Below are positions 1 to 64,000 of a stretch of 64,000 nucleotides of DNA, in pieces. Within the stretch, counting starts at the first letter, position 1. Each line of letters starts with the position of its first letter. Source of the DNA: Magallana gigas (lineage: Eukaryota); contig NC_088858.1 of NCBI RefSeq assembly GCF_963853765.1, positions 12,958,001 through 13,022,000 of the forward strand, in the 5' to 3' direction. A program made the translations under genes and the position numbers. Below the pieces are notes generated by a model, which worked only from the letters and a program-made list of their open reading frames with translations, searched no databases and had not been told where the DNA came from.

Positions 1-2592
1 TGAGGCAAAAATAGTTGAAAAGCAGCTATATACCCACTCGCTCTCAATAATTAAGGCTAATAAATGACCTTGCATAAGGGTCGGATCTAAATCCTAATGT
101 TCACAAACTCATGGCAAATGTTACAAAAAATAGCCATTGTATGATGTTACTAAAAGGTTCTGGGGAAAATGACATGCTTAATTATTGTAAAATCAAGGAC
201 TGAAACATGGGGAAACAAAATTGGAATTTTTCTGAAGAGAGATGTGGATGATTTGTATTTAAATATCTTACCACATCACAACTTTTTCTCCTGAAGCAAG
301 ATTTGTCATCAAATGGAGATCTCAGTAACTGAAAGATATAAGGACAAAATTAAAGCAAAAAATGAATGGTTTAGTGTTGTAATTTTAACCAATTTATTAA
401 CATTTAAGAAAATATGATATAACTTTAAAAGTTTAGAAATCACACACTGATACAACCCATTTTTTTTTAAATTGATCAATATACATTATGATACACTGAT
501 ATATTTAAGACTTTCAAATTAATTTATGAATTGTGAAAAAAAATGAAAAGACAATATTGCTATATACCATAATAATTAATCATAGATTAGTAAGATTAGT
601 AACTGATATAATAACAGTATTTTAATAAAAAGAAAAGATTACCATAAATATCAAAAAGTTTATTTCCAAAATTATAATGCACTGTATTTCATGAAATAGA
701 AATATTTTTCCAGGAGCATAGTTATGTTTCTTTCTTGTATTAAACAAATTAAAAGCTAGAAAAAGGTAAAAGAAAAAAAGACTCAGAATCAAATAATCTA
801 TTTGAGTACTACAATACTGCCTGTAGACCACTAAATGAAAGTTTCAGTACATAATTTCTAAGTCAGTTTGGATTTTAGAATTTACAGCCAGCAAAGAAAA
901 ATATGAACATCAGACAAAACCATCTTATCTTTCCCACATAAAGAGCATTCCAGTGCAATTAAATTGCACCCCTTTTATGAGTGATAAATATCTTTTAATT
1001 TCTCAAAACCACATTTCCAAGTAGCATGTATGCATTTGTGTACCTGCACCTGTGTTTTGCATGTTTGCATTCAACTGTCATTGAACAAATGAAATTGCAA
1101 ACATATTAATCAATTTGTCCCCAGCCATGTACACCTAATAACAAACCTGTTTTCTCATAAATTCTCTTTGCTTGTAACAACAATGTTACCTTAAAAATAG
1201 TGAAAGCGAAAACAGATTTTTGCATCGAGAAAACTTAATACAAGATTAATTATTTCTTGAGGATTATCATGCAGTTGTACCTTAGGAAAGTTTATAGCAC
1301 AATTTGGCATCTATAGCGCCAACAGCCAGGGAAATAAGTAAAGGCATAGTCTGTTGCCTTTCACTACTTAATCACAAAGTTAGTTCTGAATGCGATCCCT
1401 CACCTTAACTGCATTAGCTAGACTCAGAAGTTATGATTTGGTGACAATGTTTTACCTTTTTTTTTAAACAACTGCTACAAAAAACACTTGACTGGCATTA
1501 GAAAGACATTGAACATTGGTATAAAAAGGGGGCATATTACGTTTTATCCATTTCAAATGTTCCATAGATGCAATATTCTATCATACATATACATGTACCT
1601 AATAATTGTTTTAATGAATCTCTAACTGTTAGCAACACAAGTTGTAATTACACACTGGTAGTCATAGAAATAATAAAATTTAAAATGATTGCAATGGTAA
1701 TAATTAGATGGTAAAATAAGGTATCTAACAGTATTTTTAATATATATTTGCATTTCACGTGAAAAAACGTCGTTTATGCAAAATCTCCCCCTTAGCCAAG
1801 TTGGTAAGGGGGAGATTCTCCTACATAGCAGCTTTGGAAGGTTAACAGGTATGCTAACATCTAATTTTTACAATTAATAAATATATTTTTTCAAAGGTTT
1901 GGTAAGTGTCTGTTGTATTCAGAAAAAAATGAGACTATTTTCTGAGTAGAAATTTTTCATGGGCAACTAGTTTTCTACAACTTTTACATGGAACTTTATA
2001 TCATATCATTTTTATTGAATCAATTAAATCTTCTTAAAAGGAATAATATTTTATGAGAGTGCAATGCATGGCTCATTCATATTTATCCTCATTTGCAATA
2101 TCTTTGCATATCAAACTCTGAGTTTACTTTTTTTTAAAGTTGGAAAAACCATATAAGGGTGACAAGCAGGATTTAAAATCAATATTAGATTTATCTCTTT
2201 TATTAAATTCCAATTTCTTTTAATTTAACATGTAACAAGTACAGGCAAAACATTAATTGTATCGTGACTAGTACATTGTATTTGTTCATAATCTGCTACT
2301 ATAACAAAATTAAGATGCAGTTCATCTAATTTGAAAACTTTAATTTTACCCCACTCCTTTATAAAACAAAATTTAAATTTAAAAAAAATATCGATTTATC
2401 TATGGTGAAATGATCAAAATTTCTTTGTTGAATCGGGTGTTCTTAAGTTTAAGTAAATGATGATGTGAGAAATTAACCCTTGTTTTAAATTTCTTGGCAC
2501 GGAATAAAAAGCGTCGAAAAAGTTATTTTATACAAATTTGAAAACGGGTAAATTTGATCAAAAAGTGAATAGGAACACCAATAATTGTATAC

Positions 2593-2736
2593 CTCTTGCA
2601 GACATTTGGCCCGACACTGGGCCTTGGTGACAATTGGCCCTGGTATAAGTCCAACATCGGCGAAGACCAAAACACAGGCAGAAATCCATAGCACCAATGT
2701 CACACAAATTGTTTTCACTCTTAAAACTCCATCCAT
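2593..2736 (-). CDS. First coding exon (48 aa) of a secreted Cys-containing protein, possibly anosmin-1/KAL1-like; remainder of the gene lies left of the window
   Basis: ATG at 2736 gives MDGVLRVKTICVTLVLWISACVLVFADVGLIPGPIVTKAQCRAKCLQE, ending at donor GAG|GTATAC (phase 0). A hydrophobic signal peptide is followed by AQCRAKCL, which resembles the ARCASRCL cysteine box of anosmin-1 as I recall it. A candidate acceptor (tactacag) lies at 2813. No further exon was found in 1-2592. Confidence 0.55.
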
Positions 2737-4162
2737 AGTTATATTTTTTGGTGTTTTTTTTTAAGTTTTGTTTTTCACCAATATCACGACCTTAGTGCCC
2801 CATGACTTATAACTGTAGTATGGAACAGTTATTTCCGTAAATACGAATTTGTGCCCGCGCACTCATCACGTAACAACTTGAAGTGCCTCCGATTGTTGTA
2901 GAGGAATGTCGGATATATCTTATCTATATTATATTTATATTGGAGATGAATTATTATGAAAAAACGGCGATAAAGCACTCTCTCGATAATTACTGCAAAA
3001 ACGTGCGCGGAAAGCTGGAAGGCTGGGTCCGTGATCTTCAAACGCTAATCCCGAATCACATGGCCTCTCCTTATTAATCCGTAATTAATTGTAATATTCA
3101 CTTCGACTGCTTATCATCCACGGCGCTAGAAGCCTTACTTGCCAAGAAGTAGCCCCTTTCCTTAAAACTCTCACCATTAATTAACCTCTGGAACTCGTTT
3201 ATATAACGATACTTCTCAAAGAAAAAAAGTATTATATCCTCCCGGAGCACGGGGCTTGATGCGGATACTCAAGCAGGTAGAAGAATCAAACACCAAAACT
3301 TAACATTAAACTAATTGCCGAGGCGTGTTAGGTCATAGACATATACATCGAAGCTCTTTTTGTTCCTCCGTTGACTGTAATGTGTGCCGTTAACTCGGAA
3401 CTTCTTCTACTGTAACCCGAATCTCTCCCTGTATCTCTTCTTATCGCCCAACCTCTACGTAGGCTCGCAAACAAATCACATCAGACATGCCATAGATTCA
3501 TCTACCGCTTCTAAACCTCCAGATATTCAGTTTGATAAACTCCCGTTTCGAGTTTTTTCTTCTTTCTCTCTCTCTTTTATTTTTATCTGAGACAATCTGG
3601 GTCAAATTGAGTTACTATAGAATGGAACTCATACGATCCAAAGACTTTGGTTCCATTGTTTTTCAAAATTAATTAACAAATTCAAGAGTTTCTTCCATTA
3701 ATTTAAAAAAGAAAAATGAAAGGACGTTGATTAACGTGAAATAGAACAGCCTTGTTCAAAACTTGAAAGAGATCTTAATTGAATCACGAACAACAAATAA
3801 ATAAGCGACATTATAGGTTACTTATCATACTCTGTGGACAACTCTCTTCAAAAGAAGACGATAGTGCGGGGCCCCAGTACCGTTCATTACCTGACCCCTG
3901 GACCCTTCCCTTCAAAACGCTTTGTTAACAAGCAGTGCTAATTGATTATTTTATCCCCGAATCCCGACAAAATTGTTTATAAACAGAGTACGCAATCTGC
4001 ACGTACCAATTAACCCCTTCGAGCGAAATTCTTTTACACAACATAAACATGTAAATACGAAAATTGGTTTCATACGCTGCGCGTGCAACAAGTGATGCAC
4101 TTGAAGTAATTTCCTGGTTGCTACCGCTGCAGAGCCGATGTCACGTTACATTCAACCGTGCG

Positions 4163-4170
4163 TGACGTCA
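4163..4170. promoter_or_regulatory. Perfect CRE palindrome (TGACGTCA) in a GC-richer island upstream of the minus-strand secreted-protein exon
   Basis: cgTGACGTCAat at 4161-4172 lies in a CpG-containing stretch (~3850-4200). Function is inferred only. Confidence 0.3.
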
Positions 4171-5539
4171 ATATTTCCCCTTTGAGACCTCCATGGTGAT
4201 TGCTCTTGTCAGTGGACAAGAAACGTTCGACCCAAAGTCTCACAGATTTTTGTTTTCTTTTGTTGATGTATTTGTCATTTTTCCTCCTAAGACATATGTA
4301 ATTTTCTCGGTGGTCTGCCTTCTGACTGTTTTCGCTTGTTTTTGTAGCGTTAAGAATTTTGCAATCCGTGCATTTTGAGATTTTTTTTTTTGCGTTGCTG
4401 TCTGTTGCACAAAGGGAATCATTTATACAATACCATAAAAGAACATTGTGCGTTACAGAAGAGATTTTATGGAGATTTCTCCCTCTCCATTGCTTGATCC
4501 CACAACGTTACGCCGGGGAAAATGTCAAATTTTAATTACTGCATACACGGCGTCGTTTTCTTTTGGGAAATCCAGTGCCGTATTTTCATGGCATTGGTTA
4601 TAGAGACTATGATCCGAGTGAGACATCTTCATAATTATCTATATGTAAAAAAATATCTTGAACTGATTTAACGATGATCTGCAAACTGATTTCACCAATT
4701 AATATTTCACTAGCGATTTGTAAAACATCGGGACAATATTTTAAGAGACTACGTAACAATTAAAAATCTAAGACAGAGGAGTGTTCGTGTGTGCATTAAG
4801 AAATGCGCACCCCATAAAGTAAACATCATTGAAAAAAATGTCAAAAGTAAACATTTACAAGAAGTCATAATCCTTTTCAAATATCTTTTGCACGTTGATT
4901 CTCAGAGGCTTTTACAGCGCGACGCAGTTTTATAAAACATTCAAATGTATCCACGTATTCTATTGATTAAAGTGCTAAAAGGTGGTAAAATTAATTGTTC
5001 TACAAATCCATGCAATTCATAAATTGAATTTGTCTGATCTAAAGTTTTTCAAACTTAAAATCAAACACTAATCTGGGATTAGAAATGAACTGTTAAGGTT
5101 TTGAAATAGACAGACATTTATCGAAAATCGTTCACCAATTTCTCACTTCATTATCACTTACTTAATAGAATATGATACCAAAATTCTAGAGAGTCATTGC
5201 GAAAGTTTTGTCTTTTTCTTGTAAATGTGTTATATTTTTTTTTATTGCCACTAAAAGACAAAATAAAGCGCTAAACATAGAGAACGCATAAACAACTTTT
5301 TAAGACAATTCAAGCATCAGTGCCACACCCACGTTTATACACGTACCTTGGTTCCAAGATACGACGCATCTTGGTAAAACTCCCAATGTGGTAGGGTACT
5401 ATCATTGAAAACAAAATACATTTACACGTAAAAAGGCCAGAAAGTCTTTTCTTTTATCACCCCCAAAACGTACACTTAAAACAACTGTTGATATGATATG
5501 TAATACAGATAATGAATATTGATGTTGACATGTTTTCTC

Positions 5540-6281
5540 AATACTACATGCTGAATTGGTCATAACGTGATCCAGATACTATATGTTGGTCTGACGTGTG
5601 ACCCATATACTACACGTTGATCCAGATACTATATGTTGATCTTATTTTTATTATCCAGATACTACATGCTGGTCTGTCTTGTTATCCAGATGACTAATTG
5701 CTGGTCTGATCAGTGATGCAGATACTGTATGCTGGTCTGACTTGTAATTTATAAACAACGTGGTGGTCTGACTTGTGATTTAGATACTACATGTCGGTCT
5801 TATTTGTGATCAAGATACTATATGTCGATCCGACTTGTTATCCAGATACAACATATTGGTCTGACTTGTTATCCAGATACTAGTACTACATATTGGTCTG
5901 ACTTGTCATCCAGATACTACATACATGTTGGTCTGACTTGTTATCCAGATACTACATACATGTTGGTCTGACTTGTTATCCAGATACTACATATTGGTCT
6001 GACTTGTTATCCAGATACAACATATTGGTCTGACTTGTAATCCAGATACTACATACATGTTGGTCTGACTTGTTATCCAGATACTACGTATTGGTCTGAC
6101 TTGTTATCCAGATACATACATACATGTTGGTCTGACTTGTTATCCAGATACAACATATTAGTCTGACTTGTTATCCAGATACTAGTACTACATATTGGTC
6201 TGACTTGTTATCCAGATACAACATATTGGTCTGACTTGTTATCCAGATACTATTACTTATTAGGTTAGTTACTGACTCACT

Positions 6282-6318
<37 letters not shown>

Positions 6319-7770
6319 GAGGCGAAGCCGAGCCGTCTATGACATTGATCAACCCAATATATTTCCGTAGTGAGTCAGTAACTAACCTAATAAGTGTTTT
6401 GTTTTCCCGAGGACTATCAAGCGACATATTTATTCACAAATAGCGTTGATCTACGCAAATCCATGTACAAGATGCCTAACGTCGCTTCCAATTTAACTCA
6501 TTTAAACTCTTCAAAATTTTCAATCTCACCTTTCAATAGTCTTTTAAAATCTTTGCTTCACCCATGTTTACCTACAAAGTTTTCTTGCTATTTAATTTTA
6601 AATGTTTTCTCCCTTTCCTCTGCAGAGATTTGAGCAAATTTCAACGCTGCCATTTTGTTCTGCTCCAGACAAAACAAAGTGACGTCAATATTCTAAGGGC
6701 AACTACTCTAATTTTAAAGAATTTCAAAGGGCAACTACTCCAAATACTTTAAGAACTTACGGCATGCGGTTTATGTATTAAATACTATGAAATATCGAAA
6801 TGAGTAAGCGAAGCGTCGGCCAACGACGGCCATATTGCCTAATATTATTTCTCACCGAACAAATATAGAAATATATGAGGCAATAACGTGCTATGTTTAA
6901 ACCAATGAAAGTGTGACATTTCAGTTCAATGGAAAACAAAACATATTGGTACGACTTGTTATCCAGATACTAGTACTACATATTGGTCTGACTTGTTATC
7001 CAGATACTAGTGCTACATATTGGTCTGACTTGTTATCCAGATAGTACATATTGGTCTGACTTGTTATCCAGATGCTACATACTGGTCTGACTTGTTATCC
7101 AGATACTAGTACTACATATTGATCTGACTTGTTATCCAGATAGGCCTACTACATACTGGTCTGACTTGTTATCCAGATACTAGTACTACATATTGATCTG
7201 ACTTGTTATCCAGATACTACATATTGGTCTGACTTGTTATCCAGATACTACATATTGGTCTGACTTGTTATCCAGATACAACATATTGGTCTGACTTGTT
7301 ATCCAGATACTACATGTCGGAAATACTTGTGATCCAGATACTACATACTGGTCTGACTTGTGATGAAGACATTGCATGCTAGTATTTCTTAGGATACATA
7401 TACTGCATATTCATCTTATTTGTCATCTAGACTCTACATGTTTGTCTACTTTGTGATCCAGACCTTTATGTTAGTCTGACTTGTGATCCAGATACTACAT
7501 ATTGGTCTGACTTATGATCTAGATACTACTTATTGGTCTGACTTATGATCCAGATACTATATGCTGGAGTGATTTGTGATTCAGATACTACATGTTGAAG
7601 TGATCCGGATACTAAATATTGGTCTGACTTATGATCCAGATACTTAATGATGTAGTGAATTATAATTAGACACTACACGTTGGTTCGACTTGTGATCTAG
7701 ACACTCCATTTTGGAGTGGCGTATGATCAAGATTCTACATTTTATTCACACTTAAAATCCAGATTCTACA
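5540..7770. repeat. ~31-bp minisatellite array (consensus TTATCCAGATACTACATATTGGTCTGACTTG), interrupted by an insertion at 6255-6943
   Basis: Dozens of tandem copies. The core is homogeneous (~5830-6250 and ~6945-7310), the flanks are degenerate, and variants carry 4-5 bp internal duplications (TAGTA, CATA). Confidence 0.95.
6255..6943. mobile_element. Non-autonomous foldback element inserted in the minisatellite (Crypton-like, tentative)
   Basis: A 141-bp near-perfect hairpin (6255-6395) has a GGCGAAGCC apex. It is followed by a segment bounded by inverted repeats TGTTTTGTTTTCC (6395-6407) and GGAAAACAAAACA (6931-6943). The satellite resumes at ~6941 and no TSD is evident. Confidence 0.65.
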
Positions 7771-8002
7771 TACATTATGAGCCATATAATTAATCTTGTC
7801 CTGACTCGTCCTTTGATTACAATTTACACTATGGCAACTTTTATTTCAATTCCCAGAGTACATCGAACATCCCCCTCCTTGCAAACAAAATTATCTTTGG
7901 ACCCCCTCCCTCTTCCCTTGGACGAAGGATCAATATTCTGAAATGAGACGTTGCGCTATGATTACTTGTTTATACTTATGATATATGTTATATGTTGTGA
8001 TG

Positions 8003-8735
8003 AATAAATAGTGCCTGTTTGGGAGGATAACAGTTGAAATTGACACCCCGAGGAAACCATTGCCAACCGACGCGAAGCGGCGGTTGACAAAGGCTTTCGA
8101 GGGGTGTCAATTTCAACTTTTATCCTCCCAAACAGGCACTATTTATTTTATTATACTGAATGTCTTAATTTTAGAGAATTTTTTTACTGCTTTTATATAG
8201 AAATGACGTGAATTCTACTGTGAAACGTACGCGCATAATCTACATGTAACAATTCGTTTTATTATACTTTCATGTTAAATACTGCAATCTGATTGGTTTA
8301 AACGCAGTTGGTAATCCGTTCTATTACCCTCAACGTGAGCAACACACTTGGCAACGGGTAACACAACGAATTGTTACATGCGCGGAAATTATGCGCATAC
8401 GGTTCGCCGTAGAATTCACTTCATTTCTATATATAAGCAGTAAAATCTTCTTTTAAACTAAAACATTCAGTATAATAAAATGAATAGTGCCTGTTTGGGA
8501 GGGTAAGAGTTGAAATTGACACCCCTCGAAAGCCATTGTCAACCTCCGCTTCGCGTCGGTTGACAATGGTTTACTTGGGGTGTCAATTTTAACAGTTACC
8601 CTCCCAAACAGGCACTATTTATATAGTGTTACCCGTTGCTAAGTGTGTTACTAACGCTTAGGGTTATAGAACGGATTATCAACTGCGTCTTTAGAAACCA
8701 ATCAGATTTCAGTATTTAACATGAAAGTATAATAA
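8003..8735. mobile_element. Nested palindromic non-autonomous element(s) with two inverted GCGAAGC hairpins (Crypton-like, tentative)
   Basis: Hairpin 8003-8147 has an inverted copy at ~8482-8622. The arms 8148-8220 and ~8408-8480 are mutually inverted. A ~110-bp segment at ~8258-8370 has an inverted copy at ~8626-8735. Confidence 0.7.
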
Positions 8736-11700
8736 TGTACACCAATAGTATGCTTCTCAGACTTCCATATGCTTGCTCCATTTCCTCACAAGGCACCTGA
8801 CCACCAAGATAATCCGATAACAGTTATTGGACCATTATATGAGAGCAAAAAGAGTTTTTAAAAAAAAATCATTTACAAAATAGTAAAAAGCAGAAGCTGG
8901 ACACATTCTGATAAAATAGAATAAAATAAAAACTGAGAAGATAACATTTTAAATCTGAAATTGCATATACTTTTTGCTACATGTATATTGAACCTATTTT
9001 CCCTTAATTTGGAGTGTGTTATTATTCAATGTAGCTGCTGATCACCATTTATTCCCGTCCATTATTCCGTGAGAGCCTCAGTTTTGCTTTGTCATCAGTA
9101 GGTGGATACGCCATTGAGGTCGCAATGCTTGAGACACACGTGCGTAATTTCCATTATAAGTGGCACATATCACGATTTCATTAAAGTTTCATTATTGCCA
9201 GGGCTAAAAAGATTAAAACCTTGTCATGTTTATATCTATTGTTTACCCATCGTCTTCGAGAACAAAAAAAAAATAATTAAAAAAAATGAAAACTTTGCTG
9301 TGAAGCATGAAATCCGAAATCCAAGTTGATAGACACTAATAAAGGGCAAATGGATATCGGGTGCCATATCACCTCACATTTCATCTTAAAAATTTGTTAC
9401 GATGTTTCCGAAGATAAGAGTTCACCAGAATTCAGGAGCTTTAGGGACAATATATATTGTTTGTTATCTAAACGTTATAACCATACACTTAAATATGACG
9501 TGGTGATGAAACATAGAAGAATAATAGTACACTGAAAACTAAATAGATTAATTGTTGTTCGGTTCAAGCAAAAAAAAAATAAAAATAAAATCTTGCGTAC
9601 ATCTGTTTTCACTGTCATTTTGAACCTCCTAGGATTTACGAACCTCATGACACATTTATGGAACTCTTTTATTTTGACGTTAATGATTCCTATGTCACGT
9701 GACTGGTACGAAGTTCAACAACTGACCTCTACCAAGCAGCTACTTACAACATTTCTTGTATTTAGTTTAACATCAGGGAGAAAAAAAACCTGGTGTAAGA
9801 TAACGGGTCGTCAATATAAGTCATGTTTATTTACTTCAACCAATAAATCAAAAGTTAGAGTGGAACTACGTAAGCTTGCTTAGATTTCAGTTCCGATTAA
9901 AACCACAATTAACTAAGGGAAATAGATCAAACGTATTCCGTTTCCTGTCTTCAATGTTTTTAAATATGAGATGTGTTCAACTTCATCGTTTTGCAGTTAA
10001 AACAGTAAAGTCAATCATGTTAACGTTAGAACGTTGTTTTCTATGAAGTAAGGACATAACAACCGAGTAACAGACGCTAATTACATTTATTCACCACAGA
10101 AGATGACGTTGAGTAAGTTCATTTAAAATTAATCAAAGAAATGCAGCACAGTGTCAATAGAATATGCTATGATAATGATGTAATCATTTTTACTATTTCT
10201 AATGAGATGCATGTTTAAAAATTCTCAAAATTAATACGAACGCATGGAAGTCTTTTTTGACGTTATTGCAAGACAAACAAATTAAAAAAAATTGAATGAG
10301 TTTTAATCAAGCAGGATTATTTACTAATATATTGATAACGAGAAGAATATTAATTAATAAAAGGCCGTTATTTGGACTAGAAAAAAAGAAATATATGCTT
10401 TGACATATAAATTCTTGCTCATCTTTTCGACTGAATCGAAACTAAGTCAAATGATCAAGAAGAGTTCTCTCTTACTGTAGAGTAATTCAAAACTGCGATG
10501 GTTGTTTCATTATTTGTTTAAGTATGTTATATATAAGCCTTTTATTTAACAGTTTTCGCAAATCTGAGATTTACATATTAGTATATCATGAAAATAGAAG
10601 AAAAGAGAAAAAAATATCAAAATTAGATACTGCATACAAATACATCGTTCTGGGAATGTTTCATTTACGTAAAAACTTGCTGACGATTTAGAATAAATAA
10701 TATAAGACAAAATGAATGTTTCAGATAACACTATTTATAGTCTTCTTGAAATGGATGAATTTACAGTGTATTTGTTATCTACAACTACAGTTCTGGTGAA
10801 ACGTTATTGAAACATAATGACAATAAATAAAAAGGGAAAAATCCCCCCCCCCACTCCTTTCATAAATAAAAATTACGAATTAAAATATTATCGACAAAAC
10901 AAAGGAAATGATAATATTTTCACAAATTCAAATATCAGTAAAGTGATTTTTTTGTTTGATTTGAAACAGATATTACACAAGCAGTTTCTGCCTACATAAT
11001 TTAAACGTATGTACTTCAAAATTAATATTCATCTCTAACCTACATTTATTTTCAAAAGTACTAATTTTACGCTAAAGCAATCAACATCGAATGAAAGGCC
11101 ACATGCAATAGGACTTGGACAGAGCAAAGAGGAATTACTGCTATTCAGAAAGCTAGCATTGACGTCATCATTAGGAAAACCGAGGCGATAGAGCTCATAT
11201 TTCTTTGGCTTTAGCTCATCTTAGGGACACAAATTTTCCAAAACGAATAGCAGATAAGAATAAAAAGCATCTAATTTTATAATGATTAAATTTTTTAAGT
11301 CAATCCAATTCGGTTTAAAGTCTGGATAGTTCTACATGTACTTGTAAATGTGAAAAAGGGGCACCGACTACTTGTGTTTTTAAACATAAAACTCTCCCCG
11401 AGTGTTCACTGTTCCAAAAAATACTTGTTCAGTTAAAGCTCGTTGACCAAGTTCCTTATCCCCACGGGTGTTCATGGAGACAGCGTGAACTGACACTTGT
11501 TCACTCTCTTAAATTTGGGAGAACGGGAGAAAATCTGGTGAGAAAATAGAAAACAATGTAACGTCGTTACGTCTGGGGTGAAACATCTTGTTATCGAATT
11601 CTCAGGAACTAATTAATTAATTTTTTCCTCAGCATCAGGTGTGTGTTTTTCCGGTGCTTTAACCCATCCCAGTTTTATCAGATAACCTCTCCTTCTTGTG

Positions 11701-12101
11701 AGTAGGATATCCTTTCGATAAGACACGACTTATGCTTGGCATAAACAAGTGTATATATATATGCTTTGTATATGAGCATATTCGAACGAACGATGTCTCA
11801 AAGGTTGCAAAAACCCCAAGGACTCATCACACTAAGATGAAATACAATAACTTAGAGACGCAAAAGCTTGAAATTAAAACATACTGAACGTTTATTTTTT
11901 AGTGAACGTATTCTTTGATTTTTCGAAATTTTAATCAAGTTGACGTGTGAACATACTCATCCTATATTTTTTTCCGAAAAAAAATTTCAGGTACGTCGCA
12001 AAAAAGAGAAAAAAAAAACATCAAAAGCCATTTGTTTGATAGGTAGCGTTATCATATTGTGTCTATATAAATGTTAATTTAGAATTTTTAAATCTTTACA
12101 A

Positions 12102-12103
<2 letters not shown>

Positions 12104-12133
<30 letters not shown>
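12104..12133. repeat. (CT)n microsatellite
   Basis: Direct reading of the sequence. Confidence 0.95.
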
Positions 12134-12137
<4 letters not shown>

Positions 12138-12469
12138 ACAAAACCGATTTTAAAATACAAAGTTTAGTTAGTTGTGTTAGCTATCACTAGTAGGTGTTTT
12201 AAAATTTGTCTACCTTCTTACTTAAACGTGTTGGTAACATAAATGAAACAAACACTTGTAAATCTAACCGTTGCGGAGCAATAACTGGCACAGTATTTAT
12301 TATCTCCAGGTCTTTATTTATTCCGTTGGTGCTAAATCTTCGTCAGAGATCTCAAATATACATACAACAAATTGCGTGCATTAAATAAACTTATAGATGT
12401 CAAATAATTAACAAGATTTCTGTGTTACTTAACAACGGGTCGTCGATCGATGGCCGAGCAGCGACTCAC

Positions 12470-12693
12470 CTTTGATGCATGGGGGAGACGCACCGGGGTT
12501 TTTGTGGGAATATAAAGAGCTTGTAGTCGTAAGCGAGTCTCCTTAGGACAGACAACAGGAAATTTCGCTCGAGAGATTCGTTTCCAAGGAATACAGAATC
12601 CTCGCCCCGGATATTCAACACAGACAGTTTGTTTGAAACTGAAGCCGTTGTTATTCCTCCCCCAAATCCCACAGAAAAAAAGAAAATCGTTTT
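12470..12693 (-). other. Candidate exon (5'UTR or unassigned coding)
   Basis: On the minus strand there is a strong donor CAAAG|GTGAGT at 12470/12469 and an acceptor TTTCACAG at 12694. The segment is GC-richer than its flanks, and two reading frames are open across most of it. Confidence 0.3.
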
Positions 12694-14084
12694 CTGTGAA
12701 ACAAATTTTAAAAAACGTTTCTATAAAATCAAAATGATATGGAAAACATTTCATGAACAATTTTATTTAAGTTGATTTGTTCATATTGTTACATACATGT
12801 ACATCTATATATACAGCGTGTGTTGAAATATCTATGAAAAAAAGAGCCGCATTTTTGGATATTTCGGATTTAGAAAAAAATTACTTTTTATATTGCTAAT
12901 TTGCAATATTGTTTAAGGAATTATAGAGCCAAAGATACATGCATATTACATTTTTAGTTCAATAAATATATGAAAATATTAATTCAAGAATAAATGGATT
13001 TGTCTGATTTAAGACAAAGTATGATGATCAAACAAAGTAATATGATATCTTATTTTCGATCTCAGAAGTTTTAAGTAAATTCATTTAGAATATAACACTC
13101 GGGTACTCATATAACTTGATCACTTTCTTCATTAACTTTTAAACATCCCCAGCAGGCGACGTTCAAAGGACTTCAATGGAATCACAAAATACATCGAAGA
13201 AAACTTTATTGACTATGAAAAGGTTACTGAACAGCACTTGTTAAAATTTTATAAACCCGTATTTTTCCGACAATGACCCTTTGTGCTATTATGCAGTGTT
13301 TATTTACAATGCAGAGCCTTTTCAGCTGTGAATAATTCTTGGCCACTTAGATTTGTCAAAACAGAATTAAGTATTGTTATCCAGTTTGTCTGAATAACAC
13401 ATCTACCTGTTGTGCAGAAAGATAGGAAAGGGCTTGGAAAGATTTAAAATATACACGTACTGAGAAAGTCCATTTAAATTGACCAAATCCTGCACAATGA
13501 TAAAGATTTTTTTTGAAGGTTGATGTCCCGAATTAATAAAACAACGAGGATTAGCGACAGATCACAAGGTAAGAAATTGACCTTGTTTTGTACAAAAATA
13601 TTACTTATGTAAACCTAATATTATTATAACAAAATGGCTACAAATGATATAGTCATAAGGAAATCATTATCGCACAACTTGGTTTAGATATAATTCCTTT
13701 TCTTAAATGTAAGAAAACAAAAAGTAAGATCACAGAAGAATTGGCGGGAAAACCTTTATGATTTCCATAGAGATGCAATTTTTATTGAGGTGTGATTTTC
13801 GTGATCAATACTACATGTAATCAAACGGCAGTATTCCCCTACCCTGCTCCAGTTTTATGTCCAAGAAGGCAATAAACATAACCGGAAATGCTTCCAATTA
13901 TACATGGAATACTTTCTTCTGCAGAAAAAGCGCCAGATTTTGTTTCTCAAGACAAGCGTCTGATTGGGGACATAAAGAAGTATTGATTGAGAAATCCCCC
14001 TCTTGACTTGTAGTGCTTTGCCTCTCTCTCTCTCTGTATGATGCTAACGAGCAACATACAACAAAGCGGATTGACACAACACCT

Positions 14085-14088
<4 letters not shown>

Positions 14089-14178
<90 letters not shown>
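14089..14178. repeat. (CT)n microsatellite
   Basis: Direct reading; it explains the poly-RE and poly-LS ORFs in the track. Confidence 0.95.
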
Positions 14179-14181
<3 letters not shown>

Positions 14182-14284
14182 AACAAGATCATTTTCAAGA
14201 CTCGACAATATATACTCGTATAATGTGTTACCTAATAGAATATTTTTTCTGTTCTTAAAAATTTTCATTAGCTCATGCAGTAAT

Positions 14285-14343
14285 CTATTCTCTTTTGAGA
14301 AGTGGACAGGCATAGCCTACATCCACTTCTCAAAAGAGAATAG
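14285..14343. other. 59-bp palindrome flanked by a direct repeat
   Basis: 22-bp perfect arms CTATTCTCTTTTGAGAAGTGGA / TCCACTTCTCAAAAGAGAATAG are flanked by CAGTAAT at 14278-14284 and 14344-14350. Confidence 0.8.
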
Positions 14344-17017
14344 CAGTAATCTTATTCAGGTACGGATATTTTAATTTGATGAGCAATCCCAATAAGTCAC
14401 TAATCTTTTTGTTGTTTAAATCTTCTGTGTATACGTAAGAATTACAATACTCGACGTTCCTTGTTAAAATTCCATCATTGTTCGATGATTGTCAAAATGT
14501 ACCTCCTTGGTCGTGGATATGACACTCCTATAAAAAATAACTTTAATAAATCATTGGCTCACATTATATACATACAGCTTAAAGATTACATCACATGAGG
14601 TAAAAGTCCCCAAATGATCGAAGCAGGTGGATAAAACCATTGAATTTACTTAAATTAAAATTATCAACGACCCCCGATTTTGTGCATTAAAAATCCCCGA
14701 ATATCCAATAGTTGCGTAATGAGCATTTAAATTTCTTTAATATTTTTTCGCCCGGTGTATTAACCTACGTATACATATCAGTTAAAAGAAGAATGGGGAA
14801 ATAAATTGGATTCGCTGTGTATTGAAAGGTAAAGCAAACAACGACCAGATCGATTGTCCCCAACGAGAGCTTTCTTTATCATCTCTGGCAAAGCACCGGG
14901 ATAGGAAAGTCCCACACGGGGCACCCAAAAATATAACAAGTGCATAGTCTGATGTCCCTTTATAGCAGCAGAAAAAGGATTACCTGCAGGTTTGCGTCTT
15001 TGGCGTAAGGGGCTTTCCTGGCGTTAAACCGCGTTAATCTTGGGACAATAAAGATTAAATGACACAGTGAGACCGATCGACGATATGGGAAATAATCACT
15101 TTGTGTTCACAATTGCAGTTCATTGAAACTTTCGCTCGGTGGGACCTGCAAACCAGACACCGGCAAAAAAGGAAATTCGCTTCTATAAACTGGAATATGT
15201 AGACAGAGAATTCGTGAGAGAAAGAAGAACAAACAGATGGGTACTTTGGGTCTGTCTATTTTTTCCCCGTAGCCCGTTGTAACTAGCTCGTGGTAAGTAG
15301 ATATTATTTACTTTAATAGATTATTTACAGTTAATAGCAAAATATATTTACTCACTCGAGAGCCTGTATCTCTAACCGATTCAAATTCACATGATGTTTG
15401 ATTTTTTTTTTCTATAAATTTTCTGGCATTTAATTCAGCTTTGTATATCAAAAATCGCCTTCTTTGTAAACAGACGTTTACAATCCGTGGCAAAAAATCT
15501 TGACACAAAGGTGTAATTTATTCTTATATATACATATATAGAAGTATATTTCTAAACAAAAATCCCCTCGTGCTTTACATAGCCATGGTGTGACACTTTT
15601 CATGAATAAACATACATATTAACATCTTCAATACTGAAATTTTGGTCGATGAATACTTTAATTGTTCGACATCGTTTCAAGTCTCAGATTTCATATTTCG
15701 AAAAACGATCCTATTCAAGTAATGTCATTAATATCTCATTATATAGCCATATCTTTTATGATTTATCCAGACCTAAGTGAAGTATAAGGGTCTCTATCTA
15801 TGAATAAAACATTTTAGCTTTTATATATAAAAGAAAATAAACATTGTGACACCGACAAATTTGGTAAACGACCTTTTGAAAACATTCTGACCAAACATCG
15901 GCCATTTGCCCAATGATTCAATCACAACGGGGGACTGATTCCGCGTTTACAGTGACACTTTTAAACCATTAATAACCAATGAATTAATAACAGATTTCTA
16001 TATCTGAGAGAAACCCAGACAGTATAGAAACCAAGGCTGCCGTTGCAATTGTTCTTACTCGTTAACTCTGATGGCATATACAGTCATAGAATTTTAAACA
16101 ATCGGTAATATGTTTGCTTTGTAAATGGGCGACCATCAGTATTGTGTGATCAGACATACCGGTACTTCATTCGTTTAAGAGATTGTAAATTCGAACAACC
16201 TTTCTCAAAAGGACATCGGAACAAATTTTTGTTCATTATGCGCAAACTAAATACACGAAATCGCCTAGGAGTGCATATTTACACGGACTTCTTTAATACA
16301 CATCAATATCAATTGTACTTTGAAGCACCCTCATTCCTGTCTGCAATTCACCATAAACCACTTGAAGAAGCGGGTATAAATTACTTGTATGCCAAAGCAA
16401 AGAAATGAGGAAACACCTGTTAATGTATTTTATTACTGACGAAGTGATCATATAGGTGTTAATCATATCATGGGGGTACTCTTGGGTTAGCCGTAGGACG
16501 ACCACAAGTGCAAAGAACTCTCTTGGTTCTCTGCAAGGATAGCTAATGTAGACTTGCTCAGTCCACAATCGGATAAGATTGCATGTGTCGCTATTGTATT
16601 AAGTCCCTCATGTGAACTTTAAACAAAAAACTTAAAAAACCTTTTGAATATTAAGACGATTAAAAGGTTCTATAGTTTTGGAATCACCAAGAAAGTGATT
16701 TTGTATGGCAGCTAATTTTTGAATACTAAAATTGATTATATGACAATGCACAGGATTAAATGTTTTAATTCCTTTGAAATCAAATTTTGAATTAAGGGCA
16801 TTAAAAATGGTGTTTATGTTTAGCGCGTTGTCTTATTCTTAATTAATGATAAAACACACCGGAACCTTATGATTTTGATGGATATGAAATACTCATTGGG
16901 AAGAAATAAACAAATAGTACATAGTTATTAGAGACCAATGTGAACTGGTTATAATGCATTTCTAAGTTACGAGATAAGCTTACTAGCGTATAACCAAATT
17001 TGAGACTTTTTAATTAG

Positions 17018-20000
17018 ATGACAGACATGAAAGAAAACACACTTGAAGAGAAAGAAAGCGACAATGAAAATGGTCGACCGAGTAGTGAAATCTCCCTGGA
17101 TTCCTCGGATTCTAACAGAAAGAGACCCTCCCTGCGGGGCAGTGCCAAGTTCAGGAGGGTCCCCTCTGCAGCCAATAGCCAGGGATCTATGGAAGACAAA
17201 ATGCTGGCCCTGAACGCTCTGCTGTCGGACAGCCTGTTGATCACAGAGTTTCCCGGAAGGAACGGGGAGGTCAGCAGAAACGGGAAAACCGAGGACGACG
17301 ACACGCTGAAAGACGAGTTTGGTGACGATCTCAGTGACGACGATTTCGAAGAGCTTCCAGAAGATGGCAGATCTTCCAGGGATGTCGACTATGACACGGA
17401 TTTAGATATGGACTATGATGGTATAGTTAATAATCACTCTGATGGTATAGTTAATAATCACTATGATGGTATAGTTAATAATCACTATGATGGTATAGTT
17501 AATAATCACTATGATGGTATAGTTAATAATCACGTTAAAATGTGTAGACATACTCTAAAGAAAATAGAAATGGTTTTTTTTATCATACCAGTTTTCAATT
17601 TATTTTTCTATTTATACATCCATTTAATGTTACCATCTTCGCTAGCTAAGATGAGAATAAACGAATCGGATACAAAAAAATGTCCGAAACCTTCAATCAT
17701 TATTAAGTACGCGGAACTTGCAGAAGGTATCTTAAGAATATCATAATGATGTTTTCAGAATGGATCAACGAAGCCAAAAGGGAAATAGAAAACGACAAAA
17801 CGGGAGAAAAGAAATACTTGCACATGTGTGAGGAAACAGGAGTTATTCCTGCGTCATATTTTCTGAATCACATACAAGAAAAAGAATTCAGTATGAAATA
17901 TCATGGACTCGGTCCAAATGGTGCTAAGGCCATCGCATGGCCGCTAAAGGTATATTATTGAATGCAGGTATTAGTATTTAGAATAACCAGAACTCCTGAA
18001 ATTATTATACTTTGATATGCGTTTAAAAGAGCAATATGAAAATCTATTTAAGTTTGCTATTGGCATTATTCATCATGGTATTGCTTAATGTAATGGTGCT
18101 CTAATCATTTGCTTCAGACGAATAAGAAGATTGAGAAAATAAACCTGGAAGGCAATTGGATTGAAGCTGAAGGATCAATATATCTGGCGAAGATGTTGAA
18201 AAATAATATTTATGTCACAGAGCTGGTAAATCATTACATGTAAAACAGATATTTTGTACAAAAATTGAACCATGACCAACACGTTTTTAACACAGTTTAG
18301 TGAATTTGAGTGAGCATAATAGTTTCCGTGAAATTATCGTGAAGCCAAATCTAATTTTAAACATTACCATATACATCAGCAATTGTTGAGACATTATTTG
18401 TATGATAGTACAATGACAAATACCAATACTATGCATGAGAAAAGTGTAAATATATCATAGGAAAACGATGTGCTCTGTTTACAGACGCTGAAAACAATAT
18501 TTTTGTCAAAACATTCTTTTGAATGCTTTTGCTCTGATTGATTTTAAGATTAATTTATTTAAATACATTGTGGACTCAAAACTGATCATTTAATAGCCAT
18601 ATGACGAAGAACTTTTTATATGCATGTACATAAAATATATTTGGTAAAAATTATAACCAAAACATATGCTTGATACTTAAACATAAAAAACAATGTATGT
18701 TTGCAGCATTTAGCAGAGAATAGGATAGGCAACGAGGGAGCAGAGGCAATCAGCGACATGTTACAGAAAAACGACATGATCTACTCACTCGATCTGTCGG
18801 GCAACTCCATTGAAGACTACGGTGCTGAAAAACTATGTAGAGTGCTTTTGGTAAACAGGTTTTTGTCAAATTTGAATACTATTAAATCATTAAAAAAACC
18901 TTGATTAATTCGCAAGCTTCATCATTTGACCCTCTCGTAGAAGACTTTAACTGATTACATGTAGTTTATTATGCAATAACTTTTTCATTTTAAATAGAAC
19001 ACTTTGAAAACATGTTTGAAAAATAGGCAAAATGAGTGATATTTTCAGCGTAATTTATTTAATGGTCTCCTTCTGCATATCATATTTAGAAAAATTCCTC
19101 TATCAAACATCTGTACCTTGCCAACAATAAGTTCGAGGAAAGGGCGGCTGGCTGGCTCCGAGAGGTCCTGACGAACAATGAAACACTGGAAACTGTTGAT
19201 CTAAGCTGGAATCATCTTAGGACAAGGGGAGCTATCGCCATTGCAGAGGGTGTTCAGGTAAATTCTCGATTTCTATGGGAAAAAAAATGAAATAAAGCAA
19301 CATGCATATACAACTTGCATTTTAGGATACAATGTGCAGCATTATTTTCTGCTTGTTTTAGTAAGCGTTTTTTTATGTTAATAGGAGAACTATGGTCTGC
19401 GAATACTCAATTTAGCTATGAATGGGTTCGCGCAAGACGGAAGTGAAGCAATGGGGAAAGCATTGAAAAATAACCGGACTCTCCTGGAACTGGACCTTAG
19501 TCATAACCGGATACCCGAGGCAGGGGCCACGGCCATCAGCCAGGGTCTACAGCATAACGACACCCTCAAAGTACTCAGGGTCAGTTCTCACTACAAATAA
19601 AACATACGCAGGCACGTAGCATCTTTTTGAAAGTTTAAAACTTATCCGAAGTCTTGACAATCAATTTTTTTTTCAGTGATAGCTACCCTCATAACCCGCA
19701 TGAATCATCAAATAAAAATTTTATTGTTTATATTTACATATTCTTTAAACAAATTAATAATTTGACTGTTAAAAGTAAGAAAATTAACTATATTATTGTT
19801 GATGTACATTATTAGGTAAAAGAAACAGCCAAATCGTCTCCTACAGGAATTTTACATCATCATGATTATTTCGTGCAGTCCGTGATTTTTCTTAGGTTGC
19901 TGAAGGTTACGGCCAATCGATAAACGGGGCCTGTAGATTTCAGTCCTGTCAGACAAAGCTATTAATTATTATTAATTTTCGTAAGAAATAGAGGGAAAAA

Positions 20001-23000
20001 TACTTGGTGTAAATATATATGAATAACTTATGGTAACACAGCACGTATACTTGTAGGTGGCGTCCAATCCTTTGGGAGGTGAGGGACCTCTAGAACTGCT
20101 GAATGTTATTGCAAAGAACGACATGAGCGAAATCCGTGTTCTGGATTTGACGGTGAGGAGATATAAAGCACATAGATATGCCAGTTTGTGAATATAAATT
20201 TTTAAATTGCTTTAAGTTTTTTGATGACATTTCTTTTTGAAAAAAAGAATTATCGTATTTTTATTCTTTTACATTTCATTTATCTCGTTCAACTACGTAA
20301 AAATCAATTTATGCATGGAGCTCGAGGCTTTCTAAAATACCGCATCTAAACGTAGGCCTAAGAACACTTAGTTAATCTAGAAAGATACATGTACTCATAA
20401 TGTACATATATTCATGATATAACATGTAGGCATTTTTGTTTCAGGACGTTCTAGTTACCCCGGCGTTTAAAGAACTCCAGCAAAGTTTGGAAAAAGACCG
20501 AATCCTCACTGTGTATTTTGGTAACGTAGTGGGAGAGATTTTTGATTTTAGTTCGATTAGATTCGATCCGTTTTGCGACTTCCGTCGAAACCCGATGTCA
20601 CTACTCATTGAATACTGCAAAGAGGCTGGTTATAGACTGGTGGACCTATTTAACGATTTCGATAGGGATGGGAACCAGGTTATCTCAAAAGAAGAATTCA
20701 TTATGGGAATTAAAGTACGTAATACTTAGTTTCAGGTCAAAACTTTGGAAAATATATGTTGTGAAAGCAATTCAGCTAAATACATATACATGTATCTAAT
20801 TGCACATTTTGTATTATTTGAATTTCAGAAAGCTGGTGTAAAGATTAGCATAAGGCAGCTTGAAATTCTCATTGAGTCTCTGGACATAAACAAAGATGGT
20901 AATATCGACTTCAGGTAAAGTCTTCAAGTTGTTATTTGGTGACTTCAAAACTCTTTTCACAAATAATTACCTTATAACGTCAAGGATTTTAAAATATTTC
21001 ACGTTCTTACATGAGCAGTATCTAACATATGAATCCCCGAAAAAAAATTGTTGTTAAAGTCACTATTTAATGTTTGTATTGCACAATTTGGTCAATAATT
21101 ATATACATGTACATGTTATGAGCGATATCAACTTTGCTTTTTTCATTTAGTTCGATATTAAGTTTTGAAGAGGGAAAATAAGTAAGTGTTTATGACTAGA
21201 GCAGTCAGCTAGATCTTTCACCGGATAAACTAGCAGCGCACGCACAATGTAAATCTATCTGCTGCCTTGCGCAATCACGAAAGACACATCTTTATTATGT
21301 AGAGCTAGTATAAAACTTTTTTATGATATTGCTTTAGGAAAGCGTAGAATTTTTATTGTCAATGATGTTATGCATTTCTTATAAATACTTTTCTTTACCA
21401 TTCTTTACGACTGAGACGTATCTCTATTATGACATATCTTACCTTCATTTGTTCCTGACTTTCTCTGTAACTAGTGAGCTTAAGAAAGGAAAAGGTAACC
21501 AATTCGTTTTGAATACTTACTCGTACTTTATATGCTCTTGAATTCTTTTTCCCCCCTTTGTATGGTACAGCATGTTTGAGTGTTGTTCGTAAAATGAAAT
21601 CAAAAGCCATAATGATCAAAGACGAACTTTGTATTTACCATATTCTTTAACGGTAACAACTGAGCACTACTTCTCTCTAAACATAAATTCTTTGTACTTT
21701 TCTCCTTTTTTTCCTACAATGTATGAAAATATCATCCAGAATATATCAATATATTAACAATTATTGTATAACTATAGTACATGTATATACTTTTAATATT
21801 AATATATATGTAGTTCTGAATTCATATTTACTAACTTCTTATCAATATTATCAAACATCTATATATATATATAATTTATAATTTATTGACGATTGATAGC
21901 AAAATGAAGAATACGTGTATCTAATTAGTTTTACAGTATTTTAAAAACATTTGGCAATGCCTCGGTGATTGACTTCGATGGAGGCAAATTTGACTTTGAT
22001 CAATGGCTTTGACCCCATCCCGCTATTGTCCTCTGAGGTTTTAGTAACATATTTGTAGCTGTCTTCTTCCATCTGAATATCGAATTTTAGAAAAAAAATT
22101 ATTCAGTAATAGCCTGCATGTATGAACTGTCACAAAATTGCGACATCCTTCTATCAAATCAAATGATCCACAATTTTGTAATTGCTGTTGTTGTTTCGCT
22201 TTGCACTGAACAGATGTACCAGGGTACATTAAATTGTCTAATGAAGATAAATCACAGGGCTGTATCTTTATATTGCTCTGAAATAGCATGTTTTAAATCA
22301 AAATTAAGGAGGCTGGATGGTCAACAAACTAACGATCAGATCTACATAAAATTTTAAGAAATGATTTGCTTAGCTTTAAACTATTATTTAGTAAAGAAAA
22401 TTTTTTTTTAAACTTTTTTTTTAAATTGGGTACTTTCCTGTAATTTGATGTGGAGCTCTTCTTCTAAAGGAGATCAATGCAGTCTAAAAATGGCCACGAC
22501 CATCGAGCCATCTTCAGCCTTCCCTCTATTGGATTGTTGTGAATGTTTCATACTAGTATTTTGATTACAAATTGAATGCTTTTAGCTACTCTCTCTCTCT
22601 CTCTCTCTTCTGCTTCCCTTTTAAAATATTTAAAAGCTATCATACATAGAAATGGTATTTACTCACTCATTTACCTACTCATTTTCAAGAAAGTGAACCC
22701 AAACTAGAAATATATATAAATTCGATTCGCTATCCCTAATAATATGATAAAGGAATGGATCTAATAAAAGCACAATGTTTTTAAATCTTTATTCTAATTC
22801 TAAAATTTTTTTTTGCCTTTACTTATCATAATATTTCTTCTTTTCGGATCAAATATAAAATTATTCCTATTTTATACAAATGAATGATCACAACCAATTC
22901 TAAGTGTGTTTTTTTAAAACTTGCAGAGAACTGGTCATCGGAGAGAAAACATACACACAACAAAAAATAAAGCTGGCCGCGGAGGCGAAGAAACTGGGGA

Positions 23001-23071
23001 GGAATGTATCTTCCACAAAGTTGATGGATGATATGTACCTAAAGAAGATGATCGATGAAAACTATGCGTAG
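17018..23071 (+). CDS. LRRC74: LRRC74-like leucine-rich repeat protein with two EF-hands, paralogue 1 (~601 aa, 10 coding exons)
   Basis: Exons 17018-17420, 17759-17949, 18118-18225, 18707-18850, 19090-19257, 19385-19579, 20057-20152, 20445-20714, 20829-20914 and 22927-23071 all have GT-AG boundaries and compatible phases. The protein has the GVIPASYF...YHGLGP signature, ribonuclease-inhibitor-type LRRs (LxxLDLSxNxI), and EF loops DRDGNQVISKEE and DINKDGNIDFRE. Confidence 0.9.
17417..17533 (+). repeat. 24-bp tandem repeat x5 spanning the exon-1 splice donor of paralogue 1
   Basis: The unit GATG|GTATAGTTAATAATCACTAT translates as DGIVNNHY. Confidence 0.95.
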
Positions 23072-23209
23072 ACTTTTTGTTGCTTATCTGGGCATTGAAA
23101 CACTGTTACCATTTTATGTTCTACATGTATCTCTGTTTTTTTTTATTTATGAAGAATTTCATGCATCGTGAAGTCATTGATTGCATTCCTGTACTTGAGC
23201 AACTTTGCT

Positions 23210-23233
23210 GGGGGGGGGGGGGGGGGGGGGGGC
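23210..23233. repeat. Poly-G tract in the 3' region between two convergent genes
   Basis: About 24 consecutive G. Confidence 0.9.
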
Positions 23234-23704
23234 TATGAAATAGTCACCGAACTCTCTTCTGGTTTTAATGTTGTTAGATTGGCAATCTCATTGTAGGATC
23301 TTAACTTTTTAACGATAGAAAAGCTAATAGGTGCATGCATTGTCAGTATATGTACATTGAAAACTTTATTGTTTTAATTGGACTTATTTGAAAGGAAGCG
23401 TGTAACGAGCAGAAAAAAAATTACCGAGAGCGTAATCAAAAGTTTATGAACAATGACAATTAAGCCCGTTAGAACATGAATTGTCTGTATAATTTTTAAA
23501 GATGTTTATAATTTATTCAATATTTGTTATATTTGTGTATATGCTGATTAAAATATTCTGTTGATAATAATTTTTACAGTATACCTGAGACCTCTTCAAT
23601 ACCTGTAAAAATCTGACATTCCACACTCTCTTAAATCGGAATTATAACCCACGAACCATAGACATAAATGGTCCGAACGCTTTGCGACAATATAACAGAC
23701 ACAG

Positions 23705-26700
23705 TCACACAGATCTTTTTACTAACATTTCCGAAAATTGGAGAAATTTTCCACTGGAAATAACATTATACCAAACAGAATCGCGATGAATTTCGTTGAA
23801 AGGCGCGTTCAGATTGGTGGTTGTACAAGACCGATACCACCAACCGGAACCGCACTGGGCAGAACACTTTACGGCATTGTCGTGATCAAACGTGTAGAAG
23901 GTCTGGTTAACAATCGAGTGATCCCTGAACTCATCGCTTCCTAATAAAAGATATAATAAAATGATATTAATCAACTTAATTTTAAAAAAAAAATAGATGG
24001 ACTCGAAATTTCTTTGAATGTACATCTTCTATTATATGCACCTTACGTTTTTCAATGGTCAAAAGTAGTCAATTTAGTAATTTGTTAAAAGATTCTGTAA
24101 ATGTAAATATAAACAATACAATGCTTTCTTTGAAGATTCATGCGGGTTATGAAGGTAGCGATCAGTTCAGAAAAAAAAAATATATAACCCTTGAACATGA
24201 ATCATCAAAGAAAGCATTGTATTGTTTCAATAATTTTCCCAAAATTGTCTTAGGAGGCCTGGGTGGTTGTGGCCAGATTTAGACTATATTGACCTCCTTA
24301 AGAGGGAGAGCTCTGTGTAATGACACTGTATGTGAAGATATTCAAACTTAAAAGCTAAAATAGGAGGAATTTTCAATACTAGATAATTGTTTAATATAGC
24401 CAAAAAAAAATATCCAAACATTAAAGGTAGATCTAATGAACAAATTGTTGACAACACGTCTTTCTTAAAATGGATAAAGAACAATTATACTTAATGCAGT
24501 AGGAATTATGTTAAACTTTGTTAAATAATCTACAAAAATTAGATTACCAAAATTAACAGGAACATTGGATGAATATGTTCGAGAAATGTGTCCCAAATGA
24601 AGACGGTAGCCATCAGCCTCATTGGATATAGAGAAAGAATCATACTCCGCCCAATATGTGTTGCCATCTGTCGCCTTCATTTTTATGTACAAAGAATAGT
24701 TGTTACTTGTAGTCAGTAGATGGATCAGATCGTTTCCTAAAAAGTTTTTAAGATCACATTCATATACATGTATTTACATTTCCCAGCGATTTTGTCTGTC
24801 ATAACACTACGAATTGGTTTTGGTCCAATACATTTCATCAATAACTACAATGTATTTTTAAAAGATATTTAATCATACAATTGATAAAAATTAAATAAAA
24901 ATAAGTAATAATGAATCATTCTTGGAATATTACGGTCGGACGCTATCAAATATATCGTAAAGCCCTAGCTTTGGGCTTTATTGGATAAGATCACCCTATT
25001 TGATCACCTCACAAAACTAAAAGAATTATTTCTTATTCCTTAAATGCATGCCATTAAAATCAACCACACATGTATCCTAACATATCATTCCGGATCTAGG
25101 TTCTGGTTTATTCGTCGCCTTATTTTACGCTTTTTCTCAAAATGCTATTTTTTTACGTTACAATATAAGAACTAAGATTACCCAGCCAATGGTTTCCGTT
25201 AATGTTCCCGAAGCCGTCCTTGTAAGCCTGCCAGGTTGTGTTGAAATCCACCCTTGGATTATCCCGCGCCCTGGACTGAATTACCTGTACATAATCTATA
25301 TGTAAAATACCAGACAAGTTTGAATTTAAGGACATTGCTTCATGTATATGACCCAAAAGATTTAAATGATTAAATCTAAATTTAATAAAACTGATGATCT
25401 CATCAATGTACATGTAAAAAGTTCAGTCGGCACATCCATGTAATTATTGATATACAATTATATACTTTTATTGCATTTGTGTACGATGACATGATAAATA
25501 TTCAATTTACTAGCTCGTTTTAGTACAGCTTTTCTTATATACGTAGTTATGTAACCCGAACAAATAAAAAAAAAATGACATCCCCCTCCTAAAAAACTCA
25601 GAATTCAGAATTGCACCTCAGAGAGCACAAAACTTTATTCATTATCACATATTTTGAAAAATAATAAAGCTGTGTAATTTTTTTTTTTCAGACGTAAGGA
25701 AATCGTAAGATGTGAAGGATACCTAAATGTGTACTTCGTGTATTGGGATTATATATTTATCTTGTCTCAAGACCAGCCTGCTTTATACATTGTTTAAATT
25801 GAGTTAAGGTTAGATGTTTATATAAGAACTACATGTAAAGTAATTGCTTTTTTTTAATCATTTAAATTATTCATAACATTTTTTGTGAAGCATGAAGTTT
25901 GTTATATTGTACCTCATTAATAATATTTCTAAACTATGCTTCATTTGATTGGTCTAAATAGCCACGTGACAGGACGAATAGAATATAGAATATCCCAGGG
26001 AATAAATATAAGAGTTTTCAAATGGTCTGAGTGAAAAAAATCGAAAATAATCATACAAAATGAATAAATCTTAAATACTGAAATCTTTTAATGCTTTCTC
26101 ATCAAAGTAATTAAACTACATTTAATTCATACTTTGAAAATAGAAAATAACCTCGAAATGTATACATTTACAACGTTTTCCCATGTACTTTATTTGAGAT
26201 TGAAAATCCAATGTACCCTTTATAATCTTATATTTTTGGTATAACAAACAATTTATTACACAAATGTTCAGCAGATATGAGTGTTTTTCCCCCCTAGAAA
26301 ATAAATTGTTTCCTTCTTTAACTAATGCCCCCGGTAAATATCATCTGTTTATTGTTAGGGAAATAAATTTTCATATTGCTTTACCATCGTGCAATAATAC
26401 ATGTAGTACATTATTTTTCTTCATTTATATCGCCAAACATGTTTTCCTATCAATATGAGCAAGTTTTGTTAATAACATTATGATTAATACTCTATGTTTT
26501 GAGAAGATACAACAAAGGACATCAGTCCTCATTACCGTCCAGCCTCCGCCGAGTACAGCCCCTTCACACTTGACACGGACGGGTCTATTCGGGTCTTTAT
26601 AGGGGTAGATCGAGTAGACCCCGGTCTGATGCTGGCCATTCTGGTAGATATCCGAACAGTCTACGGGAAGTTTACCTACAAGGAGTAGCCACATAGTTTT

Positions 26701-29700
26701 TTATATCAGTAGATTTTGCAAAACACAGACCAAAGATGTAAATCGTAGACTAAGTGTTTTAAACAATTAGAGTTCTCTCCCCCTAAGGCTTTAAAATTTT
26801 GTTTTTTAAAGGGGATTACCAAATAACAATTATTTTATTAGACTGAAATAATATATAAAGCAAATTTTGTCAAATGTTACATCAATAAAAATACATAGTG
26901 TTTTAATAATTATTATCCTTAACTTTTAACCATTAAAAAGAATTGATAAAAAATGCACTTTGGTTTAGATTTTGTGTATTTACGACTTGCGATGTCAAAA
27001 ATTAAAGGAGCGATAATTAAAAGATTCTCCAGGCAAAGAGTGAAACAGGTCTAAAATTCTTGTTTCAGTTTAGGAGTATTCACATTATGTCTTGAGTAAA
27101 AGAGGAAATTATAGATGAATGTTGTATGTTTCTTTTTCAAATCAAACGTATAACAGAGCAACATACAGTTTGAGTTACACAAGTCGGTCCCACAACACGA
27201 GGAGCAGGCGTGTACGTATCTCTTTCTACCAAAGGCACTGCCTGGCCTGTAGGCGTCACATATCTTGAAAAAAAAAACCAATATGTGATTCAACGCTGTT
27301 TCAGAAACCCTTTTTAGCAATCAATGTTAATTCTGAATTATTAAACACAGGCATATTCATAAGAAATAATTAAGGCACTCTTTTATAAAATAATTTTTAA
27401 AAATATTTTCATTGAAAAAAAAAGGCTAGCAAATTAGTGCTATTTTGACTCCTGAATTTAACAGGAAGAGTTAAAAAGGATAATTTATACTTTGAATTCC
27501 AATGTGTTGTTGGTTCCAAATTTCTTCTATCATTACTGACCTGTCTCTGTAGACACGATGATGAATAGAATCGTTCACCAAATTCATGGACTTCGTGGAT
27601 GTGACATACCTACAGTATATTAACAATGAAAAAAAAATAATAGATACCAAAAATATTAAAAAAGAAACAAACGCGGGCTATGTATTTTTTCTGTAATTAT
27701 AGTTATTTTTATATCCGCTTGGAGCAAAAAAACAAAGATAGCATTTTATAGTTTAGATATACAATTGACGTATCTTCAGGAAGTTTGATGTTCGTGGTCA
27801 TTTTATACTATTAGGTGATATTAAACTTCCTTAGAAAAAGAGCTCTCTATAAAGACACATGGTAAAATATTGAAGTTTTTGCGGGTTAAAATATGTTTTT
27901 TTCCTAAAGTAAATACATATAGCAGTTTAAATCCAAAAGAATCGTAGTTAGATTAAGATCTGCTGGGTAAGTCGTTGACCACCCAGCCTCCTTAAAACCA
28001 TTCAGGTGTCATGGTCGTGGTTTTACATGTATACTGTGGTGACTAGATTTACCTCATCCTCGTTACAGACTCGGACCGTTCTACACAGGGAAGGGTAATG
28101 GTCGTGGTTGTACATGTATACTGTGGTGACTAGATTTACCTCATCCTCGTTATAGACTCGGACCGTTCTACACAGGGAAGGGTAATGGTCGTGGATTTAC
28201 ATGTACACATTGGTGACTAGATTTACCTCATCCTTGTTACAGACTCGGACCGTTCTACACAGGGAACGGTAATGGTCGTGGTTTTACATGTATACAGTGG
28301 TGACTAGATTTACCTCATCCTCGTTACAGACTCGGGCCGTTCTACAAAGGGATGGGTCTGTTGTCTGTTGACAGCTAAAGCAAAGAGGTCCCCTGACCGA
28401 AGGGTAGGCTGAGTATAAAAAATAAAATATTTCAGAAATCTAGGAATTTTGTCAACTAAAGCACGGAGTTCCTTAAAACAAAGGAAACGATTTATATAAA
28501 TTATTTAAGTGGAATTTAAAATCTCAGAATTCTTAAAATACACACAGAAATTAGAAATGATTTATCAGAATAAACATCAAATCTCTGTTTGGAATAAAAA
28601 AAGTTAACATAATATATCATAAATTGATAGTTATAATATATCAAGATTAGAATAAAAGAACATTGAAAAATGATTAAATTTTTTTTTGTAAAATATCAAA
28701 TATGTTTTTGTTATCATGAATATTGTTTAATAAATATTTTGGATATATCGTATAATTTATCATATATTATTTGAAAACCATGTTGGGGATATTCTTTTGG
28801 AAATAAACGTATCGGTTACATGTTTAACAAAATAATAAAATCGCTTACCTGTGGAATTACATCCGTGACTGTTGCACGCGTTACCATGACAACACTCCAC
28901 GCACTGCTCTATCCGGTTGTTCGACGAAGCTTCTAATGGACTCCCGACAACATTTGTCAAATTACAAAACTGAAATAATATTTTTTGTAAAATCGAAAAA
29001 ATGTATTTTTAGCACACCTTCAAATATAGATGTATGGAATTCAGCAAAACATTAACATATTACAGACAAAGGTCTAACTTTCTAAGTCTAAGTTTATTGA
29101 TATGTTGGTATAAATAGCATATCATACAGTATACGAAATATACTCTAAGCAATAAAGCTAACTTGATAAAGTTGCGTTATACCACTCATACTTACTGATG
29201 GCGAATGACATCCCGTATTATACAGTATCTCTCCATTATAGTTTGTATATTTTTCCGTATAGCAGACCTACATGCAAGTGAACATGTTAAAATAGATAAT
29301 GTTCATGTAGACATACATAGATTGTACCTGTTAAATAACCGGGCTTATTTCTTATTGCTTAATAAATACATGTAGAATGTAAATACTCGTAGTAGAAGTT
29401 TTATTAATATAGTTATAATACTGAGTAATTATTATCATGTTATAAAAATATAACAAAATTTTGTAAAAACTAAAAGAACAACAAGAGATGTGTGTGAAAC
29501 ACTTATGCCCCCCTCCCTTGGAAACATCCACAAAGAAATGAACGTAAACTGCAAATAACTGTAATTTTTCTATGTCCAAGAGCCATAACTCTGTAGAAAA
29601 TTGCTCGATCGTACCCAATATCGAACTTGACCTAGATATTATCATGATAAACCTGTATACCAAATTTCATTTCAATATGTTCATCCTCTGCGAAGAAAAT

Positions 29701-31168
29701 GAACGGAAACTGCAAATAACTGGAATTTTTCTACGTCCAAGGGCCATAACTCTGTTGAAAATTGCTCGATCGTACCCAATATCGAACTTGACCTAGATAT
29801 TATCATGATAAACCTGTATACCAAATTTCATTTCAATATGTTCATCCTCTGCAAAGAAAATGAACGGAAACTGTTGGTGGACCGACCGACCGACAGACCG
29901 ACCGACAGACCAACCGACAGACAGTAGCAAAGCAATATACCCTCCCTTCTTTGAAGGGGGCATAATTATCATCTTAAAATCAAATTCTCCGTTCATTGAA
30001 TGATCAAGTATATTGACCATATGTAAAGTACTCTATAATTGGGCCATCGCACCTGTCCTTCCTCACATTTTCTGATGTAGTGACAATGACGAGGGGAGAT
30101 AACTGATGAACAGCTCAAGCAAAACAAAGGTTCCTTAGCTGTAAAGGAAAACAAATACAAAAATGTACTGAAATTGGACAACGGTATTTATTAATTTTGT
30201 GCTTAATTCAATTCTCAGTTCACAATATCTCGACTTGCCTTCAACGTAATTATAAAGATTGACTGAAATCAACAAGCCAACCAGTGACGACAGTTTCCCT
30301 GTATTAAAAGAAACCAAATAGTACCATTATATCATCTGATATTTACATAAATAATTAAACTTTATATTCACAGTAGTAAATTCATTATATAGTATGCATA
30401 CGCATCACATTTTAGAATAGGGCTTATTCGCTCCTGATTTACTCTTTATTGATTATTATCAATAACTGCATGTACTTCCATTAATTATACCAATAACTGC
30501 GTGTACTTCCATTAATTAATTTAATGCTTAAACATTATTTATACCTGTCCAATAACTGCATGTAGTTACATTATTTATACCTGCCCAATAACTGCATGTA
30601 GTTACATTATTTATACCTGTCCAATAACTGCATGTAGTTACAATATTTATACCTGTCCAATAACTGCATGTAGTTACATTATTTATACCTGTCCAACTGC
30701 ATGTAGTTACATTATTTAACTTTACCAACAAATACATGTACTTCCATTAATTATACCAATAACCACATGTTGTTCGATTACCGGTAATTATACAAATAAC
30801 TGCATGAAGTTCTATCAGTTATACCAATAACTGCATTTAGTTCCATTAAATATACCTCTAAATGCATGTAGTAACATAAATCATTAATTTTACTAAACAC
30901 TGCATGGAGTTTTTACAAGTCGTACAGTGTACATACCTATTGAAAGCGTCGCCATTACTGATACTAATTCCTTTAAGTTGAACAACTGTAATCTTCCTCG
31001 AATTTGATAAACGTGTTTAGAGATAAAATCGTCACACAAGAGAAAACTTGGATTATTCTGTACTAGAATTCAATCTAATTATTTTCAGGAAGGAGAGCTG
31101 TGTGGTTTGAAATTTTTTTAGAACGTCCGATTACCACAGAAAATTGCGAATGATGTTTTGTCCATCAT
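23705..31168 (-). CDS. Secreted fibrinogen-related protein with two N-terminal Ly6/uPAR-like (three-finger) Cys-rich modules (~433 aa, 12 exons)
   Basis: Exons in transcript order: 31168-31135 (tentative start), 30298-30239 (GC donor), 30138-30053, 29267-29196, 28969-28849, 28408-28314, 27609-27541, 27263-27167, 26675-26536, 25284-25182, 24736-24548 and 23940-23705. Phases are compatible throughout. FBG motifs include DCSDI, GGGWTVIQSR, DFNTTWQAYKDGFG, HWLGNDLIHLLT, AEYDSF, TFDHDN, GWWYRSC, NLN and SEMLVK. Each N-terminal module ends in CxxCC(x4)CN. Confidence 0.88.
28011..28352. repeat. 87-bp tandem repeat x~4 spanning the exon-6 splice donor of the LU-fibrinogen gene
   Basis: On the minus strand, GAGGATGAG|GTAAATCTAG recurs with exon-side ends at 28314, 28227, 28140 and 28053. 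Confidence 0.95.
29480..29965 (+). mobile_element. HINE/Helentron-type non-autonomous element carrying 161-bp satellite units (pearl/Cg_HINE-like)
   Basis: The element starts AACAAGAG and has subterminal inverted repeats TTATGCCCCC (~29503) and GGGGGCATAA (29956-29965). It contains two 161-bp tandem units, a (GACC/GACA)n microsatellite at ~29880-29920 and a 3' hairpin, matching the described modular layout of oyster HINEs. Confidence 0.85.
30533..30717. repeat. 36-bp minisatellite x~5 in intron 1 of the LU-fibrinogen gene, with degenerate flanking copies
   Basis: Unit ATTATTTATACCTGTCCAATAACTGCATGTAGTTAC. Confidence 0.9.
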
Positions 31169-34100
31169 CTAAAATGGACGATTTCTCGCTATTTGTTATT
31201 TTGCAAACCACAGTTGACCAAGGCTGAAAATAAAACTGTATTTCCACCCCCTCTATTACTCACATATCATCTATTAAATCTCTTATGTATATTATGAATA
31301 ATAAATTTTTAAAGACGGTGAAAATATAAGAAATAATAGTATACATAACAGATGATATAAGGTAAACAGATGAAATTCAGACAGACCGTAAAATTCATAT
31401 TTTGCAAATACGGATTTACCATTTTAATTTTAAAAATATACTGTTTTGGTCGAGGGTTATCTCTCTTCTCTTATATAAGTTAATAACCAGAAGAATTTAT
31501 TGTAAACACATATTATAAAGGCACTTTTAAGTGTCACCTGCTGATTTTAATGGGTTGGCTGTATTTTGAGGTTTATTACTTTTTTATTAAACGCATAGTT
31601 TTGATAATAAATCTTTGCCTATTCTATCCAACACGAGGTCCGTGTTTCTTAATTAAGGGTCACCTGAAGATCATAGTAAATTAACTCCAATATAAAAACC
31701 CTTCTGGAAGGAAAGATAATTTTTTTTTGAAAAAATACCGATATTTTGTAATAAAAAAAACCATTCTGATTCTTAAAATGGCAATTTAAAATGACAAAAA
31801 ACCACGCATATAAAAGAAGATGATGTCTACTATGATCTTTATTTGAAAGTAAATTACCAGACAAAAAATATCGGATTTCTATATCTATTTAAATTGTACG
31901 TTACTATTCAACTTCAGGGTCGGTTAGGGTCTTTTTTTCTTTCAAAGAATTGTCCTATGGGTTCTTATTGGTTCCATCAAACGGCTGCAAAATATCGAGG
32001 TGACCCTAGAGGGATATATAGGCTTCGTGTTTTTATTAAGCGCAAAGACTATATCACAAAATTGCGAAGCTAAGATTAATGGGGATTTTCTTCTAAATCC
32101 TTATACATGTTAATGTTTTATATCTAGCATCATAACGAGTCTTAAACACAAATTTTCCATTGTTTGTCATTTCTTATGGAAAAAAAAAATGTTAAAATCC
32201 ATGGCCCCAAGGTCAAGGAATAAACGGAATGAAAATCTTTGAAAATCTTTTAATTTACCAAGCCTAGATAGTAACTTTTTTGTCGCCTACTTTTTATTCA
32301 GAATTGACTTGACTTAGCTTCGCAATTTTTGGATATTGTCTTTGACATGAATATATAATAAATCTTCAAAAAAAAAGATAGAAAAATGGTATCCTTCAGA
32401 TGTTCTTCTGCTTATCAGAGAGCAATCTCCCACAAAAATATCGCGGTCTTAAAAAGCATTAGCGGAAGGGAATTTAAACTGCATCTGTGATATAGGTAGG
32501 TAAAACAGGTGAAAAACTCGGTGTCCCCATAAGTGACAGCATCGTTTACATATAATCAGGGGGTTTAATCCGGTGCCTCGTTGTTCCTGTCAACTCGTTG
32601 TTCTAAGAGGTCTTTGTTTGATACTTCAAAGACATTGCATATCATCAGGGACATCTTCGCGTAAGACAAAAAAGCTTGCCATCTTGGCAAGGGTAAACTC
32701 TCCACAGTGGAAACAGTGCAGTTTTTAAGTGTTTATTTATGCGGAGATTTAAATACTTGTTATAATTTGCTCTCAATACAGATGATGTATGGGATTTGGT
32801 TGCGTGGCTAATACACCTAATCGGCCGACATTATGAATTGCTGGCGAGAATTAAACAGATCAATGCTTCTATACAAGAATTAGCGGGCACTTGATCGCAG
32901 GGCTCTCGTGTTTCGCTTTTATTTTCAAACGGAACTACCTAATGGAATCGAAAATCGACCAAAGTATAGATGCTGATTTTAAATAGAGACTAACTAAGGA
33001 ACAAATGGGATATTATTGGTTCGAATACAACCGACTTCACCTGTAACAAATTTTATTGTCAATACTAATATAGACGCAATCTACTATAGAAGGTAAGACT
33101 TTATGAATGTAAATTATCAATTTCACAATATTTACGTTGATATAACATTTAAAGTACAAGAACTTTTGAAAATTTTTCGTACGATCACCTATATCTAGTT
33201 GATAAAGTGACTTAATATTATTATTCAAAAAGATCTATTGTTACATGTTTTAAAACATCTGTTTAATCATTTGATACAGCAGAGTGCTAGTACCCGTTCC
33301 ATTAACTATTTAGTAAACTCAAATAGGTCCTTTTGTATATCTTATCAATTCGATATATCTCCCGAATTAGTCGACACAATAACCATTTTAACGGTATCAA
33401 TAGGTTGGACTTCTCAATATAACAGAACTCCGTTTAAAGTCGGTGTGCTTATTTTGTTAAAACACATATGACATGTGCTGTATTGAAATGTTTAAATATC
33501 CCATAGAGAAGTATCCGTTTTTGGACGTAATGATTTCTCAACAAAGGCGGGATCTAACCTGAATACATTGGTATGCCTCTTTGGGGGACATTGGTAGATA
33601 TCTGATAAAATAAGATTGTAACTTTGTTCGAAGTTGGATCTCGACAGTGTTATCTTTAAATCGGAATCAGGGCGTTATATCGGGACATTCTATATTGTAT
33701 ATCATTGGAATATGATCTGATATCATTACTAACAGTAGAAAACATTCAAGTCAGTTGGCCTGAAAAGCTGGATTTCTATTTTTCTCATAAACATGATCCT
33801 CAATATATACCCGAAAACGGTAAAAAATTAAAACAATACCACTAGAAAAGTCTAGTCTTTTAATTTCTACCATTTAGACAATCATTAATGTTTCCGTAAG
33901 TACGAGCGTTTTAAAATCTCATCCAACTTCAATGCTTCTTTTAACCAATCAATCTATGATTTGCTCGATATCTTGTGGTTGAACAGTTTGCTTTGAAGGA
34001 TTATAAGGAGAAATGAAATGCAAATTGACCAGGCGTGAATCAAAACAAAGTGTTTTTCAAATCTAACCCTTTAGGCAGAAATATTCATTTCCAAGTCACA

Positions 34101-36106
34101 GAGATTTTATTTGTTTCAAATTTTATTTGTTCTTTAGATTGTAATTTAAATTTTTTCAATGTAATTAAGTGATTATCAAACAAAGGATACAGATTCACGT
34201 TGCCTTCAGTAATACACTTTAAATGCATTTACAAATAATCCGTTTATCAAGTGCGCGTTTTATATTATGAAGTTTATAAAACTTTGAAGGTTAAACATTT
34301 CGAATTTAATGAATAATCTTAATCAACCTGTTCTAGACAGATTTTGAACTACTTTTTATTTTGATTTATTCGTCACAATCAAAAGGAGTTTAATTTATAC
34401 GTTAACTTGCTGTTTAACATATAACCGGTTGAACATTTGTCTGGATACAACATGATCTGAAAATCTCTGCATCACTAGAAAGTGCCATTTAATGCAACAC
34501 AAATGCAAAAAAAAGAAAGAAAAAAAACGAAGAAATGCCATAACACTGATCGATGCTTGTCGGAAGTCAAACTCTTTCTACCAAATAGGTCTTTTGCCAA
34601 AGGTCCCTCGAGAAATCAATAAATTGAGATCAAAAGAGACCCTTTTGATTTGCGAGAAACTATTGTTGATTAGTTTACAATTTCAAAATTATGAATAATT
34701 TCGTAAAAAGAGGGAGTGTTAAAGCCGAGTATTTCTGAGAAATTGACAATTGATTTGATAGAAGTTCTCGCTTGTTTCTTTTTCCTTGCAAGTCATTCTA
34801 GAAATGGAATATGTGTATTAAGGACTCTAAGAAACGAATAAAATAACACAGTTCATTCGTCTATTTGTTTTTCCTTTTTCACATACATTTTCCTGTATTC
34901 GCATTTGCTTTCAAATTTCACATCTCCTGAAAAAAAACCCACCACGATGATGTTATAATTATTATTTTATAATTTGATTGAATTTAGTATTTTCACCCCA
35001 GCGAGAATATTTAATTCTACACATTTGGTAAAATACAATTTGTACTATTTTAAACATGAGATGGTCTATGTAAAGGCCTACACCCACACTTACTCACTGA
35101 GTGAGGAGTAAAGGCTGTAAACATTTTTGTAGGAAACCACTTCGATTCCAGCACACTTTAAGGTTATATATGTAATGAAAAATTACCTAATTTTATGAGT
35201 TTTTAAAAAGAATTTTGGCGTATATTAAGAAACCCAAAAACATAATTGTCATCGTTTGATACAGATAAACAACTGTCCAGTCCCTTTGATAAAACACGCC
35301 GCGTGAATTCAAGTCGAACTGATCAAAACCTATGGCATTTAGATACGAATTAAATGATAAGAAGTTCCCAGGCCCTTGCGACACTGTTTACTGACGTATT
35401 ATTTATGGCAATATACCAATAAATATATTGTTGCCCTTGTATAGATAATTTTCTGGGTTTAGACTCAAACATATTTGACTATCTTCTCTTCTTAATTAAT
35501 GCAAATTACTACCAGGGAAGAAAATTGATAAGAAAGATTTATGTATATGTAATCGAAAGAAACAAAAACATATTGCATAATTTGTACGTATGTAAGAGCT
35601 ATTTCAAGAAACATTATAAACCTATTTTTTTTGAAAACGTGTCTGTTCGAAAAGGGTAGTGAAGAATTTAGTGGTGCTATAAAGAGATAACAGAGCCCAT
35701 CTCCGTTCTCTAAGTAAACTGTCTTTGTCCAAAAGTTGATATAGAGAGAAGTGTTTTAATGACCTACGACCTGCAATGATTTATTTTCGATACCAACCGG
35801 TATGTAAAGACAAGTTTATGAAATCCATTTATTGAAATTAAATATCATATGCAAACCTAGTCTCTTCAATCGGAGGCTTTTGATATTGTGTTTAAATTTA
35901 CAGGTAAACTCTATATAGCTTTGTATTGACAAAGAGACTTACGGCATACTCTCGTTTCAAATCAGTCGAGTCAACATGGCGGCCAATTAACTAAAGTCCT
36001 TGAGGGAGTCTATATACCCTCTCTATCTCTATTGCAGATTGCTCACTCACGATGTAGCTGTTGTTCAGGCTGAACGGGACTTTCTTTGTGTATCACTGTG
36101 AAAACT

Positions 36107-38363
36107 ATGTCGAATCTGCTACGGGTGCAGATTCAAGAAAGCGACCTCAGCAGGCGAGTCTTGTCGCCATTGGTGGAGGATCTAGATGAGGATGCAGAGA
36201 ACCGACCGCCAATTCTAGAATATCTTCCAGATCTTGAAAAAGATGAAATTGTCGGTAATGAAAAGCAGAGTGAAGAGAATAACGAAGATTCTCTTAATAA
36301 CAATGAAATTCAGGAGGACGGGTTCTTAGATGCAGACGATGACAACGTCAGTGATGACGACGAGTATTTCACGGAGGATAGCATTTCTATACATACCGAT
36401 CCCGATGACTATGATACGGATTTAGAAATAGACACTGAATGTATGTTTAATCAATTATAATCATCTTTATTTTCAACTTAAATTCAAGTATATACAGGTA
36501 GACATACGTTCACAGAGTATCATTAAAAAATTAAAGCATCTGTTGTTCTTCATACTAAATGGTTTTTTTTTTAAAATTTTGTAGCTCTATTAAACCCCAA
36601 AACAACTGACCATGATACAACAGGAAAGACAAAATACATCAAAAAGTGTTTCGACTTGGGAATTAATCCAGTGTCATATTTTGTGAAAAACTTGGAAAAT
36701 AAGGAACTTAAACTCAGATTTCATGGACTTGGTGCAGAGAGTGTGAAAGCCATATCGTTCCCTCTAGAGGTAAGCGTAATCTAAATACCCAGTCTGATAC
36801 AAGCAATATACACGCCAGTTTATTCAATATTGACACAAAATATTGTATTGAGAGGGGTGTTAACCCTTGCTTCACTCGCAACTTTATTAAATTCTTTTAC
36901 ATTGTATTGAGTTTCGAGTATCTATTAATTGATTTAAAACTCTGTGCCTCATAATTTTTTGTTCATGTGTAGTAGACTTAGAAAGAATTGTTCCTTGGTG
37001 GTTCTTAACTCTGTACAAAGTATTCATAAAACAGGTGCCAAATAATATGGCACATTGGCAGAGATTGCATATACTTGTGACCTGCAGGATTACATTTGAT
37101 CATCATGTTTTAAATCTTGATGGCATTACTATGAAACAAACAAATGCGTTTTAACAAGAGGTAAACACGGCAATAGAGTGACTAAGAAGGACAAAGGACG
37201 ATCACATTTTATATCCAGAAATACTTACCCTGCCCATAAGCAACAGGAAGACACAACGAAGCAAGCGCAATTCTTTGCAATGTAATTAAAGTCCTTACGG
37301 GGCGCTATCTTATGAGACGTGGCATTTTGCATTTCCTTTTCCTATTAAAAAATCTTGTGTCTGGTTAAGGGCAAGAATTATCTTGTCACTGTAATTGTGA
37401 TTGGATAAAAAATGGTAGCGGAGAAATATCCGTTTAAAAAAAGGAAAAGAAACATTAGCACGATATCGGGGCTTTTTTAAATGAAACGATGTGTATTGAT
37501 TTAGATACTACTATGTTTTTTAAATCTGTTGAAATTCAAATGGATTGTATCAATTCATGAAAAATGACATTTAACTGATATATATTTGAATTAAGTTTAC
37601 GAATAGTTTAAGCAATGCACAATTTCCAAAAAAAAAATTATGATTATACATTTAACTGTATACGAGTTTGTCTAAAAATGGCTTTCCAAAACTGATTTTT
37701 GCTTTTAGAAAAATTTCGTACGACAAATGCATGTAGGTAAATATTGTTTTGGTCTGAAGAGAGTTAAGTGTAGACAAGATTTATTGACTTTGAATCATCT
37801 TTATGTATATTGCAGACGAACACGAATATTGAGATATTAAACCTAGAGGGCAATGGAATTGACAGCCTGGGGGCCCGCTGCTTGTGTCGTGTGCTCAGGG
37901 AGAACCTGTTTCTTACTGAAGTGGTAAGCCAACAATAATGTCGAGCGAACGCTAAAACAAACACATTCAAGTATAGGTAATGCAGAATTACCGGTAGCTG
38001 ATGGCAGAAAGTGAGAGAGAATCGATATATTGAAAGTATGAAAATAGAAAATATTACATTTTTATGCGTTCAATATTTCATTTTCAACAGGTGCTTAGCG
38101 AGAACAAAATAGGAACAGAGGGAGCCATTTCGATTTGCCAGTTTTTGAAGAGCAATCGGAATCTTTTAAAAGTCGATATGACAGGTACATGTTAATGAAA
38201 AGTAAAAATTCGATAGGACATTGTTTGAGTAACCCTAGTTATCGTTTTAACGCCTCTCATATCTATTCATTTTTGTAGCGAACGAAATTGGGGATCCCGC
38301 GGGACAAAGTTTTTCCGAGGTTTTAAAGGTAACCCTGTTATTAAGTACGAGTAAACATTGTTT

Positions 38364-38456
<93 letters not shown>

Positions 38457-41400
38457 GTACTAATGGATGCACAATGAACATAAAGTTTCTATCATATTTC
38501 TACACAAGACTATATAAATTTATGCCAGTTCACTAATAAGACAAAGAGACCGTCCTACACGAATTTTAACACAATAACACATCTTCACGATCTGTCCAAG
38601 AGAAAATGCCATTAAACTTTCTGTAATAACAGGGAAATCAAACACTAAAAGAGCTGATATTAGCCAATAACAGACTAGAGGAAACCAGTGCCCGATTTCT
38701 GAGGGAAGGGATACAAGAGAATGACAGGCTGGAAATGTTGGACCTCAGCTGGAACCACTTCAAAACTACTGGAGCCGTCGCCATTGCTGAAGGACTGCAG
38801 GTCTGCGATTTGTCGTCATTATATATGTATGACGCAATTGCGTAATATTTTTATAGATACGCAATTAAAACCATGTGTTTGAGTGAATTAATTTAAATAA
38901 AGAGAAATTTAAAAACGTCGTTGAGAAATCAAAAGGTAACATATATATAATATAAAACAACACATACCAGTTATCATGACGTTGCATACTAGCACTTCAT
39001 TGTACGTGCTTTATCATCATATTTTTTAAATAAATAAAAAACACCCATGTATATCGTAAAAATGATACAAAATAAAATATTGTACTTAAGTAAAATTATT
39101 TTAAGGAACACTAGTACAAGATTTTGTTAATTTTAATTTTGTAGGAAAACGTTGGTTTGAAAAAGTTTCGTTTTCAAATGGCCGGTCTTGCCAAAGCTGG
39201 GTCGGAAGCCATGATGAAAGCCTTAAAACACAACAGGACTCTGAGGGAACTAGACATCAGCTTCAACCGAATCCCTGTGGAAGGTGCTGCCTTTTTAGCC
39301 AATGGACTGAAAGAGAACGATGTTCTTCAGTATCTGAAGGTGAAACTTTTGTTTCCTCATTGTTTCACATCGTAAAGTCGTTAAAAATGTTTTTCACAAT
39401 GATGTGTAGATGTGTAATCATGTAAAACATAATGCCTTTTTATAGGTTGGAAATAATCCTTTTGAGAGTGAAGGAGCTATGGTCATTCTAGAAGCGGTTG
39501 AGGCAAATGAAAACAGTGCAATAAAGTACTTGGATTTCAGTGTAAGTTTTTATCCTTTAGCATTGTTACCAAGACTTACTACAATACATGGATTTAATTT
39601 CAGTGATTGTATGATAATTCTTTGTTTACTAACTTTCAGAACATGCTTGTAAAAACGGAGTTTGCTACGATTGAAGAAAGACTGAAAGAACAAAGAAAAT
39701 TAAGAATAAAACATGAGGGTATTTTGCCAGAAATGCATCCGAAGAATGGAACATATGCCCGACTTAGTGCCTTCAGAAGAGACCCAATAGAAACATTTAA
39801 GAAATACGCGGAATTCTCAGGAGTCAACCTCCATGACGTATTCAATGGCGGACATCGTCTTCGACTTGATGCAAACGAATTCAAAGATCTTATAAGGGTA
39901 AAGAAATCGTCGACAATTGATATTGTTGGTTCATACATGTATCACATGACAACTTACATTACTTAATTGTGATCTAAATTGAGAGAAGTATTTACACTTT
40001 TAAAGTTCTGTCAGTGTTCCAAAATTCACAACTTCATGTAGTGGTAATTTACTACGTGTACATGCAGTCTTTGACCCAAAAGACTAGACCCATAATCTGT
40101 CGTAAAACCACTAAGACTTTAATAACGCTTTCCGCAAATCCTTAAAAGACCCCGAGTTAGAACAATTGGGTTTTTCCAAATCCAAGATTATGTCATTTAA
40201 GACGGACACGTTACGGGGATTACTACAGTAAAGAAATGAACCGATTTATTGTTGTGACGAAAGAATTAAACATGTTGTTTTATTTACCGAAGTTATGATA
40301 AACGATAAAAAATCTATAGATTTGTCATTATATAATTGATTATTCAAAGCTTTCTGATTGGCTGAAATAAAACATTCTAAAAAATATAAGTATTATAATC
40401 ACCTACACGTGACCTAAGAGGTAAATTTTTCGACATTACTACGATTGATTATCATCATTGTAATTGTATAATACTTTCCCAAAAATTGAATTGATCAATT
40501 TGCTTTGCGAAAACAATTCATTTTCTAAAAATTAAGGCTTAGTATAAGAAGAAAAGTCTGTGAACAAAAACCTTGGTTGGGGGAGGGTGGGGGGTGGTAG
40601 GCCCCCTCCTTTTTGTATCAACGTGCCTGCAAATTTGATGCTAGTGAGCTTAACAAAGAGAAGAAAACGGAGCCTATTTTAAATGATTAATTCTGTATTT
40701 TGGATTGAATACAAGTATCTGCTTGAACTAAGGACATCAATATGCAATACCCACTAATCAAGAGATATTTACTGTAGTTAATATAGTTCCGGGTTTGATG
40801 AAATCGTGATGGCTGTACATGTAGGTCATCATTCACTTTAAATATAACATATATTCATGCACCTTTTGTCAATGTTCTGAATAAATATATATAATCAAAT
40901 ATAATAATTTAATACAAAATGAATGTATATCTAAGGCCGTTAGGGAGCGGAAATCTTTACAATAGAATTTACATAGTGATACATACATACTGAAACCATT
41001 AATTTCCATACCATTTCAATATCTATATATCGATCTACTTGCTTAGAGTTGAAGCTGTTAATCATCTTGATTTTTTATAACAACATGCACTCCGTTAAAG
41101 AATTTCCCTATATTGTCTCACTATGAATTGGAGCGTTGACATAGGATTTATAAATTTTTGTATAGAGGTTATAGAATATTTGAATTGGGTCAGGGCCTTC
41201 ATGATCCTACAGCTATGAATCCTTTTCAGTACAATACTAGTAAACATCACATGCAATTGACCCAAAGCGCCCCCTAAAATAATTTTACTGTTTACTAGTA
41301 TATAGATTTTACGTGTGCTCAAAGCTTCGTTTTATGTTTTGCGTGTATCTGCGTGAGTATTTCAGAGTTCTTCAGCAATTGGGGGTTTTGATTTTTGCAG

Positions 41401-41845
41401 GGTTCTGGAATCGATATACCTGACCAACAGCTGACCGTTTTAATTCGGACCCTGGACGTGGATGGTTTTATTAATTATAAGTAAGCAAATGGCCATATTA
41501 TTATAGGCATCTGTTGAATATAAATGGGTCACTACTTGTTAGCAATACCATCGGGTATTTGTAACGAGGATTTAATCCATGTACGAATCATCAACGGTAT
41601 TGCAATGATTTTATTTTCCATTTGTTTGTTTTAGTCGCATACTGGATGAAAACGAATCTGAATCTCCCATCAGTCCGGAATCAAGATCCGCATCCGTTGT
41701 GAGTTTTAGTTCCGATAAATCTGAGAAAAGCGTGTCCTCCGCGAGGCGAAGGACGTCTAGCACAGATACTGTATCGACAGACGGGGGAAACAAACCCAAG
41801 TCCGCCAAAAACAAGGCCAAGAAAAAGGAGAAGAAAAAGAAATGA
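36107..41845 (+). CDS. LRRC74: LRRC74-like leucine-rich repeat protein, paralogue 2, with degenerate EF-hands and a Ser/Lys-rich tail (~592 aa, 11 coding exons)
   Basis: Exons 36107-36440, 36585-36769, 37816-37923, 38091-38184, 38279-38328, 38633-38800, 39145-39339, 39446-39541, 39640-39897, 41401-41480 and 41635-41845. The GINPVSYF...FHGLG signature is present, and the LRR exons have the same lengths (108/168/195/96 nt) as in the other paralogues. Confidence 0.9.
38365..38452. repeat. (GA)n microsatellite in an intron of paralogue 2
   Basis: Direct reading. Confidence 0.95.
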
Positions 41846-44694
41846 TCACGCTCTTTCTTTGTGACACATGAATGCAAGTTTGTGTCGTTTTTGAAGTTAA
41901 GGATTCCACAGTGGTTGAAACACTTTAAATATTCAAGAAGTTGTATGCTACGGCGCTACAGTTGAGTCTACAAGGCTAGGAACACGCTAGCATTAACTAT
42001 GCGTTTGACGCATCCATTTCTCCTAATGTAATATAGTACGTTTAAAATCATCGTTCTGATTTACATGTTTACGGTGCTGAATGCATTTCATTCACGTTGG
42101 TTGATTTTCAATTTTTTTTTAAACCCAGGAGACCCTTTTGGTCGAAACAGTTCTTTGCATTTGATGGTGACAAGTATCATCTATATAAAGTGGCATTGAT
42201 AGGTATTTTATTTTAAACTTTTAAATGTTAAATATTCGAAATATTTAATTAAAACGTGCATGCAAATTGAATTTAACCAGTAATTTAGTACTTCAAATAA
42301 ATAATTATTGACATTTAATAGCCATCATTTACAGGTTTGTTGCAAGTTTAATAAAATCTCGAACTTAATTTTTGTGTTTTGAGTATTTGTTCCAATCTTC
42401 TTAGAGGTAAAGAATGAGTTATGTTCCCGCCCACAGTTCACGGTTAACTGTTGAGTATGTTTGTTCATTGGGTAGATCCTGTGAAATGTTTACTTACTAC
42501 CTTGAACGTAAGAAGTTAATAGTAAATTATTTATTAATTTTGTTGAAAATGAGATATTTGTTGCATTTTCGTAGATTAAACGCCCTGTCCATTGGACGTA
42601 CAAGTCACAATTAGTCGAAATGATTTCTTTAAAACTTGCGTCAGAGTTTACGTTGTCTTTTGAATTAGAATGAGTAATATACTAAACTTGAAGCTTCTCT
42701 TGTATATTACAATACTTTGAAATAGATATGCCGTTTTCATTTGAAACGGTACTATTTTTTTTAACCTTACACTTTGAAACAAAATATTTCAATAATTATA
42801 AAAGATGTAAATTTTGTTTCAAAGATTGTATCTTTTATAGAATAAATGAGATAAATGTGGTATTAAATGAGATGAATGGGGTATTCGTCCTCTAATTCGT
42901 TTCTATTGTGGAATCCAAGTATATGCGTTCAATCATTAGTTTAATAATTTATAACTGTAGTGGTGACGAGTTTTATTTAAATCGAATATAAGCATGGCAT
43001 GCTTTTTTTGGATATCGTCGGTCCTAAATCACACCAGACCCAGGCTGTGCATACAAATTAGCATACCGCGCTAACGATCAGTAATCAATTTGTCTGCACA
43101 GCATGGTGTGTTACATGTACAGGACCGACGATATCCAAGAAATAGGCAATCAATGCAGTAAGGAATTAATAAGACCAAGCTGCATTGTTCAATATAAAGT
43201 GAGAAGAGAAAACAATTACAGTTGTCTATGGAGACACAATGTTCTTTTTTGTCGATTACAATATGTTTCGGGTCTTGACAAATATGACACTGAGAAAAAT
43301 GTCGTTCTCAAACAATCAAACTACGTCATATTTCTTTCAGATTGTCTTAAGCTTTAAGAACACAAAACAACAAAGAAAACGCAATTTTACCATATTATTG
43401 ATAGTGTTTGATTCCATTTTGACAAACATGTAAATCTCATAAATGGACGATGATAGTCGAATTATTGCTGTACCGTTTACTGAATCAAAATTGAAATAAT
43501 AAAACTTAGAGCTTCAATAGGTTTTTTTTTTTTAGGAAAATATAAACCGGCTCTTAATGTCGGTAATCAAACATGCATAATGCAAAATACACATTATATA
43601 CTTGTAACACACTAATGTGAAAGAATAAGGTTGTTAAAAATCAATTGTACGCACACAAAAAAAACAAGGCAGGACCAAACATTTTTCTTCAAATTTTACC
43701 TAAATCCCCCCCCCCCCCAAAAAAAAATTATCATCGGAACACATTTTGAGGAAATACTTACATATACATATAGGTTAGATACTCTTTAATTAAATGCATG
43801 TTGGAACAGAAAAAACGGGTCCAATTTGTAAAAAGTATCTGTTTATTAAAAAAAAAAGCCGAATACACACAACAGCATGCGTAGGACAAAATAATTTCCA
43901 ATATAGGTCTCCTAGGGTGTGAATTTCCGCGAAAGGAACAATCTTTTTTAGATGGAAACGATACGAGACTATTTGAATTTTTTATGACTATGTGGAATGA
44001 CACTGTTCTGTATAATGTAAACAAATTCTCTTTTCGTGCTGATTGTTTAGATTTTGCTACTATACGAAAATATTGAGGAAGTATACTCTAGTTTTGAATG
44101 ATGAAACAGGAATCTCCACAGATTTTTGTAACTTGCAACTGCAACTGTATAACTTATACTGTGTAATATTTTAAACAAAAATATCTGATCAAGAGAGATA
44201 ACCCTACCATCAGAATTATTTTTTTGAAAACAATAGGAATTGTTTCAATGATCTCTTTTTAGATTTGAAGGAATGGCACGAAATTGCGTGTAAATTGTGT
44301 GTAAGATTGTGCTTTGCAAGGAATGGAAATCGAGGTCTAAAATTTCTTTCCACGTTTTCTGTTATATAGCCAAAGGGAGACAATCCAATATGTTTAAATC
44401 ATTTACTGTCATGTTGTATGTGAATTCTAACAAACAAAAAATATAACAGGACAAATTAACAAAATGTTAACAATATCTTGAAAAGAAAGGTAGACATGCT
44501 GTTCTAGAAGTTTATTTAATTTTAAAAATCAATTGAAAGCACTGCATGCTTTTTAGTTACGGTGATTTATATACATGTAATTAGACGGTTTGTTGATCGC
44601 ATCTTCCCAAGTCAAGGGTTTCTGATCCGCTTCTCGTTTGTGAGAAGCTATGCGGATCAGAAACCCTTGACTTGGGAAGATGGATGATCGAAGC

Positions 44695-44698
<4 letters not shown>

Positions 44699-44743
<45 letters not shown>

Positions 44744-44750
44744 GACGTCA
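44699..44750 (+). promoter_or_regulatory. (GA)n tract abutting a perfect CRE (TGACGTCA, 44743-44750), ~70 bp upstream of the orphan gene ATG
   Basis: The sequence is seen directly; the promoter role is inferred from position. Confidence 0.45.
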
Positions 44751-44817
44751 TCACGTTGGTGGCGTTTTCATAACGCGTCATGTCATAGATCATTTTCCTA
44801 TGTTACGGAACGGAGAC

Positions 44818-47179
44818 ATGTACGAAAAGAAGATGCAGAGAGTATTCAACAATTTAAATCCCCTTTTCTTTGATCCAACCTCAGATGATCAAGTGAAAAT
44901 GGCAAGTATCGTAAACAAAAATTAAAAAGTATGTTTATTTCTTTAATATTCAACTGATTAGTCTATATAATTATAATGGACACGAATACAATACTTTCAG
45001 AGGAAAAACGTTCGTCACAAAAAGGTTGCAAAGACCATCAAGAACCTCAAGAAAATAAATGCAGAGAATGTGGGTGTATACGTATGTATTGAAAATAAAT
45101 TCTTATTCGATATTCATTATCTTATCAATATGATTTGAACATATTTTATTGTGTAATTACATAAGAGGATTGGAAACAAGTTCTTACAGCTTACGTGTTC
45201 CTCTCCTAAATCTTATCAATATGATCCTGTTTTTATTGATCATAGATGCCCTAGCACTACCTGATTTATTGGACGATGATAGATCTAAAGAGTTTATTTA
45301 ATTTACAGGATTTTCTACCTAGCTGGGCAACGAATGCATACTTTGACAGCCTTCATGGCAAAAAAGCGAGTGAAGAGGTAAATATTTGTTGTCATTCTAG
45401 ATGGAAACATTAAGAATATTCATTCTTAAAAACTCTACATAACATATTTATATGTAGCGTTATATAAATTAAAAGTATATGTGGCGTATTTTGAGTAAAA
45501 TTTTTGACACGAGTTTTAGTAAAAATATACATAATGCTTCTTATACATGTAATTAGATGTTTCACAAACTCTAGGCCCGTAAAACATGTTCTTTCTTTAG
45601 TTATTTGTCTCTAAACTTTGCTACACGTCTGATGAATATTAAATGTGATCGGCCATTGGTAACGCCACTGCGCATGAGTGCGGGAAAACCTATAGTATTG
45701 AAAACACTAAGGAAGAACAGTTTACAAATTAGAATCACGTTTTCCATGTCTTAAATTATATCATTCTTATATCAGATGATACCCAAAGCATTATTATTTC
45801 GTTATTCATTATGGTAGAACGATATAAATTGCTTATTATGTTAAATAAAGATGAAACACTATTTTAGCATCAACGACACGGTAAAATGAGTGAATACCCC
45901 CTTTCCTGAAGGATGCATGTACTGAGAGTGTTTGTTTATTCTTCATTCAAAAATTTCTCTAAACAAAAATCCACTTGTGGTTCATAACTTATAAAGTTAG
46001 GACATGAATACGAACCTGACCAGCAAAACCCCTACAACTTCATGATAAAATCTTATTAAACTTAAGTTTAATTCGGCTTTAATTCCTATTCCATTAATCT
46101 ACATGGTCTCCGATGATAATCTTCCCTTTGTTCCTATCATTGTCAGTCTGTCTCTTTTTTTTCTTGGCCAAATCTGTCAAACTTAACGGTATAACGGTAT
46201 CTTTCTCGTCGTCGCCATTGTTGTTGTGATAGACTGGGCGTGGCATCACGTGACCGATTTAAGGCGGGGTTTATTCAAATGCTGTATTTATTGTGGACGC
46301 GAAAATAATTATAAAAATTATTTGTTAATTTCTATATCTTTTTAACCCGATTGATATAAACTGCTTAATTTATTGTGAAGATATATCTTAATGTAACATA
46401 TTTAAATAAATAAATCAATCAAATATTTCTTAGCATGATAAAATACGCCACATATACCTTTAAATATCTTCATTTTACAGGAAGGGACAAAAGCTGGTAT
46501 TGAGGAAAAAAAGGTTGATTATCATCAACAACAAAATCTGAATGAATTATTCTCTCTTCCCTTTTTAATTTTGTATTTTTCAATCAAAATAATGACCATT
46601 TGTCATTTAGGTATATGTCAAAGAAATTATAGCGAAGGCCCGTGAAAGCTTTATGAAGGAGGCTTTGGCTTTGAAGGTATCATTCTGTGTATTTGAAAAA
46701 AAACCGCCTACAAAATCCTTTTAAACTTTAATATGTCTTTAACATAATGAATGTTGTTAATAGGTTCCTCAAGATTATGAATCCCTGAAAAAAGACGAAA
46801 TAGATAAAAACATGATTGAAAGAAGAAGGACAATGGAGACAGTCCATCAGCAGCTACTGGTAAGAATTAGAGCACTGCGGACTTCTAAGACAATTGTAAA
46901 TGTATATTTCCTTTCACTTGGGTTCAGTTTTTGAAGTTTTATGGGGAAAATTGGGCGTTAAAAATAATTCAATTTTTACAAACATTTTGTGATCGACAAT
47001 CATGTACAAATTAAAAAGCGTTACAACAAACTTGTGCCAATAATTTTCCAGAGCTCATTTAACTCCGTGACAGAAAAACGGACGGTGGACAATTGTGAGA
47101 AAATAATAGCAAAGACAAAACAAATGATGGCTATTCATGCTGAAATTAAGGTCCTTTGTATTATATTGTGTATCAGAAT

Positions 47180-47268
<89 letters not shown>

Positions 47269-47437
47269 TATACTCTGAATAAGTATGAAATATTTAATGA
47301 CCATTCGGATAAGTATTAAAAAATTTCTTTCTTTTTTTCAGCGAATGGTGTTGCTAAAGGGGCTGTGTTTAGAAGAAGATAATGATGATTCTTTAGGACC
47401 GAGAAAACTTTTCCTTTTCAAGATTGAAGACTTTTAA
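44818..47437 (+). CDS. Uncharacterised Lys/Glu-rich, probably helical protein (~207 aa, 8 coding exons)
   Basis: Exons 44818-44901 (GC donor ATG|GCAAGT), 45001-45081, 45309-45377, 46481-46513, 46611-46676, 46764-46859, 47052-47150 and 47342-47437 are all phase 0 and join into one open frame ending FKIEDF*. A further donor at 47450 implies a 3'UTR intron. I recognise no family. Confidence 0.7.
45473..46459. mobile_element. Non-autonomous DNA transposon with TTAA TSD (Kolobok-like) in intron 3 of the orphan gene
   Basis: 20-bp TIRs AAGTATATGTGGCGTATTTT / AAAATACGCCACATATACCT (1 mismatch), with TTAA at 45469-45472 and 46460-46463. Purine-purine termini plus a TTAA TSD fit Kolobok. Confidence 0.75.
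47182..47262. repeat. (GA)n microsatellite in an intron of the orphan gene
   Basis: Direct reading. Confidence 0.95.
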
Positions 47438-48905
47438 AAAGGGCCACAGGTGAGTACAGTATTTATGATTTATGAAAGATCTGTCGAGAAAAATTTGTAT
47501 TTATATAAAAATATTCTATTTTTGATTTTTTAATCTTTTTATTAAGCTTACCAGATATCTATTTGCTAAAGTTAATCGACAATTAAAAAGCAGATTTCAT
47601 GCAAAGAATGTTTTAAAAAAATTTCGTTTTGTTTCTTTAAAAGAAAAATAGCAAAACATAATAAAAAAACTAAAACAAAAAATCAAAACAAAAAACAAAC
47701 AAAAAACAAAAAACGAAAACAAAATACTATATTCAGTGATGTAGAGAACTTTTTGTTGTTCAATATTCAATCTGGGTTTGATCACTGCATCTAACTGATC
47801 TTGATTTTTGGCTCTTAATAGATTATTGAAACGCCATTCACACAAATGAGAGATGTAGATCCACCGAACACCTCCGAAGAATCGGTGGCGGATCAGTCGG
47901 TACATTGTGTGGTATGTAACTTCACCAATCATATAATTATCAAATGAAGGTTATTTTCGTCTTTAAAGGAAATTTGTTATATTATTCGCGGTTTGGTGTT
48001 CATTATTTTCTTTAATTTTCAGACTTCCTCCAAAGAGAAAAAACTTTCAATGGGCCGACGGTTTCTCAAATTTTTCGGACTAAGAAACATAGCTTAGTTA
48101 CCGTTTGCTGAAAAAAAACCCTACCAAAAACATTTTGCTTATAACTCAAAGAATGTTGATTTTGTATTTTATGCTGTTCACATGAATTTTATTTAAATAT
48201 ATTTACTAAATGCTTATCGAGAATTCTCAATTAAATTTATATATATGTTCATGTTATCACCTTTTTTTAAATTATTATTCATTCTCATTTTACGACATGT
48301 AAAAAAAATAATATGAAGCTTTGTGGCAACGCACTAAATTACGCACTTAAAAAATTAATTTGTGCGTCAAATTTGGGACAAAATCAATGCTTTTTGGAAA
48401 ATTTTTCAAAATGCGTTAAATTTAAACCAAGTCCACGAACTTTGAAATTTTTTTTTAAAAGTGCGTTGATTAGTAATGTACATCGAATTTCATTTTTACC
48501 AACACACTTAAGGCTCTTTGAAAATTTTTTATAAAAAACAAAATATGGACTTCTTTCTTGACCAACTGGCAACTTCATATTTAGTCAGAATAGGATTCGT
48601 GGGAGCGGGGGGTGGACAACCAAAGGAATAGCCGAATTTCAAATATAGAAAGATTCAAATTGATTAATTGAAGATCGAATGCACCCGCATCTTTTATTCC
48701 AAGACATCCTATCAATTCCATAAACAGAGTAAGTCATATAAATTGATCATTTTCCCCATCTCTCGATGGAGTAAATATTCACTAAGTAAAACGATAAAAC
48801 AGAATTAATTGGAAGGACAGCTGACGGCTAAGGCTAATTGGCGCAGTTCTTGTGGTAGTTGTTCTTCATGTGTAAATTGTTATAATAAACTAAATGATTT
48901 TAGAG

Positions 48906-49110
48906 NNNNNNNNNNNNNNNNNNNNNNNNNNNNNNNNNNNNNNNNNNNNNNNNNNNNNNNNNNNNNNNNNNNNNNNNNNNNNNNNNNNNNNNNNNNNNNN
49001 NNNNNNNNNNNNNNNNNNNNNNNNNNNNNNNNNNNNNNNNNNNNNNNNNNNNNNNNNNNNNNNNNNNNNNNNNNNNNNNNNNNNNNNNNNNNNNNNNNNN
49101 NNNNNNNNNN
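48906..49110. other. Assembly gap (205 N)
   Basis: Run of N. Confidence 1.
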
Positions 49111-49160
49111 TTTCAAAATATTTCGACCGAGTTACGTCTTCATCAGTCGGTGTTTATTGT

Positions 49161-51890
49161 GAATCTTACTATCCGCAACCTTAGGACTAGGCCTGCCGCG
49201 CATGCGCGAAATTTTGTAAACATCCTGTAGTTCGAGTTTGTTCAGATAGAATCGAGAGTATGTCGGTATGTTATGCTACATCCATTTTAATGATATATTA
49301 CACATAAACCTTATCTGTAATAATAAATAAACATTGTTGGTAACACCGTGATCTGTATAGTGTACCCTTTTCGATCTCGAATGACCCTGAACTTGTAATA
49401 TTTATAACGTAAGCATAAACCAGGGACGTATACATGGTACATTCATCCTTGCATAAACGTAAGCATCGCAAGAAATATTATTATGTTTATAAGGCTTAAT
49501 TTTGATAAGGAATCGTGCATACACATACATTCCTTATAAATTAACAAGTAGAATGAAGAATAAGATATTTATTTCAAATAATGAACCCACAGGGTGTATA
49601 ACAAACATAAATATATTTGGAATTTGATGACATAACAAATATATCAATGACTTATTAAAAAGAAACATTGTGCTCGGTTTGTTTACATGTATGATCTATT
49701 AAATAAATGTTATGGATATACATGTAGCATATCGCACCATTTTATTAAGGGGGCTGGGCATTGTAATTTAAAATAAAAGTATTACAAGAATAAAAATATT
49801 TTCTGGCAAAGAAATTAAAGTAATATATAACATGTATAACAATGTTTGACGATATGTATAAAGTATAGCAGTTACCTAAGTCTACCTATAAATAAACATT
49901 TTTTTCTTTGACGATTCATGTGGGCTATAAAGGTAGCAATCATTGCAGAAAAAAAAATGTGGGCTATGTATTTTTTTCTGCAATATATTGCCACCTTCAT
50001 ACTCTTTAATATTGTTATTTTCTCTATCTGCAGAAGAATTTGAAATAACAATTTGATGATGTATCAGAATATCTGACACATTGGATCATAAAAGATTAAA
50101 AATTTCAGATATTACATCATCAGCCTCCAAAGAGCACTCATTAGACTTATTCAAACTTTGTCATTCTGATCAAATATATTATCTCTTCTTTTAATCTTGC
50201 CGGGATAATCCAGATCCTCTCAAAGTTAGATGTGGTTATGATGTATCACAGCTTGTGATTGGTTTATTTCTCTTGTCTCTGAACTTACAATTCTGAGAAC
50301 ATTACCAATATGATGTGTATAATGATATACATATCATAACAATAAATTTATTCATATGATAAATAGGACAAAGTATGGCATTATTCTCAAACAAACTATG
50401 GGTAACTCTTCACAATGCAATATTTTTTATTCAGATGATTGAGATGATCCATATTTTCATCCGAGTCTGATGGTAGCCTGTGGAAGGAAATTATTTAAAC
50501 ATAAATGAATGCATGTAGAACAGTTTGACTTTCCTATATTTTCCCAAAGTATAATTAATCTTTTATGCGTGTTAAAGCTATACACGCTATAATTTGCGTC
50601 AATTTTGAATAAAGGGGAAAATGTATGTGTTTGATTACTTTATGCTGTTTATTATAATGCTCAATTCGATCACGTAACAAATATATCAAATATCAAACAA
50701 TAAAAAATATTTATTTTCCTGCCAGGAAAGTAATGCCTCCTCATGAATATCAATCTATCAAGTGATATCGACAGCTAAATTTAGCCTATCATACCAAAAC
50801 TTGTGAAGGGTCAACATCTTCATAATTGTGATAGTTTCACAAAGGAAAGGGTATTTTCAGTAAAGCATAAATTTGTCCGATATACGAGTACAAACAAAAG
50901 AAAAAAATACAAGCCTGTGAGTAGATATAAATACTGCCTTTAAAAAAATTACGTAGACATGTGTTTTTCCCCTATGTGCTATTTATAGATCCTATAAGTG
51001 TTAATGCAGAAGTAAGGGTATCGTGAATGACAAAAGTATTTTACTCATTATACAGCAACCCTTCAGAGATATATTAACTGTTTGATGTATACCATGTTAT
51101 ACAATGACATATTGATAGGAGATTCCCAGTAATGTGAAATGATTATGATAAATGAATAATAAAACTATGAAGTGAAAGCCACTTTTGATTGTAATTAACT
51201 TCCTAGAGACAAATACTCTGTACAATCACAGGCCTCTTAATTTCTATAAATAAGCAGATAAATGTAGAAGAGAAAGATAATCATATATACCCTATCTATA
51301 TATAAATACAAATACAGATAGGGTATAAATACTTCTCTTCTCCTACATTAAGCAGCTTATTGATAGAAATTTAGAGGCCTGTAGTACAATTAAACTATAT
51401 GTACATGAACTGTACTTAATATACTTATAGTGTTTAATTACCTTAATTGATTTCTTGGATGCATATACTCTCTGCATTTAAATACGTATATATGACGTAA
51501 TACATAAGTAATTGTATATGTTTGCATACATATATCTATGTTCTAAAGTTTGCCTGCACTGATTCACATATATGACTAGGCCTATACCATTTATATGTTT
51601 CTCGAGACCCACGGTCGCTTCGTAAAACTTATTTCATTGAAACTACATTGTTTAACTGATATACGTACAATTTATCATCATCAAAAGATAGTGTAAAGCT
51701 TGTTTTAATGTTTTTGTTCAATTAAATCTATAAACAATTGAGATAAATAACTAACCATCAAGAAAATCATCACTACAAATCTTTGCAACTTCATAGCTGG
51801 CGCCATGTTGAAAGTAGAAGATATATGCGAATGAACCAGTTTATGGGCATGCGCATTAGCCTAGTCCTAAGGTTGCAGATAGTAAGATTC
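49161..51890. mobile_element. 2.7-kb non-autonomous Mutator-like (MULE) DNA transposon
   Basis: 32-bp TIRs GAATCTTACTATC(C/T)GCAACCTTAGGACTAGGC (1 mismatch), with a perfect 9-bp TSD GTTTATTGT at 49152-49160 and 51891-51899. No transposase ORF lies inside. Confidence 0.85.
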
Positions 51891-52119
51891 GTTTATTGTC
51901 TATAGCAACACAACGTAGAACATATACTATGACGTCACAATATGAATACAGTCTGGCAAGTGACGTCATACAACAATATTGCGCCAAAAACATATGAAAT
52001 ATAGGTGAGAGTCTATAGAAAGCACATTGATAGCCGTAATTAATGCATAAACAAGTAATATATGAAAAATGTATAGATAACGGGACATAAAATAAAATTC
52101 GAATTGGATTGGGTAGGAT

Positions 52120-54543
52120 TTAACTTTTCCGGTAGATTTCAATTTCACACAAATAGAGAAAATCGAGTTGTCCTGGCTTGGACTGAATTTGCAGTTTTAC
52201 TGTAGTAGCATGAGCTTCCGGTGGGCAGTAGAACGAAACTTGATCACTGTTACGTGATAATACACCCGGATAAAAGCCACAGATGTCGGTGACACCGTTT
52301 TTACTGTACGTAACGTTTACGTTGACAAAAGCAAAACCTGCAAAAGTGAAAGGTTAAAGATATGTAATTATCTGTCTATACGTATAGATAATTATTGATT
52401 AAATCGTACTGTACCAATAAGAATATATGTTTTGAAAAATAATTAAATCGAACTTCTCTCATTCTATTCTGATGAATATCATTTGATATTTATTTTTGCT
52501 TATGTGCATAAATCAATTTTCTAATAAAAATTATGATGTTTGAGATTTTTTCGTAACAAAATAAAATTCTGTTCTATGTGGATCCAAATTTAACAATACT
52601 TACTAAATATATCACCATTGTAGATTACTATTTTCCAAATCGTTATTGCCCCGGGCAGTGTTACTTCTAGCCATGGATTTGGTTCTCTAGCTGAACTGTA
52701 TATATTACTTCTATTGCAGTCGGGGATCCCATCAAGAACATTGGAAACGATGTTGTTCTTGATCGGCCACCATGTGGTACTTGCTACTGCTGACAAGTTT
52801 GCGGACACTGTATATGATAATTAAAGATAGTTATATTTTAAAGATAGTTATATTCAGTTTTTTGTGAAACGTAGTGTAACATGCAGGTAAAATACGGTTT
52901 TTGTTGGGGAAAAGGCATACAATTCCAATAATGTAATTTCTATTTTTATTGGCTAATTTTCAAAATATACGCATGTATACATATTCTAACCGACTTTATA
53001 CTGACCTTAAATTGATCAAACTGTATGTCTATATGTAATATCCTACCCCATAATTTATTCGTATACATTATTTAGCTATTGAATTAACTTTCATTATATT
53101 TAGTTCAAATATTTTTATTATTGTGTTAGTTTTTCGAAGCAGAGGAGATGGAAGTCTGAGTTGATATTATATTGTCGAATACATCATTTCCAAATCAGGG
53201 TATTATTTTTACAATCTGAAAATTTGACTTGTTGCTTGCAATGAGATTGTGTCGGGTCTTATACTTACCTCTGCTTCCTCTTGATTCCATGTTATTTTTG
53301 CTCTGTGAATGAACGCAAATGTTTGATACATATATTCCAACATTACAAACAATGAGAGTCTGAATAATACCGACCTACCCTACTGGATTTATATACTCAT
53401 GAATAACAAAGAACAGTAGTAAAACCAATGTGGCTTTCAAGATAGATGCAAGATTTATTGTTAAAACATTATATCAAATAAAAGGCATTCTTAATTGTAT
53501 TAAATAATACTATAATTTTTTTGACAGTTGAATGCAAATTTTAATTTGAAATATAATGAATTTAATCTACCATGTATTTTGCATCCAGAAATCTTTTCTA
53601 ATAATTGTTAACTGATTAGTTTATGGCAAGAAACTGCATGTGTATCTACAGTGCATGACCAATTGTTGTTCGGGCTACGTATAAATGTACCATATCATTA
53701 CCTCAGTTGTTGTTGATCATTCTTGTTATTATTTCAAATATTAATGTATACTTTATTGATAATAGTTTCTTTAGAAATCGATTAGCGCCGCTTACCCGAT
53801 TTTAAAGGATATGTGATATATTATGCAATATGTGCCCTTTATTTTTAATTCCAGTCATTTTTATAGCAAACATGACTAAACATAATATCTGCGTTGTTTA
53901 TAATTTACGTTTAAAAGTAATTGCCAAAAGGAGAAAAGGAAAGTAAATAATTTGAATATAAAATAACATACTGCGGTTTAGTGCTGCGTTTTTTTTTCTC
54001 TGAAAAAAGGTATAGGTATTTTATCATAGATTTCATTTTATGTTTGAATTTAATGGAAAAAACAGTTTCGCGACCATTTTACAACATCTAATTTACATGT
54101 ACGTTACAATATAAAACATATAGGAATTATTTTTTACAGGTATATCTATTTTAAACATAATGAAGATCACATACCAGTTCAAAATATTTGCAGCCATCCG
54201 TAGCATTTCCGGGGAGACCTCCATCTTTGTCAATCACGTACCATTCACAACATCCCCTGCACCGTGACAAGTCTGGTCGTATCGTGCAAATTTCGATCCC
54301 GACACATCGCTGGTCTCTCTCACATTGAGAGAAACAAAAATGCATGACCAAACCAACAGATTCCCTCTCGAATTCCCAGAGAGGCTTTGCTCGATCTTCC
54401 TGAAGTGACCCGATAAACTTTTTATTCATGGTGTATGTTGTACATCTAGACTGTTGGTTCCGTGAAAGTTCGAGACAAGCAAGAATACAAGCAATTACTT
54501 TCTTGAAGAATTCGAACTGCATGTTGCCGGCCTTGCTGTTCAT
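52120..54543 (-). CDS. Secreted protein with an N-terminal Cys-rich (PAN/apple-like, tentative) region and an F-type lectin (fucolectin/F5-8C-like) domain (~274 aa, 4 exons)
   Basis: Exons 54543-54175 (alternative start 54522), 53302-53269, 52807-52604 and 52337-52120 have compatible phases. The protein has a signal-like N-terminus, CFSQCERDQRC, and FTL-type motifs NVLDG, EPNPWLEVTL, IVIYN, CGFY, FYCP and LYLCEIEIY. Confidence 0.8.
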
Positions 54544-55874
54544 GGAAGTGTCCTTAAACGAATGTAAGTATGATCTTTATCATATATATCACGTGAGAGG
54601 AATTGTTTTGTTTAGAATTTTTTATATGATGTGTCTGATGTGTGATCAGAATCCCAGTATTAAAAAGAGTGGTCTCAGAGGATGTCAATTAAGTTTTCAA
54701 ATGTATGTCTATTGATTATCTAATTAGTTACACCAACCGGACCATGTCACTGTATGATCGTACTTCGTGATACGTTTAACAATGAATAAATTATTTCTTC
54801 CAAACATAATAAATGCATTATTTTGATATCAAACGTTTTTGTCTATAATACCCCATCTATACTACTATACAAAAAAAAGACTAGAATTTTTTGCCTTTAA
54901 TACCGAGAAATCGGAAGAGTACTCTGTTTTGTTTTATGTATTTCAAACATCATTGGTACCTAAAGATCATCAATTTGTTTTTATTTTTTCTCAATCAAGC
55001 TTCGCTAATAAATTATCAACGAAAATTCCTAACAAAAATCCGGAAATCATCTGGATTTTTTTGGATTTTACAATCTTGCACATGCGCATCACATTCAAGC
55101 TAAATTACGAGAGGCTCTTTAGTTTATCTTTCCGCAATAGCACATTTGCATTGATAAGCTCAGAAATAATAAAACAAATAGAGCCGAGCTCGTTGCAAGC
55201 AACGAGGAGATCTTCCGTTACAGCTTCCAGCACTAAAATGGATATCTCGGCAGAAATAAAACTAAGCATGTCTTTGGTAAGACATATGTTTTACTGACCC
55301 CTGATGTCTAGAGACGTGTCTTGTTAGATAGACTACTGTGTATCAATAGGTAAAGGGCTAATGATAAGGCAGAATTAGTTGGTATTAGTACGTCTCAGCA
55401 TATGTATGGACTACCTTATGTAAGAGTCATAAAAAGGGGGAACAAAAACCAGACCGCAAAGACTACTACTGAAGATATTTTCAATAACTTCATTTAGCAT
55501 TTGGAAAAACCTTATAGATAAACCTCGTTATGATCAAGATACTAAATATTGCAGTAATAGAATAGGGAATTATTTTTTTCTTAAAGATATTTCCAAGTTT
55601 TAAACAGTTCCGTATCATTCATTCCGCAATTACCGCACGAATTAACAAAATATTAGGAACTTTAGAAAAGCCCATAATGTAAACTTAAAACGCCATATAG
55701 ACGTACCGGTAGACATTTCAGATAATTAAAATAATGTGTCTATTTCAGATTTTGAAAGTAATTTTTCTTCTTTGGTAACCATGTTATAACAGAATTTTCT
55801 ACCAGGGACCTCTAGTCAAGATTATGAAGACCATTTCCTGACTAGAGAAGCTTCAGAAATGTGTTCTTTATCAG

Positions 55875-56027
55875 TATGACCCTGAGAACCAACCTGAAGA
55901 AGAAGAAGAAGAAGAAGCTAGTCGTAAAAGAGAGGAGCAAAAGGCTGGTGATGAGGATGAGGATGACGAACCTTCATTTGCCTCAGACTGGCCAGTTCCC
56001 TGCTCCGTGGAAGTCAACGAGACATAA
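55875..56027 (+). pseudogene. Isolated acidic terminal-exon-like fragment
   Basis: Acceptor TTCTTTATCAG is followed by YDPENQPEEEEEEEASRKREEQKAGDEDEDDEPSFASDWPVPCSVEVNET*. No intact upstream exons could be joined to it. Confidence 0.3.
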
Positions 56028-56249
56028 AAAAGTTCTGGGATTAGTGATTATTTGCTAATCAAATATTTGGTCTATTGTTTAAAATGAGCAATTTAATGAT
56101 GATTTTAGTAATCTGTTAATTGGATTACATATATACAAAAATTGACATATTATGATGACAAAGATGCTAAGCTAAGTTGTGGAAATATTACATTCATTAA
56201 AAAATGTGTGAGTTATGCTTTTAATTGGAACTTATTTAAATTAATGATT

Positions 56250-56790
56250 ATAATAGTTTTAACTTATTCACATGGACTGGTACATTATGAAATAACTGTT
56301 TTAATAAAGAAGACATATTTTTGGTTTAAATTGAAATACAGAGAATTCTTATAAATTAATCTCCTGCATCAGTTTTGATTGATTTACACGAACTGGTGCA
56401 TTTTGAAAAACAATTTTTATGCAGAAGTCATATTATATATTTACGTGCAAATCAAAGAATTCTTTCATTGTAATCCCCTACGCTAGTTTTGACTGATTTG
56501 CATGGACTGGTACTTTGTGAATTAAATATTTTATATAGAAAAATATTTTTTTGGTTTAAATTCTACCTCAGAGAATTCTTTCAAAGTATTATCCTGCCTC
56601 AGATTTTTATTGATTTACACGGACTTGCACTTTATGGAATTATTATTTTATACAGAAGATATATTTTTTATTTTCCTGGAAATCACTGATCTCTTTCATT
56701 CTTTCATTGCAATCCCCTGCGTTAGTTATGACTAATGTTCACGATCTTGCTATTTGTGAAATGAATATTTTATACAGATAAACTTAAAAT
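56250..56790. repeat. Degenerate ~115-bp tandem repeat with a ~230-bp dimeric higher-order period
   Basis: GGACTGGTAC recurs at ~56274 and ~56504, with related motifs at ~56390, ~56621 and ~56743. Confidence 0.7.
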
Positions 56791-56817
56791 ATTGTGATAT
56801 TCTTAAATTTCAAAGCA

Positions 56818-56820
<3 letters not shown>

Positions 56821-56884
<64 letters not shown>
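56821..56884. repeat. (TA)n microsatellite
   Basis: Direct reading. Confidence 0.95.
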
Positions 56885-56889
<5 letters not shown>

Positions 56890-57378
56890 TCTAAAATCGG
56901 TTGTTGCCTAATGGACATAAATTTCAAAAGACATACACAGGACATACACAGGAAGTTGAATCACTGTAAAGGCTTTGTTTCTTTAAATCAAAACAAAAAA
57001 CTAATAACAAAACAATGCATAAACAATCATTATAATGTTTTGCTAATTTTTTACATGATCAAAAGAGATTATTTTCACAGTGAAACAAAATAGGAGTTAC
57101 ATGCTTTATACATGCTCGTGAAAGATGAAACATCAACTCTAACTGTACAGCACAACGGATTCGGAATCTTTACTGCATGTAAAGAACAAATGTGTGCAGA
57201 AGTCACAACTCTTAATCATAAAAGTACGTTCCACAAGAAAATACTTAAACTCTGCAACCAAAGAGTTTCAGTCCACGAATAAAAATCCGACAAGAATGTT
57301 TTATGTACAGGTGAAACACAAACTCCCACTTGAGTGTCAAAGAGGAGAGTCAAAGAGGAGAGTATGCAACATACATTG

Positions 57379-60300
57379 TCACGTGTCTATCGTTGACATA
57401 TAGGTCTTGGGTTCCGACTTGGCCTCCATCTGAGTTTCTTCTAGAGTTTTATCGTGAGCTTGCTGCCATTTCTTTGCCGCCCTTTTCTTCAGTATTAATT
57501 CATCATTTCCTTGTAGAAGTTCACTGCGAATGCAAAGATTATAGCTATTGAAAAGCTGAATACAAAAAGATAGATGAAGGAAAAAAATTGAAATGATAAG
57601 AAGACGATTTTAAATTTAAAAGAAATATCAAAACTAAACCATTGTTATATTTTTGTAACACCCGAAAATCAATGACTTGAATTCTTTACCACGGTTCTTA
57701 TTCACATTTAATTACAAAATAGGCGCAATGCCCCAGCTACCTGAAGTCAATTTCCCCATTTCCATCTTTATCCAGTTGTCTCATCAGCTGTGAAATCTGA
57801 GGATCGCTGAGGTCTATGTTACATCTCTTTAAAAACAAAACACTGGATTTAACCACAATAGCAGATAATGTACATACAAACGGGGAATTTAACAAAACAA
57901 TTTTACATGTTATGTGTCTGATTTGTATGCATATAAATATCTACACGTATTTTACGTGTTTTAGTTTTAATGTTTTTTTTCCATTGAAATACAATTTTCT
58001 TGTTTTTACCCTAATACCCTCTTTGAGCTCCTCTAATGATATTGTAAAGCTATTGTCTCTGTCAAAGGACTTCAGAAGGTCGATCATTCGGTACCCCTCT
58101 TTTTCTACGTATGCCTTTAACTTTGACATTGGATCTCGCAGCAGCATTTTCATGGCGTCGATCTCTCTACCCTCTCCCCTAAGCTTCGTGCGGGGACAGT
58201 CGGGCAACACCCCGCCATAAATCGTCTTTAGACCTCTCTCTTCTGCAAGTTGGTCCTCCAGTGCTTTGAACGACTTTTTTACCATGAGAACCTGGGATTA
58301 TGAGAAAGTCACGTTATGAATTTCACACGTCTACATGATACAAATGTAAATACACGTACATGTACATATAGGTAATGATTAATATCTATAATTTACATTT
58401 AATGTTTGCTGGTGAAACAATGTGTTTAAAGAAAAAACACAACTTCAGTATTAGCTATTGTCTTCAGTGATGACATGAATTACTTAATCAATATTGACTT
58501 AATATAAACATTTATTTTTTCTTTTTATAAAAGAAATACAATTCAATCATACCGACTGAGATTACAATAAGTTTGCAGTGCCTACTGGTACATCTATACT
58601 TACACCAAAGTCTATAAGTTTTAATACACTGCTTTGATTGACTTGAATAGCTGTCATTATTTTGTCCGCTCCATCTTCTTGTAAAGGATTATATCCAATC
58701 TGAATCAGAAAAAAAAATCGATTAATGTTTTTGATCTAATTACTTTACAAATGCAATTATTATATAGTGTTTCATACTCTGTCATACTCATTAAAAAGAA
58801 ATAAATTAATAATATATGAGGCTGACGTTTAGATTTTCCAGTGTGTCGTTGTGCTGCAGACCCCCCGCTATGTGGACAGCAGCCTCGTCTGGAATACGAC
58901 AGTAGCTGATGTTTAGGTCCGTCAGGTACTTATTTTCCTTCAGAGCGCCCTCTAGTGCCCGAGCGCCCTCTAGGCCAAAGCCGTTCATACTGATGTCAAG
59001 ATATTTTAGCCCAACGTTGTCCTGAAACAAAGGTACACAAACACTTAAACACATGCAATTTCACCCTACCCCAAAGAAAAAAAAAGAAAATTAAAATATC
59101 GGTAATTTAATGAATAAAATTAAAAAGCAACAAATCCAGTGAAATCAAGGATAACATTATCCATTTTTAACGGAAGTAAACTGATAAATGGTTGCACCTT
59201 GAGAGCTTGAGCTAAGAGAACACATCCTTTGTTTTGGAATCGGTTGAAGCTGAGGTCCAGAGTCTCCAGGGTGACATTTTCATTCATGGAGTCGGAGAAC
59301 CATTGAGCCCCCACATCCTCAAACATGTTATGGCGGAGCATTAACGTCTTTATTGACGCATTTCTCTACAACATAAGGATATAATAACATTTTATAGTGG
59401 AGCATTAACGTCTTTATTGACGCATTTCTCTACAACATAGGGATATAATAACATTTTATAGTGGAGCATTAACGTCTTTATTGACGCATTTCTCTACAAC
59501 ATAAGGATATAATAACATTTTATAGTGGAGCATTAACGTCTTTATTGACGCATTTCTCTACAACATAAGGATATAATAACATTTTATAGTGGAGCATTAA
59601 GGTCTTTATTGACGCATTTCTCTACAACATAGGGATATAATAACATTTTATAGTGGAGCATTAAGGTCTTTATTGAAGCATTTCTCTACAACATAGGGAT
59701 ATAATAACATCTTATAGTGGAGCATTAAGGTCTTTATAAACGCATTTCTTCACAAAAATATAATAACGTTATGGCGGGGCATCAGTGTCTTTTTGGCACA
59801 CTTCTCTACACCAAAGAAAATTGATATGATTAAATATTTTTTTGCGAAGCAGCGGGTCGCTATTGAGGTAATTCTCTATTACACAGAAAAAAATATAATG
59901 TAAATTTTCCTATGGTATAAAGAAATATGTCTATAAAAATCCTGATGCTTCGCCATAACAGAATAATGATTATAATTGTTTTGCTATGGTATAGAATACT
60001 ACGTATATGTCAATGAAGATCCCGATCTCTATTTCTAAACTCCATTGGAAAAATTAAAAATTGCGGATGATACGCGTCTTTTTGACGCATATCTCTAAGC
60101 CACAGGAGATAAATGATATAACTACATGACTGCAAGCTCGCATGTCACACGGTTTGTTCAAAGTGATGCCTTACCGTTAACATTTCATAAAACGCCTCAG
60201 CTGCGGAGTCTTCTATGTCATTACCTGAAAAAGGTGTTAAAGGTTTGTCGTAAAAGAGCGCCACTTCGAGTTTGTATTTTTTTAATTGGACAGATTAAAA

Positions 60301-62042
60301 ATAACTAATATATTTGGGATACATGTAAAATACAACTTTATGGTTATTAAGATGTACCTGTCAGGTTTAAATGAATAATTGTTTTATTTTCAGACAGTAG
60401 TTCACAAATAGCCTTTGCTCCCTCGTTCCCGATTTTGTTATCACATAGCACCTGGAATTTGTAATATTAATTAAACAGCATTGTCATGGCGATGTATCTC
60501 TACATGCATATACACAATATGTACATGTATAACTTTAGCACACAACTTCAGTTCAGTTATGTTCAGTTCAGTTTATTTCACTCAAAACAATGGAATCGTA
60601 CATGAGGTTCATGAACAAGACTATTGTATCAACAATTATGCCGATCATACCAATTCTGTGACGTAAACATTTTCTCGTAGAACTCTCGTCAGATACGTGG
60701 CTCCCTCTCCCAGGATGTAGTTGCCCTCGAGATCTATCTTCTCTATCACTGTATTCACCTTTATTCAAATAGAATTAAATCACAATTTTCTCCAAACTGA
60801 TAAAATATAATTCTAATTATTACGGTTTATTTAAATAAAAGAGCGTCCAAACTACACATAATTATTTCAATCGTACAAATTCAGCATGAAAAGCTACGCA
60901 TAATAAAATTCATCATTATTTACAATCCACTCAGTTCAGCGGAGTGGATCCTAAACTACTGGCTAGGAAAGATTAAAATATATTCAATCATGTTGGAATC
61001 CATCTTGATCTTAATTTTACAGGCACTACATACTAAAATCAAAAAATTATAGTGTAACCTTTTTTGTACACTAACATGTTTTTCACGTTAAAAAAGCTCT
61101 AGGTTGTCAAGGTTGGTCACAATTTATTTATAGCCAGCCTGATTTTGAGATTCCCAGTTTAACAGCATTCGGTGGTCAGTGTAAAAATCACGGTTATAAC
61201 CCACTGATTGAATTAAAAGGGCGTGGTCTTACCTCCAGTGGTGTGGCTATTGCTTTCATCCCCTGAGGACCAAGACTGTGGTATTTCATGACTAGCTCTG
61301 TGTCATGCATATGTTTTAAGAAGAACGTGATCGGCTGTACCCCGATTTCTTCGCATTTCTTTAAATATGCTGATTTTCCACTTGTGTCGTGATCATATCT
61401 GTCTGGGAATATTAGCTCTAGAAAAAAAACCATGAACCAATTAGAGTTTACAATAATGCATTGGTAACATTTTTGGTAATACATTTCATTTGTTGTTTCC
61501 AAGATTGATTTCCAGGATAAAGAACCTTTCTTACTTTCTGCATCTACTTCTAGATCTGTGTCATACTCTGCAGCTTTTGCCTCGTCGTCTGAGCCGATGG
61601 AAGATATGTTATCCAAGTCTTCACCAAACTCGTCTTCCAGTTCATCATCAATGTCCTCAATGTCGTCCTCAATTTCCTGAGGACGACCCTCGATATCCCC
61701 TCCAAAGAAAACAGTGTCCCTGGGTTCGAGTCCGTCCTGTTCATCGAGGAACCCCGTCTGTGGAAGTTCATCCGGTCCGAAGTCATCCAACAGCTTTCTG
61801 TATGACGGGCTTTGGATCCTGGCATCGTGTGTTATCTCCTTCAAACGAGTCAAGTCTGTGATGAGACCCGCGGGATCGGTACGTCTGCTTCGAGCAGACG
61901 ACACTCGACTATCCGGACTTTCAGATCTTTGGTGGGAGGGAAGAACAAGCGGAGGGTCGTCGGAAGGAGCCGGTGATTTTCCCTGGCTCGACTTTTGTCT
62001 GGGAGTTCCAGCTTTCGCTGAACGGTCTCTTGCACTTGGCAT
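57379..62042 (-). CDS. LRRC74: LRRC74-like leucine-rich repeat protein with two EF-hands, paralogue 3 (~638 aa, 11 coding exons)
   Basis: Exons in transcript order: 62042-61535, 61417-61233, 60758-60651, 60451-60358, 60224-60175, 59365-59198, 59021-58827, 58699-58604, 58291-58010, 57826-57741 and 57523-57379. The GVQPITFF...YHSLGP signature is present, with EF loops DRDNSFTISLEE and DKDGNGEIDFSE. Confidence 0.9.
59335..59790. repeat. 64-bp tandem repeat x~7 spanning the splice acceptor of the 168-nt exon of paralogue 3
   Basis: Units start at 59335, 59399, 59463, 59527, 59591, 59655 and 59719. On the minus strand each reads TTGTAG|AGAAATGCGTCAATAAAGACGTTAATGCTCC, except the last, which is degenerate. 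Confidence 0.95.
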
Positions 62043-64000
62043 AGTAATTGTTTTATTTCATGGATGTTTGTTTTCCTGGATGTGAATATCTGTGTTCTAT
62101 GGATAAAAACAAAGTAATGTCAGTAATTTACATAATAACTTGACATAGAATAAAACAATGACAGATGTCTGACCTTTTTAAAATGAAAATACATCATAAA
62201 GTTTCAGTTACGGCGGGATATACCAGCAGTTTGGTTGAATTCGAAAAAAAATAAAAATCTTTTTTGAATATCTAGCGGTGTCATGCTACAGATACAGAAA
62301 TCGTTGACCTTAGCAAATGAGATAAAGTCAATCTCAATGTAAAACGTATCTCAAATTTGTCAGATTTCACACGAATGAATTGAACTGAATGATATCAGCG
62401 CGCATCATTTTGGCGCGCTTTCAACAAAGTCTTCGCTTGGTGGTAAAAAGATCTCTAACACTAACCGTATCTCTTTTATGTTTAAATAATTTAACGTGTA
62501 TCACATTTCTGGCTGCATAATGCCAAGGTGATCAATCTTTTAACTCGATACAGTTATATCTGCTTCATCTTGTCAGCATTGTCAGTCCAACCTTTAGTAC
62601 AACAGCCAAAATTTGCTGACACACATTGCCATACGACGTAAAAACTGTATAGATTCTCTGTTTTAGAATATAGGAAATCAACATAATTATCCATCATAAT
62701 CTTAATGCTTTTCCTGAAAGTTTGTCTATTCGTGTGTTATCAAATTTTTAATCAATTTGAATTAATTTAATTTTTTGGTTGTCCTTGACCTAGTAATTTC
62801 TCAATATTTGAGACACTCATCTGCATATGAAAAGCCATTTCTAGATACCGTTGCACTAAAATAAGCAGCTCTTTGTAAAAATGTCATGTATGTTTATTGA
62901 AAATATAGGTAAAATGTTTATATCTCTGGCATACACATGTACGAAAGTGTTTGGATAGATATCCTTGATATCCAGCGCCTTGAGAAAGATATCATCAAGT
63001 GTTCAGATTAGAGCGAGAAGCTAACATAATATGCAATGTTATATAATTTCCTATATAATTGCATCAATTTACCGATCTTGATACTTTCTGTAGCTTTCAT
63101 TAAACTTTTAAAGACCATGATCTTGAACAAATCTTATCTATATCATAACTCATGTATATCTGAAACAACAGGAAACAATATCTTAAGTATTCTGTCGCAA
63201 AAGTTAAATAAAGTATGCGTTTATCTTTATAGAAAAAAAAATGACAAGATATCTATAGCAAATGTACATATTCGGCAAAATACGTTGTAAATTTGCAATA
63301 TGAGACTTAGAAAAATTGTATTGAAAATGATATGAACAGATACATGAAAACACCACAAGTTGGCTTTAGATTATGAGTGAAGACTTACCGTTCGTTAGAA
63401 AAGCATGCCTCATTTTGTTTATGTTCTATATTTCCTCCATTTTAGATTTCAGTGCTTGTACAGATATGGTACACAAACTAAGATCCCGGATGAACTAGTA
63501 TGTGACATCATCTCTGGATATCACCAAGGCAGCAATGCTCCGAGTCAGAAGGGTCTTTGTTAGACATGCTTAATACTGATAGCATCATTTGACAAGGGTG
63601 CTTGGCCCATTCAATAGAGACAATCGTTTAAATTGCCACAAGATTTAATACAACGATAATTACAAATCCTTTGTTGCAATTGCTTCACAATACACTAGGA
63701 CCGTTATTTCAATTACGGAATTTAAATTTTAAAATTAGAGTTTAAATGTGCATAAATTATTCTTTTCGTGGTCTGTTAAAATTTTTCTTCAACTGACAAG
63801 CTATGGATAAGCTTTAAACATAATTTAACGAAAGGATACAAATTTATATACATGTAAATGAGATCCTACTTTATTTGTTCAATATTCGTATACTTCCGTC
63901 GTCGATTCTTTTAAGTTAATTCACAATGCATATGAACCTTGACACATATTTTTATCGAAATCAAAAAGTTTAACTTGTATCTGCAACATTTTCTGTTAGA

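Follow-up and report, generated by a model that had tools for sequence, protein, structure and literature searches.

The LU (Ly6/uPAR) domain is a three-finger module of 60–90 residues with ten ancestral cysteines (C-x2-C ... CC-x4-C), paired 1-5, 2-3, 4-6, 7-8 and 9-10, and an asparagine after the tenth; the exon sets that encode it have phase-1 intron borders and usually comprise two exons for each domain (Leth et al., 2019, PMC6600238). Consecutive LU domains, each on its own phase-1-flanked exon set, are found in uPAR, C4.4A, TEX101, CD177 and zebrafish two-LU proteins (PMC6600238). Another group of relatives, the gastropod FREPs and bivalve FReDs, comprises lineage-expanded families of secreted proteins with a C-terminal fibrinogen (FBG) head, a non-collagen N-terminal part and a presumed role in recognition. 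A mollusc protein uniting a three-finger domain with a fibrinogen-like (FreD) domain has been listed among ‘architectures not previously observed’ in a survey that relied on sequence analysis only, with HMM mining and in silico folding (Paramonov, Shenkarev, Lyukmanova, Acta Naturae 2026, PMC13719153, Figs 2B(5), 4(5)). That text also reports LU combined with C1q, Ig and MAM, in agreement with the genome studied here, and is silent on exon structure, a 12-Cys variant, a tandem cassette, RNA, a paralogue census and function.

The window analysed here is a stretch of 64,000 nucleotides of the Pacific oyster genome (Magallana/Crassostrea gigas, C6:12.958–13.022 Mb), whose minus strand harbours an intact and transcribed gene that fuses two LU modules to an FBG domain. 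Its coding span is 23705–30955, instead of the 23705–31168 proposed by an earlier, sequence-only reading, and the corrected product of 428 aa is arranged as a signal peptide (~27 aa), LU1 (~30–119), LU2 (~120–208) and FBG (~209–428). It is identical at 426 of 428 positions to C. gigas XP_011416631.1 (P0006), which RefSeq names only ‘fibrinogen alpha chain-like’; a literature search with this accession and the automatic names in oysters returned nothing relevant. The earlier suggestion that the architecture was unreported must therefore be narrowed, as the LU-fibrinogen combination appears in Paramonov et al. (2026, PMC13719153) and the gene is in RefSeq under a generic name; it holds in that no named or characterised family was found.

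When the exon set of the sequence-only reading was rebuilt, it gave 11 GT-AG exons, an open frame of 413 aa and exactly the quoted motifs, and seven of its ten junctions matched RNA to the base, the first exon being the part that failed. RNA contigs from three studies carry both Cys-rich modules and FBG exons 1–2 spliced into one transcript, so that, as had been proposed, these parts belong to one gene and not to separate genes. The outermost of the seven junctions are 25279|26531 at FBG exon 2 and 29265|30051 at exon a of module 1; all seven are present in X1 record 1 (1518 nt) and likewise in X14 record 4 (778 nt), and run X5 has five of them, split over two shorter contigs. In a ~1% sample of the polyA run X20, the exons had no reads. 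An artefactual origin, either by merging of neighbouring LU and FBG genes or as a decaying pseudogene, could appeal to two facts: (i) in the NCBI model, the paralogue P0004 comprises LU-LU only; (ii) the last two FBG junctions (25182|24736 and 24548|23940) rest on the length of the X1 contig, which reaches 694 nt past 25200, in keeping with the 443 coding nt that remain and a 3'UTR, and on the RefSeq model. We nevertheless consider this explanation vanishingly improbable and effectively refuted, because the contigs of three studies join LU1, LU2 and FBG exons 1–2 at exact GT-AG joints, the frame is open across 428 codons, the architecture recurs in four genera, and just five residues lie between the last Cys of LU2 and the first Cys of the FBG domain, the codon of the former being split over the junction between the two parts.

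The RNA data also redefined the N-terminus. The coding part of exon 1 (30937..30955, minus strand, as are all exons below) holds the ATG and the first 6 codons (MATLSI), exits in phase 1 at a GTATGT donor, and is supported by the RefSeq N-terminus and by an X5 RNA contig that crosses the joint from 30297/8 to 30936/7. Exon 2 (30239..30298), placed by RNA joints, encodes the hydrophobic core of the signal peptide together with its cleavage region (..KLSSLVGLLISVNLYNYVE/A) and is followed by a GC-AG intron (30139–30238), whose joint 30138|30239 (CT..GC on the plus strand) is seen in X1, X5, X14 and one raw X20 read. The two exons together (30955–30937 and 30298–30239) replace the signal-peptide exon first proposed at 31168–31135, which is in frame and in phase 1 but gives a leader of just 11 residues and has zero RNA depth, depth at 31000–31199 being zero in all four runs. 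The resulting N-terminus, MATLSIGKLSS..VEA, is a proper signal peptide that matches XP_011416631.1, and no in-frame ATG lies further upstream before a stop. Kyte-Doolittle analysis in 19-residue windows found a sole window above 1.6, at residue 1, and no transmembrane or GPI segment in the product, which on its sequence is predicted to be secreted.

Three exons make up each LU module, and their introns follow the phases 1-0-0-1, an arrangement already read from the DNA and now confirmed by RNA joints and reading frame. In module 1, exon a (30053..30138; phase 1 in, 0 out; RNA joints, frame) carries Cys1–4 and finger 1, exon b (29196..29267; phase 0 on both sides; joints 29265|30051 and 28969|29196) carries Cys5–6 and finger 2, and exon c (28849..28969; phase 1 exit; RNA joints) carries Cys7–12 with the motif C-x2-CC-x4-CN-x3-C. 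Module 2 is similarly composed of exon a (28314..28408; phase 1 entry; joints 28408|28849 and 27606|28311), exon b (27541..27609; phase 0 on both sides; RNA joints, frame) and exon c (27167..27263, ..CSSCCGTDLCNSN; phase 1 exit; joints 27263|27541 and 26672|27164). The phase-1 borders are thus those of LU exon sets in general, with three exons, roughly one per finger, as opposed to the two of uPAR-type LU domains (PMC6600238).

The modules measure 90 and 89 aa, and their spacings follow the CD59-type pattern, to which two Cys are added. The 12 Cys of each stand in the same order and in register (2-8-5-5-17-5-20-2-0-4-4 in module 1, 2-8-5-5-16-5-17-2-0-4-3 in module 2), as had been noted from the sequence, and they amount to a variant of the LU signature with the ten ancestral Cys and one extra pair, one member of which lies three residues before the CC pair and the other 3–4 residues past the Cys-Asn. 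This additional pair probably forms a sixth disulfide that would tie down the C-terminal tail. The LU Cys are invariant among 23 module sequences, and the Asn that follows the tenth of the ancestral Cys (C111-N112, C203-N204) is invariant family-wide. The mammalian multi-LU proteins lack the 7–8 disulfide in their first LU, whereas the oyster domains retain all ten ancestral Cys in addition to the extra pair; the multi-LU proteins, those of zebrafish included, are also GPI-anchored and consist of LU domains only, whereas the oyster pair is joined to a globular head of another kind (PMC6600238).

Profile and fold searches provided additional support for the LU assignment. With the LU part scanned apart from the FBG domain (P0006:28–208), the Pfam cut-offs were passed by UPAR_LY6 (PF00021; 26.9 bits against 24.8) and Toxin_TOLIP (PF00087; 22.7 against 21.2). 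In a whole-protein scan of the orthologue P0001 both families fell just under their cut-offs (20.7 and 18.7), which explains why public annotation shows PF00147 only. A PDB profile search of the LU part returned seven matches, all of them Ly6/uPAR proteins, including SLURP-1 (E=0.001), PSCA (E=0.0011) and LYPD6. The structure models were middling (pLDDT 64–65). Foldseek against PDB listed 50 matches for module 1, all LU-fold proteins or complexes, at weak E-values of at least 0.04, and the fold call was therefore leaned on an exhaustive structural aligner. Compared with 48,161 PDB chains, the module 1 model had three-finger folds in all of its best 39 rows (Z 7.4–2.9, 58–87 aligned residues), among them GPIHBP1 (Z 7.4), CD59 (Z 6.4) and PSCA (Z 6.2), scores that are individually unremarkable. 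For module 2, 30 of 31 rows were three-finger folds, with Z at most 4.3 and over fingers 1–2 only, finger 3 being unmodelled. On these models and profiles both modules are assigned to the Ly6/uPAR three-finger fold, as first suggested, the fold support for module 2 being too weak to carry the call by itself.

The FBG domain follows immediately. It is spread over exon 1 (26536..26675; RNA joints, tblastn), exon 2 (25182..25284; joint 25279|26531 in three runs, tblastn), exon 3 (24548..24736; GT-AG and frame, tblastn, match to XP_011416631.1) and exon 4 (23705..23940; frame, tblastn), the last containing, besides the stop codon, the P domain with its DHDN and the stretch of Cys376/380/389. That the domain is complete, as the sequence-only reading held, is borne out by the match of orthologue P0001 to Fibrinogen_C (PF00147, E=1.8e-45, profile positions 4–185 of 221). 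An Ig-type or collagen part is missing: Pfam on residues 28–208 yields LU-type families only, with no IgSF ahead of the FBG domain; runs of at least four G-x-y triplets are absent, LU2 abutting the FBG domain directly; and no coiled coil was found. The LU variant hence stands in place of the IgSF or collagen part, as had been surmised. Akin to FREPs and FReDs in its general design, the protein differs from the FREPs of Biomphalaria glabrata, which have one or two IgSF domains before the FBG, in carrying two LU domains instead, in having neither interceding region nor coiled coil, and in belonging to a small subfamily with two loci, for which we know of no somatic diversification. With ficolins, tachylectin/techylectin-5A and FIBCD1 it has in common the FBG fold, the two disulfides and the calcium motif DxD; as opposed to these, it lacks a collagen stalk and has neither a Cys multimeriser at its N-terminus nor a transmembrane segment.

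What might such a protein do? A little better than an even chance may be given to its acting, within the expanded bivalve FReD repertoire, as a soluble factor for bridging or recognition. In this reading, the FBG head would bind a target, a glycan or other surface ligand, through a calcium-stabilised P-domain pocket, and the rigidly attached LU pair would engage a host protein, for instance a receptor on haemocytes or a humoral effector; alternatively, the pair might serve in self-association. To our knowledge, the LU domain is a protein-binding fold in every characterised case. Both conserved FBG disulfide pairs are present (Cys213/243, Cys376/389), and the Asp-x-Asp of the calcium site is kept, DHDN aligning to the DQDN and DRDN of ficolin-2 and tenascin-R. 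The pocket itself, however, is non-canonical and speaks against this reading. The residue directly after the second P-domain Cys is a His in ficolin-2 and tenascin-R, a residue that we take to line the acetyl pocket in the TL5A and FIBCD1 structures, whereas it is Thr here and T/T/T/D in relatives; the loop after DHDN is three residues shorter than in ficolin-2 and tenascin-R; and the P domain holds an odd fifth Cys, Cys380, free and extra with respect to acetyl-binding FBG lectins. As the acetyl-pocket His is absent, we do not file the protein as an acetyl-binding lectin. Lectins usually need oligomerisation for avidity, and the lack of an obvious oligomerisation device in the LU-LU-FBG protein likewise counts against a recognition factor.

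The same features bear on a role as signalling or adhesion ligand, in which the FBG domain would bind a protein receptor, as the angiopoietin and tenascin FBG domains do, and the LU pair would modulate a membrane receptor or channel, as do Lynx, SLURP and LYPD6, in development, nervous tissue or remodelling. The best solved relatives of the FBG domain are indeed angiopoietin-1 and -2 (E 2e-34 to 2e-30), binders of a protein receptor and in this respect a further point against recognition; the pocket His is lost in all five orthologues and paralogues; and characterised LU proteins mostly act on receptors (Leth et al., 2019, PMC6600238; Paramonov et al., 2026, PMC13719153). The margin of the angiopoietins is small, however, FIBCD1 (1.5e-31, alignment over residues 5–220), ficolin-1 (2e-27) and techylectin-5A (7e-27) scoring nearly as well as angiopoietin-1 (2e-34), and the DxD motif is retained. 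C1q and C-type lectin are typical humoral recognition domains of bivalves, and the LU cassette is also found on C1q heads in this genome and, going by AlphaFold DB entry names only, on C-type lectins. A signalling ligand accordingly seems to us rather unlikely, and we retain the recognition factor as the preferred reading.

The LU-LU pair is found well beyond this gene. Orthologues occur in Crassostrea, Saccostrea and Ostrea, with 24 of 24 LU Cys invariant across seven proteins, and searching the 40-aa translation of LU1 exon c against 1.84 billion proteins recovered the oyster homologues P0001 and P0004; P0002 (a bacterial Big_1 protein), P0003 and P0005 from the same search were dismissed as unrelated Cys/Gly-rich or repeat matches. 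A second LU-LU-FBG paralogue lies on the same chromosome, so that the genome has two loci, and P0004, modelled with LU-LU only, apparently represents the second in truncated form. The strict conservation of the Cys framework, strongest in the LU part, would suit a different division of labour, with LU-LU as the active effector, toxin-like or CD59-like and complement-regulating, and the FBG domain only targeting or multimerising it. Toxin_TOLIP is the Pfam family matched by most members (13 of 14), and the structural matches include CD59 as well as three-finger toxins. Since Toxin_TOLIP and UPAR_LY6 belong to a single superfamily, however, the match reflects fold and not activity; cassette-only relatives do exist (P0004, P0011, P0015), yet P0004 is the apparently truncated one. 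We regard an LU-LU effector as very improbable.

Other heads carry the same pair. An IgGFc_binding paralogue has identical LU-LU phases (1-0-0-1-0-0-1), and at three further places, in five such loci, LU-LU exons lie directly upstream of three C1q exons; at one of these places, a single open frame spans the final LU exon and the first of the C1q domains. These LU-LU-C1q(x3) and LU-LU-IgGFc_binding paralogues share the 12-Cys tandem, the 3+3 exons and, where checked, the phases, but end in another head and are only ~40% identical to the FBG gene over LU-LU. Taken together with the earlier description of each module as a shuffle-ready unit, which the fusion of this identical-phase cassette to other heads in the same genome upholds, we infer that the LU pair is a cassette bordered by phase-1 introns and moved by exon shuffling; the LU domain thereby acts as a true exon-shuffled module in oysters, placed before three different heads. 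In a tree of LU-LU regions the sole supported clade was the IgGFc-binding type (100/98), and, as to a single origin of the FBG fusion, the FBG-linked rows of Ostrea and Saccostrea had no supported placement. From AlphaFold DB cluster entry names only, proteins named as C-type lectin, Ig, MAM or TLR may carry the cassette as well. It is conceivable, though unlikely, that the 12-Cys tandem is a bivalve stalk or adaptor common to unrelated heads (FBG, triple C1q, IgGFc-binding-like); if so, LU-LU would be the counterpart of the collagen stalk of vertebrate ficolins, C1q and collectins, and would couple many sensors to one host partner or effector pathway, which would point to a way of recruiting effectors in a lectin system without collagen. 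Our results define an FReD subfamily that is small, conserved and expressed, and whose N-terminal half public annotation fails to show, and provide oyster immunology with a concrete domain pair for binding-partner work.

Two tandem repeats found by TRF lie among the LU exons. An 87-bp repeat in four copies (28011..28357) carries the 3' half of exon a from LU module 2, donor included, over into the intron as duplicates; as alternative donors or extra coding sequence the copies were rejected, since read-through meets a stop and the RNA joints use 28314 only. A 161-bp repeat in two copies (29531..29873) is intronic and, by RNA depth, outside the mRNA, and its family is very abundantly transcribed, with X5 depth up to 16,500, many variants and loose ends.

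A reading of the sequence alone had placed on the minus strand, at window 23705-31168, a gene joining two Cys-rich modules (modules 1 and 2, or LU1 and LU2, each made of exons a, b and c) to a fibrinogen (FBG) domain. Rebuilt from splice-site anchors, this model comprised 11 exons, all GT-AG, with an open frame of 413 aa in which the quoted Cys motifs are present. Of the words sampled from the 7.7-kb stretch, about 15% were found in public oyster RNA runs, approximately the exon fraction. We placed RNA on window 25200-31199, using contigs of three runs from three studies (X1, X5 and X14) and raw reads of a polyA run (X20, ~1% sample). Seven of the predicted minus-strand junctions (25279/26531, 26672/27164, 27263/27541, 27606/28311, 28408/28849, 28969/29196 and 29265/30051) were reproduced exactly on X1 record 1 (1518 nt, depth 56) and on X14 record 4 (778 nt), and five of the seven were recovered from X5, spread over two shorter contigs. 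As the contigs carry junctions across both parts, the Cys-rich and FBG exons share one spliced RNA and do not belong to separate genes, and the RNA data practically exclude that the predicted fusion is an annotation artefact. Further downstream, the two final FBG junctions are predicted ones: the X1 contig runs 694 nt past position 25200, a length that would accommodate the 443 nt of coding sequence still expected together with a 3'UTR, and the RefSeq model is in agreement.

The 5' end had to be revised. Exon 30138-30053 is spliced to 30239-30298 over a 100-nt GC-AG intron on the minus strand (30139-30238, donor GCAAGT), which lies between the signal-peptide exon and LU1 and is supported by contigs of X1, X5 and X14 and by one raw read; an X5 contig in turn joins 30239-30298 to 30937-30955. 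The first exon originally proposed (31168-31135) is not used, since RNA depth at 31000-31199 was zero in all four runs. The predicted gene is therefore real and largely as first described, with the wrong first exon. The corrected model (12 exons, 1287 nt) encodes 428 aa, 426 of which are identical to C. gigas XP_011416631.1 (P0006), annotated as “fibrinogen alpha chain-like”. Its N-terminus (MATLSIGKLSS...NYVEA) has a basic residue, a hydrophobic core, V at -3 and A at -1, and contains the only strongly hydrophobic window in the whole protein; neither a second hydrophobic segment nor Gly-X-Y runs were found. Five N-glycosylation sequons are present, and LU2 and FBG are separated by a linker of only five residues. 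The product is a secreted protein with two LU (Ly6/uPAR three-finger) domains and an FBG head, without a known oligomerising or anchoring segment.

The assignment of the modules to the LU family, proposed from the sequence, was borne out by several comparisons. Both modules contain 12 Cys in the same order and align in register (29% identity), with spacings of 2-8-5-5-17-5-20-2-0-4-4 in module 1 and 2-8-5-5-16-5-17-2-0-4-3 in module 2. All 24 LU Cys are invariant across seven proteins from Crassostrea gigas, C. virginica, Saccostrea and Ostrea, as are the Asn following CC-x4-C and several Gly and Pro. LU domains have been defined as units of 60-90 residues, whose exons form a set with phase-1 intron borders, with ten ancestral Cys paired 1-5, 2-3, 4-6, 7-8 and 9-10, the tenth being followed by an Asn (Leth et al., 2019; PMC6600238). 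Both oyster modules show the full set of ten Cys, this Asn and phase-1 borders; the extra Cys are the 8th and 12th in order, and presumably pair with each other within each module, giving the predicted disulfides Cys102-Cys116 and Cys194-Cys207. Intron phases run 1-0-0-1-0-0-1 across the two modules, in agreement with the 1-0-0-1 read for each, and the FBG part is entered in phase 1, one Cys codon being split over that junction. Whereas the usual LU set consists of two exons, each oyster module is encoded by three (Cys1-4, Cys5-6 and Cys7-12), approximately one per finger.

In Pfam searches, the LU-LU region of P0006 scored above the cut-offs for UPAR_LY6 (26.9 vs 24.8) and Toxin_TOLIP (22.7 vs 21.2), the two models matching 10 and 13, respectively, of 14 family members. 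The full-length orthologue P0001 falls slightly below both cut-offs, which explains why databases list only PF00147. When a module profile built from 23 sequences was searched against all PDB sequences, all seven matches were Ly6/uPAR proteins, led by SLURP-1 (E=0.001) and PSCA (E=0.0011) and followed by LYPD6, GPIHBP1 and LYPD6B. AlphaFold2 models, of middling confidence (pLDDT 63.7 for the tandem, 64.6 for module 2 alone), were aligned exhaustively to 48,161 PDB representatives. For module 1, the best 39 rows were all three-finger proteins, including GPIHBP1 (Z 7.4 over 77 residues), CD59 (Z 6.4), LYPD6B (Z 6.4), PSCA (Z 6.2), Lynx1/2, kappa-bungarotoxin, mambalgin and TGF-beta-family receptor ectodomains, with unrelated folds appearing only at Z <= 2.5; module 1 is thus an LU domain. 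For module 2, 30 of 31 rows were three-finger proteins, but at Z <= 4.3 and with coverage of fingers 1-2 only; we take this module as LU mainly on its sequence and its homology to module 1.

The FBG domain is complete (PF00147, E=1.8e-45 in P0001), as had been claimed. Among solved structures it is closest to angiopoietin-1 and -2 (2e-34 to 2e-30), FIBCD1 (1.5e-31), MFAP4, FGL1 and tenascin-R; ficolin-1 and -2 (~1e-27) and techylectin-5A (7e-27) are also matched. A non-immune signalling ligand is accordingly weighed here as a rival to a recognition protein. The P domain retains the DxD calcium motif (DHDN) and the disulfide, but the loop past the calcium motif is three residues shorter than in the canonical pocket, and the residue after the second P-domain Cys is Thr, as opposed to His in ficolin-2 and tenascin-R. 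In the TL5A and FIBCD1 structures this His lines the acetyl pocket. As it is replaced by Thr, acetyl-sugar binding cannot be assumed. The FBG domain has a fifth cysteine, Cys380, which leaves the mature protein with an odd number of Cys; this residue is kept in the C. virginica and Saccostrea orthologues and absent from the paralogue type and from Ostrea. We propose that the FBG head would be the target-binding end, acting through a calcium-stabilised P-domain pocket, and that the LU pair would bind protein at the other end, as all characterised LU domains do by way of their fingers or concave sheet (PMC6600238). Such a protein would bridge a target to a host component, with FBG-FBG association or the unpaired Cys380 as candidate sources of multivalency. 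An effector activity borne by the LU domains themselves is a further rival to this bridging role.

The architecture, which we had suggested seeking in mollusc proteomes, recurs among oysters. True matches were confined to oyster proteins when the 40-aa exon c of LU1 was run exhaustively by HMMER against 1.84 billion proteins. Word-indexed searches recovered LU-LU-FBG proteins from C. virginica (“techylectin-5B-like”), C. gigas, Saccostrea echinata (“ficolin-1-like”) and Ostrea edulis, and from one transcript assembly; other proteins are modelled as LU-LU only, some named “prostate stem cell antigen-like” by NCBI, and one LU-LU protein carries an IgGFc_binding domain (PF17517). O. edulis isoform X2 (P0009) has a 33-residue hydrophobic insertion (~146-178) precisely where exons a and b of LU module 2 meet, which looks like a retained intron or alternative donor in a predicted isoform.

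Within the M. gigas genome, where the window corresponds to C6:12,958,001-13,022,000, the LU-LU cassette occurs at about ten places. A second LU-LU-FBG locus (C6:54186000-54282000, L002-L005) extends over ~93 kb, from 54.187 to 54.280 Mb, with very long introns; its NCBI product (P0004, 248 aa) stops just past LU2 while FBG exons are present downstream in the DNA on the same strand, and it is probably an under-annotated gene model. Tandem genes at C1:70345500-70354000 (L001, with phases identical to the window gene), C1:70.364-70.369 Mb and C3:44.84-44.86 Mb join LU-LU to one large IgGFc_binding (PF17517)-like exon of ~416 codons. Dozens more copies of this exon exist in the genome, for example in a cluster at C1:39.6-40.9 Mb. 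Three tandem C1q-domain exons (E-values 1e-22 to 6e-5) directly follow the LU-LU exons at C4:36361400-36392000 (L006, L011), in a head-to-head pair at C6:9754300-9779800 (L007, L008) and at C5:27.78-27.80 Mb (L009, C5:27780700-27790700); at L007:9069-9605(-), a single open frame takes in both the last LU exon and the first C1q domain. The AlphaFold DB fold clusters that were matched, over 140-200 residues and with E as low as 1e-12, include some with the names C-type lectin, Ig-like, MAM, ShKT, GPR158/179-type and Toll-like receptor 13, names that are no proof of fusion. An LU-LU region tree neither supported nor refuted a single origin of the FBG fusion. In a less likely reading, LU-LU would be a stalk or adaptor common to several of the recognition heads of bivalves.

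The finding was partly anticipated. LU domains were mined from the genomes of invertebrates in a survey (Paramonov, Shenkarev and Lyukmanova, Acta Naturae 2026; PMC13719153) that lists, among architectures “not previously observed”, mollusc three-finger proteins carrying C1q domains, a fibrinogen-like domain, or Ig or MAM domains; what three-finger proteins do in invertebrates is, by its account, unknown. Its LU plus fibrinogen-like protein resembles the oyster gene in architecture and may be the same one. The literature search returned no mention of the oyster protein's accession or automatic names, and no paper joining fibrinogen-related proteins, oysters and Ly6. The architecture is hence recorded before in silico and uncharacterised; the protein belongs within the FReD proteins and LU-domain mosaics. 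New here are the RNA-verified gene model with its corrected 5' end, the 12-Cys LU variant and its three-exon phase-1 cassette, the conservation of this cassette across oyster genera, and its reuse, within one genome, before heads of the C1q and IgGFc-binding-like types.

The window, which has 205 N, also holds several minor features. Its longest uninterrupted ORFs, 17018-17746 (+, 242 aa), 54839-55297 (+, 152 aa) and 61194-62042 (-, 282 aa), had no Pfam match at E <= 0.01. Four copies of an 87-bp unit (28011-28357, 93% identity) carry the final ~44 nt of exon a of LU module 2 and its GTAAAT donor into the downstream intron, creating three spare donor sites; read-through from the exon leads to a stop, and no RNA joints used the repeat donors. 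The intron between LU1 exons a and b (29400-30000) contains a twofold 161-bp repeat and a (GACC)n tract. RNA depth on this repeat family was very high: contig depth in X5 summed to as much as ~16,500, and the 1% sample of X20 gave ~100 raw reads, with almost all reads in one orientation; the many variant letters and loose ends indicate transcripts from many genomic copies, and the repeat is probably a SINE/MITE-like element. Intron 1 (30448-30872) harbours a 36-bp minisatellite of ~13 copies with 75-89% identity.
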